In this document: piece by piece, positions 1 through 33,255 of the stretch | Position numbering within the stretch: the stretch's first letter is position 1 | Layout: each line of letters opens with the position of its first letter | Virus record (IMG/VR): IMGVR_UViG_2737471834_000009 | Origin: a virus | Taxonomy: Duplodnaviria; Heunggongvirae; Uroviricota; Caudoviricetes | Direction: 5' to 3' (one strand) | Length of the DNA stretch: 33,255 nt | Notes under the pieces: generated by a model | What the model was told of the DNA's origin: nothing | Databases searched by the model: none | What the model saw: only the letters and a program-made list of their open reading frames with translations | Program-made: the position numbers and the translations under genes

Positions 1-1020
1 CTACTTACTGACCACAAGCGGCAAATCCAGTGTTGGTGTGATTTTGGTTTTACGATCGTAAATCAACACCTGATTTTCTGTTTTATGTCCACTGAAAATT
101 TGTTTGTCGCGGCTGCTGCCTTCGTAATCTGAAATCCCTTTGGCTTTTATGTCATGGAAGTTGCACCCAAACGGAGTGCCGGCTTTTTGCTCGGCTGCAC
201 GTTTAGCCTGATTCCACCAGTTGTTCAGCGTCTTAGCTATGACCTTCCCGCCTTTGGTTGTGTTGATCACATACTCGCATGTACTGGAAGATACATTTCT
301 GGCTAACTGGATCGCCGTGCGTAATCGCGGAGACCATTCTTTGATTTGCTTAGTGCCGGTCTTGTTTTGCTCAATGTAGATCCCCTTATCCATAATATCC
401 TGCCATTTCAGTTCGAGCACATCACCAAGCCTTGCCGCACAAAGATAGGATATCTCCATTGCAATGCGTAACTGTGGAGTTGCTTCCGCATATATCGCAG
501 CATACTGTTCATCGGTGATGTAAACAGTACGGGCCTTAAGCGTGAATTTTCTGACTCCTTTGCATGGATTATTTTTCACATATCCACGTTCATATCCCCA
601 TCCGTATACACGGCTCAGGCTTGCCAGTTCATGGTTTGCCTGGGTCTTGCTCTCAAGTCCTCGCTTATCCATGAAAATTCTTACCTGTTCTATTTTTACA
701 TTATCAGCAAGCACTTTTCCGAATACTGCCAGTAATGCCCTTTGATGTTGCCGATAATCTTTTTGAGTTCGTGGTGCCAATTCTGTAAATGCAGGGGAGT
801 CCATAAACATGTGCCATAATTTAGCGACAGTCATTATGTTGTGAAGTTTTGCTTTTTCCAGTTCATAATTTTGCCAGACTTTAGCCACGCTGGTTTCCCG
901 CACTTTTCCGAGCCCTATAGTTCTTGTGCTTCCTTCGGGTTTCCATACATAACTGTAACCATTCGATCTAACACGTGGCGGCAGTGCGTTATCTTTTTTG
1001 TTTTTTCTTGGTCTTCCCAT
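1..1020 (-). CDS. int: phage integrase, tyrosine recombinase family
   Basis: 339-aa ORF with basic N-terminal arm-binding-like region and C-terminal catalytic-like region ending ...HKTENQVLIYDRK; first gene of the prophage, followed by an overlapping small upstream gene. Confidence 0.85.
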   Translation of the reverse strand: MGRPRKNKKDNALPPRVRSNGYSYVWKPEGSTRTIGLGKVRETSVAKVWQNYELEKAKLHNIMTVAKLWHMFMDSPAFTELAPRTQKDYRQHQRALLAVFGKVLADNVKIEQVRIFMDKRGLESKTQANHELASLSRVYGWGYERGYVKNNPCKGVRKFTLKARTVYITDEQYAAIYAEATPQLRIAMEISYLCAARLGDVLELKWQDIMDKGIYIEQNKTGTKQIKEWSPRLRTAIQLARNVSSSTCEYVINTTKGGKVIAKTLNNWWNQAKRAAEQKAGTPFGCNFHDIKAKGISDYEGSSRDKQIFSGHKTENQVLIYDRKTKITPTLDLPLVVSK

Positions 1021-1240
1021 TGTTCAGCGCCTCAAAATCGGGTTCAGCAGAAACCAGTTCAGATACTTTCGACATCGCTTTCAGCCCGTGCGGAACATCC
1101 TGGCGAAGAACTATTGGTTCGTTTTTAGGTCCGACTACAAACGGGATGCCGTGCAGCCTTAGCTGGTGTTGCTGTCTTGTGTATCGCGTGTATCTTGTGA
1201 TCTCTTCAATCTCTGCTGGCGATAGAGTTAATTCGTACAT
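989..1240 (-). CDS. putative excisionase / small DNA-binding protein (assigned by position)
   Basis: Small ORF overlapping the integrase start by 32 nt; internal ATG start gives MYELTLSPAEIEEI...; no clear match to lambda Xis. Confidence 0.45.
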   Translation of the reverse strand: MYELTLSPAEIEEITRYTRYTRQQHQLRLHGIPFVVGPKNEPIVLRQDVPHGLKAMSKVSELVSAEPDFEALNNGKTKKKQKR

Positions 1241-1306
1241 GTGGTCACGTGCCTTACAGCATGACCGCCGCCAATATAATTCGGAGACGGCGATCATGGT
1301 TGAACA

Positions 1307-3748
1307 TTAAAAATCAACCGGATTCGGGATCAGTTTTTGCCAGATAGCTGAAACGTATTTTGCCTGGTAACGAGCGTCATCAAGTGCATTATGGCGCTCA
1401 CCTTCGAATGGAATAGCCGTTCTGGCATCGAAGTCTATGGCTTTCCCCAGCTCAACGATTGTGCGTACATCGCGATCGTTGTAGTAACGCCACGGGCAGG
1501 GGATCCCCTGCCGTTCGTATGAACGGCGCAAAATCGTGTTGTCGAAGTTGGCTCCATTTCCCCAGACCTGAACAAAAAATTCACCGGAGTTTTCGTCGAT
1601 AAATTCCCGCAATTGTAACAGTGCATCATCTAACGGGATTTCATCGGTCATAATGGCAGATTGCGCTTCGCGTGATTGCTTAAGCCACCATTTAATGGTG
1701 TCCCGATCAATGACTCCGCCAGCAGTTTCCAGATCGATAGTCTTACTAAATTCCGGTCCCATATCTCCGGTTTGCGGATCGAAAAATATTGCACCTATTG
1801 AGATGATCGGGGCATCAGGATTTTTTCCCATGGTTTCAAGGTCGATCATTAGATGGTCACACGTCCTGCTGGTGGATGTGATTTCGTGATGACCGTTCAC
1901 CTTAATTGAGTGATCTGCCGTCTCGCCAGTTTTATTATCGCTGGCGTGATGCTGATTGCCGCCAGGGTTCTCCTTGTGTGGATGTTCAGCGCCTTCCATT
2001 TCCTCCGGATCATTTTCCTGAACTTCAACCTGATTCTCTTCATCGAATGTTTCCTGGTATGTTGCGTCGCCCATCACCGCGCCACAATCAGGGCAGTTGC
2101 CGCCACCGCTCTGACCGCAGGCGGTGCAGACTTTTTCCGGTTCCTGTTGCGCTACTGGTTCGGATTGTTTCGTTTCTGGCTCGTTTTGTAACGCATTTGG
2201 GCTGTTTTGTTCCGCTTTTTGGTCGTTCCGTTCCGATTCATGCTGGTTCTGGTTCACAGAATCGCGAGTCTGGATCCCCTTGACCCATTTCGGATCATTA
2301 GGGTCGCTAATCCCCTCAACAAATTCACCACGCGATACAGCAAGTAACTTATCGGCGTCAGGCTGGCTGATATTGGCTGCCTGCATAATTTTGTTTACTT
2401 CGTCAGCGGTGACTTTTACTTGGTTAGCGGAACTCACCTGCGACTGAGCATCCAGCGACTGCGCGTTCTGGCCATGTTCAGTTGTATCCGGTTCCATTGT
2501 TTCAGTTGTTGCCTGTTCACCTGCCATTGCGTCAGATGGTTGTGGTTTTTCTTCTTCTGTTTCACGCTCAGTAACCACCTCGCGGTTAATTTCTTCCAGG
2601 ATATCTTTTTCCGGCGTATGCCGGGCAGCTGTGAGAGTTTCCTTGCTGGGGTTCTCGTGATCAGTTTCCGTCAAATAGGCGTTGATATACCCCTGAAGGC
2701 GTCCCGGGTAGTGATAAAATTCAGGGTGTGCGCTTCGGATAAGTGCAAAAATAGCGGCGCGGGAATAGTCCAGAATACCCGGGGTTGCACGAAGTGCTGC
2801 GGACCATTCTTTGAACGGACTTTCTTTGTTCAGGACTACTTCTTTTGCGCGACGATAAACGCTGCCCGGAATTTCATAAATATTAAAATCCATCGGAAGT
2901 GTGGCTGCTGCAATCTCCACATCCAGTGTGTCGAGGGTGTGTACTAAATTCGGATTGCGATCGGTTTTGTTCCCACCGCCAGCATTAGCACCGGAAGCCG
3001 TGCGGGTGATGCGTGAAACACGATTTCCTTTCATCCACTCTTTTGTCAGCAGGCCGCGATCGGTGTAGTCAGCGTCCAGGTATGCTTCGAAAAAAGCAGT
3101 CATTAATCCCAGACTGGAATTAACGGGATTAGGGAAAACTTTGTCAGTGTCGCGAACCAGTTTGTGGAGGTCGCGAAGTTCCAGTGGGTCGAGCAGGCTG
3201 GTTTTGTGCGAAATAGCCAGGGCAGTAACTGCCGGTAGCTCTTCAGCCCGAGCGATATGTAATGCCTGAAGTTCATCTCTTGAAACGTGTGTTACTGGTT
3301 TTTCGCTGCCGTGTTGAGCAAGCCAACGGATAGCCACCTCCTGACCGGAAACTGGCAGGAGCATGCTCTCCTCAATCTCCGTCATGTCTTCGCCGTTAAC
3401 ATTGGTATTTTCGGTGCTGGCTGGTTTGTTCTGCACAGAGGGAGATGGCGCGGTGAATACCATTGTGATGCCATCTTCACCGCCTTTTTCATAGCGGTTA
3501 CAGAATTCGGTATCAAACACGCCTTCTGGTGGAAGGTCATTCACAACAGGCAAATGGACGCGAACAGGTTTTTTAAAGTCCTCTTCGTCGTAACCAGCAT
3601 CATCCATTGCGACATTACCGCGGGAAACTGCAACAGATAATTTTTTTGCTGTAGTCCAGTAAAAACCGCCTTTAATACCGAGACGTTTTCTGACTTTGTC
3701 ATTTTTGGCTTCGTAATGGAGTGCAATGTCTTGTTTGTCAGTGCTCAT
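1307..3748 (-). CDS. large exonuclease-like protein with C-terminal DnaQ-like (DEDDh) 3'-5' exonuclease domain
   Basis: C-terminus has motifs DLETMG, WGNGANFD and HNALDDARY typical of DEDD exonucleases; central CxxC...CxxC (CTACGQSGGGNCPDCG); long acidic Q/E-rich linker; RBS GAGG before ATG at 3748. Confidence 0.7.
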   Translation of the reverse strand: MSTDKQDIALHYEAKNDKVRKRLGIKGGFYWTTAKKLSVAVSRGNVAMDDAGYDEEDFKKPVRVHLPVVNDLPPEGVFDTEFCNRYEKGGEDGITMVFTAPSPSVQNKPASTENTNVNGEDMTEIEESMLLPVSGQEVAIRWLAQHGSEKPVTHVSRDELQALHIARAEELPAVTALAISHKTSLLDPLELRDLHKLVRDTDKVFPNPVNSSLGLMTAFFEAYLDADYTDRGLLTKEWMKGNRVSRITRTASGANAGGGNKTDRNPNLVHTLDTLDVEIAAATLPMDFNIYEIPGSVYRRAKEVVLNKESPFKEWSAALRATPGILDYSRAAIFALIRSAHPEFYHYPGRLQGYINAYLTETDHENPSKETLTAARHTPEKDILEEINREVVTERETEEEKPQPSDAMAGEQATTETMEPDTTEHGQNAQSLDAQSQVSSANQVKVTADEVNKIMQAANISQPDADKLLAVSRGEFVEGISDPNDPKWVKGIQTRDSVNQNQHESERNDQKAEQNSPNALQNEPETKQSEPVAQQEPEKVCTACGQSGGGNCPDCGAVMGDATYQETFDEENQVEVQENDPEEMEGAEHPHKENPGGNQHHASDNKTGETADHSIKVNGHHEITSTSRTCDHLMIDLETMGKNPDAPIISIGAIFFDPQTGDMGPEFSKTIDLETAGGVIDRDTIKWWLKQSREAQSAIMTDEIPLDDALLQLREFIDENSGEFFVQVWGNGANFDNTILRRSYERQGIPCPWRYYNDRDVRTIVELGKAIDFDARTAIPFEGERHNALDDARYQAKYVSAIWQKLIPNPVDF

Positions 3749-3877
3749 TGTTTTTAACCTCAACTAAGATTAAAATTCCTCCGGAATGATGAATAAATGT
3801 CCCAGGTTCATCATTCTGGCCTGCACTGAGTGCAGGCCTTTTTACCATTCAGATTTCATCTTTTAGTTCTGTCCCAA

Positions 3878-4123
3878 TCAGTGAGGCCAGATACATGTCT
3901 TTTTTTCTGCAGGCAGATTCTTAATGATATGCACCAGACACATTTTTTTAACACCATCGTTAAGTGTTTTAACATTTCCTGAGAAACCGTAGATATCAAC
4001 CACAGTGAATGGGGTTTCTTTATTTTCTGTCTTAATTACGTAGCCAATACGCTTTTCTTCAAGATTAACCTCGTGAACAATATTATCAGCAGTAACAGTA
4101 GTGACTTCATAACTGGTAATCAT
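3878..4123 (-). CDS. hypothetical small protein, distal gene of the dicB operon
   Basis: 81-aa ORF from internal ATG preceded by AAGGAGA; position downstream of ydfD. Confidence 0.45.
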   Translation of the reverse strand: MITSYEVTTVTADNIVHEVNLEEKRIGYVIKTENKETPFTVVDIYGFSGNVKTLNDGVKKMCLVHIIKNLPAEKKTCIWPH

Positions 4124-4207
4124 ATTTTTCTCCTTAATTAAGGTTGAGTGAATCCCTGCCATTGCTGGCATATAAGAATGAAACCGGATATTTATTACGG
4201 AACTGTT

Positions 4208-4399
4208 TTAAAGACCTGCCGGGATTTCGATATTATCCTGGTGAATAACTTTATCGACCGGGTAACAGTTACCGGGAATTTTCTGTTCGGTTGCTGCAGT
4301 CATACACTCCTGCATTGTCCTGTGAACACTGACTGCAATATCAACTGGCTCTCCGGAAACAAGAAAAACTGTCAGAACAAGCGCAAATGCTGAATTCAT
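4208..4399 (-). CDS. ydfD: YdfD-like small membrane protein
   Basis: 63-aa product MNSAFALVLTVFLVSGEP... with hydrophobic N-terminus; start overlaps dicB stop (ATGA); same position and size as Qin prophage ydfD. Confidence 0.65.
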   Translation of the reverse strand: MNSAFALVLTVFLVSGEPVDIAVSVHRTMQECMTAATEQKIPGNCYPVDKVIHQDNIEIPAGL

Positions 4400-4584
4400 T
4401 GTGCACATCCTTTTGGCATCAGACGTAAACGAGCCAGCATTGAAACAATGCATATTTTATTTAATAGCTCCCGTTCTTGTTTTCTCTTGTTAATGGCATC
4501 TTCAGTAAATACAGGGTTACTGATAGTGACACCAATTTCAAAACAACCTTCAGACGTATTAACGTTTGGTAATAACGTTTTCAT
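4396..4584 (-). CDS. dicB: cell division inhibitor DicB
   Basis: 62-aa product MKTLLPNVNTSEGCFEIGVTISNPVFTEDAINKRKQERELLNKICIVSMLARLRLMPKGCAQ matches my memory of E. coli DicB; lies immediately downstream of the DicF sRNA. Confidence 0.85.
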   Translation of the reverse strand: MKTLLPNVNTSEGCFEIGVTISNPVFTEDAINKRKQERELLNKICIVSMLARLRLMPKGCAQ

Positions 4585-4753
4585 TATCGCGTCCTCAACA
4601 ATGAATTTTGTGATGCAGTGCCTGGTGCCTCCAGGTGACGTTAACCAGTTAACAATTAACGCCGGATACAGAGAATCCACCCATAACACTGTTTTTGGTT
4701 TTAACTGTTCCGCGTGCGCTTAGCCGCATTCACCGCATCACAAAATTCACTTT

Positions 4754-4811
4754 AAAAAGGGCGGCAGAGCAGTCACGGAGTAAAACTGATACCGCCAAAC
4801 GTCACCAGAAA
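4754..4811 (-). ncRNA. dicF: DicF small RNA (ftsZ-targeting sRNA) with intrinsic terminator
   Basis: Minus-strand sequence TTTCTGGTGACGTTTGGCGGTATCAGTTTTACTCCGTGACTGCTCTGCCGCCC followed by a T-run; GGCGG...CCGCC terminator hairpin; located between ydfC and dicB as in the Qin prophage. Confidence 0.8.
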
Positions 4812-5152
4812 ATTGATAACAGAGGGCGTTGCAGCGGGGTTGTCACTTAAGCGTATGGTCAACCTGACAACCCGGTGTCCTCAACGGGGGAAGGAATAAC
4901 CCCGCCATACTTACCGCCGCGCCATTTCGCGGATTGCCACAACCGGAAGCGCACGGTCGACGAAAATTTAACGACAGGCTATCTATGAACCAGCTACCTC
5001 GCCGTGCGCTTTCGCGTTATGGTCTGACTTTTCAGGGAAATATCCTTTCAGTAAACTGTCAGTGCCGGATGCTCACCCGTGTCCGGCGCACGCACTCCAC
5101 CTCACCCGTGGAGAACTCCTTAATTACCAACCTTAGCTTCGTTGGTTAGCTA

Positions 5153-5371
5153 TTAACGCGGGTATGTAATCATTCTGGCAATGGTTAATGCCGCTGCTTT
5201 TTCCAGCCTGGTGATATCCTGCTCCAGAGAGGACAGATTTTCAGCCTGCTTAGCCCTGGCTTCATTAGCCCATTTCAGATCCTGCGCTGCATTAATTTTC
5301 TGGTGCATCCACTCATAAAGTTCATCATCGGTATAGTCTGGCGCGATGATGACGGGTTCTCGTTTCTGCAT
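5153..5371 (-). CDS. ydfC: YdfC-like hypothetical protein
   Basis: 72-aa ORF in the expected position and size between ydfB and DicF. Confidence 0.6.
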   Translation of the reverse strand: MQKREPVIIAPDYTDDELYEWMHQKINAAQDLKWANEARAKQAENLSSLEQDITRLEKAAALTIARMITYPR

Positions 5372-5400
5372 ACTGATTCCTCGCGGTGCTGTTTCGCTTA

Positions 5401-5529
5401 TCAGCCGTTAGATTTTGCCGAACTGGAAAGCGCCTGTTTAAATTCGCTGAAGCTGTGAGCTCCTTCGCCTTCGGCAAGGCCTTCGAAGTATTCTTCGTAA
5501 GCCTTTTCCATGATTGTGTCAAAATCCAT
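5401..5529 (-). CDS. ydfB: YdfB-like small protein
   Basis: 42-aa ORF MDFDTIMEKAYEEYFEGLAEGEGAHSFSEFKQALSSSAKSNG translated by hand from the minus strand; below the size cut-off of the ORF track. Confidence 0.65.
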   Translation of the reverse strand: MDFDTIMEKAYEEYFEGLAEGEGAHSFSEFKQALSSSAKSNG

Positions 5530-5530
5530 A

Positions 5531-5686
5531 TCACTCACCTGAGTTTCTTTCCAGCCAGCGACGGGCACCATTTTCGGTTTTAAACGTTTTGCTTTTGGTA
5601 TACGTCATTGCGGTGAAGGTGCCGTCCTGGTTTGGAAACACGCCGTACACCAGAGATTCGTTGTTGCCAAGATCGATAGTATCCAT
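5531..5686 (-). CDS. ydfA: YdfA-like small protein (first gene of the dicB operon)
   Basis: 51-aa product from internal Met MDTIDLGNNESLVYGVFPNQDG...; a start at 5767 is also possible. Confidence 0.6.
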   Translation of the reverse strand: MDTIDLGNNESLVYGVFPNQDGTFTAMTYTKSKTFKTENGARRWLERNSGE

Positions 5687-5865
5687 GCTGACCTCATTTC
5701 CCCTTAACGCCGGGGTAGCGGAACAAAAACCTGCTGCATAGTTATTAAAGTTGAACCCTGCCGTCATGTTCTTACGCCTCGGGCTGGCTACTTAACCCCT
5801 GACCACTGCCGGGTAACTCGAAGTATTGCCTGGCGTTCTGTGGGGCGGGGTGGGTTTATGGATAC

Positions 5866-5895
5866 AATTTACAAATTAAAATTTAACTGGTCAAC
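5866..5895 (-). promoter_or_regulatory. putative pL-like promoter of the dicB operon, overlapped by operator half-sites
   Basis: Minus-strand -35 TTGACC (5894-5889), 17-bp spacer, -10 TAAATT (5871-5866); half-site TTTACAAAT overlaps the -10. Confidence 0.4.
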
Positions 5896-5927
5896 ATGTT
5901 TATTATTAAATTTGTAATTGCGAGCTG

Positions 5928-5962
5928 TTGCATCAGTCCCAAAATGGGACTACTATACAGTT
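5928..5962 (+). promoter_or_regulatory. putative promoter with palindromic operator for the HigB/HigA-like pair
   Basis: -35 TTGCAT (5928-5933), -10 TACTAT (5951-5956), with palindrome GTCCCA-AAA-TGGGAC (5936-5950) in the spacer; predicted start site at or next to the ATG at 5963. Confidence 0.4.
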
Positions 5963-6265
5963 ATGAAGATTATCTCAGTTAAAACACTCAGGGATTTTTG
6001 GGCGGAGAATCCTGATGCAGAACAACCGCTAAGGGCATGGGTGGATGAGGCGGCAAAAGCTGACTGGAAAAGCCCAGCAGACATTAAGGCACAATACCGA
6101 ACGGCCAGTATATTGAAAAACCGGCGCGTGGTATTCAACATAAAAGGTAATCATTACCGTTTAATTGTTGCAATTGCGTATCAGCGAGGATGGGTATTTG
6201 TTAAATTCATCGGAAACCACAAGGAATACGATGCTATTGATGCTGATACCATCGAACTGGAGTAA
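5963..6265 (+). CDS. HigB-like toxin (RelE/ParE superfamily mRNA interferase)
   Basis: 100-aa product MKIISVKTLRDFWAENPDAEQ...VFNIKGNHYRLIVAIAYQ...FIGNHKEYD resembles HigB family proteins from memory; toxin gene precedes the antitoxin as in higBA. Confidence 0.75.
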   Translation: MKIISVKTLRDFWAENPDAEQPLRAWVDEAAKADWKSPADIKAQYRTASILKNRRVVFNIKGNHYRLIVAIAYQRGWVFVKFIGNHKEYDAIDADTIELE

Positions 6266-6267
6266 GC

Positions 6268-6627
6268 ATGAACATCAAACCTATTCGTACAGAGCAAGAT
6301 TATGAAGCCGCGTTGCGTGCTGTTGAACCCATGTTCGACAATGAGCCCGAAATTGACACGCCTGAGGGGGATTTTTTTGAGGTGATGTGTTTGCTAATAG
6401 AGGAATATGAAAAAAAACATTATCCCATTGAGCCACCATCCCCAATTGAAGCTATAAGATTTCGCATGGAACAGCAGGGGCTGACTGTGAAAGATTTGGA
6501 ACCCGCAATTGGGAAAAAAAATCGGGTTTATGAGGTGTTGAATGGTACCAGAAGCCTTACGTTACCAATGATTCGCCGTCTTCATAATCAATTTGGTATC
6601 CCCCTGGAAAGCCTGGTTGGATTATAA
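6268..6627 (+). CDS. HigA-like antitoxin, HTH XRE family
   Basis: 119-aa product with C-terminal helix-turn-helix (LTVKDLEPAIGKKNRVYEVLNGTRSLTLPMIRRLHNQFGIP); starts 3 nt after the toxin stop. Confidence 0.75.
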   Translation: MNIKPIRTEQDYEAALRAVEPMFDNEPEIDTPEGDFFEVMCLLIEEYEKKHYPIEPPSPIEAIRFRMEQQGLTVKDLEPAIGKKNRVYEVLNGTRSLTLPMIRRLHNQFGIPLESLVGL

Positions 6628-6673
6628 AATCTGCTAGTCATTTGCCTGATGCTCGTTCCAGAAAAGGAATGCA

Positions 6674-7072
6674 TCAGGCAGTTTTGTTTTTCTGCCGCAG
6701 TAACTCTTCAAGTTTCCGTTTATAGAAATCGCGTTTTTGCTCCATATCACGAATGATCTGCTCTGCGTCGCTTTGAGGTAACTCATCTAAAAGCGATATG
6801 ATTTTTCGTTGTTGTTCTGTAAGTTGCGGTTGGTTGTCATTACTGGATACAGCCATTTTATCGCCGAGAGTTTCTTCTTCCATAAAGAACCAATGGACGG
6901 GATGTTGTGAGAGCTCTGCTAATTTTTCCAGTTTATCCATTCTTGGCATCACGCCTTTCAACCAACCTTGCACGGATTGGGGTTTTACACCAAGACGTCT
7001 TCCCAGCTCTGACTGGTTTATATTCAATTCCTGCAACACCTGCTGAAGGCGTTTTACAAAGATCATCACCAC
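6674..7072 (-). CDS. DicA-like prophage repressor (HTH XRE family, CI-like position)
   Basis: N-terminal HTH (LNINQSELGRRLGVKPQSVQGWLKG); acidic/basic C-terminal tail resembling DicA; divergent from a cro-like gene across an operator-containing intergenic region. Confidence 0.75.
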   Translation of the reverse strand: MVMIFVKRLQQVLQELNINQSELGRRLGVKPQSVQGWLKGVMPRMDKLEKLAELSQHPVHWFFMEEETLGDKMAVSSNDNQPQLTEQQRKIISLLDELPQSDAEQIIRDMEQKRDFYKRKLEELLRQKNKTA

Positions 7073-7120
7073 CCCTCGTAAACTAGTTCCGCGATCCTAC
7101 AGAAAAAATTGATAAGTGGC

Positions 7121-7162
7121 ATTACAAATAGAAGTTGAAATTTAAATTTAAATTTGTAATTA
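7121..7162. promoter_or_regulatory. putative OR-like operator/promoter region between repressor and cro-like gene
   Basis: Inverted half-sites TTACAAAT (7122-7129) and ATTTGTAA (7153-7160); the same half-sites recur at 5868-5918; candidate -35 TTGAAA at 7134-7139. Confidence 0.45.
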
Positions 7163-7192
7163 TCGGTGTCATCGTAAAGTTCGGAGGGAAAC

Positions 7193-7453
7193 ATGCAAAA
7201 AAGTACTCAAGTGAAAATCCTGTCAATAATGAGCCAATCAGAATTAGGGCGTCGTCTTGGTAAAACACCGCAAACCATAAGTGGGTGGTTTAAAAAACGA
7301 GTGCCAGCGGAGGAGGTTATACCAGCATGTGAGGCGCTTGACTGGGGAGTAACTCCGCATGAATTGCGCCCTGATAAATACCCTAATCCAACCGATGGTT
7401 TACCTGTTGAGTATCAGGCTAACGCACAAGCAGCGGCGGGAGTTGATTCATGA
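7193..7453 (+). CDS. Cro/YdaS-like transcriptional regulator
   Basis: 86-aa HTH protein (SQSELGRRLGKTPQTISGWF) divergent from the repressor; RBS GGAGGG upstream. Confidence 0.7.
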   Translation: MQKSTQVKILSIMSQSELGRRLGKTPQTISGWFKKRVPAEEVIPACEALDWGVTPHELRPDKYPNPTDGLPVEYQANAQAAAGVDS

Positions 7454-7875
7454 AAATCAAGCATGAACACATCCGCATGGCGATGAATGCCTGGGCGCAT
7501 CCAGACGGCGAGAAAGTACCGGCTGCGAAAATTACCAAAGCGTATTTCGAACTGGGTATGACGTTCCCGGAACTGTACGACGACAGCCATCCGGAAGCCC
7601 TGGGCCGTAACACCCAGAAAATTTTCCGCTGGGTGGAGAAAGACACCCCTGATGCGGTTAAAAAAATTCAGGCGTTGTTACCAGCTATCGAAAAAGCAAT
7701 GCCACCTCTGCTGGTGGCCCGAATGCGCAGTCATAGCTCAGCCTATTTTCGGGAACTAGTGGAGACGCGGGAACGACTGGTGAGAGACGCTGATGATTTT
7801 GTCGCAGTGGCGATCGCTGGTTTCAACCAGATGAATCGTGGTGGCCCTGCAGGAAATATTGTGGCTGTGCATTGA
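7450..7875 (+). CDS. YdaT-like protein (CII-position regulator/toxin-like family)
   Basis: 141-aa product beginning MKIKHEHI and ending VH, as in Rac prophage YdaT; start overlaps the upstream stop. Confidence 0.7.
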   Translation: MKIKHEHIRMAMNAWAHPDGEKVPAAKITKAYFELGMTFPELYDDSHPEALGRNTQKIFRWVEKDTPDAVKKIQALLPAIEKAMPPLLVARMRSHSSAYFRELVETRERLVRDADDFVAVAIAGFNQMNRGGPAGNIVAVH

Positions 7876-7946
7876 CTCGCAATATTCATACCGGATCACT
7901 TCCGGCAATTTGTGAGTAAAAAGATTCGGTATCAAAAGAGGTGAGT

Positions 7947-9023
7947 ATGGCTAACGCCTGGCTCAGATTATGGCATGACATGCCAAATGACCCTAAGTGG
8001 CGAACAATTGCCAGGGTGTCAGGGCAGCCAATCGCAACGGTGATGGCGGTTTATGTCCACCTTCTGGTGAGCGCGTCACAAAATGTCACGACATGTCACG
8101 GTGTGTCACGACGAGGTCACGTTGATGTCACGGCAGAAGATTTGGCAAGTGCACTCGACGTGACAGAAGAGGTTATTGATTCAATTTTGCAGGCGATGCA
8201 GGGGCGGGTGCTTGATGGTGATTTAATCACTGGATGGGAAAAACGCCAGGTGTCGAAAGAAGACAATGGCAACATTTCACAAACTGCAAAAACCCCGGCA
8301 GAGCGCAAGAGAGCGCAGCGTGAGAGGGAAAAACAGCGGGAACAAAATGGTGATTGTTGCGGAGAAATATCACGCTATGTCACGGCATGTCACGACGAGT
8401 CACGCATATGTCACGATGAGTCACGACATGTCACGACAGATAAAGATAAAGATCTAAAAGAATTAAACCCCACACATAACGCGCGCGTGCGCGAGAGTGC
8501 TCCGACCAGTAATTCGACAGGCGCACCGTCGCAGACAACGGACCCCGAATACCTGGACGGCCTTAGCGAACCCATCGGGAAATTTCCGATGACTGATGGC
8601 TGGCATCCGTCGCTGGATTTTCGACGACGGGCAGCAGTGTGGGGAGTGTCCCTGCCTGAGCCGGAATTTACACCTGCTGAACTTGCCGCATTCAGGGATT
8701 ACTGGATGGCGGAGGGAAAAGTGTTCACGCAGGTTCAGTGGGAACAGAAATTTGCCCGTCACGTAAATCACGTCAGGGCGCAGGCTAAACCAGTCAGCAA
8801 GGGGGTGAACCATGCAGCAGCACCAGGTGGTACTGCATCACGGGCAGTCCGGGAAATTCGGGCAGCACGTGAACAGTGGGAGCGCGAAAACGGATTTATC
8901 CGCGACGGAAACGGCGTGGAAGCTGTGGGAACTCATGGGGGAGGTTTATTCGAACCGATGGACTCAGAAGAACGGGGCCGCACCGTCGAAACTCTGGATT
9001 GCACAGATTGGCGCGATGACTGA
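7947..9023 (+). CDS. replication initiator, lambda O-like (replisome organizer)
   Basis: N-terminal replisome-organizer-like region; two iteron arrays (TGTCACG repeats) inside the coding sequence followed by an AT-rich stretch; followed by a P-like gene. Confidence 0.8.
   Translation: MANAWLRLWHDMPNDPKWRTIARVSGQPIATVMAVYVHLLVSASQNVTTCHGVSRRGHVDVTAEDLASALDVTEEVIDSILQAMQGRVLDGDLITGWEKRQVSKEDNGNISQTAKTPAERKRAQREREKQREQNGDCCGEISRYVTACHDESRICHDESRHVTTDKDKDLKELNPTHNARVRESAPTSNSTGAPSQTTDPEYLDGLSEPIGKFPMTDGWHPSLDFRRRAAVWGVSLPEPEFTPAELAAFRDYWMAEGKVFTQVQWEQKFARHVNHVRAQAKPVSKGVNHAAAPGGTASRAVREIRAAREQWERENGFIRDGNGVEAVGTHGGGLFEPMDSEERGRTVETLDCTDWRDD
8073..8133. repeat. iteron array 1: five TGTCACG-type repeats at 10-11 bp spacing
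   Basis: Repeats at 8084, 8094, 8104, 8116 and 8126; one inverted copy CGTGACA at 8159-8165. Confidence 0.75.
8369..8470. repeat. iteron array 2 (seven (T)GTCACG repeats) plus adjacent AT-rich region: probable replication origin
   Basis: Repeats at 8369, 8378, 8388, 8399, 8409, 8420 and 8429 with about 10-bp period, followed by AGATAAAGATAAAGATCTAAAAGAATTAAA. Confidence 0.75.
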
Positions 9024-9477
9024 GCAGCAAATCCGGCAGGTCTGCGGACAGTGCATGGACCGTTGCCGGGCGGGTGAAACATGGCCCCCTGACCTGGCTG
9101 AATTTGTGGCGCTGGTTTCGGAAAGCGGAGCCAATCCGTTTGGTCTGACGGTGGATGCCGTGATGGAGGAGTACCGCCGCTGGAGAAATGAATCCTGGCG
9201 ATACGACGGGAGTGATAAATACCCGTGGCCACAGCCTGTGCTGTACCACATTTGCCTTGAGATGCGCACCAGAGGGATTGAACGTCAGATGACCGAAGGG
9301 GAGTTAAAACGACTTGCAGAACGGCAACTGACGAAATGGGCGAAGCATGTTGGTAACGGGATGAGTGTTCCGCCAGTGCGACGACAACTGGAAGGGGCGA
9401 AACACCCGCAAGGGCCAACGCCAATTGAACAACTGAAACAGGAATACGAACGCCGGAAGGCAGCTGGTTTTATTTGA
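8935..9477 (+). CDS. replication protein, lambda P-like (DnaB helicase loader)
   Basis: Collinear similarity to lambda P (WPPDLAEFVALV / YPWPQPVLYHICLEM / MTEGELKRLAERQL versus FLPSPGQFVAWC / YPWKSNAHYWLVTNL / LTDAELRRKAADEL); start uncertain: 8812, 8935 and 9016 are all in frame. Confidence 0.65.
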   Translation: MGEVYSNRWTQKNGAAPSKLWIAQIGAMTEQQIRQVCGQCMDRCRAGETWPPDLAEFVALVSESGANPFGLTVDAVMEEYRRWRNESWRYDGSDKYPWPQPVLYHICLEMRTRGIERQMTEGELKRLAERQLTKWAKHVGNGMSVPPVRRQLEGAKHPQGPTPIEQLKQEYERRKAAGFI

Positions 9478-9510
9478 ATCTGAGAAACGATTTTGTCGGA
9501 GGAAATTTTA

Positions 9511-10236
9511 ATGGAAACCGTATTTGACGCACTGAAAGCACTGAAAAGAGCCTCTTCACAGGTAGTGGCAGCCCGCCTTGGAATCAGCCGTGAAGATGCG
9601 GTCAACGAACTGTGGAAACTGAAGCGTCGTGGGGAAGCTGATAACAAGGGCCCGATGTGGTGGTTGACTCAAACCGACGAAAACGCATCTGTAGCACAGG
9701 CTTCTAAAGTGACAGCGCAAATGCTGATCGAGGCGATTGAACAGCATGGCCCTAAAGCGGCTGATGAACTTGCACTGATATTCAGAATTACTTCCCGCAG
9801 GGTGAACTCATCGCTGGCTATGGCAATCAGCAAAGGGCGTCTGATTCGCGTGAATCAGAACGGTAAATTTCGTTACTGTATGCCGGGCGATAATTTACCG
9901 GCAGAGCCGGAAGCTGCATCCGTAGCGGAAACGGATGGTAAAGCCTTTCCTCAGCCAGCAGGTGTTGCGTTACCAGTCCGGGAAGCGGAAACACAGGAAG
10001 AAATAAAAACGGAAAGTGTGGCGGTCACAGTGCAGTCACAGCCGTCGTTCACCAGAAAACATCCGGATGGTCTGATTTTACCATCGCTGCATGTGGCTAA
10101 CCGCGAGCTGCGCCGGGCAAAAGGTCAGGTTCAGAAGTGGGAGCGTGTCTGCGCCGCGCTGCGGGAGCTGAACAAGCACCGGGATATTGTTCGACATATT
10201 ACGGATTCTTCCCGCCGTGTTGCATCGGAAAAGTGA
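9511..10236 (+). CDS. hypothetical protein with two N-terminal winged-helix-like segments (possibly DUF1627-like)
   Basis: 242-aa ORF, RBS GGAGG 8 nt before the ATG; family assignment tentative and from memory. Confidence 0.6.
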   Translation: METVFDALKALKRASSQVVAARLGISREDAVNELWKLKRRGEADNKGPMWWLTQTDENASVAQASKVTAQMLIEAIEQHGPKAADELALIFRITSRRVNSSLAMAISKGRLIRVNQNGKFRYCMPGDNLPAEPEAASVAETDGKAFPQPAGVALPVREAETQEEIKTESVAVTVQSQPSFTRKHPDGLILPSLHVANRELRRAKGQVQKWERVCAALRELNKHRDIVRHITDSSRRVASEK

Positions 10237-10251
10237 TTGCCGGAGGCGCTT

Positions 10252-10674
10252 ATGGCAAAAGTATTTACACAAGAAGAGCGGGAAAAAATTAAAGGGCAGG
10301 TGGTTGAACTCGTGCGCCAGAGCGGTCGTGAGACGTTACGGCAACTGGAAGCCAAGACAGGTGCGACAAGATATCTGATGAGCGTTCTCGCCAGAGAGCT
10401 GGTTGCCAGTGGCGATGTATATAACTCCGGCTACGGGTTATTCCCGTCAGAACAGGCTCGTAAGGACTGGCAAAATGCCCGCAAAAAACTATCCAGGGCA
10501 AAGGTGAAGAAACCATCTGTGGTTGATCCTGACCTTATCTGGTCATTACCTGACGGAGAAATACGTCGCTACGACAGGAGTATGAACATAATCTGTCACG
10601 AGTGCCGGAAGAGTGAGGTTATGCAGCGTGTACTGGCTTTCTATCAGGGTAATTTTCAGGAGGCGGTACTGTGA
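10252..10674 (+). CDS. hypothetical protein
   Basis: 140-aa ORF starting MAKVFTQEEREKIKGQ with RBS GGAGG; contains CHECRKSE cysteine/histidine motif. Confidence 0.55.
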   Translation: MAKVFTQEEREKIKGQVVELVRQSGRETLRQLEAKTGATRYLMSVLARELVASGDVYNSGYGLFPSEQARKDWQNARKKLSRAKVKKPSVVDPDLIWSLPDGEIRRYDRSMNIICHECRKSEVMQRVLAFYQGNFQEAVL

Positions 10675-10708
10675 GTGAAATTAGCTATCAGGCTTCAATT
10701 ACCGCTGG

Positions 10709-10727
10709 CATTCGCATCAAAGGAGAG
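10709..10727 (+). repeat. junction element copy 1 (CATTCGCATCAAAGGAGAG), carries the RBS
   Basis: Identical 19-mer recurs at 11639-11657 and 12133-12151, each 5-9 nt upstream of a start codon. Confidence 0.8.
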
Positions 10728-10731
10728 GTGC

Positions 10732-11088
10732 ATGGAAATAAAACCAGAAGATGAGTTAAGCAATATCGTTTTATTTCCGGTAAAAGAGGATGACCCTCGT
10801 AATCAGGTTAATTTTCTTTATGAGCCATCGGAAAGACCATATTGCCATCACGCTTCTGTCCGGGTTGACGAAAAAGAGCGTCAGGTCCGCTGTAAAATCT
10901 GCGGTGCAGTTGTGGAGCCATTTGACTGGATGCTCTCTGTGGCGAAAAGAGAAACCAGACTGGCAGATGATGTAAGGCTATTGCGCCAGGAGGAACAGGA
11001 AAGACGGAAAAATATAGAAAAGTTAATTCAGATTGAGCGTAACGCGAAAGCGCGGATACGCAGGGTGACAAAATCCAGAACTGAATAA
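10732..11088 (+). CDS. hypothetical protein (CHH...CxxC motif, basic C-terminus)
   Basis: 118-aa ORF MEIKPEDELSNIVLFPV... preceded by the junction element AAAGGAGAGG. Confidence 0.55.
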   Translation: MEIKPEDELSNIVLFPVKEDDPRNQVNFLYEPSERPYCHHASVRVDEKERQVRCKICGAVVEPFDWMLSVAKRETRLADDVRLLRQEEQERRKNIEKLIQIERNAKARIRRVTKSRTE

Positions 11089-11183
11089 TTAAATTTAGCA
11101 CTGTTAAAAATTCGATCCTTAACCGGAGGGATTTCTGCACCCTCAGAACATCAGGAGGCCGCCCGAAAGGGCGGTAACAAATA

Positions 11184-11660
11184 ATGCAAGAAATCAAAGA
11201 AAATATCAGGCAACAGCTTTACGGGTTTTATATTGCTTATGATTTGTGGCTGAAGAACGGGGCAAAACCCGGCGGAGTGTTTTCTCAAAATTATGGTTTA
11301 TGCGCCAATCTTTTCGATTATCTCACATTAATTGGTACCCCCTGTGAGGCAGCGCTGGAGCAATTACACGCTGATTTCAGAAGTGCCGGGCTGAATGAGG
11401 CGTTGCCGTTTAACGAGGGTAAAGAGCATTACCATGAAGAAAGAGGGCACAACATGTGCCATATGAATCCGGCACGAGTGGCGTGGGTCAGGGCGCAGAC
11501 AGGGCAGCCAGCGCCGGAAGGACTGGTTAAAGCGGTGCGCTTCTATGAACAGGTTAAGCGTGAAAATCCGCCAGTCGAAACCGGAGCATGGAAAGACGCT
11601 GTTGACTGGGTTCTCGAAGAGGCTTGTCAGGCTGTAAACATTCGCATCAAAGGAGAGTGA
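11184..11660 (+). CDS. hypothetical protein ending IRIKGE
   Basis: 158-aa ORF; the last six codons are encoded by junction element copy 2; SD is separated from the ATG by a GAAA-tetraloop hairpin. Confidence 0.6.
   Translation: MQEIKENIRQQLYGFYIAYDLWLKNGAKPGGVFSQNYGLCANLFDYLTLIGTPCEAALEQLHADFRSAGLNEALPFNEGKEHYHEERGHNMCHMNPARVAWVRAQTGQPAPEGLVKAVRFYEQVKRENPPVETGAWKDAVDWVLEEACQAVNIRIKGE
11639..11657 (+). repeat. junction element copy 2 (CATTCGCATCAAAGGAGAG)
   Basis: Encodes the C-terminal IRIKGE of the upstream gene and the RBS of the downstream gene. Confidence 0.8.
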
Positions 11661-11662
11661 GA

Positions 11663-12154
11663 ATGCAAATTTCACCGGTTACTCTTCGTGTTGCGAAGGC
11701 GTTTATATCCAGACATCACCGACACAATAAACCACCTGTTGGGCATAAATTCAGCATTGGTCTGATAAATGATGCCGGAGAATTGATAGGTGTGGCGACA
11801 GCTGGTCGACCTGTTGCACGACATTTGGACGATGGATTAACGCTTGAAGTAAATCGCACATGTACCACAGGAGAACGCAACGCTAACAGCGCGCTTTATG
11901 GTGCTGTCTGGCGAGCAGCAAAAGCTATGGGTTATCAACGTTGTATTACGTACACCCAGGCAGATGAATCAGGAGCATCTCTTCGCGCAGCTGGTTTTGT
12001 TCGTGTGAAAGAGCTTCCTCCAAGAAAAAGCTGGGCGGAATCAAGCGTCGCCTTGCGGAGTAAACGCGATCCGGTCGGAAACGGTGGTGTTCCTCGTGTG
12101 CTCTGGGAAATCAGGAGAATGAGTACCACTGGCATTCGCATCAAAGGAGAGTGA
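11663..12154 (+). CDS. hypothetical protein ending IRIKGE (possible small alpha/beta enzyme-like fold, unassigned)
   Basis: 163-aa ORF MQISPVTLRVAKAFISRHHRHNKPP...; translationally coupled to both neighbours; terminal codons encoded by junction element copy 3. Confidence 0.6.
   Translation: MQISPVTLRVAKAFISRHHRHNKPPVGHKFSIGLINDAGELIGVATAGRPVARHLDDGLTLEVNRTCTTGERNANSALYGAVWRAAKAMGYQRCITYTQADESGASLRAAGFVRVKELPPRKSWAESSVALRSKRDPVGNGGVPRVLWEIRRMSTTGIRIKGE
12133..12151 (+). repeat. junction element copy 3 (CATTCGCATCAAAGGAGAG)
   Basis: Same 19-mer; followed by TGA then ATATG start of the next gene. Confidence 0.8.
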
Positions 12155-12155
12155 T

Positions 12156-12419
12156 ATGGCAACTTTGACAAAAAAGGAACAGGCATGGTTGAGCGAATTA
12201 CAGAACGTTCTTGATCGCTGCCCGTCACCGAAAAAAATTGGTTTTTACACCATTGGCGATAAAAACATTTACCTGTATGACCTACGCCGCATGGATGAAA
12301 TCATGGAGGCTCTTGATAATCGTTCGTCAATGGATTGGTGTGTTGCTGTCCATGATATGAATGCCGGATTTGAAGAAAAGATTTTGTTCCCCTCGTCAGT
12401 TGAAAGCACAGCGGGTTAA
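12156..12419 (+). CDS. hypothetical protein
   Basis: 87-aa ORF immediately after junction element copy 3. Confidence 0.55.
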   Translation: MATLTKKEQAWLSELQNVLDRCPSPKKIGFYTIGDKNIYLYDLRRMDEIMEALDNRSSMDWCVAVHDMNAGFEEKILFPSSVESTAG

Positions 12420-12429
12420 GGAGTAACAC

Positions 12430-13242
12430 ATGACCACTATTACCAAAGAGCGACTGCAATGGCTGGCTAACATTTCTGGCCGTGATGACATTGACGATAT
12501 AGACGGCGGTGAGATTCGTGAACAGGCACGAATTGCTCTGGCAGCGCTGGAAGTCGAGCCGATAGGTTTCCGTTGCAGGCGCAATGATAACCTTGGTGAT
12601 TGGAGTTACGTATATCATCGAGAGCCAGATGATTTTGAGCGCAAACATTTAGTGATAGAGGGCATTTACGCCGCCCCTCCAGCGCCAGTAGTACCGGAAG
12701 AAAAACCAATGCCTAATCCTCTTAGCATGTACGCGGTTGATGCTGTTGCCGCTATTGCAGAGGTGAGAGGCTGGAACGCCTGCCGCGCCGCCATGCTTCA
12801 GTCCGGAAACTTTCGGGAAAACAAGAATTCGTCAACCAATAATTTTCGGGAAATCGCGGAAACGTCAACCAACTCTCCGGTAATTCCTGATGAGGTGTTG
12901 TCCGCAATCCGGGAGGTTGCCAGGATTCGCGCCGATTTCGATGATTTTGACGGTGACAGGCGAGGTATCGGTGATTGTCTGGATGAGGCCGAGCAAGAGC
13001 TTATCGTTACCATTAACAAATATGCCAGTCAGTTGGCAGTAGAGCCGGTAGTACCTGATGACGTTCTGGAACAGACAGTAGCGTCGCCCGCGCCAGGTAA
13101 CCAGGTTAGCGAATTAACAATGTGGGTTAAGCGTCTGGCTCACTCCTTAAAGTACGCCAATAGCTTAAGCAGCTTGCCTGATAAGGCGATGGAGTATCTG
13201 AATCAGAATGGGCTGATAAGTGTGGAGGATGTTTTACGATGA
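12430..13242 (+). CDS. hypothetical acidic protein (possibly Ea22-like; unassigned)
   Basis: 270-aa ORF, acidic with D/E-rich segments, RBS AAGGAG before the ATG. Confidence 0.6.
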   Translation: MTTITKERLQWLANISGRDDIDDIDGGEIREQARIALAALEVEPIGFRCRRNDNLGDWSYVYHREPDDFERKHLVIEGIYAAPPAPVVPEEKPMPNPLSMYAVDAVAAIAEVRGWNACRAAMLQSGNFRENKNSSTNNFREIAETSTNSPVIPDEVLSAIREVARIRADFDDFDGDRRGIGDCLDEAEQELIVTINKYASQLAVEPVVPDDVLEQTVASPAPGNQVSELTMWVKRLAHSLKYANSLSSLPDKAMEYLNQNGLISVEDVLR

Positions 13243-13322
13243 TCTGGCCTGAGGCATTCACAACGGCAGGAATCGCGATGGCGGTGGCGCTGGTGGTGTA
13301 TTCGATTTGCCGTTGGGGTTAA
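13239..13322 (+). CDS. possible 27-aa hydrophobic peptide, translationally coupled to the upstream gene
   Basis: ATGA overlap with the upstream stop; product MIWPEAFTTAGIAMAVALVVYSICRWG; strong terminator immediately downstream. Confidence 0.3.
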   Translation: MIWPEAFTTAGIAMAVALVVYSICRWG

Positions 13323-13330
13323 CAAACAAA

Positions 13331-13358
13331 AACCCCGGATTGATGGTCCGGGGTTTTT
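13331..13358 (+). terminator. intrinsic terminator (CCCCGGA-loop-TCCGGGG followed by T5)
   Basis: Perfect 7-bp stem with a T-run; A-run upstream, so it may act in both directions. Confidence 0.7.
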
Positions 13359-13639
13359 GAAGGAAACAAAACAGAAACAACAATTGCCGTTACCTGTTGT
13401 TACCATGGCAAGTAAACGTATCTCAGGCGAGCGCATTGCGCCGTTCTGACGCAGATAAATTAGCCTGGATAGAAGGTGCTGGCAATAAAAAATAGCGTTT
13501 TCTTATCGGTGTCGGTAAGATTGCTGCGGGTGCTTGAGGCTGTCTGCCTCAGGCATGCCACTGTAAGGCAGACAGAGAAAAGCCCCAGTTAACATTATGC
13601 GTCCGGCAAGACGCTTAACATTAATCTGAGGCTCAATCT

Positions 13640-13852
13640 ATGAACGGCAAATCTAGGTTAGCCTCTTACGCGCCGAAAGGCAAGGAGAAGCAGGCTATGA
13701 AGCAGCAAAAGGCGATGTTAGTCGCCCTGATCGTCATCTGTATTACCGTCATTGTGACGGCACTGGTAACGAGGAAAGACCTCTGCGAGGTACGAATCCG
13801 AACCGGCCAGACGGAGGTCACTGTCTTCACAGCTTACGAACCTGAGGAGTAA
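13640..13852 (+). CDS. Mok-like reading frame (in-frame N-terminal extension of Hok)
   Basis: 70-aa ORF containing the hok frame, as in chromosomal mok/hok loci. Confidence 0.55.
   Translation: MNGKSRLASYAPKGKEKQAMKQQKAMLVALIVICITVIVTALVTRKDLCEVRIRTGQTEVTVFTAYEPEE
13697..13852 (+). CDS. hok: Hok/Gef family type I toxin
   Basis: 51-aa product MKQQKAMLVALIVICITVIVTALVTRKDLCEVRIRTGQTEVTVFTAYEPEE is near-identical to remembered HokD/RelF; mRNA leader has the tac-like hairpin GCTTGAGGCTGTCTGCCTCAGG. Confidence 0.85.
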   Translation: MKQQKAMLVALIVICITVIVTALVTRKDLCEVRIRTGQTEVTVFTAYEPEE

Positions 13853-13995
13853 GAGACCAGGCGGGGGAGAAATCCCTCGCCACCTCTGATGTGTCAGGCA
13901 TCCTCAACGCACCCGCACTTAACCCGCTTCGGCGTTTTTTCCGTTGATTAACTCTAGTTATTAGAGAACCGAACTTTTATTGATGGGGCAGGGAG

Positions 13996-14388
13996 ATGAA
14001 GAAACTTGTTTTAGTCGCAGGTGTAATGATTGCAACAGTAATGTTGGGAGGGTGTGCAGCAAAGGTCGATCCAGCGTTGAAAGCAGAAGCAATGAAGCCA
14101 CTAACATGTAATGATGAAAAGCAATGTGACTTTTATTGGAAACGAGCGCAATTCTGGTTGGCTAATAATTCCTCATGGAAAATTCAAACGGCGACAGACA
14201 CGCTAATTTCCACTTATAATCCCTCTCCAAATAGTCCATTCCTCGCTTATCAAGTGAGTAAAATGCCAAATGAAGATGGATCCTCAAGAATTTTCATCAA
14301 GCCTTTTTGCGATAATATGTTTGGCTGTCAACCAAACCCCTATCAGGCAGTTGTTTCCTTTAAAAACTTCGTTAAAACAGGGCAGTAG
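13996..14388 (+). CDS. putative lipoprotein (moron)
   Basis: Signal peptide with lipobox MLGGC, four further cysteines; followed by an intrinsic terminator. Confidence 0.7.
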   Translation: MKKLVLVAGVMIATVMLGGCAAKVDPALKAEAMKPLTCNDEKQCDFYWKRAQFWLANNSSWKIQTATDTLISTYNPSPNSPFLAYQVSKMPNEDGSSRIFIKPFCDNMFGCQPNPYQAVVSFKNFVKTGQ

Positions 14389-14586
14389 TGTATAGCTTGG
14401 ACGATAAATTATTAGTGAAAACGCCGTAAACCCTCACCCAATGTGGACTAAGCCTATCAAACATGACTGTGATGATTAGTCCGTAGTTGTTGCCTATGAA
14501 ATCTGGATTGAGTCAGGGTTTAATCCAATAATTATTCTATCGTTCCTTTACAAGTCCGGTATATTACTTTCAGTTTGTTTTAGCAT

Positions 14587-14612
14587 ACCCGCTTCGGCGG
14601 GTTTTGTTTTTT
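14587..14612 (+). terminator. intrinsic terminator (ACCCGC-TTCG-GCGGGT plus T-run)
   Basis: Perfect 6-bp stem, TTCG loop, TTTTGTTTTTT. Confidence 0.7.
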
Positions 14613-14684
14613 CCTGGCATTCTGGTTTACAATTCGCACGCCAGCCTGAACAACTGGCACCTGCTGCGCCAGCAGAGACAACCG

Positions 14685-14963
14685 ATGGCGCACGATACCA
14701 AATTACACAATTCTGATGATTCTGCCGTCTTTGCCAGCAGGTGCGGACGGCGTTTTCATGCATTCAAATCGGACTGGTTCCAGCATCCACCATGCACTGA
14801 AGAGCAGGCTGAATGGATAATTCAGTGTTACCGCAGGCGCGGATACGAGGTTAAAAAAGCCCTTAGCCTCGACTACCGTCACTGGATAATCTCAGTCAGA
14901 TTGCCTTACTCCGAACGCCCACCGCGTCCGTCCCGCACATTCCAGCAACGCATCTGGAGGTAA
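14685..14963 (+). CDS. hypothetical protein
   Basis: 92-aa ORF from the first ATG downstream of the terminator; stop is 1 nt before the next gene. Confidence 0.45.
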   Translation: MAHDTKLHNSDDSAVFASRCGRRFHAFKSDWFQHPPCTEEQAEWIIQCYRRRGYEVKKALSLDYRHWIISVRLPYSERPPRPSRTFQQRIWR

Positions 14964-14964
14964 C

Positions 14965-16023
14965 GTGCGGGTATTACTTCGACCTGTTCTGGTACCGGAA
15001 CTCGGGCTGGTGATCGTTAAGCCGGGCCGTGAATCCATGCCGGTATTCCACAATACCCGGTTACTGGTGGAGCCGGAACCGAAAAGCATGCGTAATCTGC
15101 CGTCCGGGGTCGTTCCTGCCGCTCGCCAGCCGCTGGTGGAAGACAAAACATTGCTGCCGTTTTTCAGTAACGCACGGGTGATTCGTGCTGCTGGTGGTGC
15201 TGGTGCATTGTCTGACTGGCTGTTGCGCCATATTAAATCCTGCCAGTGGCCACACGGCGATTATCATCACAGCGAAACCGTCATTCACCGTTATGGTACC
15301 GGCGCAATGGTGTTGTGCTGGCACTGCGACAACCAGCTGCGTGACCAGACATCAGAATCACTCGAGCAACTTGCTCATCAAAACTTGTCAGCATGGATGA
15401 TTGACGTCATCCGTCACGCAATCAGCGGTACGCAGGAGAGGGAGTTATCGCTGGCTGAATTATCCTGGTGGGCGGTCTGCAATCAGGTGGCTGATGCGCT
15501 TCCGGAGTCTGTATTGTGTCGTTCACTGGGATTACCGGTGGAAAAAATCCGCTCCGTATACCGTGAGAGTGACATCGTACCGGGAGAACAGACTGCCACC
15601 AGCATACTGAAGCAGCGCACAAAAAATATTGCGCTGCCACTTCACGTCCACCAGCAACAGCCCCCACTCCAGGAAAAGACGTTAGTAAGCATCGCCGTTG
15701 ATCCGGAGTCTCCGGCTCAGTATCTCCAGCGCCAGAAACCACAACGGGAAGAGATGCCTGTATACACGCGCTGGGTAAAAACGCAGAAATGCATGACGTG
15801 CGGTAATCAGGCAGATGATCCGCATCACATCATTGGTCATGGACTGGGAGGGATGGGAACAAAGGCTGATGATTTGTTTGTTATTCCGCTGTGCCGTAAA
15901 TGTCATAACGAACTGCACGCCGGGGTAAAAGATTTTGAAGAAAAACACGGCAGCCAGCTGTTGTTGCTGATTCGTTTTTTAATGCACGCGAGAAATTCGG
16001 GTGTCCTGAAGTGGAAAGCATGA
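14965..16023 (+). CDS. DUF968/YdfU-like protein with C-terminal HNH-like zinc-finger motif
   Basis: 352-aa ORF, GTG start with RBS GGAGG; C-terminus CMTCGNQADDPHHIIGHG...CRKCHNELH; same size and position as Qin prophage ydfU next to Q. Confidence 0.7.
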   Translation: MRVLLRPVLVPELGLVIVKPGRESMPVFHNTRLLVEPEPKSMRNLPSGVVPAARQPLVEDKTLLPFFSNARVIRAAGGAGALSDWLLRHIKSCQWPHGDYHHSETVIHRYGTGAMVLCWHCDNQLRDQTSESLEQLAHQNLSAWMIDVIRHAISGTQERELSLAELSWWAVCNQVADALPESVLCRSLGLPVEKIRSVYRESDIVPGEQTATSILKQRTKNIALPLHVHQQQPPLQEKTLVSIAVDPESPAQYLQRQKPQREEMPVYTRWVKTQKCMTCGNQADDPHHIIGHGLGGMGTKADDLFVIPLCRKCHNELHAGVKDFEEKHGSQLLLLIRFLMHARNSGVLKWKA

Positions 16024-16389
16024 ATGACTGAACGCATAGAATTTGTTTTGCCTTACCCGCCGACGGTGAATACCTACTGGCGACGTCATGGCAATACGTA
16101 TTTCATCTCGGAGGCCGGAAAGCGTTATCGCCGTGATGTGGCGCTAATTGTTCGCCAGCAGCGGCTGAAATTAAACCTGTCCGGAAGGCTGGCGATAAAG
16201 ATTATTGCAGAGCCACCGGATAAGCGCCGTCGTGACCTGGACAATATCCTGAAAGCACCACTGGATGCGCTGACGCATGCCGGACTTATCATAGACGACG
16301 AGCAGTTTGATGAAATCAATATTGTGCGCGGTCAGCTCGTTCCTGGTGGGCGGCTGGGGATAAAAATCACAGAACTGGAGTGCGCATGA
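16024..16389 (+). CDS. rusA: Holliday junction resolvase RusA
   Basis: 121-aa product with RusA hallmarks (LPYPPTVNTYWRRHG...DKRRRDLDNILKAPLDALTHAGLIIDDEQ); ATGA overlap with upstream stop. Confidence 0.9.
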   Translation: MTERIEFVLPYPPTVNTYWRRHGNTYFISEAGKRYRRDVALIVRQQRLKLNLSGRLAIKIIAEPPDKRRRDLDNILKAPLDALTHAGLIIDDEQFDEINIVRGQLVPGGRLGIKITELECA

Positions 16390-17075
16390 ATAACCAGTAT
16401 TTACAGTTTGTGCGTGAGCAGCTCATTATCGCCACCGCTGATTTGAGTGGGGCAACAAAAGGTCAGCTTGAAGCCTGGCAGGAGAATGCCATGTTCGATA
16501 CAGGGCGTTACAGGCGTAAAAAAATCCGGTACCGAGATGAAGTGACCGGAAAAATGATTACGCGGGATAATCCACCAATCCCGGGAAAACAATCACTGGT
16601 GAAAGGCTCATCAATTGCCCTGGTCAGCCCGGTTGAGTTTTCGACATCATCGTGGCGGCGGGCTGTTTTGTCTCTTGAAGAACATCATAAAGCCTGGTTG
16701 TTGTGGAGTTACAGCGGGAGTATTTGTTGGGAATATCAGATCGCGATAACACAGTGGGCGTGGAATGAATTTAATACTCAATCAGGTACCAGAAAAATTG
16801 CAGGGAAAACGCAGGAACGCCTGAAAAAATTAATCTGGCTGGCGGCGCAGGCAGTAAAAGCAGAACTTTTTGGTGGGGAAGGTTATGAATACCAGGAGCT
16901 GGCATTACTGGCGGGAGTGACAACTAAAAACTGGTCCAAAACATTTACTCGTCACTGGGTTGCAATGAAACACATTTTTCAACGACTGGATAGTGAGGCT
17001 TTATTGTTTGTAATGAGAACACGTTCAAAACAAAAGGCGGCATTTTCAAAGCAAAGTGTTGCAAAAGTAGATTGA
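16386..17075 (+). CDS. late gene antiterminator Q-like protein
   Basis: About 230 aa, immediately upstream of a promoter and short terminated transcript and then the lysis genes; start overlaps rusA stop. Confidence 0.7.
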   Translation: MNNQYLQFVREQLIIATADLSGATKGQLEAWQENAMFDTGRYRRKKIRYRDEVTGKMITRDNPPIPGKQSLVKGSSIALVSPVEFSTSSWRRAVLSLEEHHKAWLLWSYSGSICWEYQIAITQWAWNEFNTQSGTRKIAGKTQERLKKLIWLAAQAVKAELFGGEGYEYQELALLAGVTTKNWSKTFTRHWVAMKHIFQRLDSEALLFVMRTRSKQKAAFSKQSVAKVD

Positions 17076-17087
17076 AAGGCATATATT
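17059..17087 (+). promoter_or_regulatory. putative late promoter pR'-like
   Basis: -35 TTGCAA (17059-17064), 17-bp spacer, -10 TATATT (17082-17087), overlapping the 3' end of Q. Confidence 0.5.
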
Positions 17088-17141
17088 TCATGCAAATCTG
17101 ATATTTTGCCGATTTTGTACGTGATGGCAAAAGCAAACAAA

Positions 17142-17165
17142 ACCCGCCCACAAGCGGGTTTTTTT
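17142..17165 (+). terminator. intrinsic terminator tR'-like
   Basis: CCCGC-CCACAA-GCGGG followed by T7, about 55 nt downstream of the predicted pR' start site. Confidence 0.7.
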
Positions 17166-17247
17166 GTGCCACTTATCTCGGATAGAAATGGTGAATGCGC
17201 TGGTGGAGGAGCTAAGGGTGATTTTTAACCAGGTGATTTTTGAATGC

Positions 17248-17276
17248 TTGCAACATTGATTTCGTAACGTTATTAT
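17248..17276 (+). promoter_or_regulatory. putative sigma70 promoter for the tRNA cluster
   Basis: -35 TTGCAA, 17-bp spacer, -10 TATTAT, ending 10 nt before the first tRNA. Confidence 0.5.
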
Positions 17277-17285
17277 CCTGCGCCC

Positions 17286-17361
17286 GGCCCTTTAGCTCAG
17301 TGGTGAGAGCGAGCGACTCATAATCGCCAGGTCGCTGGTTCAAATCCAGCAAGGGCCACCA
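17286..17361 (+). tRNA. tRNA, anticodon CAU (ileX/ileZ-like tRNA-Ile2; tRNA-Met not excluded)
   Basis: Manual cloverleaf: acceptor GGCCCTT/AAGGGCC, anticodon loop CTCATAA, T-loop TTCAAAT, CCA encoded; close to remembered ileX. Confidence 0.8.
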
Positions 17362-17362
17362 A

Positions 17363-17439
17363 CCGCCACTAGCTCATCAGGAAAGAGCGTCAACCCTTTA
17401 AGTTGAGTGTGCGAGGTTCGAGTCCCCGGTGGCGGTCCA
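17363..17439 (+). tRNA. atypical tRNA, anticodon loop CCTTTAA (anticodon UUU, Lys-like, with C at position 33)
   Basis: Manual cloverleaf: acceptor CCGCCAC/GTGGCGG (C1-G72), D-loop with GG, T-loop TTCGAGT, CCA encoded; isotype uncertain. Confidence 0.55.
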
Positions 17440-17441
17440 GT

Positions 17442-17517
<76 letters not shown>

Positions 17518-17520
17518 TAT

Positions 17521-17595
<75 letters not shown>

Positions 17596-17601
17596 GTTAG
17601 A

Positions 17602-17647
17602 GTCTTTCAGTCTGCGATGATGGGAAATCCCGGAGTGACTGAAAGAC
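17602..17647. repeat. perfect 11-bp inverted repeat (GTCTTTCAGTC / GACTGAAAGAC) with 24-nt loop
   Basis: Directly after the last tRNA. Confidence 0.7.
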
Positions 17648-17654
17648 GTTTAAG

Positions 17655-17727
17655 TTATGAATGATCGCCTTTTTTTGCAAAATTGCTGTGCAGAAATACT
17701 AACCTTCGGGCAGGCGATCATTCATAA
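17655..17727. repeat. perfect 15-bp inverted repeat (TTATGAATGATCGCC / GGCGATCATTCATAA) with 43-nt spacer
   Basis: Read directly from sequence; no ORF of appreciable size inside. Confidence 0.7.
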
Positions 17728-17801
17728 GCACTCTGCTTTTATTCCGATTAACTGTGGGTGGTTTGTTGGATAGAGTGCTTTCCTTTCTGTATATATCGTT
17801 T

Positions 17802-17826
17802 CGCCCGCTTTTGCGGGTTTTTCTTT
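17802..17826 (+). terminator. intrinsic terminator-like hairpin upstream of the lysis cassette
   Basis: CGCCCGC-TTTT-GCGGG followed by a T-run. Confidence 0.55.
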
Positions 17827-17887
17827 TCAAATCCCTTTCATTTCTCAGTGTAAAACTACGCCATCCGTTATTTGCGGAGGTGAGGCT

Positions 17888-18103
17888 ATGAAATCCATGG
17901 ACAAAATTTCAACGGGCATTGCCTATGGCACCTCCGCAGGCAGTGCTGGCTACTGGTTTTTACAGTGGCTTGATCAGGTCAGTCCGTCACAGTGGGCTGC
18001 GATTGGTGTGCTGGGGAGTCTGGTTCTGGGCTTCCTGACTTATCTGACAAATCTGTACTTCAAAATCAGAGAAGACAAGCGTAAGGCTGCACGGGGAGAG
18101 TAA
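17888..18103 (+). CDS. class II holin (phage 21 S-type pinholin) with dual-start motif
   Basis: 71-aa product [28 protein letters not shown]...; two TM segments; Met1/Met4 dual start. Confidence 0.9.
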
Positions 18104-18107
18104 TTCA

Positions 18108-18458
18108 ATGACTCAAAACTATGAACTGATTGTGAAAGGGATCCGCAATTTTGAGAATAAAGTTACGGTAACTTTAGCGTTACGGGACAAAAAACGCTTT
18201 GACGGTGAAATTTTTGACCTGGACATCTCGCTGGACCGTGTTGAAGGTGCCGCGCTGGAGTTTTATGAGGCAGCAGCCAGAAGGAGCATCAGACAGGTCT
18301 TCCTGGATGTTGCTGCCGGGTTATGTGAAGGGGATGAGCAGTCGCCGGAAAAGCGCCCCGTAATTTTAGATGCGCAGAATGTGTGGATAACCTACAAAGG
18401 AAAGCTACCAGGAAGAATTACTGGTTCTCTGAAGACTCCTCCGGAATCACAACCTTAA
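18108..18458 (+). CDS. hypothetical protein between holin and endolysin (YdfR-like position)
   Basis: 116-aa soluble ORF; the same position in the Qin prophage is occupied by ydfR. Confidence 0.55.
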   Translation: MTQNYELIVKGIRNFENKVTVTLALRDKKRFDGEIFDLDISLDRVEGAALEFYEAAARRSIRQVFLDVAAGLCEGDEQSPEKRPVILDAQNVWITYKGKLPGRITGSLKTPPESQP

Positions 18459-18521
18459 GTCACTGACCGGAACAGATAAACCTGTCCGTGGGCAGAAACC
18501 GATAAATCCTGATAAATATCC

Positions 18522-19055
18522 ATGAACGCAAAAATCAGATACGGCCTGTCGGCTGCCGTTCTGACACTGATTGCCGTCGGTGCGCCCGCGCCTGATATTC
18601 TCGACCAGTTTCTGGATGAAAAAGAGGGTAACCACACAACGGCATACCGCGATGGGTCCGGCATCTGGACCATCTGTCGGGGTGCCACGATGGTGGATGG
18701 AAAACCCGTTTTTCCCGGTATGAAACTGTCGAAGGAAAAATGCGACCAGGTCAACGCCATTGAGCGTGATAAGGCGCTGGCATGGGTGGAGCGCAATATT
18801 AAAGTACCACTGACCGAACCACAAAAAGCGGGTATCGCGTCATTTTGTCCCTATAACATTGGCCCCGGTAAGTGTTTTCCGTCGACGTTTTATAAGCGGC
18901 TGAATGCCGGTGATCGTAAGGGCGCATGCGAGGCGATTCGCTGGTGGATAAAAGATGGTGGGCGCGATTGCCGCATACGTTCAAATAACTGCTATGGACA
19001 GGTTATTCGTCGTGACCAGGAAAGCGCATTAGCCTGTTGGGGGATAGATCAGTGA
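18522..19055 (+). CDS. SAR endolysin (lysozyme, phage 21 R / P1 Lyz type)
   Basis: N-terminal signal-anchor-release segment ([17 protein letters not shown]) and lysozyme catalytic region (E-x8-D-x5-T: [16 protein letters not shown]). Confidence 0.9.
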
Positions 19056-19519
19056 GCAGAGTCGCCGCGATTATTTATGCTCTGGTTATCTGCATCATCG
19101 TCTGCCTGTCGTGGGCGGTCAATCATTACCGTGATAACGCCATCGCCTACAAAGAACAGCGTGATAAAAAAGTCAGTGAGCTGAAGCTGGCGATCGCCAC
19201 CATCGCTGACATGCAGCAGCGTCAGCGTGATGTTGCTGCGCTCGATGCAAAGTACTCGAGAGAATTAGCCAATGCGCAAGCTGAAAATGAAACTCTGCGC
19301 GCTGATGTTGCCGCTGGCCGTAAGCGCCTGCGGGTCAATGCCAGTTGCTCCGCAGCCGTGCGTGAAGCCACCGGACCCACCAGCGTGGATAATGCAACCA
19401 TCCCCCGACTGGCAGACACCGCTGAACGGGATTATTTCACCCTCAGAGACCGATTGATGACGATGCAGATGCAACTGGAAGGGGCGCAGGAATATATCCG
19501 CACTCAGTGCATTAAGTAG
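19052..19519 (+). CDS. Rz: i-spanin Rz
   Basis: GTG start overlapping the endolysin stop; N-terminal TM followed by coiled-coil; product [31 protein letters not shown]... Confidence 0.85.
19272..19457 (+). CDS. Rz1: o-spanin Rz1 (lipoprotein), embedded in the +1 frame of Rz
   Basis: Lipobox LAVSAC, proline-rich mature region ([21 protein letters not shown]); entirely within Rz. Confidence 0.8.
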
Positions 19520-19561
19520 CCTTTTTATCGTGGTAAACATTTCGCAGGGTATGAGGTATTT

Positions 19562-19912
19562 ATGCCATCACGAATCCCACGCGCCTGCCGTAAGCGTGGA
19601 TGTGCAGGTACAACCACAGACAGTTCTGGTTACTGCGATAAACATCGTGGCGAAGGATGGGTACAGCATCAACGCGGACTGAGCCGCCACCAGCGTGGCT
19701 ATGGCTCGAAATGGGATGCCATACGTGCGCGCATACTGAAGCGTGATAATCATCTGTGTCAGAACTGCCTGCGCAATGGGAGAGCCGTTGAAGCCAGAAC
19801 TGTGGACCACATCATTCCGAAAGCTCATGGTGGCACGGATGCAGACAGTAACCTGCAGAGTCTGTGCTGGCCCTGTCATAAAGCAAAAACAGCGCGCGAA
19901 CGCATCAATTGA
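19562..19912 (+). CDS. HNH endonuclease (terminase-associated)
   Basis: CxxC...H-N-H...CxxCH motifs (CQNCLRNG...DHIIPKAHGGTDADSNLQSLCWPCHKAK); directly upstream of the terminase genes. Confidence 0.85.
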   Translation: MPSRIPRACRKRGCAGTTTDSSGYCDKHRGEGWVQHQRGLSRHQRGYGSKWDAIRARILKRDNHLCQNCLRNGRAVEARTVDHIIPKAHGGTDADSNLQSLCWPCHKAKTARERIN

Positions 19913-20059
19913 TAACAGTTCCCATCTGTAGGGGAGGGGCGGGTCAAATCTCTGCAACCCTGGCTGCTCAGTACCGCCGCCTGACCTTTCCTCACATCGC
20001 CGCAGGTTCGAAAACTTTTTTTGGAAATGTGAACAAACGATTGATAGGTAAAACCGATT

Positions 20060-20542
20060 ATGTCTGGACCCCCGAAAACCCCGCCACGCCTGCATTTGAT
20101 ACGAGGCAACCCCTCAAAGCGCCCCGTTAAAGACTCAAAAAAAACCGCTAAAAAGGATGAAAAAGGTCTCCCTAAAATTCCGCAACATTTAGGGGCGCAG
20201 GGGAAGTACTGGTTCAGGCGAATGGCAGAAGAACTGAATGCGGAAGGGATCATTTCTCAGCTTGATGCGCGTGCACTCGAGTTACTGGTGGAAGCCTACA
20301 CCGAATACCGGCATCACTGCGAAACCCTCGATGTTGAGGGATATACCTACCGCACGGAAACGCAGAACGGTGATGTGCTGATTAAGGCACACCCCGCGGC
20401 GGCAATGAAAGCGGATGCCTGGAAGAGGATCAGGGCGATGCTTGCAGAGTTTGGCATGTCACCGGCAAGCCGGGCTAAAGTAAATATCGCCGGACCTGAT
20501 GATGTCGATCCGCTGGCGGAGCTTTTAAAAGCGAGAGACTGA
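20060..20542 (+). CDS. terminase small subunit (P27/HK97 gp1-like family)
   Basis: 160-aa basic N-terminus; immediately precedes and overlaps the terminase large subunit (TGATG). Confidence 0.75.
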   Translation: MSGPPKTPPRLHLIRGNPSKRPVKDSKKTAKKDEKGLPKIPQHLGAQGKYWFRRMAEELNAEGIISQLDARALELLVEAYTEYRHHCETLDVEGYTYRTETQNGDVLIKAHPAAAMKADAWKRIRAMLAEFGMSPASRAKVNIAGPDDVDPLAELLKARD

Positions 20543-22299
20543 TGGCAAAAGTGGCTGACGGGATCCGCTACGCCGAACGTGTTGTTGCAGGAGAAATTGT
20601 TGCTGGCGAATTTGTCCGTCTGGCCTGCCAGCGTTTTCTTGATGATCTGAAGTACGGCGAGAAGCGGGGGATTTATTTCAGTGAACCCCGTGCGCAGCAC
20701 ATCCTGAATTTCTACAAATTTGTACCCCATGTGAAAGGGGCGCTGGCAGGCCAGCCCATTGAGTTGATGGACTGGCATGTATTTATCCTCATTAATATTT
20801 TTGGTTTTGTCATTCCGCTGGTCAATGAAGAGACCGGGGAAGTTGTCATGCGCAGCGATGGCAGCGGACGTCCGGTGATGGTGCGCCGGTTCCGGACGGC
20901 GTACAACGAAGTCGCCCGTAAAAACGCAAAATCAACTCTGTCATCGGGTATCGGCCTGTATATGACGGGGGCAGATGGTGAAGGCGGAGCTGAGGTGTAT
21001 TCAGCCGCAACCACGCGTGACCAGGCCAGAATCGTGTTTGAAGACGCCAAAAATATGGTCAGAAAAGCCCGGTCGACACTCGGGCGGTTGTTTGATTTCA
21101 ACAAGCTGGCGATTTACCAGGAGCAGAGCGCATCAAAATTTGAACCGCTTTCTTCGGATGCAAACAACCTGGATGGTCTGAACATCCACTGCGCCATTAT
21201 TGATGAGCTGCATGCACATAAAACCCGTGACGTGTGGGACGTTCTGGAAACGGCAACCGGTGCTCGTCTGCAGTCCCTTTTATTTGGTATCACCACGGCA
21301 GGGTTTAACAAGGAAGGGATTTGTTACGAGCAGCGTGATTACGCCATCAAGGTATTGCGTGGCTATAACAGCGACGTGGAGGGCGCGGTAAAAGACGACT
21401 CCTACTTTGCGATTATTTACACCCTCGATGAGGGAGATGATCCGTTTGATGAAACGGTCTGGCAGAAAGCGAATCCCGGCCTGGGCATCTGTAAACGCTG
21501 GGATGATCTGCGTCGCTTGGCGAAAAAAGCGAAAGAACAGGTCTCTGCACGGGTGAATTTTTTTACCAAACACATGAATGTGTGGGTAACAGCAGAGTCT
21601 GCCTGGATGGACATGATTAAGTGGGAGAAGTGCGAATACATTGCCCCACGACATGAGCTGAAAACGTATCCCATGTGGGTCGGCGTTGACCTTGCTCATA
21701 AGATTGATATCTGTGCGGCGGCAAAACTCTGGCGAACGGATAACGGGCATGTTCATGCCGATTTTAAATTCTGGCTCCCGGAAGGACGGCTGGAACGATG
21801 CTCGCGGCAGCAGGCAGAACTTTACCGGAAGTGGGCGGAGATGGATAAGCTGATTCTGACGGATGGTGATGTTATCGATCATGCTCAGATAAAAAGTGAC
21901 TTACTGGAATGGATTGGTGGTGAAAATCTCAGGGAACTGGGATTTGACCCGTGGAGCGCGATGCAGTTCAGCCTGGCACTGGCTGAAGAAGGGATACCGC
22001 TGGTGGAGGTTCCGCAGACGGTTCGCAATCTGTCAGAGGCCATGAAGGAAACGGAATCACTGGTCTATGCCGGGCGTTTCCATCACAGCAATCATCCGGT
22101 CATGAACTGGATGATGTCTAACGTTACGGTAAAACCGGACAAAAACGACAACATCTTCCCGAATAAATCCACGCCTGAAGCCAAAATCGACGGCCCTGTT
22201 GCACTTTTTACGGCCATGAGCCGCTTTCTGGTAAATGGCGGGGACGTGAATGACTTTCTGTCCACGCTTGATCCTGATGAGGACCTGTTAATTCTGTGA
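20542..22299 (+). CDS. terminase large subunit
   Basis: 585-aa ORF at the head of the head-gene module; ATPase and nuclease acidic motifs visible. Confidence 0.9.
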   Translation: MAKVADGIRYAERVVAGEIVAGEFVRLACQRFLDDLKYGEKRGIYFSEPRAQHILNFYKFVPHVKGALAGQPIELMDWHVFILINIFGFVIPLVNEETGEVVMRSDGSGRPVMVRRFRTAYNEVARKNAKSTLSSGIGLYMTGADGEGGAEVYSAATTRDQARIVFEDAKNMVRKARSTLGRLFDFNKLAIYQEQSASKFEPLSSDANNLDGLNIHCAIIDELHAHKTRDVWDVLETATGARLQSLLFGITTAGFNKEGICYEQRDYAIKVLRGYNSDVEGAVKDDSYFAIIYTLDEGDDPFDETVWQKANPGLGICKRWDDLRRLAKKAKEQVSARVNFFTKHMNVWVTAESAWMDMIKWEKCEYIAPRHELKTYPMWVGVDLAHKIDICAAAKLWRTDNGHVHADFKFWLPEGRLERCSRQQAELYRKWAEMDKLILTDGDVIDHAQIKSDLLEWIGGENLRELGFDPWSAMQFSLALAEEGIPLVEVPQTVRNLSEAMKETESLVYAGRFHHSNHPVMNWMMSNVTVKPDKNDNIFPNKSTPEAKIDGPVALFTAMSRFLVNGGDVNDFLSTLDPDEDLLIL

Positions 22300-22316
22300 A
22301 ACAGCTTATTACTGAT

Positions 22317-22457
22317 ATGACCGGGCTGATCGGTTTCGGTCTGCTCACTGCTGGTGTTTATCTGTATGCAGGTCTGCCAGCGTCTCTGATGCTGTCTGGC
22401 TGTTTGTTGCTGCTTTATGCACTGGTGGTGTCCATGAGGAGAAAACATGCTTCTTGA
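22317..22457 (+). CDS. possible 46-aa hydrophobic peptide between terminase and portal
   Basis: Hand-translated MTGLIGFGLLTAGVYLYAGLPASLMLSGCLLLLYALVVSMRRKHAS; overlaps the portal start; no RBS evaluated. Confidence 0.25.
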   Translation: MTGLIGFGLLTAGVYLYAGLPASLMLSGCLLLLYALVVSMRRKHAS

Positions 22458-23673
22458 TGCTCTGTTTCGCAGTGAGCCTCTGGAAAATCCCTCGGTTCCG
22501 GTAACCGGAGAGGCCGCTGAGACGGATAATATTTTTGCCCGGGATGTGTATGTCAGTCCGGAAACATCCATGAAGCTGGCTGCTGTCTATGCCTGTATTT
22601 ATGTTATTTCATCCAGTGTGGCTCAGATGCCCCTGCATGTGATGCGAAAAACGAATGAGCATGTTCAGCCGGCACGCGATCATCCGTTGTTCTGGCTCGT
22701 TCATGATGAACCTAATGCCTGGCAGACCAGCTATAAGTGGCGGGAACTGAAGCAGCGTCATGTGCTGGGGTGGGGCAATGGTTATACGTGGGTAAAACGT
22801 AATCGTCGTGGTGAGGTTACCAGCCTTGAATGCTGTATGCCATGGGAAACCACGTTACTTAACACCGGTGGGCGTCATACTTACGGGGTGTATAACGAAG
22901 AGGGGGCATTTGCGGTAAGTCCGGACGACATGATCCATATCAGGGCGCTGGGAAACAATCAGAAAATGGGACTGAGTCCGATCATGCAGCATGCTGAAAC
23001 CATTGGTATGGGAATGAGTGGTCAGCAGTATACCAGTGCTTTTTTTAACGGTAATGCCCGTCCTGCCGGGATTGTTTCTGTGAAAAATGAACTGAACGAA
23101 CAGAGTTGGAGCAGGCTCAAGAATATGTGGCAGCGGGCGGTGACAGCGCTTCGCAGTCAGGAAAATAAAACCATGCTGCTGCCTGCGCAACTGGATTACC
23201 GTGCCCTGACAGTTTCTCCGGTGGATGCTCAGATCATTGATATGACCAAGCTGAACCGGTCGATGATTGCCGGAATTTTTAATGTCCCGGCGCACATGAT
23301 TAATGACCTGGAAAAAGCCACATTTTCGAATATTACACAGCAGGCGATTCAGTTTGTTCGCTACACGATGATGCCCTGGGTTGCGAACTGGGAGCAGGAG
23401 CTTAACCGTCGCCTGTTTACCCGCACAGAACGGGCTGCCGGGTATTACGTTCGTTTCAACCTTACAGGATTGCTCCGCGGGACTCCGCAGGAGCGTGCGC
23501 AGTTTTATCACTTTGCCATTACAGATGGCTGGATGAGCCGGAATGAAGCGAGGGCATTTGAGGACATGAACCCGGTTGATGGTCTGGATGAAATGCTGGT
23601 CAGCGTAAATGCAGCAAATCCGTTGAATGATTTTAAAGATACGAAAGGCAAAGAGGAAAAGAACGATGAATGA
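22447..23673 (+). CDS. portal protein (HK97 family)
   Basis: 408-aa ORF following the terminase, followed by prohead protease and major capsid. Confidence 0.9.
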   Translation: MLLDALFRSEPLENPSVPVTGEAAETDNIFARDVYVSPETSMKLAAVYACIYVISSSVAQMPLHVMRKTNEHVQPARDHPLFWLVHDEPNAWQTSYKWRELKQRHVLGWGNGYTWVKRNRRGEVTSLECCMPWETTLLNTGGRHTYGVYNEEGAFAVSPDDMIHIRALGNNQKMGLSPIMQHAETIGMGMSGQQYTSAFFNGNARPAGIVSVKNELNEQSWSRLKNMWQRAVTALRSQENKTMLLPAQLDYRALTVSPVDAQIIDMTKLNRSMIAGIFNVPAHMINDLEKATFSNITQQAIQFVRYTMMPWVANWEQELNRRLFTRTERAAGYYVRFNLTGLLRGTPQERAQFYHFAITDGWMSRNEARAFEDMNPVDGLDEMLVSVNAANPLNDFKDTKGKEEKNDE

Positions 23674-24265
23674 CCGTGAAACGCGCTGTTACAGCGGGGA
23701 AGTGCGGGCAGAACAATATGATAATGCCCCGACTCATATTTTGGGGTATGGCTCGGTATTTAACAGTCGTTCAGAACCTCTGTGGGGATTTCGTGAAATC
23801 ATCAAGCCGGGGGCTTTTGACGACGTGCTGAATGATGATGTACGTGGATTGTTTAATCATGATCCTAATTTCATTCTCGGACGAAGTTCTGCCGGCACGT
23901 TGTCATTATCAGTGGATGAACGTGGTTTGCGTTACGACATTGTTGCACCGGATACGCCGACGATTTGTGACCTGGTGCTGTCACCAATGTTGCGTGGTGA
24001 CATTAATCAGTCCTCGTTCGCGTTTCGCGTCGCTCGTGATGGAGAGAGCTGGTATGAAGACGACGAGGGGATTGTTATCCGGGAAATCACGCGCATTTCT
24101 CGTCTGTATGACGTCAGCCCGGTGACATATCCGGCCTATCAGGACGCAGACTCTGGTGTCCGCTCAATGAAAGCCTGGCAGGAAGCGCGGGCGAGTGGTG
24201 CGCTGAAGAAAGCTGTTAACGAACGAATGGCGCGTGAGCGTCTTTTGACCCTTCTTAATGCATAA
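23666..24265 (+). CDS. prohead protease (HK97 family)
   Basis: About 200 aa, start overlapping the portal stop; position between portal and capsid. Confidence 0.85.
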   Translation: MNDRETRCYSGEVRAEQYDNAPTHILGYGSVFNSRSEPLWGFREIIKPGAFDDVLNDDVRGLFNHDPNFILGRSSAGTLSLSVDERGLRYDIVAPDTPTICDLVLSPMLRGDINQSSFAFRVARDGESWYEDDEGIVIREITRISRLYDVSPVTYPAYQDADSGVRSMKAWQEARASGALKKAVNERMARERLLTLLNA

Positions 24266-24279
24266 GGATACTACTGACG

Positions 24280-25497
24280 ATGAAACTTCATGAGATGAAG
24301 CAAAAACGAAACACCATTGCAAAGGATATGCGTGCACTGCATGAAAAAATTGGTGATAACGCATGGACTGATGAGCAACGGGTAGAGTGGAACAGGGCGA
24401 AAGCTGAGCTGGATGCGCTGGATGAGCAAATCGCCCGTGAAGAAGAGTTGCGCCGTCAGGATCAGGAATATGTGGATGAGTCCGGGCCGGAAGAGCGCCA
24501 GAATAATGAGGCGGAGAACGGGAAAAAGGCGGTGGAAGAGAAGCGCGCTGCGGCATTTAACCGTTTTCTGCGTGCCGGATTTGCAGAACTGAATGCTGAA
24601 GAGCGTAATCTGATGCGTGAACTGCGGGCTCAGAGTGTAACAACGGATTCTCAGGGCGGATATACGGTGCCCACGCAGATGCGTAACAAAATCATTGACA
24701 CCATGAAGGCTTATGGCGGGATTGCCAGTGTGGCGCAACTTCTGACCACATCAACCGGGCAGGATATCACCTGGTCAACGTCTGATGGCACGACTGAAGA
24801 GGGCGAACTGCTGGCGGAAAATACAGCCGCAACGGAACAGGATGTGACGTTCGGGACCGCTATTCTGGGGGCTAAAAAGCTGTCATCAAAAATAATTCGT
24901 GTGTCCAATGAGCTGCTCCAGGACAGTGGGGTGGATATTGAATCTTATCTGGCAAACCGTATTGCCCAGCGTATTGGTCGTGGAGAGGCAAAATATCTGG
25001 TTCAGGGGACCGGAACGGGATCACCGTTACAGCCAAAAGGGCTTGCAGCGTCGGTGACGGGAACCATCCAGACTGCAGCCTCTGCCGCTTTCACCTGGAA
25101 AGAAATGAATGCCCTGAAACATGCCATTGATCCGGCATATCGTGGTGGGCCGAAATACCGCTGGGCATTCAATGATGCCACATTGCAGACTATTGAAGAG
25201 ATGGAGGATGGACAGAAACGCCCGTTATGGCTGCCGGATATTGCAGGCGGTACGCCGGCTACTGTGCTGGGGATCCCTTATGTTATTGATCAGGCTATTG
25301 ACGGGATTGGTACCGGGAAAAAATTCATTTTCCTTGGGGATTTCAACCGATTTATCATTCGCCGCGTTACTTATATGGAACTGAAACGTCTGGTTGAGCG
25401 TTATGCTGAGTTTGATCAGGTGGCATTTCTGGCTTTCCATCGTTTTGACTGTGTGCTGGAAGATGTGGCAGCCATCAAGGCGCTCACTGGCAAATAA
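24280..25497 (+). CDS. major capsid protein (HK97 fold) with N-terminal coiled-coil delta domain
   Basis: 405 aa; charged heptad-rich N-terminal 100 aa followed by the capsid body; terminator immediately downstream. Confidence 0.9.
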   Translation: MKLHEMKQKRNTIAKDMRALHEKIGDNAWTDEQRVEWNRAKAELDALDEQIAREEELRRQDQEYVDESGPEERQNNEAENGKKAVEEKRAAAFNRFLRAGFAELNAEERNLMRELRAQSVTTDSQGGYTVPTQMRNKIIDTMKAYGGIASVAQLLTTSTGQDITWSTSDGTTEEGELLAENTAATEQDVTFGTAILGAKKLSSKIIRVSNELLQDSGVDIESYLANRIAQRIGRGEAKYLVQGTGTGSPLQPKGLAASVTGTIQTAASAAFTWKEMNALKHAIDPAYRGGPKYRWAFNDATLQTIEEMEDGQKRPLWLPDIAGGTPATVLGIPYVIDQAIDGIGTGKKFIFLGDFNRFIIRRVTYMELKRLVERYAEFDQVAFLAFHRFDCVLEDVAAIKALTGK

Positions 25498-25518
25498 CCA
25501 CACGTTGTTCAGTTACAG

Positions 25519-25542
25519 ACCGCGCCGACGCGGTTTTTTTTA
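25519..25542 (+). terminator. intrinsic terminator after the major capsid gene
   Basis: ACCGCG-CCGA-CGCGGT followed by T8. Confidence 0.7.
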
Positions 25543-25574
25543 TGCCCGCACAGTGTTGCGGGCAGGAGTTTCTG

Positions 25575-25892
25575 ATGGCAGCAATAGTGGAAAAACTCAG
25601 GGCACAGTGCCGTATTGATACAGATGATGCAACTGATGATGAGTTACTGATGCTGTATTTCCGGGCGGCCTGCCGCAAGGCAGAAAATTTTATCAACCGT
25701 AAGCTTTATGAGGAGACGGTGCCGGAAGGTGATCCTGAAGGGGTGCTTATAGCTGATGATGTTTTGCTGGCGCTCATGTTGCTGGTCGGACACTGGTACG
25801 AAAACCGGGAAAATTCCTCAGATGTCAGCAAGGCACCAGTCCCGTTTGGTTTTTCTTCTCTGCTGGAGCCTTATCGTTTTATTCCTTTGTAG
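25575..25892 (+). CDS. head-tail connector protein (gp6-like)
   Basis: About 105 aa, first gene after the capsid terminator, RBS AGGAG. Confidence 0.65.
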   Translation: MAAIVEKLRAQCRIDTDDATDDELLMLYFRAACRKAENFINRKLYEETVPEGDPEGVLIADDVLLALMLLVGHWYENRENSSDVSKAPVPFGFSSLLEPYRFIPL

Positions 25893-25900
25893 GAGGAGGC

Positions 25901-26239
25901 ATGCAGGCGGGCAGATTACGTGATCGCGTAATTATTCTGAATGTCACCACCGCCCGCTCTCCGTCAGGGCATCCGGTGGAGACGGTGACGGAGGGAGCTA
26001 CCGTATGGGCAGAAGTCAGGGGGATCAGCGGCAGGGAACGTATGTCTGCTGGTGCAGAAACAGCGCAGGCTACGGTGAGAGTCTGGATGCGTTTCCGGCG
26101 TGATGTGACGGCCGCTTCGCGTCTGAAAGTGCTGACGGGGGCTTATAAGGGAACCATTTTGCATGTTGACGGGCCGCCGATCCCCGATACCAGGTGCAGG
26201 CGGCTTGAATTACTGTGCAGTGTTGGAGGTAAAGGATGA
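25901..26239 (+). CDS. head closure / head-tail joining protein
   Basis: 112-aa ORF with RBS GGAGGAGG; conserved position. Confidence 0.65.
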   Translation: MQAGRLRDRVIILNVTTARSPSGHPVETVTEGATVWAEVRGISGRERMSAGAETAQATVRVWMRFRRDVTAASRLKVLTGAYKGTILHVDGPPIPDTRCRRLELLCSVGGKG

Positions 26240-26685
26240 CGGATTTCACCCTGGATTTTTCTGGTCTGGATGATATTGCCAGAGATCTGGAACTTCTCAG
26301 CAGAGCGGAAAGCAATAAAGTACTGCGTGATGCCACCCGTGCAGGTGCTGAAGTTATCCGGGATGCGGTTGTCGAATGTGCGCCGGAGCGAACCGGGAAA
26401 CTGAAGAAAAATGTGGTTGTTCTGACGAAGCGTTCAAAGCGTCGCGGGGAAATTATTTCTGGTATCCACATTCGTGGTCGGAACATGCGAACCGGTAACA
26501 GTGATAACAGCATGAAAGCCAGCGATCCGCGAAATGCGTTTTACTGGCGCTTTGTGGAACTGGGCACGGTAAATATGCCTGCTCATCCGTTTATTCGTCC
26601 GGCCTTTGATACGACAGAGGAACTGGCCGCACAGGTTGCCATACAGCGAATGAATCAGGCTATTGATGAGGTATTAAGTCAATGA
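26236..26685 (+). CDS. tail component (HK97 gp10-like)
   Basis: 149-aa ORF, start overlapping the upstream stop. Confidence 0.65.
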   Translation: MTDFTLDFSGLDDIARDLELLSRAESNKVLRDATRAGAEVIRDAVVECAPERTGKLKKNVVVLTKRSKRRGEIISGIHIRGRNMRTGNSDNSMKASDPRNAFYWRFVELGTVNMPAHPFIRPAFDTTEELAAQVAIQRMNQAIDEVLSQ

Positions 26686-27026
26686 GGGAGGCCACCCTGT
26701 ATTCCCTGCTGTCGGAACTGGCCGGAGGACAGGTTTATCCTTATGTGGTCCCGCTGACGGAGGGAAAGCCTGCGGTATCTCCGCCGTGGCTGGTGTTTTC
26801 TGTGGTATCTGATGTTTCTGCGGATGTGCTGGGTGGTCAGGCGGAATCAAGAATGACGGTACAGATAGACGTCTGGGCAGATGGACCCGATCTGGCGCGT
26901 GAAATCCGGGAACAGGCGATGTCTGCCGTTCGTCCGCTGGCCCCGTTTGCTGTCTCCCAAACCCAGGGATACGATTCTGATTCTGGCCTTAACCGGGCCA
27001 CGCTGGAATTTCAGGTGATGTATTAA
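26682..27026 (+). CDS. tail completion protein (gp11-like)
   Basis: 114-aa ORF immediately before the major tail gene. Confidence 0.6.
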   Translation: MREATLYSLLSELAGGQVYPYVVPLTEGKPAVSPPWLVFSVVSDVSADVLGGQAESRMTVQIDVWADGPDLAREIREQAMSAVRPLAPFAVSQTQGYDSDSGLNRATLEFQVMY

Positions 27027-27028
27027 TG

Positions 27029-27054
27029 ACCCGCTGCTGGCGGGTTTTTTCTTT
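27029..27054 (+). terminator. intrinsic terminator-like hairpin between tail completion and major tail genes
   Basis: CCCGC-TGCTG-GCGGG followed by TTTTTTCTTTT. Confidence 0.6.
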
Positions 27055-27067
27055 TCAGGAGATGTAT

Positions 27068-27784
27068 ATGCCATCTAATTATGAACGATCCCAGTTGACG
27101 CAGGTGATGATTTCATCCGCTCCCGTAAGGCCTGAAACCGTGGAGAAAGCGGAATACCTGCGTCTGGACTGTACCATCAAGGAAGTCCAGTTTACTGCGG
27201 GTCAGAAACAGGATGTTGACGTGACAACGCTTTGCTCCACAGAACAGGAGAATATCAACGGCCTTGGATCTCCATCCGAGATTTCAATGTCGGGTAACTT
27301 CTTTATGAATCCTGCACAGAACGCCCTGCGTGATGCGTATGATAATGACAGTGTGTATGCATTTAAGGTGCAGTTTCCGTCCGGACGTGGGTTTAAGTTT
27401 ATGGCAGAAGTACGTCAGCATACCTGGTCTTCCGGCACTAATGGCGTGGTGGCTGCGACTTTTTCCCTGCGTCTGAAAGGGAAGCCTTCGCTGTATGTGG
27501 TACCACTGGATTTTGTGCGTAACCTTCCGGAAGCGCATGTGGTGACGACAGGATCATTACTGACGCTGTCTGTTGCGGTCAGTGGAGGTACTCCGCCTTA
27601 CAGCTATACCTGGTATAAAGACGGTAAGGCTGTGGCTGACCAGACTACAGACACGTTCAATAAAGCCGGTGCGCAGACGGAGGATACTGGCGAGTACACT
27701 TGTACGGTGATGGATTCGGCGAATCAGCCTCTGAGTGTCACATCACTGGCGTGTCAGGTGATGGTGAATGCGGTAACCGGATAA
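27068..27784 (+). CDS. major tail protein with C-terminal Ig-like domain
   Basis: RBS AGGAG before the ATG; C-terminal segment with Ig-like signature (TLSVAVSGGTPPYSYTWYKDGK...GEYTCTV). Confidence 0.8.
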   Translation: MPSNYERSQLTQVMISSAPVRPETVEKAEYLRLDCTIKEVQFTAGQKQDVDVTTLCSTEQENINGLGSPSEISMSGNFFMNPAQNALRDAYDNDSVYAFKVQFPSGRGFKFMAEVRQHTWSSGTNGVVAATFSLRLKGKPSLYVVPLDFVRNLPEAHVVTTGSLLTLSVAVSGGTPPYSYTWYKDGKAVADQTTDTFNKAGAQTEDTGEYTCTVMDSANQPLSVTSLACQVMVNAVTG

Positions 27785-27793
27785 GGAAATGTC

Positions 27794-28165
27794 ATGGAAA
27801 AAGATTTAAAAACGCTGGCGCTGTCAACGATGGCGGGGTTTCGTCATAAGACAGTGGTGGTACCGGAATGGGACGGTGCTACGGTAGTGCTGAGGGAGCC
27901 GTCAGCTGAAGCCTGGCTACGCTGGCAGGAGATAGTCAGACAGGAAAAGGGGGAAACGCCGTTGTCCGTTTCGGTACGGGCCCGCCGGGATCTGGAAGCC
28001 GATGTTGAGTTGTTCATTGATGTTTTGTGCGATACCGGGATGAAAAAGGTATTTTCTGCGGGTGATCGGGAACAGGTACTGGCAGTGTATGGTCCTGTGC
28101 ATACGCGACTATTGCGGCAGGCGCTGGAGCTGGTTACTGATGCCGGTGAGGTTAAAAAAAAATAG
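27794..28165 (+). CDS. tail assembly chaperone (lambda G-like)
   Basis: 123-aa ORF ending in the A-run slippery site; followed by an ORF in the -1 frame. Confidence 0.8.
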   Translation: MEKDLKTLALSTMAGFRHKTVVVPEWDGATVVLREPSAEAWLRWQEIVRQEKGETPLSVSVRARRDLEADVELFIDVLCDTGMKKVFSAGDREQVLAVYGPVHTRLLRQALELVTDAGEVKKK

Positions 28166-28467
28166 CCATGCCGGGGATACGTTTTCTGATGATGCTGGCG
28201 CTCCGGATGGGGCGCACATTGTCAGAATTACGCCGGGAAATGTCCGCATCAGAAATCATGATGTGGGCAGAATTTGACAGGTTCAGTCCGCTGGGTGACG
28301 AGCGGGCTGATATCCGGGCTGCCCAGATAGTTTCTGCGGTTTACGGTGCGCAGGGTGTCAAAGTATCACTGAATGATGCGCTTCTTCAGTGGGAGAAGGA
28401 GCAGACAGAAGGCACCTCAGATCCATTTGCCGGACTGGAAAATGCGCTTTTAACCGTATCTCAGTGA
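28150..28467 (+). CDS. tail assembly chaperone frameshift extension (lambda T-like; expressed as G-T fusion)
   Basis: -1 frame ORF continuing from the slippery site; canonical position between the chaperone and tape measure genes. Confidence 0.7.
28154..28162 (+). other. programmed -1 ribosomal frameshift site (A9 slippery run)
   Basis: GTT AAA AAA AAA TAG at the end of the G-like gene; downstream ORF (28168-28467) is in the -1 frame. Confidence 0.7.
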
Positions 28468-28475
28468 GTCGACAT

Positions 28476-28497
28476 AACCGCTTCGGCGGTTTTTTTT
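28476..28497 (+). terminator. intrinsic terminator-like hairpin before the tape measure gene
   Basis: AACCGC-TTCG-GCGGTT followed by T7. Confidence 0.55.
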
Positions 28498-28507
28498 CGT
28501 CCGGAGA

Positions 28508-31500
28508 ATGAGAATGGCGACATTACGTGAACTGATTATTAAAATTTCGGCAAATTCCCGGTCATTCCAGTCAGAGATCGCCCGGGCTTCACGTATGGGG
28601 CAGGATTACTACCGCACCATGCAGAACGGAGGCCGACAGTCTGCTGCTGCATCCCGTGAAATGCGGCGGGCGCTGGCAGAAGTGACGGATCAGATAAATA
28701 CGGCTAAATCTTCGGCACTGAGTATGGCGGGAGCATTTGCCGGGGTTTTTGCCACCGGGCATCTGATTTCCCTTGCCGATGAGTGGAATTCAGTCAATGC
28801 CCGTCTGAAACAGGCGACACAATCCAGTGATGATTTTCAGGCATCACAGCGTGAATTAATGGCAATCAGCCAGAGAACGGGGACGGCGTTTTCTGATAAC
28901 GCCAGCCTTTTTGCCCGCTCTGCAGCTTCCATGCGGGAGTATGGCTACAGTTCTGAGGAGGTCCTGAAAGTCACTGAGGCGATTTCCACGGGGCTGAAAT
29001 TATCCGGTGCCAGTACAGCAGAAGCCAGTTCGGTGATCACGCAGTTCAGTCAGGCTCTGGCGCAGGGAGTGCTGCGCGGTGAAGAGTTTAACGCTGTGAA
29101 TGAGAACGGCGATCGTGTTATTCGTGCTCTGGCTGCGGGAATGGGAGTTGCCCGTAAGGATCTAAAGGCCATGGCGGATAACGGAAAGTTGACCGCCGAT
29201 AAGGTTGTTCCTGCACTGATTAGTCAGCTTGGGGCATTACGTGATGAATATGCGGCAATGCCTGATACGGTTTCATCCTCTGCAACCAAAGTTGAAAACG
29301 CCTTTATGGCCTGGGTTGGTGGTGCGAACGAGGCAAGCGGAGTGACGAAGACGCTCTCCGGTGTGCTGAATGGTATTGCAGGCAATATTGACACCGTGGC
29401 AACCGCTGCCGGTGCTCTGGTTGCCGTCGGGGTAGCCCGATATTTTGGCAATATGGCGTCGTCTGCTGGATCTGCAACTGCCGGATTAATTACTGCAGCC
29501 AGAAACGAAGTGGCTCTTGCTGAAGCGCAACTTCGGGGGACACAGATAGCAACCGCCAGGGCGCGTGCGGCGGTTTATCGTGCGCAACAGGCGGTTGTTG
29601 CTGCTCGCGGTACCGAAAGGCAGGCCGCAGCAGAAGCGAAGCTGACAGCTGCCCAGGCGTCACTTACCCGTAATATTGCGGCCAGAACAGCGGCACAGAC
29701 AACGCTGAATACTGTCACGTCAGTGGGGAGTCGTCTGTTAAGTGGTGCGCTGGGGTTGGTTGGTGGTGTGCCGGGACTCGTCATGCTGGGGGCGACGGCC
29801 TGGTACACGATGTATCAGAATCAGGAGCAGGCCAGAGAATCTGCACGCCAGTATGCCGCAACAATCGACGAAATTCGCCAGAAAACGTCGGCAATGTCGC
29901 TTCCTGAAGCGTCAGATAATGAGGAAAAGACGCGGCAGGCACTTGATGAGCAAAACAGGTTAATTGACGAGCAGAAAAGTAAGATTAAATCCTTACAGGA
30001 AAAAATTGCTGGCTATCAGTATGTGCTGGCAAACCCGGGCTGGACAACCGATAACGGTTTTATGATTAACCACATGACGTCGGTAAAAACTGTCACAGAA
30101 GGGCTTGCAGAAGCAACAAATCAACTGGCAGTTGAACAGTCCCGTCTCACACAAATGCAGGGCAAAGCGCAATCCATTCAGGATGTGCTTGCCGGGCTGG
30201 AGGAGCGACGGGTGGCGTTGATCCGTCAACAGGCCGCGGAACAAAACAAAGCGTATCAGTCCCTGTTGATCATGAATGGGCAGCATACCGAGTTTAATCG
30301 CCTTCTCGGGCTCGGTAATGAATTACTTCAGCAGCGACAGGGGCTGGTGAATGTACCGTTACGTCTGCCACAGGCAACCCTGGATGATAAACAGCAGGAC
30401 GCACTGAAAAAAAGCCAGCAGGCGCTGGAGTTGTCCCGTCTCAAAGGCGAGGCCAGAGAACGCGTGCGTCTCGGATATGCTGCTGATGATCTTGGCTTTG
30501 TCGGCGACAAATATCAGACTGCACGCCAGGAATTCATCAGTACAGGGATGGAGACCTGGCGCAATAATGAGGCGAATAAGCCGAAGAGAAAAGGGCCAAA
30601 ATCGGAAGCTGAAAAAGCAGAAGATGTTTACAACAGGCTGATTAAACAGCAGAAAGAACAGCTTGCACTGGCAGGACAGAATACCGAACTGGCGAAAATG
30701 AAATACCAGGTCAGCCAGGGTGAGCTGACCACCCTTTCGTCTGCACAGAAGCAACTTTTGCTACAGAATGCGGCGCTGATTGACCAGAAAAATATCCGGC
30801 AACAGCTTGCCGCATATGAAGCTAATCTGGCCGATGAGAACGCCAGCCGTCGGTCATCGTATCGGGAAGAACTCACGGGTTACGGTCAGGGTACGCGGAT
30901 GCGGGAGCGCATGCAGGAGGCGTTACGTATTCGTGAAGCGTTTTTGCAAAAAAATCAGGATTTACAAAGACAGTATCAGTCCGGGGATATTACGGAGGAA
31001 CTGTTCCGTCAGGAGAAGGCGCTGAACGCGCAGTACCTGAGCGAGCGTCTGAAGGACAACGCTGAATTTTATGCAGCGCTGGATCAACAGCGCAGTGACT
31101 GGATGGCGGGAATGCGTGAAGGTCTGGCGAACTGGGCTGACAACGCGTCGGATTATGCCGGTCAGATGGCGTCTGCTGCAGGGACTGCAATGGACGGTCT
31201 GGTGAATAATATAACCGAAGCCCTGTCAGGTAACCTTGTGGCATGGCGTGACTGGGCGGCGGCTGTCCTGAAGGAGATCTCCGGAATTCTGATGAGTGTC
31301 GCCATTGTGAACGGTCTGAAATCACTGGCCGGGTCAATGTCTGGTATGGGCGGACTGGCCGGTGGTATTGGTAACTGGTTGTCCGGCGCACTGAAGAATG
31401 CCAGAGGTGGCGTTTACGCATCCGCAGGTCTGAGCGCTTACAGTAACAGCATTGTCGATACACCAACGTATTTCGCTTTTGCGAAAGGGATCGGCCTGAT

Positions 31501-31756
31501 GGGCGAGGCCGGGCCGGAGGCCATCATGCCGCTGGCACGGACGGCTGACGGCTCTCTGGGAGTACGTGTTGCAGGTAATGCCGGCAGTACGGGAGGATTT
31601 GTCTATTCTCCGGTGTACAATATCGCCATACAGAACGATGGCAGCAGTGGGCAGATTGGTCCGGAGGCAGCGAGTGGTCTGGTTGGTCTGATTGACCAGC
31701 GTGTGCGTGCAGTAATGCTGTCCATGCGACGTGACGGGGGGATGCTGAGTGACTGA
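28508..31756 (+). CDS. tail tape measure protein
   Basis: 1082-aa, alanine/glutamine-rich and largely helical; position after the G/T chaperone genes. Confidence 0.9.
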   Translation: MRMATLRELIIKISANSRSFQSEIARASRMGQDYYRTMQNGGRQSAAASREMRRALAEVTDQINTAKSSALSMAGAFAGVFATGHLISLADEWNSVNARLKQATQSSDDFQASQRELMAISQRTGTAFSDNASLFARSAASMREYGYSSEEVLKVTEAISTGLKLSGASTAEASSVITQFSQALAQGVLRGEEFNAVNENGDRVIRALAAGMGVARKDLKAMADNGKLTADKVVPALISQLGALRDEYAAMPDTVSSSATKVENAFMAWVGGANEASGVTKTLSGVLNGIAGNIDTVATAAGALVAVGVARYFGNMASSAGSATAGLITAARNEVALAEAQLRGTQIATARARAAVYRAQQAVVAARGTERQAAAEAKLTAAQASLTRNIAARTAAQTTLNTVTSVGSRLLSGALGLVGGVPGLVMLGATAWYTMYQNQEQARESARQYAATIDEIRQKTSAMSLPEASDNEEKTRQALDEQNRLIDEQKSKIKSLQEKIAGYQYVLANPGWTTDNGFMINHMTSVKTVTEGLAEATNQLAVEQSRLTQMQGKAQSIQDVLAGLEERRVALIRQQAAEQNKAYQSLLIMNGQHTEFNRLLGLGNELLQQRQGLVNVPLRLPQATLDDKQQDALKKSQQALELSRLKGEARERVRLGYAADDLGFVGDKYQTARQEFISTGMETWRNNEANKPKRKGPKSEAEKAEDVYNRLIKQQKEQLALAGQNTELAKMKYQVSQGELTTLSSAQKQLLLQNAALIDQKNIRQQLAAYEANLADENASRRSSYREELTGYGQGTRMRERMQEALRIREAFLQKNQDLQRQYQSGDITEELFRQEKALNAQYLSERLKDNAEFYAALDQQRSDWMAGMREGLANWADNASDYAGQMASAAGTAMDGLVNNITEALSGNLVAWRDWAAAVLKEISGILMSVAIVNGLKSLAGSMSGMGGLAGGIGNWLSGALKNARGGVYASAGLSAYSNSIVDTPTYFAFAKGIGLMGEAGPEAIMPLARTADGSLGVRVAGNAGSTGGFVYSPVYNIAIQNDGSSGQIGPEAASGLVGLIDQRVRAVMLSMRRDGGMLSD

Positions 31757-32090
31757 AATAAAAACGCTTCACCTGGCGCCACGTGAGGGAATGCAGGTAA
31801 CAGAAAAGCCTTCCGTTCTTACAGTGAAATTTGGTGATGGTTATGAGCAGCGTCGACCGGCAGGACTGAATGCGCAACTGAAAACGTTTCAGGCGGTGTT
31901 TCGCGTCACTGATGATGACACACGTCGGTGGTTGTCTGATTTTCTGTCGTGGCACGGAGGATACCGGGCGTTTTTGTGGCGACCGCCAAAGCATAACCGG
32001 ACCCTGCGGGTCGTGTGCCGTGAATGGAGTATTACGGATCATGCTGTATACAGCGATTTTAACTGCTCTCTGGAGCAGGTGGTGAACTGA
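31749..32090 (+). CDS. minor tail protein M (lambda gpM-like)
   Basis: Collinear with lambda M (FGDGYEQRRPAGLNAQLKT...FLWRPP...EQVVN). Confidence 0.9.
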   Translation: MTEIKTLHLAPREGMQVTEKPSVLTVKFGDGYEQRRPAGLNAQLKTFQAVFRVTDDDTRRWLSDFLSWHGGYRAFLWRPPKHNRTLRVVCREWSITDHAVYSDFNCSLEQVVN

Positions 32091-32788
32091 TGCAGAATAT
32101 CCAACAGGAAACACTGAATGAATGCACCCGTGCGGAGCAGTCGGCCAGCGTGGTGCTCTGGGAAATCGACCTGACAGAGGTCGGTGGTGAACGTTATTTT
32201 TTCTGTAATGAGCAGAACGAAAAAGGTGAACCGGTCACCTGGCAGGGGCGGCAGTATCAGGCGTATCCTGTCAAAGGGGCGGGGTTTGAGCTGAACGGGA
32301 AAGGTGCCAGTGCCAGACCGTCTCTGACGGTTTCTAACCTGTACGGCATGGTCACCGGGATGGCGGAAGATCTGCAGAGTCTGGTCGGCGGAACGGTGGT
32401 CCGGCGTAAGGTTTACGCCCGTTTTCTGGATGCGGTGAACTTCGTCAACGGAAACAGTGACGCCGATCCGGAGCAGGAGGTGATCAGCCGCTGGCGCATT
32501 GAGCAGTGTAGCGAACTGAGCGCGGTGAGTGCCTCTTTTGTACTGTCCACGCCGACGGAAACGGATGGCGCCGTTTTTCCGGGGCGCATCATGCTGGCCA
32601 ACACCTGCACCTGGACTTATCGCGGTGATGAGTGTGGTTATAGCGGACCGGCAGTCGCGGATGAATATGACCAGCCGACGTCCGATATCACGAAGGATAA
32701 ATGCAGCAAATGCCTGAGCGGCTGTAAGTTTCGCAATAACATCGGTAACTTTGGCGGCTACCTTTCCATTAACAAACTTTCGCAGTAA
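32090..32788 (+). CDS. minor tail protein L (lambda gpL-like)
   Basis: Near-identical to remembered lambda L (MQNIQQETLNECTRAEQSASVVLWEIDLTEVGGERYFFCNEQNEKGEPVTWQGRQYQ...). Confidence 0.95.
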   Translation: MQNIQQETLNECTRAEQSASVVLWEIDLTEVGGERYFFCNEQNEKGEPVTWQGRQYQAYPVKGAGFELNGKGASARPSLTVSNLYGMVTGMAEDLQSLVGGTVVRRKVYARFLDAVNFVNGNSDADPEQEVISRWRIEQCSELSAVSASFVLSTPTETDGAVFPGRIMLANTCTWTYRGDECGYSGPAVADEYDQPTSDITKDKCSKCLSGCKFRNNIGNFGGYLSINKLSQ

Positions 32789-32793
32789 ATCCC

Positions 32794-33255
32794 ATGACAC
32801 AGACAGAATCAGCGATTCTGGCGCACGCCCGGCGATGTGCGCCAGCGGAGTCGTGCGGCTTCGTGGTGAGAGCACCGGAGGGGGACAGGTATCTTCCCTG
32901 TGTGAATATCTCCGGCGAGCCGGGGGATTATTTCCGGATATCGCCGGAGGACTGGCTGCAGGCAGAGATGCAGGGTGAGATTGTGGCGCTGGTCCACAGC
33001 CACCCCGGTGGTCTGCCCTGGCTGAGTGAGGCCGACCGGCGGCTGCAGGTGCAGAGTGATTTGCCGTGGTGGCTGGTCTGCCGGGGAGTGATTCATAAGT
33101 TCCGCTGTGTGCCGCATCTCACCGGGCGGCGCTTTGAGCACGGGGTGACGGACTGTTACACGCTGTTCCGCGATGCCTATCATCTTGCAGGTATCGATTT
33201 GCCGGATTTTTACCGACATGATGACTGGTGGAAATCAGGTCAGAATCTCTATCTG
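32794..33255 (+). CDS. minor tail protein K (lambda gpK-like, JAMM/MPN plus NlpC/P60), 3'-truncated by window end
   Basis: Hand-translated open frame MTQTESAILAHARRCAPAESCGF...VHSHPGG...; no stop before the end of the window. Confidence 0.85.
   Translation, partial: MTQTESAILAHARRCAPAESCGFVVRAPEGDRYLPCVNISGEPGDYFRISPEDWLQAEMQGEIVALVHSHPGGLPWLSEADRRLQVQSDLPWWLVCRGVIHKFRCVPHLTGRRFEHGVTDCYTLFRDAYHLAGIDLPDFYRHDDWWKSGQNLYL

What the first reader, a model, noticed from the sequence alone, without database searches (positions are those of the whole stretch)
1307..3748. Large exonuclease with a DEDDh C-terminus, a zinc ribbon and a long acidic linker, without a partner annealase
Proteins at this position are often labelled exodeoxyribonuclease VIII, but RecE itself has a PD-(D/E)XK nuclease domain, whereas this product shows DEDD motifs (DLETMG, WGNGANFD, HNALDDARY). 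The N-terminal 400 aa are unassigned, and no RecT/Bet-like gene is nearby. Its role in recombination, anti-restriction or something else is open.
Basis: partly seen in the sequence, partly recalled or inferred. Interest (0 to 1): 0.5.

Follow-up and report, generated by a model that had tools for sequence, protein, structure and literature searches.

The report
RecE scaffold carrying a swapped exonuclease
This prophage gene keeps the large, still-unexplained front part of the recombination nuclease RecE but carries a 3'-to-5' DnaQ-type exonuclease where RecE has its own nuclease, has no RecT partner gene next to it, and its nuclease domain is found in about four of five sequenced E. coli genomes, with no experimental study of it in the papers searched.

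Summary
Window 1307-3748 (-) is an intact 813-aa gene with DEDDh motifs, a CxxC..CxxC ribbon and a disordered acidic linker, and no annealase is encoded in the prophage's early region.

The interpretation needs one correction. The N-terminal ~610 aa are not unassigned. They are homologous to Rac RecE residues 50-591 (57% identity), and this includes the zinc ribbon and the linker.

Homology ends at the RecE domain boundary. RecE's PD-(D/E)XK domain is replaced by a DexA/Rv2179c-like DEDDh domain (Pfam 1.5e-67; Foldseek to T4 DexA 1e-10).

In 80 related viral contigs, an N-module 85-95% identical to the window's in most loci is followed by one of three cassettes:
- DEDDh alone, in about 70 loci, with no RecT, Bet, lambda Exo or Gam found.
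- K-12-type PD-(D/E)XK plus RecT, in 4 loci.
- A longer PD-(D/E)XK plus a divergent RecT, in 3 loci (one truncated).

All folded parts are under purifying selection.

The most likely reading is an annealase-independent 3'-5' exonuclease tethered by the RecE N-module and expressed from the dicBF-type early-left operon. Its biological role is unresolved: end degradation, scavenging, exclusion or counter-defence.

It is a new variant of a known kind, of moderate interest.

The parts
1307..3748 (-). Whole CDS, 813 aa plus stop: RecE-N scaffold fused to a DEDDh exonuclease
   Evidence: ORF list. Pfam PF06630 plus PF16473. 96% identical RefSeq gene annotated '3'-5' exonuclease' with the same boundaries. 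100% identical protein in IMG/VR locus L006.
2549..3748 (-). N-module, aa 1-400: three predicted folded blocks (about 1-100, 120-250, 265-398), homologous to the RecE N-terminal region of unknown function
2384..2548 (-). Disordered acidic segment, aa 401-455
   Evidence: pLDDT 38-43. 18-28% D/E. dN/dS about 0.3-0.46.
2249..2383 (-). Most constrained short motif, aa 456-500 (ADKLLAVSRGEFVEGISDPNDPKWVKGIQTRD), shared with RecE
   Evidence: Conserved in RecE. dN/dS 0.03-0.14, the lowest in the gene. Identical at nucleotide level to the RecE-type loci L079 and L083.
2084..2128 (-). CxxC-x7-CxxC zinc-ribbon-like motif, aa 541-555
   Evidence: Sequence. Shared with RecE. Found in 66 of 74 close relatives but not in diverged ones. 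Pfam DZR only E 0.1.
1862..2083 (-). Acidic disordered linker, aa 556-629. Homology to RecE ends at aa ~612 (nt ~1913), which is the cassette junction
   Evidence: Alignment A2 diverges after '...TGE(T/V)AD'. pLDDT 35-46. 28% D/E.
1310..1861 (-). DEDDh (DnaQ-like) 3'-5' exonuclease domain, aa 630-813, DexA/Rv2179c-like. Exo I is at nt 1826-1843, Exo II at 1541-1564, Exo III at 1367-1393
   Evidence: Pfam PF16473 E 1.5e-67. PDB sequence hit to T4 DexA 8kel. pLDDT above 90. Foldseek to DexA E 1e-10. Catalytic residues mapped. dN/dS 0.09-0.16.
989..1297 (-). DUF4224 excisionase-like gene, starting 9 nt after the exonuclease stop. This is where RecT sits in RecE-type prophages
   Evidence: Pfam DUF4224. 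Same gene order in E. coli 33F4 and phage Tritos. RecT follows RecE in Rac and in L078, L079, L082 and L084.
1..1020 (-). Tyrosine integrase, the end of the early-left operon
   Evidence: Pfam Phage_integrase.
3878..5767 (-). Upstream genes of the same leftward operon: a phrog_4778 ORF, a DUF1482 (ydfD-like) gene, dicB, DicF sRNA (4759-4810), ydfC- and ydfB-like ORFs, and a DUF1391 (ydfA-like) gene
   Evidence: Pfam and PHROG. Rfam DicF 76.7 bits. Same order as the K-12 Qin dicBF operon.
5866..5894 (-). Candidate early-left promoter (TTGACC-17-TAAATT) upstream of the ydfA-like gene
   Evidence: Consensus scan only. The number of promoter-like sites in the region is not above chance. This assignment is inferred.

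Best explanation
The gene is a modular variant of the RecE (exonuclease VIII) family. Its first ~612 residues are the RecE N-terminal scaffold. That scaffold comprises three folded domains of unknown function, a highly constrained short motif, a zinc-ribbon-like insert and a disordered acidic tether.

Exactly at the boundary where RecE's 5'-3' PD-(D/E)XK nuclease begins, the protein instead carries a DexA/Rv2179c-type DEDDh domain. The recT gene that follows recE is absent.

Shown here: the domain identities, the junction, the co-variation of RecT with the PD-(D/E)XK cassettes only, purifying selection on every folded part, and the position as the last gene before xis-int in a dicBF-type early-left operon.

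Inferred from family knowledge: the C-terminal domain is a metal-dependent exonuclease that removes nucleotides from free 3'-OH ends, with His786 as general base. It probably acts on DNA, as T4 DexA does. It is made when the prophage is derepressed or on infection. The N-module delivers it to whatever RecE's N-module recognises.

A 3'-5' exonuclease destroys the 3' tails that annealases and RecA need. The protein is therefore most likely not a recombination initiator. It is more likely an annealase-independent end-degrading enzyme, used for trimming or destroying linear DNA: host, competitor-phage or immune nucleic acids, or its own intermediates.
For: - Pfam gives Exonuc_VIII plus Rv2179c-like.
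- The NCBIfam exoVIII model covers positions 1-602 only and scores below its cut-off.
- Residues 58-615 align with RecE 50-591 at 57% identity.
- The junction lies after aa ~612.
- DexA is the only PDB sequence hit and the best fold hit. All five catalytic residues are conserved.
- Among 80 IMG/VR loci, about 70 DEDDh-type loci have no RecT, Bet, lambda Exo or Gam. All six complete PD-(D/E)XK-type loci have a RecT-family gene overlapping the stop codon (L078, L079, L082, L084 by tblastn; L083 by Pfam, with L081 carrying the same 1041-aa protein); downstream of the truncated L077 was not examined.
- The window's aa 401-500 are nucleotide-identical to the RecE-type loci. dS differs more than 10-fold between segments of the same pair, which indicates ongoing cassette exchange.
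- dN/dS is 0.09-0.26 on the folded parts.
- 60 of 66 complete DEDDh-type ORFs are near full length with the motifs present (one, L019, failed the motif screen only by an A-to-V change beside the histidine).
- The two-domain architecture also occurs at 40-45% identity in Atlantibacter and Citrobacter; a shorter 385-aa protein that matches the DEDDh end occurs in Shimwellia.
- The window has no annealase.
- The gene order cI ... dicF-dicB-ydfD-exo-xis-int is conserved in E. coli 33F4 and in phage Tritos.
- A listed paper title reports that a xonA (ExoI) mutation enhances RecET linear DNA assembly. That the loss of a 3'-5' ssDNA exonuclease helps annealing is my reading of the title.
Against: - No activity, polarity or substrate (DNA versus RNA) was measured. 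The Pfam family is named after an exoribonuclease.
- The biological role is not constrained by the data. T4 DexA does take part in double-strand-break processing during intron homing (abstract of PMC12153337), so a recombination-related role with host RecA or RecFOR is not excluded.
- The survey for annealases in the 80 loci used only RecT and Bet as queries. Other annealase families were excluded only for the window itself.
- Expression from the early-left promoter is inferred from gene order, not shown.
Confidence: 0.6

Rival explanations
1. It is a prophage-encoded defence or superinfection-exclusion nuclease of the 'HREX' type. Like the E. coli DexA homologue EcD, it would spare unmodified DNA and degrade 5hmC-modified DNA of incoming T-even phages, protecting the lysogen.
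For: The C-terminal domain is a DexA homologue. PMC12153337 reports that plasmid-borne EcD from E. coli degrades T4 DNA and protects against T4. The domain is carried by 4227 of 5426 complete E. coli genomes, with up to 8 copies, which suggests a benefit to carriers. Its neighbours DicB/DicF and a PD-Lambda-2-like HigBA pair are conflict genes.
Against: By alignment, the residues reported to read 5hmC are not kept: DexA W152 corresponds to Y756 and D169 to A770. The tetramer residue D90, which is absent in EcD, is retained here as D708. That alignment is only 27% identical, so it is uncertain in loops. EcD is a stand-alone protein starting MIDTET (primer sequence), whereas this domain is fused to 630 aa of RecE scaffold. 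The gene sits in an operon expected to be repressed in the lysogen. There is no PADLOC hit. I could not retrieve the EcD sequence, so its distance from this domain is unknown.
Confidence: 0.15
2. It is a recombination or repair exonuclease that still works in double-strand-break processing. It would use host functions (RecA, RecFOR, SSB) or the phage's RusA in place of a phage annealase, as T4 DexA contributes to gap widening in intron homing.
For: It retains the whole RecE scaffold, which enhances linear-linear recombination in RecE (review PMC11611040). DexA has a reported role in intron homing (abstract). The prophage encodes RusA. It occupies the same genomic slot as recE.
Against: 3'-5' polarity removes the 3' tail needed for annealing or RecA loading. 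RecT is never kept with the DEDDh cassette in about 70 loci. A listed paper title reports that a xonA mutation enhances RecET assembly; reading that as loss of a 3'-5' ssDNA exonuclease favouring annealing is my inference.
Confidence: 0.15
3. It is an exoribonuclease, as in Rv2179c and as in the frequent RefSeq label '3'-5' exoribonuclease'. It would trim or degrade RNAs, either host or phage transcripts or RNA components of immune systems.
For: The Pfam family is named for the M. tuberculosis exoribonuclease Rv2179c. Many database names say exoribonuclease. The next-best structural neighbours are RNase T, 3'hExo/ERI and oligoribonuclease.
Against: The closest solved relative by sequence and by fold is the DNA exonuclease DexA. 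The domain replaces a DNase on a scaffold tied to DNA recombination. DEDDh enzymes such as RNase T also cut DNA, as the titles of the PDB entries show, so the name does not discriminate.
Confidence: 0.07
4. It is a true RecE (exodeoxyribonuclease VIII) orthologue, as labelled in several phage records.
For: Annotation in GenBank phage records. A strong partial match to the exoVIII NCBIfam model and to PHROG 607.
Against: It has no PD-(D/E)XK (DUF3799) domain, whereas K-12 RecE and the L079 protein do. The NCBIfam score is below cut-off and covers only model positions 1-602 of 877. There is no RecT.
Confidence: 0.01
5. It is a decaying remnant of a cryptic prophage with no current function.
For: Some copies are truncated (L023, L039, L049, L055). 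K-12 Qin ydfE is an IS2-disrupted fragment of a related gene.
Against: Most copies are intact. dN/dS is 0.09-0.26 on the folded parts. Catalytic residues are invariant. The gene is present in isolated phage genomes such as vB_EcoS-640R1, Tritos and mEp460.
Confidence: 0.02

Closest known systems
RecE / exonuclease VIII of the Rac prophage (E. coli K-12 b1350), with RecT
   Same: The N-terminal ~590 residues are homologous (57% identity; Pfam Exonuc_VIII), including the DPNDPKW motif, the CxxC..CxxC ribbon and the acidic tether. Both occupy the same slot in the early-left operon just upstream of xis-int. Some RecE-type genes carry an N-module 93-95% identical to this one.
   Different: RecE's C-terminal PD-(D/E)XK (DUF3799) 5'-3' dsDNA exonuclease domain is replaced by a DEDDh domain of the opposite expected polarity. 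The overlapping recT gene is absent. The protein fails the NCBIfam exoVIII equivalog cut-off.
T4 DexA (exodeoxyribonuclease A; PDB 8KEL/8KEN)
   Same: It is the closest solved relative of the C-terminal domain by sequence (E 2e-6) and by fold (Foldseek E 1e-10). It has the same five catalytic residues. It is a phage-encoded 3'-5' DNA exonuclease.
   Different: Identity is about 27%. DexA has extra loops and helices (alignment A1). DexA is a stand-alone 227-aa protein of a lytic phage. The reported 5hmC-reading residues W152 and D169 are not conserved here.
EcD / 'HREX' E. coli DexA homologue (GenBank HAK9828821.1; PMC12153337)
   Same: It is a bacterial or prophage DexA-family DEDDh exonuclease from E. 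coli, compact and lacking DexA's extra loops according to the paper.
   Different: EcD is stand-alone and starts MIDTET (primers). The signature used in the paper is not met here: W and D retained, D90 lost. The EcD sequence could not be retrieved, so its identity to this domain is unknown.
Rv2179c-like 3'-5' exoribonuclease family (Pfam PF16473), including stand-alone phage and prophage members of 180-250 aa
   Same: There is a full-length, high-scoring match to the family model. Stand-alone versions up to 90% identical to this domain exist in E. coli. The domain is found in 1617 of 50,697 phage records.
   Different: Here the domain is the C-terminal module of an 813-aa protein. The name-giving member acts on RNA, and the substrate here is untested.
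Tritos / mEp460 / PPompW-type 823-aa prophage exonuclease (the K-12 Qin ydfE pseudogene is its N-terminal fragment)
   Same: It has the same middle region, zinc ribbon, linker and DEDDh domain (95-97% nucleotide identity over the 3' half), and the same gene order dicB-ydfD-exo-xis-int.
   Different: Its N-terminal ~430 aa are unrelated to the RecE N-module. There is no Exonuc_VIII hit, and it is 99% identical to YdfE over 256 aa.

Membership tests
RecE / exodeoxyribonuclease VIII (NCBIfam NF007259 equivalog) | Whole-protein match above the curated cut-off | tested here: not met
   940.6 bits against a cut-off of 1269. Only model positions 1-602 of 877 are matched.
RecE / exodeoxyribonuclease VIII | C-terminal PD-(D/E)XK nuclease domain (Pfam DUF3799) | tested here: not met
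   No DUF3799 hit in the window protein, whereas K-12 RecE, L079 and L083 have one. There is no alignment beyond RecE residue 591.
RecE / exodeoxyribonuclease VIII | N-terminal Exonuc_VIII region (PF06630) | tested here: met
   E 5.4e-34, 118 bits against a cut-off of 25. 57% identity to RecE 50-591.
RecE / exodeoxyribonuclease VIII (SynExo two-component recombinase) | Adjacent annealase gene (RecT) | tested here: not met
   None in the window. None in about 70 DEDDh-type loci, but present in all six complete PD-(D/E)XK-type loci; the truncated seventh, L077, was not examined downstream.
RecE / exodeoxyribonuclease VIII | 5'-3' dsDNA exonuclease activity | not testable with these tools
   Requires biochemistry.
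DEDDh (DnaQ-like) 3'-5' exonucleases, Rv2179c-like/DexA subfamily (PF16473) | Family HMM match above the gathering score over the full model | tested here: met
   227 bits against a cut-off of 27, model positions 2-177 of 177.
DEDDh (DnaQ-like) 3'-5' exonucleases | Catalytic D, E (Exo I), D (Exo II), H and D (Exo III) | tested here: met
   D636, E638, D736, H786 and D791 align to DexA D7/E9/D119/H186/D191. They are conserved in 35-36 of 36 relatives.
DEDDh (DnaQ-like) 3'-5' exonucleases | RNase H-like DnaQ fold | tested here: met
   The AlphaFold model has pLDDT above 90 for aa 630-813. Foldseek hits DexA, RNase T, 3'hExo and Orn with probability 1.0. This rests on a predicted structure, not a solved one.
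DEDDh (DnaQ-like) 3'-5' exonucleases | 3'-5' exonuclease activity and substrate (DNA or RNA) | not testable with these tools
   Requires a polarity assay on end-labelled substrates.
HREX / EcD modification-dependent defence exonuclease (PMC12153337) | Equivalents of DexA W152 and D169 (5hmC recognition) retained | tested here: not met
   Y756 and A770 occupy the aligned positions. W753 and D772/D774 lie nearby. The alignment is at 27% identity, so loop placement is uncertain.
HREX / EcD modification-dependent defence exonuclease | Loss of the tetramer residue (DexA D90) | tested here: not met
   D708 is retained at the aligned position.
HREX / EcD modification-dependent defence exonuclease | Protection against T4 and selective cleavage of modified DNA | not testable with these tools
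   Requires plaque assays and nuclease assays.
Zinc ribbon | Two CxxC knuckles, conservation of the motif, and metal binding | tested here: inconclusive
   C541/C544/C552/C555 are present. The motif is kept in 66 of 74 close relatives and in RecE. However, Pfam DZR gives only E 0.1, pLDDT is 55-66, and the motif is absent from diverged family members.

The most novel reading that the evidence does not exclude
The RecE N-terminal region would be a polarity-agnostic targeting platform. It would bind a DNA-end structure or a host factor and could be armed with interchangeable nucleases. The DEDDh-armed version is the dominant form in E. coli. It would be a conflict effector rather than a recombinase. 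On induction or infection it would strip 3' ends from linear DNA to disable rival phages, host end-dependent immunity or repair (RecBCD or RecA loading), or DNA-based immune molecules.

If true, this would give the 40-year-old 'function unknown' N-terminal two-thirds of RecE a testable role. It would also define a new class of prophage-borne nuclease weapon.
Probability: 0.2. Interest if true: 0.7.

Novelty: new variant of a known kind. Interest (0 to 1): 0.45.

Why it matters
RecE/RecT is a workhorse of recombineering, yet the N-terminal two-thirds of RecE has no known function (review PMC11611040). This analysis shows that the same N-module, at 93-95% identity, is joined in nature to nucleases of opposite expected polarity. 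The annealase travels only with the 5'-3' nuclease. This implies that the N-module's job does not depend on strand polarity or on RecT, which narrows the hypotheses for it.

The DEDDh domain is also far more common than the RecE nuclease domain. Its DNA is found in 78% of complete E. coli genomes, at 9052 places. The RecE nuclease domain is found in 32%. No experimental paper on the fusion turned up in the library searched. It is also widely mislabelled as exodeoxyribonuclease VIII, a label that implies the wrong polarity and the wrong pathway.

A recent report that a stand-alone E. coli DexA homologue blocks T4 (PMC12153337) makes a role in phage-phage conflict directly testable.

Tried and rejected
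1. Retrieving the EcD sequence (HAK9828821.1) to measure its distance from this domain. I took the primers from the paper's supplement. Exact-match scans of IMG/VR with the reverse primer gave nothing or a chance hit. A scan of GTDB genomes with the forward primer gave 99 chance hits. Only two were DEDDh genes (Hydrogenophaga 41% identity, Phocaeicola 30%), and neither carries the reverse primer. The stand-alone E. coli homologues I could fetch all start MIDLET or MNxLMIDLET, not MIDTET. This question remains unresolved.

2. My recollection that K-12 YdfE is a fragment of this gene's N-module was wrong. YdfE shows no similarity to the window protein. It is instead the N-terminus of the Tritos-type exonuclease.

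4. Defence-system libraries. There is no PADLOC hit for the exonuclease.

5. Literature searches for Rv2179c with phage, for PF16473, and for ydfE with exonuclease found nothing on the fusion. Two searches were wasted on prefix matches of 'RecE' to 'receptor' or 'recent'.

6. An own promoter for the gene. Promoter-like sites are no more frequent than in shuffled sequence, so none is claimed.

7. The search for homologous proteins returned only near-identical E. coli fragments. Diversity came from the representative search.
Full report
**1. What is at the coordinates.**
Window 1307..3748 (-) is one uninterrupted ORF of 813 codons. It starts at an ATG preceded by GAGG, and a TTG five codons upstream is an alternative start. 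The boundaries match the RefSeq annotation of a 96%-identical E. coli gene called '3'-5' exonuclease'. An IMG/VR contig, L006, encodes a 100%-identical protein with the same xis and int genes.

So are the two CxxC pairs at 541-555 and an acidic stretch that is 28% D/E and 2% K/R over aa 551-600.

**2. Domain identities.**
Pfam finds two domains above threshold. Exonuc_VIII covers aa 52-189 (E 5e-34). Rv2179c-like 3'-5' exoribonuclease covers aa 632-803 (E 1.5e-67, the full model). The NCBIfam equivalog for exodeoxyribonuclease VIII matches only aa 1-615, which is model positions 1-602 of 877, and falls below its cut-off at 940 against 1269 bits.

BLASTP against K-12 Rac RecE aligns aa 58-615 with RecE 50-591 at 57% identity. 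Some blocks are near-identical, including the zinc ribbon and the acidic segment. Nothing aligns beyond that point. A four-way alignment places the break directly after '...TGE(T/V)AD', at window aa ~612 and RecE ~591. [quoted passage not shown]

Only the catalytic module differs.

**3. The C-terminal domain is DnaQ-like DEDDh.**
The only sequence hits among solved structures are T4 DexA entries 8KEL and 8KEN. An AlphaFold model of aa 441-813 is confident for aa 630-813 (pLDDT above 90) and disordered for aa 557-626 (pLDDT 35-46). Foldseek ranks DexA first at E 1e-10, followed by RNase T, 3'hExo/ERI and oligoribonucleases.

DexA's catalytic D7/E9/D119/H186/D191 align with D636/E638/D736/H786/D791. 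These positions are kept in 35-36 of 36 diverse relatives.

**4. The N-module.**

**5. No annealase.**
Pfam and PHROG scans covered the predicted early-region ORFs from int (1-1020) through the replication and nin regions to Q and the lysis genes; they find no RecT, Bet, Erf or Rad52-type protein. They do find a DUF4224 xis-like gene, a DUF1482 gene, DicB, a DUF1391 gene, HigB/HigA, cI-, Cro- and YdaT-like genes, a replisome organiser, Hok, DUF968/HNH, RusA and Q. The xis-like gene starts 9 nt after the exonuclease stop, so there is no room for a downstream partner.

**6. The decisive comparison.**
The search for related loci returned 80 viral contigs. tblastn with separate probes gave a clean partition.

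- About 70 loci carry the N-module plus the DEDDh domain. None has RecT, lambda Bet, lambda Exo or Gam within the sequence held.
- Four loci (L078, L079, L082, L084) carry an N-module 93-95% identical to the window's. It is followed by a PD-(D/E)XK domain 97-99% identical to K-12 RecE, and by RecT overlapping the stop codon.
- Three loci (L077, L081, L083) carry the same N-module followed by a longer, divergent PD-(D/E)XK domain. In L083 this is a 1041-aa protein (Pfam DUF3799) with an overlapping 367-aa RecT-family gene; L081 carries the same 1041-aa protein, and L077 is truncated.

One scaffold thus has three alternative 3' cassettes, and the annealase co-varies strictly with PD-(D/E)XK.

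A second kind of mosaicism also exists. Phages Tritos, mEp460 and PPompW carry the same middle region and DEDDh domain behind an unrelated N-terminus. The K-12 Qin pseudogene ydfE is the IS2-truncated remnant of that N-terminus.

**7. Selection and recombination.**
I computed Nei-Gojobori estimates between the window and diverged DEDDh-type loci.

| Segment | dN/dS |
|---|---|
| N-module, aa 1-400 | 0.12-0.26 |
| Motif, aa 456-500 | 0.03-0.14 |
| DEDDh domain | 0.09-0.16 |
| Linkers | 0.3-0.8 |

Within one pair, dS differs more than 10-fold between segments. In L064 it is 0.91 in the N-module and 0.05 in the DEDDh domain. The window's aa 401-500 are nucleotide-identical to the RecE-type loci. 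The gene is therefore functional, and its modules are exchanged by recombination in the conserved middle region. Sixty of 66 complete DEDDh-type ORFs are near full length with the catalytic motifs present; one of these failed my motif screen only by an A-to-V change beside the histidine.

**8. Distribution.**
| Sequence | Complete E. coli genomes with a match | Places |
|---|---|---|
| DEDDh-domain DNA | 4227 of 5426 | 9052, up to 8 per genome |
| Whole gene at 80% coverage or more | 1252 | not counted separately |
| RecE nuclease-domain DNA | 1743 of 5426 | 1835 |

A search of 1.84 billion cluster representatives gave 11,747 hits. These include diverged N-module proteins with either DUF3799 or Rv2179c-like C-termini, and many stand-alone DEDDh proteins of 180-250 aa. 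Named members of the two-domain type come from Atlantibacter and Citrobacter; a shorter 385-aa protein from Shimwellia matches the DEDDh end. The DEDDh domain occurs in 1617 of 50,697 phage records, including T-even dexA genes.

**9. Context.**
Rfam finds DicF at 4759-4810 (-). The leftward gene order is ydfA-like, ydfB-like, ydfC-like, dicF, dicB, ydfD-like, a phrog_4778 ORF, the exonuclease, xis and int. This mirrors the K-12 Qin dicBF operon and the E. coli 33F4 and Tritos prophages. Expression from the early-left promoter on derepression is inferred from this arrangement. The only candidate promoter, at 5866-5894 (-), is a consensus match no better than chance.

**10. Mechanism.**
Shown: the architecture, the junction, the cassette co-variation, the selective constraint and the operon position.

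Inferred from established knowledge of DEDDh enzymes and from DexA: two-metal hydrolysis from free 3'-OH ends with His786 as general base, and probably DNA as the substrate.

A 3'-5' exonuclease removes the 3' tails that annealases and RecA use, and RecT is never retained with this cassette. I therefore consider an annealase-independent end-degrading role more likely than recombination initiation. A listed paper title reports that a xonA mutation enhances RecET assembly. My reading is that losing a 3'-5' ssDNA exonuclease favours annealing, which fits this view.

Which DNA is attacked cannot be decided here. It could be host, rival phage, immune nucleic acid or the phage's own intermediates.

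**11. Comparison with the recent 'HREX' report.**
PMC12153337 shows that a stand-alone E. coli DexA homologue, EcD, degrades T4 DNA and protects cells. By alignment, the window's domain does not carry the signature that paper used. W152 corresponds to Y756, D169 to A770, and D90 is retained as D708. The domain is also fused rather than stand-alone, and it sits in an operon expected to be silent in lysogens. I could not obtain the EcD sequence. A defence role therefore remains a rival, at about 0.15, rather than the favoured reading.

**12. Verdict.**
The gene is a cassette-swapped variant of RecE, combining the RecE scaffold with a DexA/Rv2179c-like DEDDh nuclease and lacking RecT. It is very common, is under selection, has no experimental study in the library searched, and is often mislabelled.

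It is not categorically new, because both modules and the Pfam architecture are in databases. I found no description of the swap or of its strict link to loss of the annealase. It also offers a handle on the unknown function of RecE's N-region. Interest is 0.45.

Noticed in passing
window 5918-6627 (+): A HigB-like toxin and an HTH antitoxin pair sit between the cI-like repressor and the early-left operon, on the opposite strand. They match the PADLOC models PD-Lambda-2_A (E 2e-40) and PD-Lambda-2_B. The B match covers only positions 1-119 of a 402-position model, so this may be a shortened or partial version of that defence system.
   Followed up: partly
window 4759-4810 (-) and 4396-4584 (-): DicF sRNA (Rfam 76.7 bits) and dicB lie upstream of the exonuclease in the same operon. 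The prophage's early-left operon is therefore a Qin-like dicBF operon.
   Followed up: partly
window 3818-3838: A strong 9-bp GC-rich hairpin (GGCCTGCAC-TGA-GTGCAGGCC) lies between the phrog_4778 ORF and the exonuclease start. Its T-run is on the + strand, antisense to the operon, and an A-run precedes it on the coding strand. Its role is unknown; it could be a terminator of antisense transcription, a processing site or a stabiliser.
   Followed up: no
L087 3579-4499 (K-12 Qin ydfE) and L002 5641-8112 (phage Tritos): The K-12 pseudogene ydfE is 99% identical over 256 aa to the N-terminus of the 823-aa Tritos-type exonuclease. That protein has the same middle region and DEDDh domain as the window's but an unrelated N-module with no Pfam hit. 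K-12 therefore once carried a DEDDh-type gene that IS2 truncated.
   Followed up: yes
L083 8001-12229 (also L081; truncated in L077): A third cassette exists. It is a 1041-aa protein with the same N-module (93-95% identity) and a longer, divergent PD-(D/E)XK domain, followed by an overlapping 367-aa RecT-family gene with a long C-terminal extension.
   Followed up: partly
window 13528-13852 (+): A hok/sok type I toxin-antitoxin module (Rfam sok 111.7 bits; Pfam HOK_GEF) lies in the nin-like region.
   Followed up: no
window 17286-17595 (+): A cluster of four tRNA genes (Met-CAT, Lys-TTT, Thr-TGT, Gly-TCC) lies between the Q antiterminator and the lysis genes.
   Followed up: no
window 11624-12154 (+): A 176-aa ORF has a weak, below-threshold match to the Pfam Mom family (E 4e-5, 23.8 bits against a cut-off of 27.1). 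The equivalent gene in E. coli 33F4 is annotated 'XF1762 family protein'. It may be a DNA-modification function.
   Followed up: no
L088 5989-6561 (E. coli PEC122): A stand-alone 190-aa DEDDh exonuclease has about 73% nucleotide identity to the window's domain. It sits in the early-left operon of a different prophage type (yfdP-yfdQ-yfdR, DUF551, exonuclease, PrtN-like), again without an annotated annealase.
   Followed up: partly
window aa 235-264 of the exonuclease (nt ~2957-3046): The N-module contains a strongly conserved glycine-rich segment (TKEWMKGNRVSxITRTASGANAGGGNxTDR). It is nearly identical in RecE, and its centre is predicted disordered (pLDDT below 50 at aa 252-260). It could be a binding loop. 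No function is known.
   Followed up: no

Follow-up and report, generated by a model that had tools for sequence, protein, structure and literature searches.

Two adjacent hairpins between the racC homologue and the exonuclease VIII-like gene of a Rac-like prophage probably form the body and the terminator of a still unannotated cis-antisense sRNA, about 62 nt long and comparable in type to P22 sar and lambda OOP; we place the likelihood of this reading at roughly 60%. The window, meaning the whole 33,255-nt stretch of DNA analyzed, is IMG/VR virus record IMGVR_UViG_2737471834_000009. Both hairpins, their conservation with selection acting on the plus strand, and an abundant RNA 3′ end within the U-tract of the E. 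coli K-12 homologue are demonstrated in the sections that follow. That the two hairpins belong to one discrete antisense sRNA is suggested by this abundant 3′ end, by the covariation of hairpin 1 and by a promoter-like element upstream.

The racC-exonuclease spacer

On its minus strand the window carries the early-left genes of a lambdoid, Rac-like prophage: reading leftward, DicF, dicB, a DUF1482 gene, the racC homologue, the exonuclease VIII-like gene, a DUF4224 gene and an integrase gene. The features relevant to the analysis are as follows.

1307..3748, minus strand: exonuclease VIII-like gene (exo), ATG at 3748..3746, Shine-Dalgarno (SD) sequence GAGG at 3761..3758
3741..3778, no strand assigned: conserved island of 38-40 nt, GTGCTCATTG(T)TTTTTAACCTCAACTnAGATTAAAATT, spanning the exo start codon, its SD sequence and the putative antisense promoter
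3748..3753, plus strand: putative -35 element TTGTTT, read from the sequence, whose first T is the complement of the A in the exo start codon
3771..3776, plus strand: putative -10 element TAAAAT, read from the sequence
3781..3819, plus strand: hairpin 1 in the minimum free energy (MFE) fold, arms CCGGAATGATGAA (3781-3793) and TTCATCATTCTGG (3807-3819), loop 3794-3806
3783..~3845, plus strand: predicted antisense sRNA of ~62 nt (62-64), 3′ end placed by K-12 homology and 5′ end by the promoter-like element only
3818..3838, plus strand: hairpin 2, stem GGCCTGCAC (3818-3826) and GTGCAGGCC (3830-3838), loop TGA at 3827-3829
3839..3843, plus strand: U-tract (T5), directly 3′ of the hairpin 2 stem
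3878..4123, minus strand: racC homologue, NCBIfam PRK09790 (residues 1-76 of 91), 81 aa as read
4759-4810, minus strand: DicF, Rfam match RF00039

By comparison with K-12 RacC, the racC homologue is frameshifted at an A7 run (3900-3906), and the K-12-like C-terminus goes on in the -1 frame as far as the ancestral stop codon at 3851..3849, 5 nt from the plus-strand U-tract. Because positions 3852-3877 are thus the frameshifted tail of racC, the true racC-exo spacer is 3749-3848. The first-pass annotation had let the gap run to 3877 and had set it between the exonuclease gene and a dicB operon; the minus-strand operon is real, its gene upstream of the gap is racC rather than dicB, and the larger extent of the gap is not upheld.

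The A-run itself differs in length between the window (A7) and K-12 (A8). On the minus strand the window reads GAA AAA AAG ACA at 3897-3909, which places A_AAA_AAG, a dnaX-type -1 frameshift heptamer, in the zero frame of racC, and the -1 frame gives back the K-12-like C-terminus KKDMYLASLIGTELKDEI followed by the stop codon. The run could be scored at 131 loci: it has 8 A in 111 of them, 9 in 3, and 7 in 17, the last including complete chromosomes. Sequencing error, phase variation or programmed slippage could each be the cause.

Residues 1-615 of the exonuclease VIII-like product correspond to NCBIfam PRK09709 (exodeoxyribonuclease VIII), and Pfam Exonuc_VIII is also matched. This gene is the downstream cistron and a likely cis target of the putative antisense RNA. 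The protein is chimeric: residues 1-615 are the RecE/ExoVIII N-terminal part, and residues 632-803 form an Rv2179c-like DEDD 3′-5′ exonuclease domain, which stands in place of the RecE nuclease domain. No recT follows the exonuclease gene.

Geometry and statistical significance of the hairpins

Two hairpins had been noted in the gap from the first, and both are present in the sequence, at 3781-3819 and 3818-3838, far beyond what chance would produce. The upstream one had been described as a 12-bp imperfect inverted repeat; the repeat is real, and its exact arms make 13 pairs, one of which is G3783·T3817 (G·U on the plus strand). Hairpin 2 has a perfect stem of nine pairs, seven of them G-C, closed by a loop of three. 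The two hairpins abut so closely that G3818 and G3819 are contested by both. Folded as a 67-nt plus-strand RNA, the segment reaches -30.9 kcal/mol (z = -5.4), and none of 200 shuffles was equally stable; its minus-strand counterpart reaches -27.7 kcal/mol (z = -5.3).

In a generic terminator scan, hairpin 2 ranks first among the terminator-like sites in 9 kb, the total of such sites being no greater than in shuffled sequence. A stricter test, requiring a perfect 9-bp stem with at least six G-C pairs and at least five T in the next eight bases, returned two sites on both strands of the 33-kb window, compared with 0.01 per dinucleotide shuffle. On the minus strand, the hairpin 2 stem is followed by AGAAUGAUGAACC in the window and by AUGAACAGUGUG in K-12, neither of which is a U-tract, and the scan called no minus-strand terminator-like site in the gap of either sequence. 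The earlier statement that hairpin 2 lacks a U-tract on the coding strand is therefore correct.

The other site returned by the strict test is a minus-strand hairpin at 13331-13355 (AACCCCGGA...TCCGGGGTT, then TTTGTTTG). It is located about 170 nt from an Rfam match to the sok antitoxin (111.7 bits, 13528-13702, plus strand), which implies a hok/sok-type module within the prophage.

The hairpins are retained in three diverged spacer alleles

Over this region the window is at most ~85% identical to any complete E. coli genome. The element is nonetheless widespread: a 151-nt query matches 1,745 of 5,426 complete E. coli genomes, mostly via a 38-nt island alone, which has the exo start codon at one end and TTAAAATT at the other. 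IMG/VR was scanned with a pattern that includes the motif TAAAAT; the hits and further loci make up a set of 133 loci with 60 distinct sequences. The spacers fall into three alleles: the window type, a type A common in E. coli and Shigella, and the type of the K-12 Rac prophage. Wider searches with RacC found 10 loci in genome contigs, all from Escherichia, Shigella or likely misbinned MAGs, and 80 loci in viral contigs, in which RacC is 99-100% identical to that of K-12. Because these searches gave only close relatives, the diversity available is limited to the three spacer alleles.

The three alleles are strongly diverged, yet each has a hairpin 1 abutting a G+C-rich hairpin, with a T-rich tract 3′ of it on the plus strand (TTTTTACC, TTTCTTTTTTT and ATTTCTTT, three of three alleles). 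Pairing in hairpin 2 is 99.6% over 25 distinct variants, as against 18-46% for slid controls, and the helix is recovered by RNAalifold. Two compensatory pairs are found in it (A-U to U-A and A-U to G-C), and the observed covariation score was reached by none of 500 shuffles. The core GCCTGC/GCAGGC is invariant, and the stem outside it covaries. Hairpin 1 shows a compensatory change from A-U to G-C, with a G·U intermediate, at pair 17-48 (alignment A2) among window-type and type-A sequences, as well as G·U variants at pair 22-40. Its loop region GATGAATAAATGTCCCAGGTT is identical in these two alleles while the stems differ. The K-12 allele has a different, irregular hairpin at the same place, which does not align column by column with the others. 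A single-stranded seed common to all three alleles was not found, hairpin 1 and its loop differing entirely between K-12 and the window, and the putative plus-strand RNA has almost no 5′ single-stranded tail.

The loop of hairpin 2 is hypervariable (TGA, AGT, ACT, GTT, ACA and GTC; CCATA, TATGG, TCATA and GCATA; positions 3827-3829 of the window and 6469-6473 of L002, the K-12 locus). Some loops are reverse complements of each other (AGT/ACT and CCATA/TATGG) in sequences that are otherwise the same, the signature of hairpin-mediated loop inversion by template switching in DNA. At some loci (L057 and L133) a type-A exo 5′ end is joined to a K-12-type spacer. Such joints suggest that recombination may occur within the invariant island, making it a mosaic junction. 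A Rac-type racC-exo-kil arrangement with a type-A-like spacer is found in PP818812.1 (L136), labeled Actinobacillus phage vB_Apl-pPE4, and Rac-type racC-exo-kil is also present in MAGs labeled Candidatus Nanosynbacter and Proteobacteria (L007 and L010); the host labels or binning of these three look doubtful.

Stem variation indicates selection on the plus-strand RNA

Substitutions that alter only one side of a stem discriminate between the two strands, a change from C to U being tolerable just on the strand in which G·U results. All of those observed are G·U on the plus strand, and hence A·C on the minus strand, with none reversed. They affect pairs 52-72, 58-66 (in two allele lineages) and 59-65 of hairpin 2, and pairs 17-48 and 22-40 of hairpin 1. 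By our own estimate, about six independent one-sided events would have a probability of about 1 in 64 if the strands were equivalent. Since such changes keep pairing only on the plus strand, selection acts on the plus-strand RNA. This tells against the first-pass proposal of a processing or stability element in the minus-strand mRNA.

The K-12 homologue of hairpin 2 precedes an abundant RNA 3′ end

The Term-seq data for E. coli K-12 MG1655 include a curated plus-strand 3′ end at position 1417486 of NC_000913.3 (Adams et al. 2021, PMC7815308, supplementary file 1). In the part of that file considered here, the end has 185,664 reads in LB at OD 0.4 and 146,140 reads in a second sheet, is classed as antisense to racC, and has the end sequence ...TAGCCTGCGCCATACGCAGGCTATTTCT; the name racC appears three times in the three sheets (PMC7815308). 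For comparison, the same sheet gives 66,697 reads for sokC, 103,354 for the ftsO end and 6,222 for sgrS, and among the plus-strand ends in the portion of the table examined only a tRNA end exceeds 1417486 (PMC7815308).

In L002, position 1417486 is position 6487, which lies within the U-tract of the K-12 homologue of hairpin 2, 5 nt after the stem. A 3′ end range of 1417486-1417489 had been predicted from the K-12 sequence before the Term-seq data were consulted, and the mapped end falls inside it. Hairpin 2 with T5 is a canonical plus-strand intrinsic terminator, the in vivo end being that of the K-12 homologue and not of the window allele. The first-pass annotation had recognized the shape of a plus-strand terminator inside a minus-strand operon, and had made its reading depend on transcript ends at one of the hairpins; on the plus strand of K-12, a strong end of this kind exists at the homologous hairpin 2.

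All of the expression data derive from K-12 or O157 alleles. For O157, Table S1B of the Hfq CRAC study, which concerns the most enriched intergenic regions, has in row 64 the entry "int_1895 recC...racC", where recC presumably stands for recE (Tree et al. 2014). Reads of this row occur in one column only in four of five pairs (2017, 247, 1374 and 5561), the columns not being assignable to a strand (Tree et al. 2014). The locus is not mentioned in the Pas sRNA preprint or in the main text of Tree et al. 2014, and the Cappable-seq, SMRT-Cappable-seq and TERMITe supplements gave no match for it. Literature searches returned no paper text that names or describes a racC-recE plus-strand RNA. Rfam 15 has no gathering-threshold match in the gap, the matches up to E = 10 being eukaryotic snoRNA and lncRNA noise only. 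The K-12 RefSeq record annotates RalA and nothing in the racC-recE gap.

A conserved island contains a putative antisense promoter

Nothing else in the locus is as well conserved as the island at 3741..3778, which is also the only part of the 151-nt query that matches K-12-type alleles, with 94.9% identity in ~1,468 E. coli records. In six allele representatives the island does not vary, with the exo 5′ end on one side and the spacer on the other both diverged, and the stretch from TAAAAT to hairpin 1 is the most variable. Its promoter-like element, TTGTTT and TAAAAT, lies about 7 nt upstream of hairpin 1; 17 nt separate the two motifs in the window, and 18 nt do so in K-12. The element matches 8 of 12 consensus positions, which is below the scan threshold of 9 of 12, and it was not called. 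The presence of TAAAAT in the 133 loci is circular, as the motif belongs to the retrieval pattern, and independent support comes from the BLAST island. In every allele a G after a pyrimidine occurs 7-8 nt downstream of TAAAAT, and in the window and type-A alleles the hairpin 1 stem starts with this G. The transcription start site is accordingly placed, as a prediction from the sequence, at about G3783, at the base of hairpin 1. Conservation of the island could also be due solely to the ribosome-binding region of the exonuclease gene.

Within K-12 recE, the scan found no plus-strand promoter-like site matching at least 9 of 12 positions, and three further plus-strand terminator-like sites are located upstream. 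With no better promoter-like site in recE and three earlier terminator-like sites, a long antisense transcript is argued against.

Proposed action of the antisense RNA

The 5′ end, the promoter, the discrete size of the RNA and the way it would regulate racC and the exonuclease gene are what we infer, and together they give the following model. Transcription would start at about G3783 from the sigma-70-type promoter TTGTTT (3748-3753), 17 nt, TAAAAT (3771-3776), which would sit over the exonuclease start codon and Shine-Dalgarno sequence. The nascent RNA would fold at once into hairpin 1 and end at hairpin 2 and U5. Made in the lysogen, it would most likely pair with the racC-exo intercistronic RNA of any early-left transcript, to which it is fully complementary by construction. 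The duplex would be cut or destabilized, as by RNase III in the case of lambda OOP and cII, or in the manner of P22 sar, and polymerase at the convergent promoter would probably also interfere with incoming transcription. The net outcome would be that the exonuclease is kept low, or that the ratio of RacC to exonuclease is set. The ribosome-binding site should not be occluded directly, because the duplex is predicted to end about 22 nt upstream of the exo SD sequence. The main role of the RNA might lie elsewhere, given its abundance in K-12 under repression of the sense operon.

RacC and RecE have been reported to be a blocker and a trigger, respectively, of retron toxin/antitoxin defense, and sbcA is listed as a synonym for both racC and recE. 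The sbcA locus is a classical one, and some of its cis-acting mutations activate recE. These retron roles and the shared synonym make control at the racC-recE junction biologically plausible. A more speculative proposal, which we consider unlikely, is that the RNA is a lysogen-expressed gatekeeper of racC-recE, keeping exonuclease VIII silent or setting the RacC-to-RecE ratio by pairing and by its convergent promoter, and that some sbcA mutations might destroy the RNA or its promoter.

If the antisense RNA is confirmed, the K-12 Rac prophage carries an abundant antisense sRNA absent from RefSeq and Rfam, located directly before recE, known from RecET recombineering and the classical sbcA phenotype, and beside racC, a reported anti-retron blocker. 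It would add an extra RNA layer over prophage recombination and anti-defense genes and would offer a testable account of recE silence. It would also show that unclaimed sRNAs are to be found in the published tables of Term-seq and Hfq-CRAC studies.

Relation to known antisense and prophage RNAs

The racC-exo element has no sequence kinship to sar, OOP, FinP or RalA and no Rfam match; its closest counterparts are P22 sar and lambda OOP. P22 sar is reportedly an antisense RNA of ~68 nt with its own promoter in the arc-ant spacer. The RNA proposed here likewise belongs to the intercistronic spacer of a phage operon, is transcribed towards the operon promoter and can base-pair with the spacer RNA, its own promoter being putative. 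The flanking genes are different, however, there is no sequence similarity, and sar covers the ant ribosome-binding site, from which the predicted duplex at exo stays clear by the distance given above.

Lysogens of lambda make OOP, a 77-nt antisense RNA that has a promoter of its own, ends at an intrinsic terminator and forms with the mRNA a duplex that RNase III cuts. OOP can pair with the 3′ end region of cII, the upstream cistron, and with the spacer that follows, a layout similar to that of an RNA opposite the racC-exo spacer. OOP overlaps the cII coding sequence by ~50 nt, whereas the RNA here ends 2-5 nt before the racC stop codon and is confined to the spacer; OOP also belongs to the pR operon of lambda rather than to the early-left operon, and the two share neither sequence nor an Rfam family.

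FinP of the F plasmid consists of two stem-loops with a very short spacer, the second being the terminator, and is fully complementary to a 5′ UTR. The racC-exo element has the same architecture of two stem-loops with the terminator second, but FinP requires FinO and reaches over the ribosome-binding site of traJ, whereas the duplex here is predicted to be clear of the exo SD sequence.

The nearest relatives by position are RalA and DicF. RalA is a plus-strand sRNA, antisense within the minus-strand early-left region of the K-12 Rac prophage, ~3.7 kb away, and is reportedly Hfq-dependent. It is 179 nt long, overlaps rcbA, acts as a type I antitoxin by pairing with ralR through 16 nt, and is annotated, whereas the racC-recE RNA is unannotated and has no toxin ORF. 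DicF, a prophage sRNA of the same early-left region, is produced by processing and has several trans targets, the ftsZ mRNA among them. In contrast to the racC-exo element, it is encoded on the sense strand and processed from the operon transcript, and it is unrelated in sequence and structure.

Alternative explanations

An Hfq-associated prophage sRNA that acts in trans on host or other prophage mRNAs, its antisense position being incidental, is a reading that we consider unlikely. It would fit an RNA that is abundant in K-12 lysogens with a repressed cis target operon and that has an intrinsic terminator with a U-tail, and it would fit both the place of the racC-flanking region among the most enriched Hfq-CRAC intergenic regions of O157 (where reads of either strand are possible) and the shared loop region of the window-type and type-A alleles. 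A trans-acting RNA would be expected to keep a seed, however, and none is kept across the three alleles, the sequence of hairpin 1 being different in K-12; the U-tail of the window is merely 5 U, and complementarity elsewhere in the window is limited to chance-level 9-12-mers. A trans-acting role and the cis model are not mutually exclusive. There is a smaller chance that hairpin 2 is an insulating terminator against pervasive antisense transcription from exo, or against read-in from the attachment site, with hairpin 1 incidental and no dedicated sRNA. Antisense 3′ ends are common in Term-seq data, and the putative promoter is weak by consensus. The read count, as far as the Term-seq sheet goes, is nevertheless very high for a pervasive transcript, exceeding that of sokC and of ftsO, and K-12 recE has no plus-strand promoter-like site and has the three earlier plus-strand terminator-like sites. 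Furthermore, hairpin 1 is kept with plus-strand-specific G·U pairs and a compensatory pair, and the exo 5′ coding sequence varies among alleles while the island does not. The first-pass suggestion that hairpin 2 blocks antisense transcription thus survives insofar as it terminates a plus-strand RNA; mere blocking is disfavored by the abundant end, the covariation of hairpin 1 and the promoter-like element.

The mRNA necessarily bears hairpins complementary to those of the antisense RNA, which fold nearly as well on the minus strand (energies above) and begin ~10 nt past the ancestral racC stop codon in an operon whose DicF is made by processing. They might stabilize the 3′ end of racC, or provide an RNase III site that uncouples racC from exo. 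This is very improbable in our judgment, in that all six or seven one-sided stem changes are A·C mismatches on the minus strand, the conserved T-tract works only on the plus strand, and the mapped K-12 RNA end is a plus-strand end. A function at the level of DNA, whereby the palindromes would be a site of protein binding, a cruciform or a junction for recombination or mosaicism, would accommodate the hairpin 2 loops in both orientations (AGT/ACT and CCATA/TATGG, as from hairpin-mediated template switching), the recombinant loci that join one exo allele to another spacer allele (L057) and the invariance of the core. It leaves unexplained the strand specificity of the T-tract, the plus-strand G·U bias and the Term-seq 3′ end, and the stem outside the core covaries instead of being conserved; we regard it as scarcely credible. 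The preferred reading remains the cis-antisense sRNA.

Rejected candidates and a further feature of the prophage

Several other assignments were considered and rejected. For a type I toxin-antitoxin system, the candidate toxin would be a minus-strand ORF of 36 aa (3738-3848), which is hydrophilic and is absent from the K-12 allele, where an unrelated ORF of 20 codons is present. A plus-strand RNA that is itself coding was dismissed: the sole ATG frame in the window overruns the terminator, and K-12 has an unrelated frame of nine codons that lacks a Shine-Dalgarno sequence. A nut site or an HK022 put site does not fit a location ~4 genes past the operon start, with no boxA-like sequence in or near the gap (the nearest is at 10880) and with structural selection on the wrong strand. 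A bidirectional intrinsic terminator would need a U-tract after the stem on the minus strand, which has none. HnrS, a multicopy prophage sRNA of 66 nt, was dismissed since its gene lies among late genes. Elsewhere in the prophage, a cluster of four tRNA genes is present on the plus strand at window positions 17286-17592.

Follow-up and report, generated by a model that had tools for sequence, protein, structure and literature searches.

The window analysed here, a stretch of DNA of 33,255 nt, extends from an integrase gene to the tail genes, within which it ends, and belongs to what is apparently a complete lambdoid prophage. Its leftward transcription unit carries ydfA-ydfB-ydfC-dicF-dicB-ydfD without frameshift on the minus strand (5686..4208), followed by a phrog_4778 ORF and by the genes for an exonuclease, an excisionase and an integrase. 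Upstream of ydfA lie a conserved structured leader, a candidate pL promoter overlapped by putative operators, a higBA toxin-antitoxin pair and the divergent genes of a repressor and a Cro-like protein (Table 1).

Table 1. Features of the leftward transcription unit and of the adjoining immunity region (positions in the window).
Feature	Position	Strand	Basis
integrase	1020..1	-	leftward unit; annotation of close relatives
excisionase	1297..989	-	leftward unit; annotation of close relatives
exonuclease	3763..1307	-	leftward unit; annotation of close relatives
phrog_4778 ORF	4123..3878	-	leftward transcription unit
ydfD (DUF1482, 63 aa)	4208..4399	-	Pfam PF07358, 92 bits; V6A is the sole aa difference from K-12
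dicB (62 aa)	4396..4584	-	Pfam PF05358; protein identical to K-12
dicF sRNA (4811..4759) with terminator U-tract (4758..4754)	4754..4811	-	Rfam RF00039; identical to K-12
ydfC (72 aa)	5153..5371	-	4 aa differences from K-12; phrog_1744 match
ydfB (42 aa)	5401..5529	-	2 aa differences from K-12; phrog_2061 match
ydfA (DUF1391, 51 aa)	5531..5686	-	Pfam PF07151, 98.5 bits; protein identical to K-12
conserved structured leader RNA (115 nt), 5' end of the predicted pL transcript	5746..5860	-	covariance model R1, covariation
candidate pL promoter (-35 TTGACC 5894..5889, 17-nt spacer, -10 TAAATT 5871..5866)	5866..5894	-	consensus and conservation
putative operator OL1 (18 bp, TTACAAATTAAAATTTAA), overlapping the pL spacer and -10	5869..5886		repeat of OR
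putative operator OL2 (18 bp), upstream of -35, between pL and the divergent higB promoter	5900..5917		repeat and conservation
higB	5963..6265	+	Pfam HigB_toxin, 113.7 bits
higA	6268..6627	+	HTH_3
prophage repressor (130 aa, HTH_3 only)	6674..7066	-	distant DicA homologue, 22% identity over full length
putative OR operators (7122-7139 and 7142-7159), between repressor and cro-like genes	7122..7159		repeat match
YdaS-like cro	7193..7453	+	Pfam YdaS_toxin
YdaT/cII-like regulator	7450..7875	+	phrog_163, CII-like

Integrity of the dicBF operon body

A sequence-only reading of this DNA had proposed an intact DicF/DicB cell division inhibition operon between positions 4396 and 5770. Alignment with the dicB operon of the K-12 Qin prophage bore out its completeness: the segment 5724..4138, which begins 38 nt before ydfA and extends 70 nt beyond ydfD, shows 98.2% nucleotide identity. 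It differs by 28 substitutions and by a 1-nt indel at 4890, between genes, and all five ORFs are intact in the order known from K-12. DicB matched its Pfam model over residues 1-62 of 62 (136.8 bits, cut-off 27), and its gene differs from the K-12 copy by a single synonymous change at position 4513. The proposed range does include dicF and dicB, but leaves out ydfD (4399..4208), which overlaps the dicB stop by 4 nt, as well as the control region (5866-5917). Its end coordinate 5770 follows a 78-aa ORF starting with an ATG at 5767, the strand of the operon being minus. We considered this ORF as the true version of ydfA and dropped it because relatives carry frame-breaking indels; the start of ydfA in K-12 and PGAP annotation is the internal ATG at 5686, preceded by a GAGG Shine-Dalgarno sequence.

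The sRNA gene is equally well preserved. The full-length Rfam model of DicF was matched at 4810..4759 (-) with 76.7 bits (gathering score 48, E 1.9e-15), and there are zero differences from the 53-nt K-12 dicF (L001 3883-3935), target-pairing regions included. Its flanks are also identical to K-12, the nearest differences lying 79 nt upstream and 24 nt downstream. At the 3' end, the Rfam-aligned stem with GCCGCCC followed by TTTTT at 4758..4754 constitutes a Rho-independent terminator. In K-12, RNase E and RNase III process the operon transcript to yield DicF (PMC5069750).

The dicBF module is found in most E. coli genomes, and its occurrence in differing prophage contexts was previously known (PMC5069750). 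The module described here is therefore an ordinary intact copy of a known element, with nothing new in the module itself. Beyond the shared segment the two prophages diverge, since Qin carries ydfE, IS2 and intQ pseudogenes whereas the exonuclease, xis and int genes are intact here.

Immunity region and candidate pL promoter

No DNA homology to Qin was detected by alignment upstream of 5724, and dicA, dicC and the Qin operators are absent from this region. The repressor is only distantly related to DicA, the Cro-like protein gave no alignment with DicC, and the operators are of the TTACAAAT type here versus the TGTTAGTCATnnCTAA type in K-12. Control by DicA/DicC via Qin operators, which the sequence-only reading implied in proposing alignment with the K-12 Qin operon and which the common gene order and the high identity of the operon body might have suggested, is thus extremely improbable and was ruled out by the alignment and the protein comparison. 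The immunity region resembles that of Rac (racR-ydaS-ydaT) in its YdaS-like Cro, its YdaT/CII-like protein and its HTH-only repressor, although Rac carries kilR and sieB instead of dicF and dicB, and the repressor and operator sequences differ. The position of higBA between the repressor and pL is a feature of this prophage that distinguishes it from Qin, and is common to 145 E. coli genomes.

The candidate sigma-70 promoter facing the operon has 9/12 consensus matches, in a promoter scan that overall was not enriched over shuffles (9 found vs 6.7 expected). TTGAC and the -10 positions T1, A2 and T6 are conserved in 7 loci with 91-99% identity, across which OL1 is invariant. Positions 7142-7159, between the repressor and cro genes, are 94% complementary to OL1, and the half-site TTACAAAT occurs in four copies in 33 kb, confined to OL and OR and arranged as inverted pairs. 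K-12 Qin PdicB (TTGACC-17-TAATCT) shows the same layout, one operator lying in the spacer and another upstream. Moreover, where the immunity type differs, as in thousands of E. coli copies, homology begins at 5856-5850, just past the pL -10, as expected for the boundary of an immunity module.

These consensus and repeat matches point to a lambdoid pL/OL arrangement, with a promoter overlapped by operators that recur at OR and a divergent pair of repressor and cro-like genes nearby. The pL-like promoter and operators of the sequence-only reading hence have a plausible counterpart in a repressor-controlled leftward promoter upstream of the operon, but these are not the Qin/DicA elements and they lie outside 4396-5770. 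We consider it likely that this region represents promoter-proximal sequence of the repressor-controlled early-left (pL) operon in a lambdoid prophage that appears complete.

The further suggestion of that reading, that the operon may be inducible, is an inference, and SOS inducibility is not supported, because the repressor has no S24 autocleavage domain in Pfam searches. Neither an antirepressor nor an SOS-cleavable repressor was seen among the ORFs scanned, and with the S24 domain missing as well, no inducing signal can be proposed. Concerning the K-12 operon, it was reported to be unresponsive to SOS inducers (PMC5069750), and all attempts to induce it from the native promoter failed (PMC5069750; bioRxiv 10.1101/708461). 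The operon might accordingly be an intact but silent passenger, with a promoter that is inactive or permanently repressed, never expressed and conferring no phenotype. The K-12 operon being without a known natural inducer, the failure to find an SOS-cleavable repressor or an antirepressor among the ORFs scanned here and a promoter recognised by its consensus would all agree with this explanation. However, the coding sequences and DicF are intact, apparently under purifying selection, the promoter and operators are kept in the relatives 91-99% identical, the prophage appears complete, and the same module, together with the leader, is present in deposited phage records that, to judge by their names, come from isolated phages. 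We therefore regard a permanently silent operon as quite improbable.

A conserved structured leader RNA downstream of the candidate pL promoter

Immediately downstream of the candidate promoter, covariance model R1 matched a 115-nt element with 80 bits (E 1e-20). It comprises a closing helix P1, a long P2 arm with the invariant loop CAAUACYNCGAGUUA, the short hairpins P3 and P4, and an invariant GAACAUGACGGC. This predicted four-way-junction fold is supported by many compensatory base-pair changes: among 47 distinct sequences from six genera, 22 of the 31 pairs show such changes, and 84.9% of cells are paired compared to 27-44% in slid controls. RNAalifold independently recovered P1 and P2b. 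The fold is thermodynamically not unusual (z = +1.3), and the case for the structure rests on covariation. Strand assignment relied on the conserved promoter, which ends 4-12 nt upstream of the leader in most lineages; G-U vs A-C counts and strand-specific energies did not confirm the strand and, if anything, slightly favour the antisense one. The invariance of unpaired leader nucleotides across the six genera suggests that a conserved host factor recognises them.

The leader is present in Rac, just downstream of racR (L008:2500-2609, 65.7 bits), in approximately 3750 E. coli genomes and in five other genera, but according to covariance model R1 it is missing from K-12 Qin and from HK022. It precedes unrelated first genes in different lineages, among them ydfA, N-like genes and others, which favours a function linked to the 5' end of the transcript over one linked to a particular gene. 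Rfam searches of 3.8 kb (E <= 5) and of 161 nt (E <= 10) gave no match, and we found no description of the element in the literature. HnrS (EcOnc10-12) is located in late genes and is unrelated.

As in the pL-nutL-N region of lambda, the leader lies between pL/OL and the first early-left gene. It differs from nutL in being far larger than the boxB hairpin and in lying upstream, not downstream, of boxA. In Arsenophonus and Symbiopectobacterium, relatives of the leader are lambda-like in preceding the boxA-like CGCTCTTTAAC and an N-like gene. The window itself showed no boxA or nut site near the leader when 2 mismatches were allowed, and no arginine-rich N-like ORF exists between pL and ydfA.

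Proposed working of the operon and candidate roles of the leader

In the lysogen, the DicA/RacR-type HTH repressor would bind both the OL and the OR sites and thereby keep pL off. Upon loss of repression, transcription would start near 5860, producing an RNA with the structured leader ahead of ydfA, ydfB and ydfC. By the route demonstrated in the near-identical operon of K-12, DicF would then be freed from the polycistronic RNA: RNase E would generate its 5' end, and its 3' end would arise either where transcription stops at the DicF hairpin and U5 tract or through RNase III cleavage. Polymerases reading through would proceed into dicB and ydfD and, in this prophage, also into the exonuclease, excisionase and integrase genes. 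DicF is expected to repress translation of ftsZ, while DicB together with MinC would block Z-ring formation and also ManYZ-dependent entry of phage DNA. The phage exclusion foreseen in the sequence-only reading is carried over from work on K-12, where the identical DicB protein causes MinC-dependent division inhibition and inhibition of ManYZ (bioRxiv 10.1101/708461), and may by analogy apply here.

In a manner functionally comparable to HK022 putL, the leader could act in cis to modify RNA polymerase during elongation, so that pL transcripts of this N-less phage would extend beyond the DicF terminator and cover dicB, ydfD, exo, xis and int. Similar to putL, it is a structured RNA directly downstream of pL in an N-less lambdoid phage (PMC9378689): in most lineages at most a few nt separate its first position from the start of a repressor-controlled promoter, and here the -10 ends 5 nt before it. 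The invariant unpaired nucleotides would suit recognition by a host factor. Although neither an N-like ORF nor a boxA is found in this prophage, its operon contains an intrinsic terminator, and the K-12 Qin copy is without the leader. By contrast, put measures about 70 nt and forms two stem-loops, and homology of the leader to HK022 putL was rejected, given that no similarity to the HK022 pL region was found by blastn, by eye or with model R1. Nor is there a second, putR-like copy linked to pR, the window holding a single one. Furthermore, the leader is not simply a substitute for N since Arsenophonus and Symbiopectobacterium have it alongside boxA and an N-like gene, and both its ordinary folding energy and the strand counts weigh against this function. 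We thus hold a putL-like activity to be a possible, if doubtful, hypothesis.

A different role, such as stabilisation against RNase E, a protein binding site controlling translation of the first gene, or a processed RNA acting in trans, appears about evenly balanced between true and false. The structure and conservation data apply to such roles equally, and retention of the leader before unrelated first genes is in line with them. Nothing specific speaks against them, except that the invariant loop has no complementary target within the window. It is more speculative, and in our estimation rather unlikely, that the leader constitutes an undescribed widespread class of RNA, the first pL product of many Enterobacterales lambdoid prophages, which acts in cis to carry transcription past internal terminators. 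Such an RNA would determine whether pL transcription yields only DicF or also DicB, the exonuclease, Xis and Int, and K-12 Qin, the model on which study of the operon was based, would be atypical in having lost such control.

Altogether, the operon transcript is predicted to start with a covariation-supported RNA that is absent from the K-12 model and matches no described family that we found. The combination of a non-DicA repressor with a seemingly complete prophage implies that deletion of the repressor or induction could reveal when the operon is naturally expressed. If the leader governs read-through of the DicF terminator, this would change the view of how dicB, and more generally the early-left genes of lambdoid phages lacking N, are expressed.

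The dicBF operon and its prophage

The sequence-only reading had placed an intact DicF/DicB cell-division inhibition operon at 4396-5770. Searching the whole window with Rfam located DicF at 4810..4759 on the minus strand as a full-length model match (76.7 bits against a gathering score of 48, E 1.9e-15), and the 62 aa DicB at 4584..4396 (-) matched Pfam PF05358 across its entire length with 136.8 bits. Alignment of the MG1655 Qin region of K-12 with the reverse complement of the window, the check suggested for this operon, yielded a single colinear block (window 5724..4138, K-12 locus 2971..4556) of 98.2% identity, with 29 differences, of which 28 are substitutions and one is a 1-nt intergenic indel at 4890. 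dicF does not differ from K-12, dicB carries one synonymous difference, YdfA is identical, and YdfB, YdfC and YdfD differ by 2, 4 and 1 residues, respectively. The TTTTT directly after the DicF 3' hairpin is also the same in K-12. As this alignment revealed no frameshift and no broken reading frame in any operon ORF, the claim of an intact operon holds. The proposed range covers dicF and dicB but omits ydfD, and the operon lies on the minus strand.

Features of the operon, the immunity region and the start of the prophage
Feature	Coordinates	Strand	Basis or position
integrase	1020..1		window start
excisionase	1297..989
ydfD	4399..4208	-	ORF, Qin alignment
dicB	4584..4396	-	Pfam PF05358 and Qin alignment
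dicF	4811..4759	-	Rfam and Qin alignment
ydfC	5371..5153	-	ORF, Qin alignment
ydfB	5529..5401	-	ORF, Qin alignment
ydfA	5686..5531	-	ORF, Qin alignment
higB	5963..6265	+	upstream of operon
higA	6268..6627	+	upstream of operon
repressor, 130 aa, HTH_3 only	7066..6674	-	upstream of operon
YdaS-like cro	7193..7453	+	upstream of operon
YdaT/cII-like gene	7450..7875	+	upstream of operon
DnaT-type O and lambda-P-type replication genes			upstream of operon

The end coordinate 5770 matches the ATG of a 78-aa ORF extending ydfA upstream. This version was rejected, as its frame is not preserved in relatives and its start is used neither in K-12 nor in the PGAP annotation. The extension from ATG 5767 (5687-5767, -) would add 27 residues to YdfA, lies partly within the leader RNA described below, carries 1-nt indels in relatives and is probably not translated. 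Separately, the Salmonella sRNA candidate STnc100 gives an Rfam match below threshold (4552-4761, -; 34.8 bits, gathering score 47, E 4e-5) that spans the dicF-dicB spacer and the dicB 5' UTR.

A 2.2-kb operon query matched 4772 of 5426 complete E. coli genomes, at a median of 2 and a maximum of 10 places per genome, and also 60 phage records. Occurrence of the dicF/dicBF operon in many E. coli strains, in multiple copies and varied prophage contexts, has been published (PMC5069750). The module is therefore already known and ordinary, and its detection here is a correct identification of a very common module, without novelty.

After the excisionase gene come, in this order, an 818-aa exonuclease gene, a phrog_4778 ORF, the operon, the immunity region and the replication genes, and then hokD/sok, Q, four tRNAs, lysis genes, terminase, HK97-type head genes and tail genes. 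A leftward unit of ~5.9 kb, ending in xis and int, thus has the operon as its promoter-proximal part, and the prophage looks complete. In the closest complete genome (90% coverage, 96.5% identity) the prophage adjoins yccA. The 'exonuclease' (1307-3763, -) joins an N-terminal exodeoxyribonuclease VIII (RecE) segment to a C-terminal Rv2179c-like 3'-5' exoribonuclease domain through a long acidic, low-complexity linker. The 81-aa phrog_4778 ORF (4123..3878, -) is situated between ydfD and the exonuclease gene, where K-12 and strain ECO2947 lack it. Immediately beyond it, a hairpin resembling a terminator, with a T-tract (3818-3838, +), has no obvious plus-strand gene to terminate. In the pR operon, a type I toxin-antitoxin locus of the hok/sok type (hokD) is marked by a sok antitoxin RNA (13528-13702, +; Rfam RF01794, 111.7 bits). 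The four tRNA genes just 3' of the Q antiterminator gene (17286-17595, +) have the anticodons CAU, Lys-UUU, Thr-UGU and Gly-UCC, the first being Met according to ARAGORN and Ile in the annotation of a close relative.

Promoter, operators and immunity type

Qin homology ends 38 nt upstream of ydfA, so that the window lacks dicA, dicC and the promoter and operators of Qin. The repressor aligns over its full length with DicA at only 22% identity and no similarity between the cro-like protein and DicC was detectable, implying an immunity specificity unlike that of Qin. Toward the operon, a sigma-70-like promoter is predicted with -35 TTGACC (5894..5889), a 17-nt spacer and -10 TAAATT (5871..5866), although the promoter scan overall showed no enrichment over shuffles. 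The spacer and -10 of this promoter are overlapped by an 18-bp sequence (5869-5886) that shows 94% complementarity to 7142-7159, a segment between the repressor and cro genes, and further copies lie at 5900-5917 (OL2) and 7122-7139. Within the 33-kb window the half-site TTACAAAT appears four times in all, always at these four operator sites and as inverted pairs, compared to a mean of 1.24 in shuffles, of which 2 in 100 reach four. In 7 loci sharing the immunity region (91-99% identity) the operators, the -35 TTGAC and T1, A2 and T6 of the -10 are kept while adjacent bases vary. K-12 PdicB has the same layout (TTGACC, 17 nt, TAATCT) but different operator sequences: TGTTAGTCATGGCTAA occupies the spacer, and 35 bp upstream there is a related site. 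In thousands of copies with other immunity types, homology to the window starts at 5856-5850, right after the -10, where the boundary of an immunity module is expected. As judged from these sequence features, a pL-like promoter with operators exists; it was correctly anticipated, but belongs to an immunity system other than that of Qin and lies outside the range assigned to the operon.

Between the repressor gene and pL, higBA is inserted (5928-6627, +), an arrangement also found in 145 E. coli genomes. Its candidate promoter (TTGCAT, 17 nt, TACTAT) encloses the perfect palindrome AGTCCCAAAATGGGACT (5935-5951) and stands back to back with pL, with OL2 between the two. Since the higB ATG is only 6 nt past the -10, the higBA mRNA may be leaderless.

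The repressor has no S24 peptidase domain, no antirepressor was found among the scanned ORFs, and the K-12 operon is reported to respond neither to SOS agents nor to the other inducing conditions examined (PMC5069750; bioRxiv 10.1101/708461). The suggestion that the operon may be inducible therefore has no support other than the general expectation that pL is derepressed when the repressor is lost; inducibility and phage exclusion would both be extrapolations from K-12 work.

Distribution and fold of the leader element

The ~130-nt stretch from the -10 to the start of Qin homology is unannotated and nearly invariant in 7 related loci. A blastn search finds it in 3752 of 5426 E. coli genomes, with no annotated feature beneath any match; K-12 carries it in Rac, just downstream of racR (L008:2500-2609). 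Divergent copies in Actinobacillus phage vB_Apl-pPE4 and E. coli strain PEC209 pointed to compensatory changes, and single-sequence folds of several lineages share one architecture. In this architecture the 5' end pairs with the 3' tail in a closing helix (P1), a long arm of three segments (P2) bears the invariant loop CAAUACYNCGAGUUA at its tip, two short hairpins follow (P3, GGYU-AAGU-AGCC; P4, GCC-YGA-GGC), and an invariant single-stranded stretch has the 3' end GAACAUGA(C/A)GGC.

A covariance model built from a two-sequence Pectobacterium alignment carrying a hand-written structure located the element at 5860..5746 (80 bits, E 1e-20) as well as in all related loci, with no match in K-12 Qin or the HK022 pL region. 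An 18-base core pattern, run against a single genome of each species, gave 46 loci, comprising 41 that carry the element, one truncated Arsenophonus copy and 4 chance matches; true copies occur in Arsenophonus, Symbiopectobacterium, Serratia, Pectobacterium, Superficieibacter and Escherichia/Shigella. At least 120 IMG/VR contigs matched, and all 80 of those fetched contain the element. Several Arsenophonus and Symbiopectobacterium genomes are multi-copy, with 8 copies in Symbiopectobacterium purcellii and two, 2-3 kb apart, at some Arsenophonus loci.

Among 47 distinct sequences, whose alignment was fitted to our structure and so favours it, 84.9% of cells are paired compared to 27-44% with partners slid by 1-3 columns, and 22 of 31 pairs show compensatory changes. 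The covariation score of 0.392 exceeds that of shuffles (0.138; 0/500 reach it) and slid controls (0.02-0.075), and a per-genus table shows independent swaps at 10 or more pairs, e.g. GC/AU at columns 41/59 and 40/60 and CG/AU/GC at 26/77. From the same alignment RNAalifold independently recovered P1 and the middle of P2, with compensatory changes in 10 of 16 predicted pairs. The fold is not thermodynamically exceptional. We consider it highly probable that the element is genuine, conserved and structured.

Strand assignment and possible role

Neither G-U versus A-C counts (40 versus 57 in 34 dereplicated sequences) nor strand-specific energies favoured the pL-sense strand, the latter partly reflecting its C-rich composition. 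In most lineages the element begins 4-12 nt after a TTGACA-17-TAnnnT promoter (best match mean 8.4/12), with spacer (operator) sequences unrelated between immunity types despite the shared position, whereas the antisense side has only background matches (6.3/12). Exceptions are mainly Symbiopectobacterium copies with weak matches (4-6/12) further upstream. Since the promoter lies just upstream in most lineages, the element is read as the putative first 115 nt of the pL transcript.

No Rfam family matches the leader, and no description of it was found in the literature searched. It shares its position with HK022 putL, an antiterminator RNA (PMC9378689), but is unlike putL in sequence and fold. 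This position, together with a DicF intrinsic terminator inside an operon whose prophage contains neither an N-like gene nor boxA that we could find, makes a cis-acting effect on elongation attractive. However, the window has no second copy of the leader as the put analogy would predict, the unexceptional fold energy speaks against the analogy as well, and in Arsenophonus and Symbiopectobacterium (L013, L021, L040, L018, L025) a boxA-like CGCTCTTTAAC or TGCTCCTTTAAAA lies 15-25 nt past the element and precedes an N-like gene (phrog_271, E as low as 4e-19), which means that the element coexists with N there. We therefore regard antitermination in cis as rather unlikely, and another role tied to the 5' end, in stability, protein binding or as a processed RNA, as at least as likely. 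The conserved leader RNA, missing from the K-12 model copy of the operon, is the one feature here that could surprise a specialist.

Follow-up and report, generated by a model that had tools for sequence, protein, structure and literature searches.

The 33,255-base stretch of viral DNA that we analysed (the window) likely carries a lambda-style immunity switch of uncharacterised specificity, in which four copies of one 8-mer, TTACAAAT, would be the strong halves of operators for a repressor and a Cro-like protein of an E. coli prophage at the promoters PL and PR (Table 1). The case draws on motif statistics, on the positions of the motif relative to predicted promoters, on conservation linked to the recognition helix of the repressor, on replacement of the motif in heteroimmune relatives and on the boundaries of a mosaic cassette.

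TTACAAAT has exactly four exact matches in the whole window. All are intergenic and fall into two control regions, each holding an outward-facing inverted pair. The original prediction had placed such pairs at 5868-5918 and 7122-7160 and proposed a search for further copies; the pairs are there, at 5869-5917 and 7122-7159, more often than expected by chance, and the search returned no copy outside the two regions. In shuffles of the whole window 1.24 copies were expected, and four or more arose in 2 of 100. We also asked how often any 8-mer occurs on both strands in both intergenic regions: none of 5000 dinucleotide-preserving shuffles of the two regions reproduced this arrangement, and 8 of 5000 did when only the cores of ~25% GC were shuffled. 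The two control regions further have in common a 14-mer, AATTACAAATTTAA, and a 12-mer, TTAAATTTGTAA, and three of the four copies extend to a long form, ATTACAAAT. Centre to centre, the half-sites are 41 bp apart in the left pair and 30 bp apart in the right pair. Looser searches of the whole window gave no credible extra sites, either for ATTACAAAT with up to one mismatch (10 matches against 8.8 expected) or for the degenerate pattern TTRCAR-N7-YTGYAA with up to two (22 against ~11), the latter pattern thus not being specific genome-wide.

Table 1. Features of the immunity region, with positions in the window
Feature	Position	Strand	Basis or remark
Immunity-specific mosaic cassette	5857..7440	.	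OL/PL, higBA, repressor, OR/PR/PRM, cro-like gene
Predicted PL -10 hexamer TAAATT	5866..5871	-	promoter scan, TTGACC-17-TAAATT
OL1 candidate operator TTACAAATTAAAATTTAA	5869..5886	.	strong half 5869-5876; in PL spacer, overlapping PL -10
TTACAAAT copy	5869-5876	+	exact match
Predicted PL -35 hexamer TTGACC	5889..5894	-	promoter scan; TTGAC invariant in alignment A3
OL2 candidate operator	5900..5917	.	strong half ATTTGTAA at 5910-5917
TTACAAAT copy	5910-5917	-	exact match
Candidate higBA promoter	5928..5956	+	TTGCAT 5928-5933, 17 nt, TACTAT 5951-5956; read from sequence
Palindrome GTCCCAaaaTGGGAC	5936-5950	.	in higBA promoter spacer; sole occurrence in window
higB toxin gene, 100 aa	5963..6265	+	Pfam HigB_toxin PF09907, 113.7 bits, E = 4.8e-33
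higA-like antitoxin gene, 119 aa	6268..6627	+	HTH_3 at residues 63-115; phrog_1373
Candidate higBA terminator	6642..6693	+	hairpin 6642-6681 and T-run; RNA fold -26.1 kcal/mol, z = -3.4
Repressor gene, 130 aa	6674..7066	-	N-terminal HTH_3 (Pfam), C-terminal helical LPxS[DE] domain
Predicted PRM	7094..7122	-	weak -35 ATGCCA 7122-7117, 17 nt, -10 TAGGAT 7099-7094
Tentative OR3	7097..7115	.	overlaps PRM -10; minus strand reads TTATCAATTTTTTCTGTAG
OR2 candidate operator TTACAAATAGAAGTTGAAA	7122..7140	.	strong half 7122-7129
TTACAAAT copy	7122-7129	+	exact match
Predicted PR	7135..7163	+	-35 TTGAAA 7135-7140, 17 nt, TG-extended -10 AATTAT 7158-7163; scan, alignment A2
OR1 candidate operator TTTAAATTTAAATTTGTAA	7141..7159	.	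strong half 7152-7159; in PR spacer, overlapping TG/-10
TTACAAAT copy	7152-7159	-	exact match
Cro-like (YdaS family) gene, 86 aa	7193..7453	+	Pfam YdaS_toxin and HTH_3
YdaT (CII-like) operator TTGATTCATGAAAATCAA	7443..7460	.	exact TTGATT-N6-AATCAA; sole match in window
ydaT (CII analogue)	7450..7875	+	~95% identical to PDB 3C4R; 8BT1 E = 6.5e-80

Copies of the motif overlap the predicted core promoters PL and PR, whose predicted start sites lie at ~5859 (minus strand) and ~7170 (plus strand); those of PRM and higB are predicted at ~7087 (minus strand) and ~5963 (plus strand). PL aligns column for column with dicBp of the Qin prophage of E. coli K-12 (TTGACC-17-TAATCT), and relatives carry TAGATT as the -10 hexamer. 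For PRM, alignment A2 shows a -10 hexamer with an invariant T, A and T as its first, second and sixth bases, with a TG shortly before it, and an invariant TG within the -35. Another PRM candidate from the scan (ATGACA 7172-7167, TAAATT 7150-7145) has a -35 that relatives do not conserve, and we rejected it for that reason. The PL leader is conserved; it gave no Rfam match and no covarying structure.

The overlap raises the possibility that the 8-mer is a by-product of promoter architecture, PL and PR being paralogous AT-rich promoters with TG/-10 elements and UP-like or curved A/T tracts. Indeed, both regions are ~25% GC, the proximal halves overlap TG and -10 at PL and PR, and the distal half at PL occupies about -41 to -58, the usual location of UP elements. 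As the promoter-proximal copies coincide with TG/-10, the conservation of 5869-5876 and 7152-7159 is in part a promoter effect. However, at PR the identical distal sequence sits at a different position, -31 to -48, and shuffles of the AT-rich cores seldom gave the pattern. Promoter function does not account for the retention of the distal half in OL2, which is outside the core promoter; the PL spacer sequence is conserved across genera although promoter function does not constrain a spacer, and this conservation is restricted to the group with the same recognition helix. Heteroimmune cassettes, moreover, keep the PL -35, -10 and leader while replacing the spacer and upstream sequence with repeats of their own. 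We therefore consider it very improbable that promoter architecture alone produced the motif.

The operator reading thus favoured leaves the question of how the halves are grouped. Judged by sequence, the 8-mers probably each supply the strong half of a separate pseudo-palindromic operator of ~18-19 bp (OL1, OL2, OR1 and OR2), because at distances of 30 and 41 bp two copies are too far from each other for one HTH-dimer site. Inside the OR windows TTRCAR-N7-YTGYAA had 23 matches, against 15 for N6 and 0-3 for other spacings. OR2 differs from this pattern by one mismatch, and at its position two relatives have perfect palindromes (TTGCAA-N7-TTGCAA in L012 and TTACAA-N7-TTGCAA in L016). OL1 and OR1 are 94% complementary and fit N6 and N7 spacing alike, and the OL2 region is 86% identical to 7141-7161. 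The weak halves are hardly recognisable, OL1 and OL2 having 3-4 mismatches to the palindromic consensus. OL2 lies 5 nt upstream of the PL -35; the OR2 strong half abuts the PRM -35, and its weak half is the PR -35.

A single wide operator at each promoter, whose outer halves (TTACAAAT ... ATTTGTAA) would be contacted by a repressor tetramer or octamer that wraps or bridges the promoter, is unlikely, despite several points in its favour. The strong halves face outward at both promoters, their spacings in the window differ by 11 bp (about one helical turn), the inner weak halves match poorly, and OR1 and OR2 together form a 40-bp near-palindrome that is 80% complementary; PaaR2, which has the same role in prophage CP-933P, was reported to be an octamer (PMC8630535). 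In L012 and L016, however, the inner halves are perfect, giving ordinary 19-bp dimer sites, and the equivalent positions hold a 20-bp inverted repeat in Qin (the DicA operator Oc) and a 17-bp palindrome in phage SPN3UB. Furthermore, the spacing at OL drifts from 41 to 43 bp among relatives and the distal unit is inverted in Serratia, which weakens any strict argument from helical phasing. Of the original prediction, then, the inverted copies stand, and their assignment to OL- and OR-like regions of the regulators of the cassette is supported (on the conservation, heteroimmune exchange and mosaic structure described below), whereas the pairing of two copies into one site gives way to separate ~18-19-bp operators, favoured by the spacing test and the relatives.

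With separate operators, OR1 and OR2 are clear, and we found no OL3 at the OL region. OR3 is weak in the window; its position holds near-perfect palindromes in relatives (TTACAGAAAATTTCTGTAG in L016 and TTACAAAAATATTCTGTAG in L012). It may instead be a promoter element or the site of another factor, because the heteroimmune SPN3UB retains a similar element.

Conservation follows the recognition helix. The repressor carries the helix VKPQSVQGW(L), and all 12 homologues that we compared (47-89% identity; from E. coli, Salmonella, Sodalis, Serratia and Arsenophonus/Phlomobacter) keep VKPQSVQGWL together with the same OR layout. In alignment A2, 34 of the 67 core columns are invariant, as opposed to 1 of 32 flanking columns, and in 11 of 13 loci the distance between the OR strong halves is exactly 30 bp. 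In every lineage with this helix the motif sites are conserved while their flanks have diverged, and the distal OL copy of TTACAAAT is kept in L002-4, L015, L021 and L022. Some sequence tolerance must be assumed, since L007 has TTGCAA at OR but CTACAA at PL. A scan of genome contigs added five loci; as all five have the same helix, they add lineages and do not test co-variation.

Heteroimmune cassettes show the converse. Five of them occupy the same slot with the same flanks, and each has a different motif common to its OR and PL: TGTTAGTCAT in Qin, ATCAAAACAT in L019, AATAGCGATGCTATTT in L025, ATGTACTAAAAGT in Tritos and TATCGA-type sites in SPN3UB. The matrix of OR motifs by PL motifs is diagonal-dominant. 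At the position of OL1, Qin and SPN3UB have operator palindromes of their own, and the Qin operator Oc was proven in vivo (PMC3441716). Among isolated phages, SPN3UB and FSL SP-016 have the closest repressor, a CI with 40% identity over 105 aa whose helix is changed to ATSQSVNGW; the Cro of SPN3UB changes in parallel, and its operators are TATCGAT palindromes at the same promoter positions. The co-variation of helix and half-site rests on this one informative comparison. SPN3UB otherwise resembles the window in its layout of PL, PR and PRM and in its YdaS-like Cro (59% identity), and differs from it in lacking HigBA. H46, considered as CP-933P, turned out to be another heteroimmune prophage and was used as a control. 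L025, a PaaR-PaaA-ParE cassette reached via PaaA2, has the shared motif AATAGC-N3-GCTATT and not the published CP-933P consensus GTTTAGTAA.

The sites move as part of one unit. In thousands of other E. coli prophages, and in several phages, similarity to the window stops at 5856-5860 and resumes at 7438-7445. Between the junctions, at ~5857 and ~7440, lie both site clusters with higBA, the repressor gene and cro. The sites move together with the repressor and cro genes, and heteroimmune relatives with these flanks have different ones. At an identity of no less than 99%, at least 148 complete E. coli genomes carry the entire cassette. Both clusters lie inside this unit and the HigBA slot is variable in relatives, and the claim that OL- and OR-like regions bracket HigBA is supported.

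The gene calls around the sites (the dicB operon to the left, higBA, the repressor and the cro-like gene) also proved correct by open reading frames, Pfam, RefSeq and Rfam. The layout is that of a lambdoid switch, with divergent genes for a repressor and a Cro-like HTH protein across a short regulatory gap and a leftward early operon beyond the repressor; this operon (DUF1391/ydfA-ydfB-ydfC-DicF-dicB, DicF being recognised by Rfam) lies on the minus strand, left of OL. RefSeq and the homologues support the start ATG of the repressor at 7066. The protein has no peptidase domain, and a search of the window for a homologue of the Rem-type antirepressor was negative. Calling the repressor DicA-like is right as to architecture. 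Against the DicA model NF007257, however, it scores 49.9 bits (E = 2.7e-13, residues 3-129 of 130), below the curated cut-off of 101 bits (K-12 DicA scores 234 bits), and its sites are of the TTACAAAT type instead of the DicA type TTGTTAG-N6-CTAACAA.

The HTH of the Cro-like protein is 58% identical to that of the repressor over 26 aa (E = 2e-9) and is conserved along with the sites, and the protein probably reads the same sites as the repressor. We give hardly any credence to a reading in which the sites are chiefly those of this protein or of HigA rather than of the repressor. The cro-like gene does lie in the same cassette, and HigA has an HTH and is encoded between the two clusters; but the sites persist in the HigBA-free relatives L012, L015, L021 and L022, and the higBA promoter has its own unique palindrome, which rule out HigA as the TTACAAAT binder. 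In lambda, 434 and CP-933P, as is the norm, Cro and repressor share their sites, and so a role for Cro is an addition to repressor operators, not an alternative to them.

Among characterised systems the closest are Qin and CP-933P. Qin is similar in its repressor, PL (dicBp), ydfA-ydfB-ydfC-DicF-dicB order, flanks and divergent cro-like gene. DicA, like the window repressor, is short, with an HTH and a C-terminal helical domain and without a cleavage domain, and the two align end to end (22% identity, E = 2e-7). The operator repeats of Qin stand at the same positions as those of the window but differ in sequence (TGTTAG...CTAACA); Oc overlaps the -10 of the cro-side dicC promoter (PMC3441716), the position of OR1 in the window. 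Further differences are that cargo is absent between dicA and dicBp in Qin and that DicC and the YdaS-like protein are unrelated (19% identity).

CP-933P (Sp12 of E. coli O157:H7) likewise has a toxin-antitoxin (TA) module inside a lambdoid immunity region, in the position of rexAB, and YdaS (Cro-like) and YdaT (CII-like) partners. The window has these partners with a YdaT operator at their junction, which is also the right-hand mosaic junction; TTGATT-N6-AATCAA is the footprinted site of CP-933P YdaT (PMC9986795). In CP-933P several ~18-bp repeats extend over PR and PRM, and PL has matching OL repeats, the operators having been shown by EMSA, footprinting and reporters (PMC8630535). Their published consensus, GTTTAGTAA, is unlike that of the window, and the window repressor has no detectable homology to the PaaR type (BLASTP E = 12, with the PaaR-like protein of L025 standing in for PaaR2). 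Whereas paaR2 was reported to be leaderless, a ~20-nt leader that includes a Shine-Dalgarno sequence precedes the window repressor gene. The TA module of CP-933P is PaaA2-ParE2, co-transcribed with the repressor; that of the window is HigBA, on the opposite strand and with its own candidate promoter and operator.

Lambda cI/cro is alike in having pseudo-palindromic operators shared by OL and OR that overlap PL and PR, an OR2 that abuts a weak PRM -35, and cargo (rexAB in lambda) between the repressor gene and OL. The predicted centres of OR2 and OR3 relative to PRM are ~-44 and ~-19 in the window, compared with -42 and -19 in lambda. In contrast, the repressor fold beyond the HTH is unrelated, the window repressor has no RecA-cleavable domain, only two clear operators are visible per region instead of OR1-3 and OL1-3, and OL and OR are ~1.25 kb apart instead of 2.3 kb. 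In phage 434, too, the HTH motifs of repressor and Cro are alike and read shared sites; its operators are ACAA-N6-TTGT, and the half-site of the window also contains ACAA (TT-ACAA-AT). The half-site spacing is N6 in 434 and N7 in relatives of the window, and sequence similarity is not significant: a PDB sequence search with the repressor returned only weak HTH matches, including 434 repressor and 434 Cro (E = 0.13-0.85).

The module between the clusters has a toxin of the HigB_toxin family first (PF09907 cut-off, 27 bits; RefSeq names the protein of an identical prophage a HigB family toxin) and an HTH antitoxin directly after it, with a 2-nt gap. Its promoter was inferred, as it was not among the finds of the promoter scan (threshold, 9 of 12 matches). 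The promoter and its palindrome are kept in L002-4 and L007 with different hexamers, and the palindrome is likely the HigA operator. The higB mRNA may be leaderless, because the ATG lies 6 nt past the candidate -10 with no Shine-Dalgarno sequence. In relatives the slot is empty or holds other cargo, and in L005/L006 and L010/L011 the sequence downstream of the cargo showed no PL-like promoter. From this genomic context HigBA is cargo in a variable slot with a candidate promoter, palindrome and terminator of its own.

It is doubtful that HigBA is more than passive cargo, with repressor occupancy, looping or convergent transcription coupling TA expression to the lysogenic or induced state, even though the geometry would allow it. 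The higBA promoter stands back to back with PL, their predicted start sites being ~104 bp apart, and has OL2 10 bp upstream of its -35. An OL-OR loop mediated by the repressor would contain the whole of HigBA in its ~1.25-kb segment. In addition, HigBA is convergent with the repressor gene, and the hairpin of its candidate terminator would be shared, lying over the repressor stop codon. If such coupling were real, HigBA would be a switch-linked exclusion or addiction device, regulated unlike the co-transcribed PaaA2-ParE2.

We propose the following model of the switch. The 130-aa repressor and the divergent YdaS/Cro-like protein would both recognise the half-site core TTACAA (long form as above). 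OL1 would act in the spacer and -10 of leftward PL, which would drive ydfABC-DicF-dicB, and OL2 just upstream of its -35; OR1 would act at the spacer and -10 of PR, the rightward promoter that would drive the cro-like gene, ydaT and the replication genes, while OR2 would cover the PR -35 and abut the weak -35 of leftward PRM. In a lysogen, repressor bound at OL1/OL2 and OR1/OR2, with whatever order of occupancy and cooperativity may apply, would occlude RNA polymerase at PL and PR. At OR2 it would be placed to activate PRM, like lambda CI, DicA and PaaR2, and the weaker element over the PRM -10 may serve negative autoregulation or be the preferred site of Cro. HigBA would be autonomous cargo in the rexAB slot of lambda, transcribed towards the repressor gene.

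Nothing here overturns current understanding. The analysis defines a probable operator code (TTACAA half-sites in ~19-bp units) and a promoter map for an unstudied immunity type, whose relatives in Salmonella, Sodalis, Serratia and Arsenophonus are unstudied as well. Together the window, SPN3UB, Tritos, Qin, L019 and L025 make up a natural panel for specificity swaps among short DicA-like repressors. The locus is a second, differently wired case of a TA module inside a lambdoid immunity region, and it is relevant to the idea of TA modules as stabilisers of immunity cassettes or as a means of excluding other phages.

The window is a lambdoid (Qin/Rac-like) E. coli prophage whose integration site adjoins ompW. 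The 8-mer TTACAAAT, with the core TTACAA, matches at exactly four positions in its 33 kb: 5869-5876 (+) and 5910-5917 (-) upstream of the dicB operon, and 7122-7129 (+) and 7152-7159 (-) between the repressor and cro-like genes. Whole-window shuffles gave 1.24 expected matches. Because both intergenic regions are AT-rich, we applied a stricter test, any 8-mer found on both strands of both regions, which was reached in 0 of 5000 dinucleotide shuffles of the two regions, and in 8 of 5000 when only their ~25% GC cores were shuffled. The regions also have 12- to 14-mers in common, and over 18 nt, 5869-5886 and 7142-7159 show 94% complementarity. The original prediction of inverted half-site pairs in both control regions thus holds.

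Features of the immunity region, with candidate operators (OL, OR) and predicted promoters
Feature	Position	Strand	Basis or remark
Exonuclease, ydfD, dicB	left of 4759	-	gene calls
DicF RNA	4759-4810	-	Rfam, 76.7 bits
ydfC, ydfB, DUF1391/ydfA	up to 5767	-	gene calls, Pfam
Intergenic region L	5768-5962		
OL1 candidate	5869-5886		strong half alone matches
Predicted PL	-35 TTGACC 5894-5889, 17 nt, -10 TAAATT 5871-5866	leftward	consensus scan
OL2 candidate	5900-5917		strong half alone matches
Candidate higBA promoter	TTGCAT 5928-5933, 17 nt, TACTAT 5951-5956	+	
higB	5963-6265	+	Pfam HigB_toxin, E = 4.8e-33
HTH antitoxin gene	6268-6627	+	
HTH_3 repressor gene, 130 aa	6674-7066	-	
Intergenic region R	7067-7192		
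OR3 candidate, weak	7097-7115		weak match; overlaps PRM -10
Predicted PRM (repressor's own promoter)	weak -35 ATGCCA 7122-7117, 17 nt, TAGGAT 7099-7094		conservation
OR2 candidate	7122-7140		1 mismatch to palindromic consensus
Predicted PR	-35 TTGAAA 7135-7140, 17 nt, TG-extended -10 AATTAT 7158-7163	rightward	consensus scan
OR1 candidate	7141-7159		2 mismatches to palindromic consensus
YdaS/Cro-like gene	7193-7453	+	
YdaT/CII-like gene	7450-7875	+	
Replication genes	from 7941	+	

The predicted PL aligns column for column with Qin dicBp (TTGACC-17-TAATCT) and with the TTGACy-17-TAGATT of relatives. At both PL and PR one 8-mer lies in the spacer, reaching into the TG/-10; the second lies upstream of the -35 at PL and just beyond the -35 at PR. 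In PRM, the hexamer T, A, T and the -35 TG are invariant across eight lineages; an alternative PRM candidate from the scan was rejected, being unconserved in relatives. The half-site at 7122-7129 abuts the weak PRM -35, a geometry like that of lambda OR2 at PRM.

At 30 or 41 bp, the halves of a pair stand too far apart to make up one HTH-dimer site. When TTRCAR-Nx-YTGYAA was searched over eight loci, matches within OR windows numbered 23 at N7 and 15 at N6, with 0-3 at other spacings, giving three tandem sites per OR. Palindromes stand at OR in the relatives L012 (TTGCAAATATTAATTGCAA) and L016 (TTACAAGGTATATTTGCAA and TTACAGAAAATTTCTGTAG). On the spacing test and the site table, each 8-mer is best taken as the consensus arm of a separate pseudo-palindromic operator, two of which are placed head to head at each promoter. 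The operator role proposed for the half-sites is retained; the spacing test argues against each pair being a single site. OR3 is a tentative operator: its right arm falls on the PRM -10, and its left arm, TATCAAT in E. coli and the Salmonella lineages grouped with it, resembles an IHF core. Phage SPN3UB keeps a CTACAG-N7-CTGTAT element like OR3, though its other sites have changed.

Repressor homologues (47-89% identity) from E. coli, Salmonella, Sodalis, Serratia and Arsenophonus/Phlomobacter all carry the recognition helix VKPQSVQGWL. Their repressor-cro intergenic regions keep a single layout, with 34 invariant columns in the 67-column core of the alignment and 1 in 32 flanking columns, and in 11 of 13 loci the distance between the strong halves at OR is exactly 30 bp. 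Two copies from endosymbionts, L020 (Phlomobacter) and L023 (Arsenophonus), have lost 7 bp between OR1 and OR2, in the region ~60-95 bp ahead of the repressor start, which brings their strong halves to 23 bp and may reflect decay of the switch. The sequence of promoter spacers is normally unconstrained; that of PL (TTAAATTTTAATTTG) is conserved across genera. The repressor and the Cro-like protein are both conserved along with the sites, and their HTHs are 58% identical over 26 residues (E = 2e-9); by analogy with 434 and CP-933P, they probably read the same sites. PL was not found in two Salmonella lineages (L005 and L010). In both, an operator-type palindrome with a single mismatch, TTACAACAAAAAACTGTAG, lies 3.5-4.3 kb downstream of the repressor (L005 7572-7590, L010 8338-8356), directly upstream of an opposite-strand 67-aa/DUF2335 operon; it could be a displaced OL or mark a further regulated operon.

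In prophages and phages with the window's flanks, the match ends at 5856-5860 and restarts at 7438-7445. What is exchanged is thus the whole stretch from the PL start site through the cro-like gene, both site clusters included. Five cassettes of other immunity types occupy this slot, each with its own motif common to OR and PL: TGTTAGTCAT in Qin (DicA), ATCAAAACAT in the O157 prophage L019 (LexA-family repressor), AATAGCGATGCTATTT in the PaaR-PaaA-ParE cassette L025, ATGTACTAAAAGT in phage Tritos and a TATCGA-type motif in SPN3UB. The Qin DicA operator Oc, TTGTTAGTCATAACTAACAA, has been proven in vivo (PMC3441716). TTACAAAT is absent at these positions from all five. The longest k-mers common to OR and PL measured 12-18 nt within a cassette and within the same-helix group, and mostly 5-9 nt otherwise; the exceptions were AT-rich stretches of 10-11 nt shared with SPN3UB, which is related, and an unexplained match of 12 nt between Arsenophonus OR and Qin PL. 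SPN3UB is the single informative case for co-variation of helix and site: its CI is 40% identical to the window repressor with the helix ATSQSVNGW, its Cro is altered in parallel, and its PL spacer holds a perfect palindrome, TATCGATTGAATCGATA, at the exact place of OL1. In Tritos (L027 1080-1833) cro and CI, as annotated, diverge from starts only 7 bp from each other; both reading frames have probably been drawn too long, because the true intergenic region of ~80 bp has AGTAC-type repeats.

The PL leader (5768-5860, minus strand; core ~5768-5793, AAGTAGCC(A)GCCCGRGGCRTAMGAA) is kept across genera and immunity types. It had no Rfam match, and structure prediction gave only a 3-bp invariant hairpin. 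Rather than an RNA element, the core may be a ribosome-binding site with its start codon, since it contains GAGG and an ATG (5767) from which DUF1391/YdfA would be 27 codons longer than from the RefSeq start.

As predicted, the two clusters bracket a HigBA insertion. The slot that separates OL2 from the repressor gene has no cargo in Sodalis and Arsenophonus, and holds HigBA in E. coli and one Salmonella lineage, a PLD-family (PF13091) gene in a second (L005 4506-5780), PaaA2 and a TM2-domain protein in a third (L010 4454-5049), and two small unknown ORFs in Serratia (L016 4414-5038). This slot is a cargo hotspot, and the HigBA module is autonomous cargo. The spacer of its candidate promoter holds a perfect palindrome, GTCCCAaaaTGGGAC (5936-5950), unique in the window; this geometry is kept in the relatives L002-4 and L007, with differing hexamers. 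Because the higB ATG lies 6 nt past the candidate -10 without a Shine-Dalgarno sequence, the toxin mRNA may be leaderless. A strong hairpin and T-run (6642-6693; -26.1 kcal/mol, z = -3.4), the candidate terminator of higBA, overlaps the stop codon of the repressor gene, which converges on it. No T-run follows this hairpin on the repressor strand, which might let transcripts from PRM run antisense into higA.

The switch logic is that of lambda, and by gene content Qin DicA/DicC/dicBp and CP-933P PaaR2/YdaS/YdaT come closest. The CP-933P immunity region contains a TA module; its OR repeats have been footprinted, and repression has been shown for a PL that carries matching OL repeats (PMC8630535). 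Unlike paaA2-parE2 there, HigBA lies on the opposite strand and has its own candidate promoter. The window YdaT is ~95% identical to PDB 3C4R; the CP-933P YdaT operator TTGATT-N6-AATCAA, which has been footprinted (PMC9986795), has its sole match in the window, an exact one, at 7443-7460, where the cro-like gene meets ydaT; the site falls on the right-hand mosaic boundary of the cassette. Farther right lie a sok antitoxin RNA (hok/sok locus; 13528-13702) and a four-tRNA cluster (17286-17592). Antirepressors such as Rem inactivate short DicA-type repressors (PMC10448788); no Rem-type homologue was found in the window, nor one beside hok/sok, unlike in Qin.

The repressor's match to the DicA model runs end to end, yet its 49.9 bits fall short of the cut-off of 101, and it has no significant match to a PaaR-type protein; the sites of DicA and PaaR2 both differ from those here. 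The label DicA-like accordingly fits its architecture alone. Conservation of the sites with VKPQSVQGWL and their replacement in heteroimmune cassettes argue that they are probably this repressor's operators. Repressor binding, an order of occupancy, PRM activation, cooperativity and looping are inferred. The finding is real and its interpretation largely right: judged from sequence, this is the usual arrangement of operators in a lambdoid immunity cassette, here with a specificity not previously characterised.

Follow-up and report, generated by a model that had tools for sequence, protein, structure and literature searches.

The locus described here lies in a window of 33,255 nucleotides (the whole stretch of viral DNA that was analysed) and consists of a gene pair for a HigB toxin and a HigA antitoxin, flanked on the left by the DicF/dicB early-left operon of a prophage and on the right by a convergent gene for a CI-like repressor. 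On the left side, DicF was located by Rfam at positions 4759–4810 of the minus strand, and on the right side the CI/DicA-like repressor gene (6674–7066, minus strand) was recognised by its HTH_3 domain and by a sub-threshold match to DicA. A RefSeq locus of 99% identity is annotated accordingly: the left-hand neighbours of the pair are dicB, ydfC and an exonuclease, and those on its right are an HTH repressor, a Cro-like gene and a YdaT-family gene. An oL/pL-like region (5866–5919) contains a leftward promoter-like sequence (TTGACC at 5894–5889, TAAATT at 5871–5866) as well as inverted TTACAAAT boxes, which are also present at oR, and the right-hand oL box stops 8 bp short of the −35 element of higBA. 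A preliminary description of this DNA had placed the pair at the position equivalent to rexAB, and this placement is borne out by DicF, by the neighbours in the 99% identical RefSeq locus and by published work, in which the region downstream of cI is a variable, rexAB-equivalent defence locus. The likeness in position comes with a qualification: rexAB is co-transcribed with cI, whereas higBA, as read from the window, is located on the strand opposite the repressor gene, runs convergently to it and has a promoter of its own.

The first gene, higB (5963–6265, plus strand), encodes a toxin of 100 amino acids that belongs to the RelE superfamily according to Pfam, matches to solved structures, Foldseek and its homologues. 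The product matched the Pfam model HigB_toxin (PF09907) with 113.7 bits (cut-off 27, E 4.8e-33) over all 74 model positions, and its residues 1–93 matched the solved HigB proteins of E. coli and Shigella with an E-value of 3e-7. The AlphaFold model is of moderate confidence (pLDDT 71). Its best matches in Foldseek were the solved HigB structures 5IFG, 6KML and 5YCL (TM 0.66), and the seven top matches were all HigB of E. coli or Shigella (TM 0.58–0.67, probability 1.0), which supports a RelE-type fold and is in line with the HigB-like toxin proposed in the preliminary description. Residues K52, N59, R66, H86, Y89 and D90, which may include catalytic positions of the mRNase, are invariant in the family and are also found in K-12 HigB. 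No NCBIfam model matched either the toxin or the antitoxin; the RefSeq annotation nevertheless refers to the former as HigB family toxin. Toxins of PF09907 are ribosome-dependent mRNases encoded in toxin-first gene order, and we assume that this family trait, cleavage of mRNA on the ribosome, also applies to free HigB of the prophage. A longer toxin frame, starting with TTG at 5918 and comprising 115 amino acids, is the longest reading in the list of open reading frames. It was rejected, as the additional upstream bases make up the promoter and operator, and as nearly all of the best 120 homologues listed are exactly 100 amino acids long and start with MKI.

The second gene, higA (6268–6627, plus strand), follows the TAA stop codon of the toxin gene after a gap of 2 nt, its ATG beginning 3 nt past the last base of the stop. 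Its product of 119 amino acids combines an N-terminal helical domain with a C-terminal XRE helix-turn-helix; the latter matched HTH_3 with 27.1 bits (cut-off 23), and residues 6–112 matched solved HigA (E 3e-9). This agrees with the HTH-XRE antitoxin that had been noted directly behind the toxin gene. The GGAG Shine-Dalgarno sequence of higA (6259–6262, plus strand) lies inside the last codons of the toxin gene (CTG GAG TAA), and a Shine-Dalgarno core was found upstream of the antitoxin gene in 67 of 78 related loci. Downstream, a hairpin (6642–6681) with an adjoining T-run forms a terminator (6642–6692, plus strand) that overlaps the 3′ end of the repressor gene and is common to higBA and the convergent repressor gene. 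The fold has a stability of −25.5 kcal/mol with a z-score of −3.97, and none of 200 shuffled sequences was equally stable; its long, structured loop caused the pattern scan to miss this terminator. In other genomic contexts the terminator is not part of the cassette.

A promoter belonging to the cassette itself can be read directly from the sequence in front of higB, with TTGCAT as −35 element (5928–5933, plus strand) and TACTAT as −10 element (5951–5956, plus strand). The 17-bp spacer between the two consists almost wholly of a perfect palindrome, AGTCCCA-AAA-TGGGACT (5935–5951), whose last base is the first T of the −10 element. The preliminary description had reported a palindrome with 6-bp arms, GTCCCA-AAA-TGGGAC, between these two elements; it is indeed present there, at 5936–5950, and each arm can be lengthened to 7 bp (AGTCCCA/TGGGACT). 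A search of the 33-kb window for the exact pattern gave this single match, with approximately 0.004 exact matches expected by chance according to our own calculation from 4^12. K-12 HigBA is autoregulated, and K-12 HigA and HigBA bind palindromes in their promoter; by analogy, we infer that positions 5935–5951 would be bound by HigA or HigBA. No second operator was found within the window, and the place of the upstream second operator of some enterobacterial relatives is taken here by the oL boxes of the prophage. Only 7 of the 12 bases of the higBA promoter agree with the sigma-70 consensus, and a promoter pattern scan of the window did not pick it up, so the case for it leans on a comparison across the family.

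For this comparison, 80 aligned loci from different species with 60–87% identity were used. A TCCC-N5-GGGA palindrome is found at the same place in 80 of 81 homologous loci, which makes it more than a chance occurrence, and its core is invariant in all 80 aligned ones, for which the consensus reads cTTGc-nnaA-GTCCCA-nna-TGGGAC-TAnacT. The T, T and G of the −35 element are conserved in 65, 66 and 56 of the 80 loci, respectively, and always lie 17 bp 5′ of the −10 element. In the latter (TAnnnT), the first T is kept in 74, the A in 77 and the final T in 77 of 80 loci, with variable middle positions. The distance between the −10 element and the ATG amounts to 6 nt in 42 and to 7 nt in 31 loci, hence to 6–7 nt in 73 of 80, compared with about 3% expected by chance according to our estimate; this gap is conserved in length and not in sequence. 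In 76 of the 80 loci, the toxin gene starts with ATG. Upstream of the −35 element and just downstream of the −10 element the information content drops to nearly zero, and the upstream flanks of prophage, phage-plasmid, plasmid and chromosomal copies are unrelated to each other, which places the promoter within the conserved stretch of approximately 40 bp. The conservation of palindrome, −10 element and gap throughout the 80 loci implies that the operator and the leaderless geometry are traits of the whole family, and the alignment indicates selection on promoter, operator and spacing alike. Judged from these sequences, a sigma-70 promoter whose spacer holds the operator and whose predicted +1 is the start codon is conserved in beta-, gamma- and some alpha-proteobacteria.

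In the window, 6 nt (ACAGTT) separate the −10 element from the A of the toxin ATG, and this A (5963, plus strand) is the predicted transcription start. No GGAG, GAGG or AGGA is found upstream of the toxin gene and no Shine-Dalgarno core motif at −18 to −4, and the predicted fold leaves the 5′-most 15 nt of the message unpaired. Across the family, a Shine-Dalgarno core precedes the toxin gene in 15 of 78 loci, in 12 of which it is the AGGA within a TAGGAT −10 element. The toxin message is thus probably leaderless, here and in about 80 related species; the leaderless start without a Shine-Dalgarno sequence that had been suggested for this one sequence is supported by the family comparison, with the gap kept in 73 of 80 loci. 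Nevertheless, transcription might start further upstream, or TAnnnT might be part of the HigA site, with HigB being produced without a Shine-Dalgarno sequence in some other way. Such a scenario would fit the weak consensus match of a promoter that escaped the scan, the leaders of approximately 20–30 nt in the related operons of K-12 and BP-4795, and the small number of leaderless genes known in E. coli. Moreover, two loci, an E. coli phage-plasmid copy of 88% identity (L085) and L056, carry a leader of approximately 20 nt together with a Shine-Dalgarno sequence, from which it follows that leaderless expression is not obligatory, and the TAGGAT of the Pseudomonas clade could serve as Shine-Dalgarno sequence if transcripts started further upstream. 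We consider this explanation unlikely, since the mirror positions of the −10 bases in the left arm of the palindrome are far less conserved (50/80 and 29/80) than the −10 bases themselves (74–77/80), and since the final T of the −10 element has no palindromic partner at all. The −35 TTG at its fixed distance of 17 bp, a gap preserved in length and not in sequence, and upstream flanks that differ wholly between genomic contexts likewise argue against it. A literature search for a described leaderless higB or for the operator sequence of the prophage pair, the coverage of which was incomplete, yielded nothing specific.

The pair as such is not new, since the RefSeq annotation of 148 E. coli genomes includes it by name, in every case together with this repressor: 148 genomes contain the cassette, 148 the repressor region and 148 a stretch spanning both. 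E. coli O103:H2 12009 and O26 E2865 are two of the strains with the locus. Similarly, all 23 viral contigs in IMG/VR with this repressor also contain the cassette, and no prophage with the repressor and without the cassette was found among the complete E. coli genomes or in IMG/VR. When a phage collection was searched, only the antitoxin gene of phage D6, a solitary higA with a 93% identical product, matched at the DNA level and only relatives of approximately 42% identity at the protein level. Close relatives are located on plasmids and at plain chromosomal sites (the ybaB–recR interval; amid Klebsiella metabolic genes), and in a Salmonella prophage the cassette has been inserted as a gene pair into the tail genes, beside other toxin-antitoxin pairs. 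A third gene after higA is absent here, and none was found consistently among the 80 relatives. Conceivably, the pair is carried along without current activity, inert or in the course of decay, considering that the antitoxin gene is frameshifted in one viral contig (L112) and that the second upstream operator of some enterobacterial relatives is missing here. However, the frameshift more likely reflects a sequencing error in an A run, because loss of the antitoxin beside a functional toxin would kill the cell. In 22 of the 23 viral contigs, both genes are intact, with 97–100% identity, 136 E. coli genomes contain the locus with an identity of 99% or more, both genes being annotated as intact in those listed, and all family-invariant residues shared with K-12 HigB are kept. 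An inert pair therefore appears highly improbable.

With a probability of roughly 0.7, we regard the pair as a self-contained, autoregulated cassette of the K-12 HigBA kind that is a constant part of the immunity region in one lambdoid prophage type of E. coli. According to this reading, a HigA dimer, alone or together with HigB, would bind the palindrome and block RNA polymerase, so that the operon represses itself. Transcription would begin at the A of the toxin ATG or 1 nt before it, and HigB would be translated inefficiently from the leaderless message and HigA from a good ribosome-binding site, which would keep the antitoxin in excess despite the toxin-first order. Once HigA is no longer replenished, free HigB would cleave mRNA on the ribosome. 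The cassette is in all other respects an ordinary two-gene HigB/HigA pair, its sole unusual trait being a promoter very near the toxin start codon. Its interest as a test case for leaderless translation lies in the means by which toxin-first operons keep the antitoxin in excess.

The chromosomal HigB-HigA of K-12 and Shigella (ygjN-ygjM; 5IFG, 6KML, 5YCL) shares with the prophage pair the PF09907 toxin, the architecture of HigA, the toxin-first operon and the presence of palindromes in the promoter, and it is matched in both sequence and fold. In contrast, K-12 HigB is only 28% identical to the prophage toxin, the K-12 operator differs (CCGTTGCCA...TGGCAACGG), the K-12 copy does not reside in a prophage, and its −10 element lies approximately 30 nt upstream of the ATG, resulting in a message with a leader, compared to 6 nt in the prophage. 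Type II modules at the same slot are known from sister prophages, namely paaR2-paaA2-parE2 of CP-933P/Sp12 and a ParE-type pair of Sakai Sp4, which share the ydfA/ydfB/dicB left arm and the YdaS/YdaT right arm with the prophage type studied here. However, the paaR2-paaA2-parE2 toxin belongs to an unrelated family (ParE), the module is co-transcribed with the repressor, and the leaderless gene is that of the repressor and not of the toxin. An addictive function, which stabilises the immunity region of CP-933P, has been proposed for this module. By analogy, the most likely role of higBA would be addiction, stabilising the immunity region or the prophage, with abortive infection as a possible extra role. 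To this picture the pair itself adds little, given that the family is well known, that routine annotation names it and that toxin-antitoxin cargo in this slot has been published for two other systems.

Lambda rexAB is likewise accessory cargo that is expressed in the lysogen and located between pL and the gene for the repressor, but RexA and RexB show no similarity to HigB and HigA, and strand and promoter differ. RexAB acts by membrane depolarisation, as opposed to the mRNA cleavage expected of HigB. No homologues of RexA or RexB co-transcribed with cI were found in the prophage, where the proteins in this position are HigB and HigA. The pair could still be a functional counterpart of RexAB that mainly serves phage exclusion, in which case infection would deplete HigA and HigB would halt translation before the invader finishes. 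Its insertion near other toxin-antitoxin pairs in the Salmonella prophage would suit such a function, as would strong matches in PADLOC to PD-Lambda-2_A (E 1e-40) and PD-Lambda-2_B (E 2e-42), the latter covering positions 1–119 of 402. Thus, protein A and the first 119 residues of protein B of the PD-lambda-2 system (Vassallo et al., 2022) strongly resemble the prophage pair. However, protein B of that system is a toxic protein of about 400 amino acids whose C-terminal part is a peptidase, and defence requires a third protein related to a P4 antitoxin, whereas the prophage HigA ends after 119 amino acids without a peptidase domain and is not accompanied by a third component. In PD-lambda-2, moreover, the HigB-like protein neutralises its toxic partner instead of being the toxin, so that homology alone does not indicate which protein of a pair is toxic.

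HigBAC of lambdoid prophages (E. coli NT1F31, BP-4795) is a validated defence system whose HigB and HigA core are 42% and 43% identical to the proteins described here, a resemblance in favour of phage exclusion. In lambdoid phages it, too, occupies the stretch from cI to the early-left genes, in BP-4795 the slot between cI and N. The TCCC-N5-GGGA core recurs in its operators, and its HigB gene is additionally found in H-19B, in a record annotated as immunity region. The two differ in that HigBAC lies on the same strand as cI and possesses two operators flanking the −10 element and a leader of approximately 20 nt, whereas the prophage pair is convergent with its repressor and has a single operator within the spacer. 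HigBAC senses the lambda tail protein gpV by a SecB-like chaperone (that of BP-4795 matches PD-T4-9_C with an E of 3e-11), and its HigA of 218 amino acids carries a chaperone-addiction extension (residues 122–218), which acts with the chaperone as the known phage sensor and without which HigBAC behaves as a plain toxin-antitoxin pair. The prophage HigA comprises no more than 119 residues, its alignment to the antitoxin of BP-4795 spans only residues 9–120 of the latter, and no chaperone gene is present. Membership in both PD-lambda-2 and HigBAC was therefore dropped, as the defining parts are missing. The absence of the phage sensor, together with the close relatives on plasmids and at the ybaB–recR and Klebsiella sites, none of which is a defence context, renders phage exclusion as the main function rather improbable. 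More speculative still, and in our view quite doubtful, is the idea that the leaderless toxin cistron represents a design of this subfamily, combining a low toxin-to-antitoxin ratio with an abortive infection triggered upon infection and, in this prophage, with exclusion from the rexAB slot. As initiation on leaderless messages differs from that led by a Shine-Dalgarno sequence, a disturbance of canonical initiation or of host transcription, such as one caused by an infecting phage, might leave toxin synthesis running or even raise it, and a chaperone-free two-gene HigBA would then carry the trigger of abortive infection in its own message. Compared with HigBAC, the cassette of the K-12 HigBA kind favoured here would amount to a natural version, located in the same prophage slot, that has neither the chaperone nor the extended antitoxin, and as such it bears on the question whether protection needs the sensor.

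On direct reading of the sequence, the coordinates and sequences given in the preliminary description for the open reading frames, the palindrome and the promoter were correct. According to the ORF listing and sequence reading, the plus strand of 5920-6700 contains two open reading frames, namely the toxin gene higB (5963-6265, +; 100 aa, TAA stop) and the antitoxin gene higA (6268-6627, +; 119 aa), which starts 2 nt past the toxin TAA. Upstream of higB are a TTGCAT -35 element (5928-5933, +), the perfect palindrome AGTCCCA-AAA-TGGGACT (5935-5951), each arm of which is one base longer than previously described, and a TACTAT -10 element (5951-5956, +). Six bases (ACAGTT) separate the latter from the toxin ATG at 5963, and GGAG, GAGG and AGGA are all absent upstream of this ATG. 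The antitoxin ATG is preceded at a distance of 5 nt by a GGAG within the last toxin codons (6259-6262, +). A stable terminator-type hairpin (6642-6681; -25.5 kcal/mol, z -3.97), followed by a T-run, overlaps the convergent repressor gene (6674-7066) at its stop codon.

The toxin matched the Pfam profile HigB_toxin (PF09907; 113.7 bits, E 4.8e-33) and, over residues 1-93, the solved HigB chains of E. coli and Shigella (E 3e-7). These chains were also the sole significant structural matches of its AlphaFold model (pLDDT 71; TM ~0.66), so that profile, sequence and modeled fold agree on the HigB-like toxin proposed before. The proposed HTH-XRE antitoxin was likewise confirmed by an XRE-type helix-turn-helix in the domain search and by a match of residues 6-112 to solved HigA (E 3e-9). 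More than 3000 toxin homologs were found, and as nearly all of the best 120 listed comprise exactly 100 aa and start with MKI, the toxin start codon can be fixed at 5963; a 115-aa reading from the TTG at 5918 is ruled out by these homologs. Toxins of PF09907 are ribosome-dependent mRNA endonucleases whose gene precedes that of the antitoxin, and the K-12 operon is repressed by HigA and by HigBA via promoter palindromes.

The upstream regions of 80 loci encoding toxin relatives (60-87% identical; one-genome-per-species contigs), spanning beta-, gamma- and some alpha-proteobacteria, were aligned. In the resulting consensus, cTTGc-nnaA-GTCCCA-nna-TGGGAC-TAnacT, the TCCC-N5-GGGA core is kept in 80/80 loci, the T, A and T positions of the -10 element in 74/80, 77/80 and 77/80, and the -35 TTG, at a fixed 17-bp spacing, in 65/80, 66/80 and 56/80, while the middle three -10 positions are variable. 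Since the positions that flank the promoter, before the -35 and immediately after the -10 element, are random with almost zero information, this conservation exceeds what mere shared ancestry would leave. The left-arm mirror positions of the -10 bases are less conserved (50/80 and 29/80) and the last T of the hexamer has no palindromic partner, which argues that the hexamer is retained as a promoter element and not merely as part of the operator.

The gap between the end of the -10 element and the ATG measures 6 nt in 42 of these loci, 7 nt in 31 and 5 nt in four; by our own estimate, TAnnnT would occur by chance at one of two fixed offsets in ~3% of sequences. The +1 position normally lies 7 nt beyond the final base of the -10 element; with gaps of 6-7 nt, transcription is therefore predicted to start at the ATG's A or at the base just ahead of it. 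In agreement with this prediction, the toxin start codon is ATG in 76/80 loci. A Shine-Dalgarno core precedes the antitoxin in 67/78 loci and the toxin in only 15/78, and 12 of these 15 are an AGGA inside a TAGGAT -10 element. In the predicted fold of the window's message, the first 15 nt are unpaired. A common upstream promoter cannot account for the pattern, as the upstream flanks of the relatives are unrelated between genomic contexts. Two loci, an 88% identical copy on an E. coli phage-plasmid (L085, 4930-5003) and L056 (upstream of 4001), carry two operators each, and their toxin ATG follows a ~20-nt leader with a Shine-Dalgarno sequence (AAGGA or GGAG); both represent natural departures from the leaderless geometry. 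Leaders also occur in the distant K-12 operon and in that of phage BP-4795. The core of the palindromic operator suggested earlier is conserved in all 80 aligned loci. The leaderless toxin start is, for the window's HigBA subfamily, a well-supported prediction with exceptions.

By analogy with the family, RNA polymerase would be excluded when HigA, either by itself or together with HigB, binds the spacer palindrome, and HigB not bound by HigA would cleave mRNA on the ribosome. The geometry suggests that the leaderless toxin message is translated poorly and the antitoxin well via its GGAG; such unequal translation would provide an antitoxin excess despite the toxin-first gene order.

Rfam places DicF at 4759-4810 (-), and in a 99% identical RefSeq locus the left neighbors are annotated as dicB, ydfC and an exonuclease and the right neighbors as an HTH repressor, a Cro-like regulator, a YdaT-family protein and replication genes; in prophages of this kind, proteins resembling YdaS and YdaT are taken to be analogs of Cro and CII. 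These annotations locate the pair between the early-left promoter region and the repressor gene, where lambda carries rexAB, as had been proposed. However, unlike rexAB, the pair lies on the strand opposite to the repressor and has a promoter of its own. Within the early-left operon, a plus-strand stretch (~5349-5549) annotated by RefSeq in one genome as 'ECs_2282 family putative zinc-binding protein' conflicts with ydfB and ydfA (DUF1391), annotated in other genomes on the minus strand (5401-5767).

Among 5426 complete E. coli genomes, the cassette, the repressor-cro region and the stretch spanning both were each found in 148, and 23/23 viral contigs with the window's repressor also have the cassette; in both collections, the cassette and this CI-like repressor invariably occur together. 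Homology of the window to other prophages ends near 5856. The intergenic regions 5866-5919 and 7121-7160 have inverted TTACAAAT / ATTTGTAA boxes in common, which look like oL and oR of the repressor. As 8 bp separate the end of the right-hand oL box from the higBA -35 element, repressor bound there might affect the cassette promoter. Elsewhere in the window, a sok antisense RNA (13528-13702, +; 111.7 bits, Rfam) indicates that the prophage also has a hok/sok-type type I toxin-antitoxin locus, and the late region contains a cluster of four tRNAs (17286-17595, +; Met-CAT, Lys-TTT, Thr-TGT, Gly-TCC), after which no ORF the size of a Shiga-toxin A subunit was found.

The sister prophages Sakai Sp4 and L121 share the ydfA/ydfB/dicB left arm of the window. 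In Sp4 (L120, 4062-4540), a ParE-type toxin-antitoxin pair with the same orientation as the repressor fills the HigBA slot, and in L121 (3787-4053) the slot is empty, which identifies it as a variable cargo site. The ParE-type module of CP-933P was shown to be addictive and was proposed to limit immunity-region rearrangements. Close relatives of the cassette occur in P1/D6-like phage-plasmids, on plasmids adjoining partition, H-NS, Hok and Mob genes, between ybaB and recR, amid Klebsiella metabolic genes and, in Salmonella prophages (L126-L128), on the opposite strand between tape-measure and minor-tail genes. Beyond the tape-measure gene, these prophages carry further toxin-antitoxin pairs, in which a PF05015 HigB-like or PF06296 RelE gene is accompanied by an HTH gene. 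The wide spread of the cassette is typical of a mobile, self-stabilizing cassette, for which reason addiction and stabilization are favored as its role in the window.

In the P1-like phage-plasmid D6 (L083, 2501-2860; MF356679.1, 68282-68641), a HigA whose protein is 93% identical to the window's antitoxin is solitary, its adjoining toxin being unrelated to the window's HigB (E 0.039), and sister phage-plasmids have an intact HigB-HigA pair at this site. Such a solitary antitoxin could neutralize the prophage's HigB. In one viral contig (L112, ~2396-2751), the toxin is intact and 100% identical and the antitoxin is split by a 1-nt frameshift, likely a sequencing error because the gene has two runs of eight A's; if real, it would leave the toxin unopposed.

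The pair itself is already known, being named in RefSeq, belonging to a structurally characterized family and occupying a slot with documented toxin-antitoxin cargo. For the family-wide design with the operator in the spacer and the start codon at +1, our literature search found no description. Leaderless toxin-antitoxin loci were noted earlier in Synechocystis, and according to the paaR2 paper, the leaderless genes known in E. coli are few.

A role in phage exclusion is a reasonable hypothesis by analogy. PADLOC matched the toxin to PD-Lambda-2_A (E 1e-40) and the antitoxin to PD-Lambda-2_B over positions 1-119 of 402 only; PD-lambda-2 requires the peptidase domain on B, its toxic component, and a third protein. 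A relative 42-43% identical to the window's pair, located between cI and N in phage BP-4795, forms the toxin-antitoxin-chaperone system HigBAC, and the same HigB gene occurs in an H-19B record annotated as immunity region. The protection that HigBAC gives against lambda-vir relies on its SecB-like chaperone, which senses the tail protein gpV as a competitor of the C-terminal extension of the antitoxin; without this extension the system becomes a plain toxin-antitoxin pair. The window's HigA stops where the extension would start and no chaperone gene follows higA, so that the only sensing mechanism known in this lineage is missing. The HigBAC-type operon of BP-4795 (L082, 2945-3000) has two TTCCC-N5-GGGAA palindromes flanking a TATAAT and thus, despite only 43% antitoxin identity, has the TCCC-N5-GGGA core in common with the window's subfamily.

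Follow-up and report, generated by a model that had tools for sequence, protein, structure and literature searches.

Several phages carry a replication origin inside the gene of their own initiator. In Bacillus phage SPP1, oriL is located within gene 38, where repeats bound by G38P adjoin an AT-rich element for unwinding; in vitro, a fragment of 356 bp suffices (PMC5737612). The SPP1 organiser is not an AAA+ protein (PMC5737612, PMC6316719). In phage lambda, ori lies within the O gene. Its iterons and the adjacent 39-bp AT-rich region encode a flexible linker; the N-terminal part of O binds DNA and the C-terminal part contacts the helicase loader. There are four such iterons in lambda, 18-bp sites with dyad symmetry, and an O dimer binds each of them (PMC6022878). 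The origins of staphylococcal pathogenicity islands (SaPI) are made of penta- or hexanucleotide iterons in 6-12 copies, recognized by a winged-helix domain, and their AT-rich region melts without ATP (PMC9371898). The Rac prophage has been reported to have an active origin, oriJ (PMC3945230), for which we found no sequence-level position in the literature.

In most temperate phages the origin lacks annotation. Here we describe a candidate origin in a 33,255-bp stretch of viral DNA, analysed as a whole and hereafter called the window. It belongs to a known kind, that of initiator-embedded iteron origins such as SPP1 oriL and lambda ori, and its GTCACG version appears to be a variant not previously described in the literature found. 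Publications on GTCACG origins, on iterons with DnaT-like or replisome-organiser proteins, on the replication types of Stx phages and on oriJ do not describe it. Iterons are not mentioned in the Stx "Eru" paper, which deals with the replication-module types of Stx phages. An origin feature is also absent from all public records examined for the family, two of which, from Pseudomonas phages, lack an annotation of the initiator gene as well.

Two phased iteron arrays in the initiator gene

The gene of the replication initiator (replisome organiser) spans positions 7947-9023 of the + strand and encodes 358 residues. It was delineated from the ORF list, Pfam DnaT, PHROG and AlphaFold2 models. Its start ATG is at 7947, with AGAGGTGA just 5' of it, and the product matches PHROG replication initiation families. 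Two iteron arrays and an AT-rich tract are all contained in this ORF.

Array 1 (8075-8132, + strand) begins with a degenerate GTCACA at 8075, followed by five GTCACG copies at 8085, 8095, 8105, 8116 and 8127, with spacings of 10, 10, 10, 11 and 11 bp. Array 2 (8369-8435, + strand) begins with a degenerate ATCACG at 8369, followed by six GTCACG copies at 8379, 8389, 8399, 8410, 8420 and 8430 (spacings of 10, 10, 10, 11, 10 and 10 bp). A single inverted copy, an exact TGTCACG on the - strand (8159-8165, core 8159-8164), is located 33 bp past the last direct copy of array 1. The iteron core is 6 bp long and asymmetric (GTCACG versus CGTGAC), and recurs every 10-11 bp. Tandem Repeats Finder reported periods of 10, 11 and 21 in both arrays.

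The initial annotation had proposed five and seven copies of TGTCACG spaced at one helical turn, with one inverted copy between two arrays about 250 bp apart. The helical spacing and the inverted copy are borne out, and the gap between the arrays measures 242-252 bp. The copy numbers stand if copies with one mismatch are counted (six and seven with GTCACA), but the exact 7-mer TGTCACG occurs only 4 + 4 times, the remaining copies differing at the first base. The initial annotation also described the repeats as translated into repetitive CHD/SRH segments. This is indeed the case, with three reading frames giving CHD, (E/M)SR and VT.

Twelve of the 26 exact GTCACG hexamers of the window fall within 8085-8435. 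The maximum cluster per 360 bp is 12, as compared to a maximum of 4 in 300 shuffles of the window, and the clustering is far beyond chance. No second GTCACG cluster was found elsewhere in the 33-kb window. A DnaA-dependent origin was also considered. With at most one mismatch, the DnaA box TTATNCACA matches the window 32 times, when 27 matches would be expected; region 7947-8600 is free of them, the nearest one being at 7911-7919. This possibility was rejected because the origin region contains no DnaA-box cluster.

Domain organization of the initiator and neighbouring genes

The N-terminal domain (residues 1-100, 7947-8246, + strand) adopts a DnaD-like winged-helix fold, with sub-threshold matches to replisome organisers. 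For the phage replisome organiser N family (TIGR01714 / PF09681), the TIGR01714 model gives 22 bits for a cut-off of 49.8 bits, and no significant sequence match of this domain to any characterised origin binder was obtained. The closest fold, the N-terminal domain of DnaD, is known as an oligomerisation domain rather than as a sequence reader. The domain is 100% identical in another IMG/VR contig (UViG_2737471860_000009). Array 1 encodes a loop (residues 44-62) between helices 3 and 4, which is predicted with low confidence by AlphaFold2 (pLDDT 55-64).

A basic helix follows (residues 117-134, P-A-E-R-K-R-A-Q-R-E-R..., 8295-8348, + strand), which is helical in both AlphaFold2 models. It carries two predicted specificity residues, K121 (codon 8307-8309, + strand) and Q124 (codon 8316-8318, + strand), designated from their co-variation with the iteron core. 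R120 and R125 are invariant across distant relatives. Array 2 encodes residues 141-163, a part of the linker 136-201 that AlphaFold2 predicts to be disordered (pLDDT below 50).

The C-terminal part contains a DnaT-like single-stranded-DNA-binding domain (residues 213-280, 8583-8786, + strand; Pfam PF17948, E 1.3e-17). Foldseek matched this domain with residues 84-153 of DnaT bound to ssDNA (4ou6; E 7e-6, 56% identity, TM 0.88-0.92). The full-length DnaT model NF002770 gives 95.5 bits for a cut-off of 201 bits and matches only residues 204-293. The idea that the initiator is an equivalent of full-length DnaT was thus rejected, the likeness being confined to the C-terminal domain. The gene had also been called O-like in the initial annotation. 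This name suits its position and function but not its ancestry, since the protein combines a DnaD-like N-domain with a DnaT-like C-domain and does not match the lambda O N-domain family (Pfam Phage_rep_O), either as a whole (E up to 0.01) or over residues 1-178 (E up to 10).

Immediately downstream, a lambda P-family helicase-loader gene (9016-9477, + strand; Pfam Phage_lambda_P PF06992, E 1.5e-15; phrog_109 "P-like helicase loader", E 2.8e-54) begins 8 nt before the end of the initiator gene and so overlaps its stop codon; E. coli RM8082 is annotated with the same overlap. A scan for promoters and terminators showed nothing of note within the origin region and, outside it, only the divergent promoter-like pair that was expected, at 7135-7172. 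The modules follow the logic of lambda, the N-half with its arrays matching phages Evi and Tritos and the C-half with the P-like gene matching Rac-SA53 ydaU-ydaV.

AT- and purine-rich tract after array 2

Array 2 is directly followed by an AT- and purine-rich tract, ACAGATAAAGATAAAGATCTAAAAGAATTAAACC (8436-8472, + strand), that encodes T-D-K-D-K-D-L-K-E-L-N. The AT-rich stretch that the initial annotation had placed right after the second array is therefore confirmed: the GC content of 8428-8479 is 0.25, and the gene's least stable 40-mer, which starts at 8440, ranks in the top 0.2% of the window. The tract is short, about 35 bp. It looks like a DNA unwinding element and is predicted to act as one.

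In the family, tracts of (C/T)AGA(T/G)A type are found directly after array 2 (purine content 0.76 versus 0.53, AT content 0.61 versus 0.41). Purine richness with a 3/6-nt period is conserved in these sequences as much as AT richness. The tract is also present in ydaU of Rac-SA53, where the N-domain is different and GTCACG arrays are absent.

Conservation of the layout among relatives

The initiator family comprises 1,971 clusters at 50% identity. It is found in E. coli, where 2,605 of the 5,426 complete genomes contain a match, in Aeromonas, Pseudomonas and Ralstonia, and also in cyanobacterial phages. The core varies within the family (GTCACG, CGAACG, GTGACG, GCAACG and others). We examined 155 diverse relatives from IMG/VR viral contigs, with the 800 nt upstream of the same genes as a control. 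At the end of the N-domain coding part, a phased array of at least three copies was found in 94% of the relatives, and at least four phased copies in 76% (controls: 8% and 0%, respectively). Two arrays of the same 5-mer, with array 1 also present, were found in 45% (control: 0%). Within this sample, array 2 and the following tract are nearly universal in the family and array 1 occurs in about half of it.

The N-domains of Aeromonas phage pAEv1818 and of Pseudomonas phages phi1 and PACT201 share 68-71% identity with that of the window. These phages carry 4 + 3-4 GTCACG copies at the same gene positions, and the inverted copy at +33. In Ralstonia phage Hennie, the core is GCAACG, with 4 + 4 copies at gene nucleotides 130-161 and 401-431, and CGTTGC stands in place of the inverted copy. 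The inverted copy at +33 is present in 80/80 close relatives. Among diverse loci having array 1, it was seen in only 13 of 76, mostly of the GTCAC and GCAAC groups, and was therefore rejected as a family-wide feature.

Array 1 has 6 copies in the subfamily of the window and 4 in most relatives, the difference corresponding to a 21-nt, 7-residue insertion. Array 2 contains 3-9 copies among the 80 close relatives. The distance between the arrays is 228-252 bp in different relatives, which is not a constant number of helical turns. A fixed helical phasing between the two arrays was thus rejected, and for the same reason we make no claim on a looping geometry. The residues NVT, RGH and DVT, encoded by array 1 and the inverted copy, are conserved as protein too, so these residues may also have a protein-level reason.

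Co-variation of the iteron core with residues 121 and 124

The relationship between core and protein was studied with 144 non-identical sequences. Scored against the core, columns 121 and 124 reach 0.77 and 0.74, with 0.31 for the next best column, in a test that is not fully corrected for phylogeny. The core GTCAC(G/A) is paired with K121/Q124 in 43 of 44 sequences, and the K/Q and GTCAC combination is found in 5 separate clusters at 70% identity. Other cores are associated with other residues at 121/124: CGAACG with A/W, GTGACG with T/Y, GCAACG with S/(H,R), G(A/T)AACG with V/aromatic or His, and GGAACG with K/W.

Pairs of proteins less than 45% identical elsewhere but sharing a core have the same residue 121 in 93% of cases and the same residue 124 in 82%. 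When the cores differ, these values fall to 10% and 3%. Conversely, in pairs more than 70% identical with different cores, residues 121 and 124 agree in only 3% and 6% of cases. Thus, across the aligned sequences, the core co-varies with K121 and Q124 regardless of overall relatedness, which suggests that these two residues set which repeat each initiator recognises. In most classes, array 2 follows these two codons at a distance of 45-70 nt. The CGAACG class is a special case because the array extends into the helix-coding region, so that DNA and protein constraints overlap.

These data raise the possibility of a simple and evolvable recognition code, to which we give an even chance. Two residues of the basic helix three positions apart, 121 and 124, would specify the variable dinucleotide of a G-N-N-A-C-G core. 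The initiator, both arrays and the helix would change together, and origin specificity would have switched repeatedly within proteins otherwise 70-95% identical. The two-residue co-variation suggests an explanation, directly open to test, of how initiators acquire and diversify their specificity. The question is relevant to replication incompatibility among prophages that share a host and to the exchange of modules by lambdoid phages. If the code is true, switches of specificity would give co-resident prophages mutually orthogonal origins, and specificity could be re-programmed by two substitutions together with recoding of the arrays. The code would then be usable for building orthogonal replicons.

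A putative replication origin and its possible mechanism

Altogether, we propose that region 8075-8472 is probably where replication of a Rac-like lambdoid prophage originates, within the prophage's own initiator gene. That the repeats are the binding sites of the initiator itself is very probable, the co-variation of residues 121 and 124 with the core giving strong though indirect support to sequence-specific binding. Array 2 and the AT-rich tract would form the core origin, and array 1 would be accessory. The proposal of the initial annotation that iterons and an AT-rich unwinding segment within the initiator gene mark the origin is supported by the same layout in Aeromonas and Pseudomonas phages, by the other cores of distant relatives, by the co-variation with two residues and by the P-family loader next door. 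Its further description as a lambda-type origin is apt for the embedding in the initiator gene and for the downstream P-family loader. It does not fit the sites themselves, which are short, asymmetric and phased rather than 18-bp dyad-symmetric iterons. The two arrays are not equivalent.

A possible sequence of events can be drawn. A pR-like promoter near 7135-7163 would transcribe ydaS (cro-like), ydaT, the initiator gene and the P-like loader gene. Initiator monomers would then bind the GTCACG cores, 10-11 bp apart, head to tail and on one face of the helix. Recognition would be ensured by the basic helix (residues 117-127), K121 and Q124 reading the two variable bases of G-N-N-A-C-G, and the DnaD-like winged-helix domain would contribute oligomerisation and/or backbone contacts. 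The filament formed on the seven sites of array 2 may strain and melt the adjoining 35-bp AT/purine-rich tract (8436-8472). The DnaT-like C-domain would bind the exposed single strand and/or the P-like loader, thereby bringing in host DnaB, and theta replication could begin upon DnaB arrival. Array 1, with six sites and one inverted copy about 250 bp upstream, may serve as an accessory platform, either as an enhancer acting through looping or as a control element.

Other explanations of the arrays were weighed. They could be initiator binding sites acting mainly in control, through autorepression, through a transcription or translation roadblock in the gene itself or through handcuffing between arrays as in iteron plasmids, with replication starting elsewhere in the prophage. 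The two separate arrays in the same orientation are reminiscent of the control iterons found in P1 and similar plasmids, array 1 has no AT-rich neighbour, and the co-variation proves recognition only, not initiation. However, an unwinding-type tract always directly follows array 2, the 33-kb window offers no second GTCACG cluster, and the gene stands beside a helicase-loader gene at the location where lambda, P22 and SPP1 have their origins. We consider a mainly regulatory role unlikely. Alternatively, the tract and the arrays might chiefly be shared homology ("linker" sequences) used for exchange of replication modules among phages, without origin function. The N-half with the arrays matches phages Evi and Tritos, and the C-half together with the P-like gene matches ydaU-ydaV of Rac-SA53. 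The breakpoint between the Tritos-like and Rac-like halves, at 8438, is exactly at the border of iterons and tract. The same GAT-A(A/C)A tract is also seen after N-domains that are unrelated, and among relatives the C-terminal domains are highly mosaic; these domains vary, as do the downstream partners. Still, exchange leaves the helical phasing, the family-specific cores and the co-variation with two residues unexplained, and recombination at this place is equally expected if an origin separates two functional modules. An exchange role could coexist with origin function; as a replacement for it, it is very improbable.

The repeats might finally reflect a need of the protein for repetitive peptides, such as the metal-binding-looking CH(D/G) and SRH motifs of the flexible linker, the DNA periodicity being a by-product. 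In the GTCACG subfamily, the array-encoded residues NVT, RGH, DVT and CHDESRxVT show high conservation at the protein level. Nevertheless, the same hexamer is read in the three frames as CHD, SR and VT, so that the peptides vary from copy to copy, and the 10-11 nt period, on average 10.5 bp, is not a multiple of 3; both observations point to selection on DNA rather than on peptide. Moreover, other subfamilies keep the DNA periodicity while encoding different peptides (QGNADATRGN, ERNVTQCNA, VTPGDGGVTQGD), the core co-varies with residues outside the arrays, and the linker is predicted to be disordered. A peptide origin of the repeats is the least probable of these explanations and we give it very little credit. 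The preferred reading therefore remains that of an origin bound by its own initiator. If this reading is correct, a simple prediction rule, namely a phased G-N-N-A-C-G array with a purine/AT-rich tract right after it, placed where two domains of a replisome-organiser gene meet, could pinpoint origins in genomes carrying this family straight from the sequence.

Comparison with known systems

E. coli DnaT shares only one domain with the initiator, the C-domain, which is 56% identical and superposes on the ssDNA-binding domain of DnaT (4ou6, 6aeq). SaPI origins resemble the window by their short multi-copy iterons, the winged-helix domain and the AT-rich region. They differ in that their iterons, located downstream of rep, stand on either side of the AT-rich region and are oppositely oriented, and in that the initiator is itself a helicase.

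Rac shows the same gene order (ydaS-ydaT-ydaU-ydaV). In Rac-SA53, ydaU-ydaV is about 90% identical to the C-terminal half of the window's initiator, the AT-rich tract and the P-like gene. In contrast, Rac-SA53 YdaU has a DUF1376 N-domain and its gene has no GTCACG arrays. A search for other phased iterons in this DUF1376-type ydaU did not reveal a clear array; the only signals were an inverted repeat (TGTTCAAACA/TGTTTGAACA) and a weak phasing of 4-mers.

Lambda, as well as the P22 gene 18 type, has iterons and an AT-rich region in the initiator gene, a P-family loader gene overlapping the initiator end, and the same gene order after the cro-like gene. Unlike lambda, the window has 6-bp asymmetric cores at one-turn spacing, two arrays and no match to the lambda O N-domain.

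In SPP1, oriL also lies in the organiser's own gene, at the boundary of the N- and C-terminal parts, with short direct repeats and, directly after them, an A/T-rich element for unwinding. The SPP1 sequence shows 11-bp-phased GAAACGACA-type repeats and then an A-rich stretch at the same relative gene position. These repeats have a GAAACG-type core, like one class of the window's family, and the same orientation towards the A-rich stretch. The C-terminal family of the SPP1 protein, PF09524, is also found in some relatives of the window protein. For the G38P N-domain, homology was supported neither by BLASTP (negative) nor by hhalign (probability 0.2). SPP1 has a second origin, oriR, elsewhere, as well as its own loader and helicase (G39P, G40P). 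The 33-kb window holds no other GTCACG cluster that could represent a distant, oriR-like copy; it differs from SPP1 by a second array within the initiator gene itself, by the DnaT-like C-domain and by a loader of the lambda P type. Because the sites of the window are short, asymmetric and helically phased rather than 18 bp long and dyad-symmetric, SPP1 oriL is a closer functional model for this putative origin than lambda.

Repeats and AT-rich tract of the window

The initiator ORF (7947-9023, + strand, 358 aa) starts at ATG 7947, preceded by AGAGGTGA. Array 1 contains GTCACG on the + strand at 8085, 8095, 8105, 8116 and 8127, with a degenerate GTCACA ahead at 8075. An inverted copy (8159-8164, - strand) is located 33 bp past the last direct one. 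Array 2, also on the + strand, contains GTCACG at 8379, 8389, 8399, 8410, 8420 and 8430, with ATCACG ahead at 8369. Copies follow each other every 10 or 11 bp throughout both arrays, and Tandem Repeats Finder returns periods of 10, 11 and 21. Counting both strands, 12 of the 26 exact GTCACG in the window lie between 8085 and 8435; the cluster maximum per 360 bp is 12, as compared to 4 in the shuffled window (300 shuffles). Directly after array 2, the tract reads ACAGATAAAGATAAAGATCTAAAAGAATTAAACC (GC 0.25), and its least stable 40-mer ranks within the top 0.2% of the window. The iteron arrays, the inverted copy and the AT-rich stretch listed in the initial annotation are all present where it placed them; the stretch is AT-rich as described, and it is also purine-periodic. 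No DnaA-box cluster is present at the proposed origin.

A GC-rich near-palindrome, CGCGCGCGTGCGCG (8480-8493), adjoins the tract on the right and is also found in ydaU of the comparison locus Rac-SA53. The lambda origin too has an inverted repeat to the right of its AT-rich region. A lone extra GTCACG at 8758-8763, within the DnaT-like coding part, is probably a chance copy because Rac-SA53, devoid of the arrays, has the same one.

The initiator protein

The only Pfam match in the initiator is a DnaT domain (aa 213-280). The gene, initially annotated as O-like, encodes an analogue of lambda O and not a homologue. With aa 1-135 as query, NCBIfam and PHROGs returned weak matches to families of phage replisome organisers and DnaD-like proteins, and close relatives are publicly named "phage replisome organizer" or "DnaT-like ssDNA-binding domain-containing protein". 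In the AlphaFold2 models, aa 1-100 form a helical/winged-helix domain predicted with confidence except for a loop of low confidence (aa 46-62); a long helix (aa 117-134), disorder (aa 136-201) and a confident C-domain follow. The C-domain superposes on the DnaT ssDNA-binding domain (4ou6, 56% identity). According to the predicted loop and disorder, array 1 codes for a surface loop of the N-domain, and array 2 with the AT-rich tract for the disordered linker. In lambda O likewise, linker-coding DNA holds the iterons and the AT-rich region.

A very large share of the NCBI entries of the family (database proteins P0003, P0007, P0050 and others; clusters of 222, 963 and 1,121 members) are labelled "partial", and breaks in draft E. 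coli assemblies often fall inside the initiator gene. We suspect that the gene is common to several co-resident prophages.

Conservation of the array and tract layout

The same arrays are found in E. coli prophages (about 90% identical), with a match in 2,605 of 5,426 complete E. coli genomes, and in phages Evi and Tritos. In each of 80 close IMG/VR relatives, 6 copies make up array 1 and the inverted one lies at +33; the size of array 2 varies from 3 to 9 copies. Aeromonas phage pAEv1818 and Pseudomonas phages phi1 and PACT201, whose N-domains are 68-71% identical to that of the window, carry 4 + 3-4 GTCACG at the same positions, again with the inverted copy at +33. The phi1 (KT887557, L005 2001-2890) and PACT201 (L006) records lack an annotation for the replisome-organiser gene that carries the GTCACG arrays. 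An alignment of 55 homologues shows that 4 + 3 copies is the usual form. Relative to it, array 1 of the window subfamily is longer by a 7-aa insertion (21 nt, two iterons), and array 2 has additional units; growth by unit pairs preserves the reading frame.

More distant relatives use other cores. In Ralstonia phage Hennie (38% identical), four GCAACG are found at gene nt 130-161 and four at 401-431, with inverted copies (CGTTGC) and a purine-rich tract following. Another 160 diverse loci were retrieved. Their genes were scanned over the first 800 nt for one 5-mer recurring in chains at 9-12 nt spacing, with the 800 nt preceding each gene as control. In the 155 loci with enough sequence, chains of at least 3 copies occur in 94% of genes vs 8% of controls, and chains of at least 4 in 76% vs 0%. 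Two chains of one 5-mer, around nt 90-145 and 300-430, are observed in 45% of genes and 0% of controls. The family cores (GTCACG, CGAACG, GTAACG, GTGACG, GCAACG, GAAACG, GGAACG) conform to G-N-N-A-C-G. Directly after array 2, a (C/T)AGA(T/G)A(A/C)AGA...-type tract recurs, with a purine fraction of 0.76 vs 0.53 in controls and an AT fraction of 0.61 vs 0.41. The linkers that it encodes are charged and of low complexity (for example DKDKD, TDTDTD or EKRREEK). Judging from this recurrence, the AT-rich segment of the window is one case of a conserved family element. In four IMG/VR loci (L223, L228, L230, L238), the tract is long and made up of perfect repeats of one hexamer (CAGATA or CAGATT, at least 7-8 units), which code for (DT)n- or (DS)n-type linkers.

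Co-variation of two helix residues with the iteron core

144 non-identical N-domains were aligned and classified by iteron core. Two columns stand out, corresponding to K121 and Q124 of the window, 3 residues apart in helix A118-E-R-K-R-A-Q-R-E-R127 (scores 0.77 and 0.74; next best column 0.31). Residues 121/124 are K/Q with core GTCAC(G/A) (43 of 44 sequences), A/W with CGAACG, T/Y with GTGACG, S/(H,R) with GCAACG, V/(F,Y,H) with G(A/T)AACG and K/W with GGAACG. At the level of these alignments, the correspondence is close to a code.

General relatedness does not account for this match. Pairs less than 45% identical elsewhere share aa121 in 93% and aa124 in 82% of cases when the core is shared, vs 10% and 3% when cores differ. 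Among pairs more than 70% identical with different cores, aa121 agrees in only 3% and aa124 in 6%. Single 70%-identity clusters hold several core classes; the window (GTCACG, K/Q) and locus L220 (CGAACG, A/W) are 76% identical, yet differ in class. Codons 121 and 124 lie outside the arrays in most core classes, and the array 1 core matches that of array 2 although array 1 is on the far side of the winged-helix coding region. The co-variation is strong indirect evidence that the initiator reads the repeats, with the basic helix as reading element. The weight of our findings lies mainly in the family-wide array/tract rule and in this two-residue specificity hypothesis, both directly testable.

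Gene context and modular make-up

Upstream of the initiator gene are an opposite-strand HTH repressor gene, then ydaS and ydaT, as in the Rac early-right operon. A lambda P family gene (9016-9477) follows directly downstream. The N-half of the initiator gene and the arrays resemble those of phage Tritos. Starting at 8438, 90% identity to Rac-SA53 ydaU-ydaV extends over the tract, the C-domain and the P-like gene. Rac-SA53 ydaU carries the same tract, GATACAGATACAGATCTAAAAGAATTAAACCCCACACA, but its product has a DUF1376 N-domain and the GTCACG arrays are lacking. In place of phased GTCACG, an inverted repeat, TGTTCAAACA / TGTTTGAACA, is located just upstream of the shared tract (L003 2440-2500). 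It may contain the binding sites of the DUF1376-type initiator and could bear on the location of oriJ. Relatives join the N-module to varied C-domains and to DnaB-, DnaC- or P-type partners. The same modular logic holds in lambda, where the N-domain pairs with the origin and the C-domain with the loader (PMC6022878).

To the left, the repressor gene is adjoined by a gene pair (5960-6627): a toxin gene of HigB type (PF09907, E 5e-33) and, after it, a gene for an HTH antitoxin-like protein. The early-region ORF 11663-12154 matches Mom-family proteins weakly (PF25680, E 5e-5, under the family cut-off).

Comparison with known origins

The initial proposal of a lambda-type origin inside the initiator gene is supported after four amendments: the gene is an O analogue, the sites are best described as monomer-type phased cores, array 2 and the tract would form the core element with array 1 as accessory, and the tract is purine-periodic besides being AT-rich. 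Initiator binding, tract melting and origin firing would take place at 8075-8472. We found no published description of such an origin type in open-access full text. Lambda has iterons of another type and an initiator of another family. SaPI origins also use hexanucleotide iterons, but differ in arrangement and initiator. The closest functional model for the arrays and tract is SPP1 oriL, located inside gene 38, where G38P-bound repeats lie beside an AT-rich unwinding element (PMC5737612; PMC6316719) and where, in vitro, a 356-bp fragment proved both necessary and sufficient (PMC5737612). No N-domain homology is detectable between the window initiator and G38P. The GAAACGACA/GAAAAAGACA core of the oriL region, itself mapped by experiment, also serves one iteron class of the initiator family. 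In gene 38, 11-bp-phased GAAACGACA/GAAAAAGACA units (gene nt 361-410; L250 5939-6040) precede an A-rich stretch; their polarity is that of the window.

Follow-up and report, generated by a model that had tools for sequence, protein, structure and literature searches.

In phage lambda, the ren gene lies directly after P and is needed for escape from Rex exclusion. Comparisons of HK620, HK97 and P22 are said to have led to the proposal that short conserved boundary ('linker') sequences serve module exchange in lambdoid phages. Mom of phage Mu (PF25680; PDB 8BV8) is a Gly-tRNA(Gly)-dependent N6-adenine carbamoylmethyl transferase; it is toxic, and its late expression is under tight control. [quoted passage not shown] The Ea22 protein of lambda has been reported to be pro-lysogenic (PMC7093339, PMC10834534).

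The genes described here reside in a Qin/Rac-type lambdoid E. coli prophage (IMG/VR record IMGVR_UViG_2737471834_000009), of which the whole stretch of 33,255 nucleotides, called the window below, was analysed. In the window the genes are arranged as in lambdoid phages: DicF and repressor/Cro-like genes, then a YdaT-family gene, an O-like gene carrying a DnaT domain and a P-like gene, followed by the seven-gene block, hok/sok, DUF968, RusA, Q and tRNAs. As had been noted in the sequence-only reading, seven consecutive ORFs are present on the + strand at 9511-13242, tightly packed between the P-like replication gene (PF06992, E 6e-16) and a strong hairpin terminator. From ORF1 to ORF7 they encode 241, 140, 118, 158, 163, 87 and 270 aa. 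Start codons were refined by Shine-Dalgarno context and RefSeq homologues; strong matches to families or homologues mark every one of the seven ORFs as a real gene. The terminator (13327..13359, assigned to neither strand) looks bidirectional, has a 15-bp stem (dG -24 kcal/mol) between an A-run and a U-run, and is followed by the hok/sok locus (sok, RF01794, 13528-13702). The best explanation is that the block forms the highly mosaic, promoter-proximal stretch of accessory genes in the nin region, between P and Q. With moderate confidence we favour the full account, in which this mosaic segment belongs to the early operon and consists of cassettes, ORF5 is a Mom-like DNA modifier and ORF2 is possibly Ren-like.

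The earlier suggestion that the region carries variable cargo was strongly supported. Partial matches to the 4-kb block were found in 4448 of 5426 complete E. coli genomes, only four of which carry at least 80% of it. The neighbours of the block genes differ between loci: a full ORF4 precedes ORF5 in 6 of 81 loci, the C-terminal module of ORF4 alone in about 29, and the remainder have no similarity at this place, while ORF6 follows ORF5 in 39 of 80 viral loci. In the slot behind DUF977, seven sampled prophages had genes for methyltransferases, for QueH or for an abortive-infection protein (AIPR), or else other small genes. An 18-nt sequence (ATTCGCATCAAAGGAGAG) occurs three times on the + strand of the block, against 0.02 exact copies expected by chance. 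The first copy (10710..10727) lies in the ORF2-ORF3 spacer and provides the Shine-Dalgarno sequence of ORF3; the second (11640..11657) encodes the final six residues of ORF4 and contains the Shine-Dalgarno sequence of ORF5, and the third (12134..12151) does the same for ORF5 and ORF6. At least 120 stretches of viral contigs had the junction, placed at the end of at least eight unrelated upstream ORFs and on the start side of at least 12 unrelated downstream genes. These data show that the block is composed of independently exchangeable gene cassettes, butted together via short conserved junctions, each comprising the final codons of one gene with its stop codon and the ribosome-binding site for the following gene. 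It is a very common, heavily shuffled kind of early accessory gene set of E. coli lambda-like prophages, real but ordinary.

ORF4 and ORF5 (11184-12154) had been described as a translationally coupled pair. The 2-nt gap and the position of the Shine-Dalgarno sequence within the last codons of ORF4 agree with this description; a conserved functional pair they are not. Tight spacing was also found between ORF5 and ORF6 (1-nt gap) and between ORF7 and a 27-aa hydrophobic ORF (MIWPEAFTTAGIAMAVALVVYSICRWG; 13239..13322, + strand), read from the sequence, whose ATG shares bases with the stop codon of ORF7 (ATGA). This small ORF carries no annotation in the RefSeq genomes checked, and it follows ORF7-type C-termini in about 25 loci with 63-100% identity. 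When the + strand was scanned between 9000 and 13300 for a promoter of the block's own, only one weak promoter-like site was detected, and promoter-like sites overall were no commoner than in shuffled sequences (fewer in total than the shuffle mean). Because no convincing promoter of its own was detected in the block and a strong terminator ends it, it would most likely be transcribed together with the rest of the early rightward operon, upon induction or infection.

The same data bear on the idea that the genes are prophage morons for defence or superinfection exclusion, expressed in the lysogen and guarding the host against other phages. The AIPR gene occupying the same slot of a sister prophage and the hok/sok addiction module adjoining the block downstream are in line with it. 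Against it stand the lack of a convincing sigma-70 promoter inside the block, the tight packing of the genes in the same sense as the early operon, which the repressor should hold silent in a lysogen, as known from lambda, and the outcome of the search with the PADLOC defence models, in which nothing in the block was significant (the sole match listed was ORF1, with 13.7 bits). We regard the moron explanation as very improbable.

ORF1 (9511..10236, + strand; pI 9.65) is a basic protein of the DUF1627 family (PF07789, E 1e-83; phrog_630, E 8e-117), named YdaW in Rac phage records. The DUF1627 profile covers its C-terminal part, and the N-terminal half gave weak winged-helix matches (FeoC/MarR-type; PDB 2d1h). 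ORF2 (10252..10674, + strand), also basic, belongs to DUF977 ('LygF'; PF06163, E 4e-31), which is a winged-helix domain (PMC2686095). Of the two winged-helix-like proteins proposed from the sequence, ORF2 was therefore confirmed, whereas for ORF1 the weak matches are all that was found. ORF2 is the conserved gene following the replication module of Qin/Rac-type prophages, and it is present in 4091 of 5426 complete E. coli genomes (75%). It matched phrog_142, 'Ren-like exclusion protein', with an E-value of 8e-48, and shares 55% identity with lambda Ren over its 22 C-terminal residues. By analogy, ORF2 may act as Ren does and let the phage escape Rex exclusion.

ORF3 (10732..11088, + strand; phrog_1621, E 2e-55) is the protein for which CHH and CxxC motifs had been pointed out. 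The motif (C37-H38-H39 ... C54-x-x-C57) is indeed zinc-ribbon-like, with a sub-threshold match to the TFIIB zinc ribbon (Zn_Ribbon_TF, E 2e-4); no relative was found in the PDB, and the charged C-terminal tail looks helical or coiled-coil from its sequence. A GC-rich hairpin (11158..11175, + strand; 7 bp, GAAA loop, dG -15.5 kcal/mol) between an AGGAGG sequence and the ORF4 start codon goes with the 3' flank of ORF3, and is kept in loci without the N-terminal domain of ORF4. ORF4 (11184..11660, + strand) is a mosaic of domain A (residues about 1-108) and module B (about 110-158, ending in IRIKGE), for which the AF2 model was poor (pLDDT 60). A total of 245 phage records, some from rV5-like and N4-like phages, contain domain A, and among the matches listed all are annotated as hypothetical. 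Module B is common to Ead/Ea22-like proteins according to the homologue table and alignment. The acidic ORF6 (12156..12419, + strand; pI 4.84; phrog_1714, E 2e-50), for which the search returned no PDB relative, follows ORF5 often, not always; prophages without an XF1762 gene contain 264-nt (87-aa) hypothetical genes, presumed to be ORF6 homologues. ORF7 (12430..13242, + strand; pI 4.59), correctly singled out earlier as a 270-aa acidic protein, is again a mosaic. Its N-terminal ('MTTITKERL'), middle and C-terminal (ELTMWVKRL...VEDVLR) modules each reappear in other combinations, including fusions to ORF4 domain A. It matched 11 different PHROGs over different segments, and fragments of its homologues carry the RefSeq label 'DUF551'.

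Some of these properties would also be expected if the block were unrelated to host defence and encoded regulatory or replication-accessory factors of phage development. ORF1 and ORF2 always lie directly behind the replication genes, whether these are P-like, DnaC/YdaV-like or O-only, and both have winged-helix features. Zinc-ribbon and winged-helix proteins could serve as DNA binders, and the modular proteins, sharing modules with the Ead/Ea22-like group, could bias the lysis-lysogeny decision, an effect reported for lambda Ea22; the lack of a significant PADLOC match fits as well. However, the Ead_Ea22 domain itself is missing from ORF4 and ORF7, the extreme presence/absence variation of ORF3-ORF7 speaks against core roles, the slot is elsewhere occupied by methyltransferases, QueH or the Abi protein, and ORF5 is a Mom-lineage enzyme. 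A purely developmental role of the block is thus possible, if rather doubtful.

ORF5 (11663..12154, + strand; pI 10.7) is a GNAT-fold protein of the XF1762 family (NCBIfam, 204 bits, cutoff 50), closest to Mu Mom, and the only predicted enzyme of the block, a putative nucleic-acid acyl- or aminoacyltransferase. Its family already bears the label 'Mom-like DNA modification protein' in RefSeq and PHROG (E 9e-43 to the latter's 'Mom-like' profile). The sole Pfam family matched was Mom, in 33 of 42 family members; ORF5 itself scored below the Pfam gathering threshold, covering profile positions 3-124 of 202. The AF2 model (pLDDT 89.7) has GNAT topology, and Mu Mom is the nearest solved structure, with generic acetyltransferases almost level. 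In hhalign and BLAST alignments, H19, R65 and S76 correspond to H58, R111 and S124 of Mom, and they are retained in 41, 42 and 39 of the 42 family sequences, respectively; many arginines are invariant. Equivalents of Mom D149, R151 and Y159 were not evident in the alignment, the position of Y59 is held by an invariant Arg, and in place of the HTH-like insertion (residues 175-209) the AF2 model has a low-confidence 26-residue loop.

Temperate phages that infect Proteobacteria, Actinobacteria and Cyanobacteria carry family members with 50-60% identity. In Streptomyces and relatives the gene is flanked by those for a TraG/VirD4-type coupling protein and for a large serine recombinase. Fusions to D12 N6-adenine and C5-cytosine DNA methylases, to a PAPS-reductase domain and to polyvalent-protein domains were observed; some of these fusions may be gene-calling artefacts of metagenomes.

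ORF5 could instead be a GNAT enzyme that acylates a target other than DNA (aminoacyl-tRNA, a host protein or a small molecule) and acts in host shut-off, persistence or abortive infection. TacT/AtaT toxins acylate aminoacyl-tRNA, and 163 aa is a typical size for a GNAT toxin. The near tie with generic acetyltransferases, the absence of the DNA-binding insertion, a basic surface that suits tRNA no less than DNA, and a beta-lactamase-fold domain fused to one family member point in the same direction. On the other hand, no Q/R-x-x-G-x-G/A acetyl-CoA loop was found on inspection between strand 4 and helix 3, a Mom-specific Arg is invariant, the family matches Mom and no acetyltransferase Pfam family, and its members occur fused to DNA methylases of two classes and co-located with methyltransferases. 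A conserved neighbouring gene as candidate antitoxin is lacking too, both flanks of ORF5 being variable. On balance a non-DNA target is unlikely. We propose that ORF5 is a compact relative of the DNA-protecting Mom. Using a non-CoA donor, possibly aminoacyl-tRNA as for Mom, it would acylate or aminoacylate nucleic acid, most likely replicating phage DNA, and so shield that DNA from restriction in the next host.

ORF5, and ORF2, provide the functional lead within the block; the other five have none. The counter-defence role suggested earlier is accordingly plausible for ORF5 and weakly so for ORF2, by inference. To call the genes uncharacterised was an overstatement, as DUF1627, DUF977, XF1762 and several PHROGs already hold block proteins, and the view that the seven ORFs cannot be assigned was too strong because four of them fall into named families. 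The products do not all belong to known housekeeping families, since none matches a characterised lambda Nin family.

Compared with the known systems, ORF5 is smaller than Mom (163 versus 231/241 aa), lacks the essential HTH-like insertion, and has absent or unclear equivalents of Y59, D149, R151 and Y159; its modification activity is predicted, and it lies in the early operon, whereas Mom is late and Com-controlled. ORF2 shares PHROG 142 and the place after the replication genes with lambda Ren and resembles it in the C-terminal 22 residues, but is longer (140 versus 96 aa), has no direct similarity to it outside these residues, and is separated from P by DUF1627. The orphan DNA methyltransferases and QueH of sister prophages occupy the same slot, between DUF977 and hokD, and share with ORF5 a presumed role in nucleic-acid modification; their folds and chemistry are unrelated, and the likeness is positional only. 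The C-terminal module of ORF4 also occurs in proteins that do have the Ead_Ea22 domain (PF13935; lambda Ea22), and the recombining ORF7 modules and ORF4 domain A belong to one mosaic cluster, some other proteins of which bear the RefSeq labels ead/Ea22-like or DUF551; Ead/Ea22 genes, however, lie in the exo-xis region, ORF4 and ORF7 in the nin region. With the lambdoid nin region the block shares the P-to-Q position, tight overlapping genes, internal terminators and mosaic joints exactly at gene boundaries, although NinA-NinI are all absent from it. Like the lambdoid linkers, the 18-nt junction is common to many unrelated gene pairs; it differs from them in encoding the common C-terminal hexapeptide IRIKGE as well.

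The window represents a lambdoid E. coli prophage of the Qin/Rac type. Its left arm carries the DicF sRNA gene (4759-4810, minus strand), to the right of which follow a repressor/Cro-like gene pair and then a YdaT-family gene. Next come an O-like gene encoding a DnaT domain (7941-9023) and a P-like gene, which ends at 9477. As listed mechanically (8812-9477), the P-like ORF overlaps the O-like ORF by approximately 210 nt. In RefSeq homologues P starts about 190 nt later (157 aa), and the overlap with O would then be a few codons only. The Pfam P-domain match starts slightly upstream of the RefSeq-type start, and the position of the true P start is uncertain.

The seven consecutive genes noticed in the sequence-only reading between the P-like gene and the terminator are real. 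Their start codons were assigned from Shine-Dalgarno context and from RefSeq homologues. All are on the plus strand: ORF1 (9511-10236), ORF2 (10252-10674), ORF3 (10732-11088), ORF4 (11184-11660), ORF5 (11663-12154), ORF6 (12156-12419) and ORF7 (12430-13242), separated by gaps of 15, 57, 95, 2, 1 and 10 nt, respectively. The block is closed by a hairpin terminator (13327-13359) with a 15-bp stem (dG -24 kcal/mol) situated between an A run and a U run. Directly before the terminator there is a 27-aa hydrophobic ORF (MIWPEAFTTAGIAMAVALVVYSICRWG, 13239-13322, plus strand), whose ATG overlaps the stop codon of ORF7 as ATGA. In about 25 related loci a conserved counterpart (63-100% identity) follows an ORF7-type C-terminus; the small ORF carried no annotation in the RefSeq genomes checked. 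A hok/sok type I toxin-antitoxin locus (13528-13852) lies directly 3' of the terminator, and is followed by DUF968, RusA and Q genes, in this order. A cluster of four tRNA genes (17286-17592) is located just 3' of the Q-like gene, with further large ORFs beyond.

The promoter scan detected one weak promoter-like site on the plus strand inside the block, and the overall frequency of promoter-like sites was not above that of shuffled sequence. We therefore infer that the block is transcribed as part of the early rightward operon. No RNA family was found inside the block by Rfam search. A GC-rich hairpin (11158-11175, plus strand; 7 bp, GAAA loop, dG -15.5 kcal/mol) is situated between an AGGAGG sequence and the start codon of ORF4. 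Its possible roles are in RNA stability or processing, or in bringing the Shine-Dalgarno sequence nearer to the start codon. The same hairpin accompanies the 3' flank of ORF3 even in loci that do not have the ORF4 N-terminal domain.

Every gene of the block belongs to a catalogued but uncharacterised family. ORF1 belongs to DUF1627 (PF07789; 279 bits, cutoff 28.1, E 1e-83), goes by the name YdaW in Rac phage records and gave only weak winged-helix matches. ORF2 ('LygF') is a DUF977 protein (PF06163; 108 bits, cutoff 22.1, E 4e-31), a family identified as winged helix by Kinch et al. (PMC2686095). The possibility that ORF1 and ORF2 are paralogues was rejected because direct comparison revealed no similarity. 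ORF2 also matches the full profile of phrog_142, 'Ren-like exclusion protein' (E 8e-48), whereas its alignment with Ren, the lambda protein for escape from Rex exclusion, is limited to the C-terminal 22 residues (55% identity, pairwise E 1e-6). Of 5426 complete E. coli genomes, 4091 carry the ORF2 gene, with up to six copies each. ORF3 belongs to phrog_1621 and has a zinc-ribbon-like C-H-H...C-x-x-C motif; its TFIIB zinc-ribbon match was sub-threshold. ORF6, a small acidic protein (pI 4.84), belongs to phrog_1714. PDB sequence searches with ORF1, 2, 3, 4, 6 and 7 returned no significant match. In the literature DUF1627 was encountered solely as a synteny marker for Pas sRNAs and LygF as a gene name, with nothing functional found on DUF1627, LygF or DUF977.

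None of the lambda Nin families (NinA-NinI, including Orf, Rap and the phosphatase) was represented among ORF1-ORF7 in the Pfam and PHROG searches. The suggestion that they constitute counter-defence cargo has to be narrowed. It is plausible for ORF5 and weakly so for the Ren-like ORF2, and it is unsupported for the other five genes. When the seven products and three neighbours were scanned against PADLOC-DB 2.0 nothing significant was obtained, the sole match being that of ORF1 with 13.7 bits, and no literature linking these protein families to anti-defence was found.

ORF4 and ORF7 are mosaic proteins. ORF4 consists of an N-terminal domain (residues 1-108, nucleotides 11184-11507) and a C-terminal module of about 50 residues. 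A tblastn search found homologues of the N-terminal domain, 28-42% identical, in 245 phage records, including virulent rV5-like and N4-like phages, and the annotation was 'hypothetical' in all listed records; few diverse homologues were present in the word-indexed database. The 150-kb rV5-like myoviruses carry several copies of this domain per genome, and in several N4-like podoviruses it falls in the opening few kb of the record. The C-terminal module of ORF4 is common to Ead/Ea22-like (PF13935) proteins; the Ead_Ea22 domain itself was not matched by ORF4 or ORF7 in the Pfam search. The AF2 model of ORF4 (pLDDT 60, pTM 0.49) was too poor for a fold search, and matches of the ORF4 profile to designer PPR proteins were discarded because they were sums of sub-threshold repeat matches. 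ORF7 (pI 4.59) matched eleven PHROGs over different segments, and in 210-aa relatives its C-terminal module is fused behind the ORF4 N-terminal domain.

The exchange of parts is also visible at the gene boundaries. The block contains three exact copies of an 18-mer, ATTCGCATCAAAGGAGAG (10710-10727, 11640-11657 and 12134-12151), against 0.02 occurrences expected by chance. All three copies are at gene junctions, just 5' of a start codon for which they provide the Shine-Dalgarno sequence, and two of the three encode IRIKGE, the terminal hexapeptide of the preceding gene. The same sequence turned up in no fewer than 120 viral contig stretches, closing at least eight different upstream ORFs and preceding at least 12 different downstream genes, unrelated to one another in both cases. 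Because it joins so many unrelated gene pairs, ATTCGCATCAAAGGAGAG is a promiscuous gene-boundary junction. It has long been suggested that junctions of this kind direct the exchange of modules among lambdoid phages. In line with such exchange, parts of the block matched 4448 of 5426 E. coli genomes, whereas at least 80% of it was present in four genomes only. The junction offers a concrete, testable substrate for cassette swapping. The proposal that the block is variable cargo is well supported by these gene neighbours and by the slot contents described below, which differ between loci. As a whole, the block is nothing out of the ordinary among regions of this known type; it illustrates the shuffling bin of early accessory genes in lambdoid prophages and adds little beyond existing annotation.

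The only lead with real upside is ORF5, a Mom-like enzyme of the NCBIfam family XF1762 (NF045478, equivalog; 204.1 bits, cutoff 50, E 8e-61). It also falls into phrog_1384, 'Mom-like DNA modification protein' (E 9e-43), and no mention of XF1762 and no published function was found in the literature. In this very large family there are 5658 clusters at the 90% identity level and 3323 representatives at the 50% level. Identity to ORF5 was 74-86% across Enterobacterales and 50-63% for the copies in Mycobacterium prophages and in Streptomyces and Amycolatopsis genomes. Conservation across phyla (approximately 55% between E. coli and the Mycobacterium/Streptomyces elements) is unusually high for cargo of mobile elements.

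ORF5 has a GNAT fold, and its nearest structure is Mom, the adenine-modifying protein of phage Mu, which makes N6-carbamoylmethyl-dA on dsDNA with Gly-tRNA(Gly) as donor. Mom (PF25680) was the only Pfam family matched by XF1762 members, in 33 of 42 sequences; ORF5 itself scored 23.5-23.8 bits, under the gathering threshold of 27.1, and covered profile positions 2-124 of 202 only. Direct BLASTP comparison of ORF5 with Mom was weak (E 0.08) and a search with ORF5 alone as query found no sequence relatives in the PDB, so the link between the two proteins rests on profiles and structure.

The sequence-only reading had described ORF4 and ORF5 as a translationally coupled pair. As a conserved unit this pair did not hold up: in 81 loci with an ORF5 homologue (80 viral contigs and one RefSeq locus), full-length ORF4 was upstream in only six. 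In about 29 loci the C-terminal module of ORF4 was there alone, and the rest had nothing ORF4-like. Similarly, ORF6 was downstream of the ORF5 homologue in 39 of the 80 viral loci. Since the neighbours vary, ORF4-ORF5 and ORF5-ORF6 were rejected as toxin-antitoxin or otherwise obligate partners. For the same reason ORF5 does not fit a GNAT-RHH type II toxin of the TacAT/AtaRT type: with both flanks variable it has no conserved antitoxin neighbour. By inspection, the acetyl-CoA P-loop Q/R-x-x-G-x-G/A was absent from the ORF5 family alignment. Pfam and NCBIfam searches matched neither ORF4 nor ORF6 to an antitoxin family, and in Pfam ORF4, the gene upstream of ORF5, had no match at all.

In some family members the XF1762 domain is fused to D12 N6-adenine and C5-cytosine DNA methylases and to a PAPS-reductase domain, and also to the polyvalent-protein domains YodL and LPD28, to DUF6884, to a recombinase fragment and, once, to a beta-lactamase-fold domain; some of these fusions may be gene-calling artefacts. 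In actinobacterial contigs (Streptomyces, Amycolatopsis and others; loci L092-L163, match at approximately 4001-4435) the XF1762 gene lies between a gene for a TraG/VirD4-type coupling protein (16 loci) and one for a large serine recombinase (15 loci), sometimes with an N6/N4 DNA methylase nearby. These loci were found with a 12-sequence alignment (the 42-sequence alignment gave no conserved stretch), and because ORF calling is noisy in such GC-rich DNA, only Pfam-confirmed neighbours were counted. The neighbours indicate that XF1762 genes travel as cargo not only in prophages but also in conjugative elements.

The slot downstream of the DUF977 gene was compared in seven E. coli prophages sharing this gene. 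The first contained a TRM11-family methyltransferase plus a DNA methyltransferase, the second a methyltransferase remnant plus QueH (epoxyqueuosine reductase), the third QueH alone, the fourth an AIPR abortive-infection protein, the fifth a class I SAM methyltransferase plus two Ead/Ea22-like proteins, and the remaining two small hypothetical genes only. hokD follows the slot in five of the seven, the exceptions being the prophage with the class I SAM methyltransferase and one of the two with small genes. These contents mark the slot as a hot spot for nucleic-acid-modifying and conflict-related genes.

Taken together, the fusions, the neighbours, the slot contents and the strongly basic character of ORF5 (pI 10.7) favour a nucleic-acid substrate and an anti-restriction role, by association rather than by proof. 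XF1762 presents key residues of Mom in a smaller scaffold, placed where other elements have DNA methylases. We also consider, as a tentative and rather unlikely proposal, that the XF1762 proteins might represent a minimal side branch of the Mom lineage in its own right. They make up over 3000 clusters at the 50% identity level and occur in cyanophages and in the prophages and conjugative elements of hosts ranging from Enterobacteria to Streptomyces; under this proposal they would use aminoacyl-tRNA or another non-CoA donor for an undescribed DNA (or tRNA) modification made without the HTH insertion, and would confer broad protection against restriction. How Mom hypermodifies DNA in a tRNA-dependent manner has become clear only in recent work (PMC13219725). 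The target of ORF5, once shown, would tell whether chemistry of the Mom type is widely used against restriction or is peculiar to Mu.

Counterparts of the catalytic Mom residues R111 and S124, and of H58, are present in ORF5. In hhalign and BLAST alignments H19, R65 and S76 of ORF5 stand opposite H58, R111 and S124, a mapping that rests on motif identity (E-x-N-R, R-N-x-x-S), the hhalign E value being only 0.025. The three positions are kept in 41, 42 and 39 of 42 XF1762 sequences, respectively. R111 is conserved among Mom homologues, not across GNATs generally (PMC7261163). Three points, on the other hand, speak against membership in the Mom family. ORF5 is short (163 residues versus 241 in Mom) and does not have the HTH-like insertion (around 175-209), which is needed for activity and whose deletion kills Mom (PMC13219725); instead, it has a 26-residue loop between strands 6 and 7, modelled with a pLDDT of 61-65. 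Y59 of Mom, which like D149, R151 and Y159 is important or essential in that protein, aligns with an invariant arginine (R20) of ORF5. Finally, D149, R151 and Y159 appear to have no counterparts: the stretch after strand 5 was left unaligned by every tool, and by eye E102 and G104 of ORF5 are (near-)invariant, with Arg and Tyr equivalents not evident. The genetic setting differs as well. In Mu, com, encoding a zinc-finger translational activator, overlaps mom and expression is late, whereas the gene upstream of ORF5 is variable and ORF5 lies in the early operon. In our reading, ORF5 is not an orthologue of Mom but a compact sister protein distinct from it.
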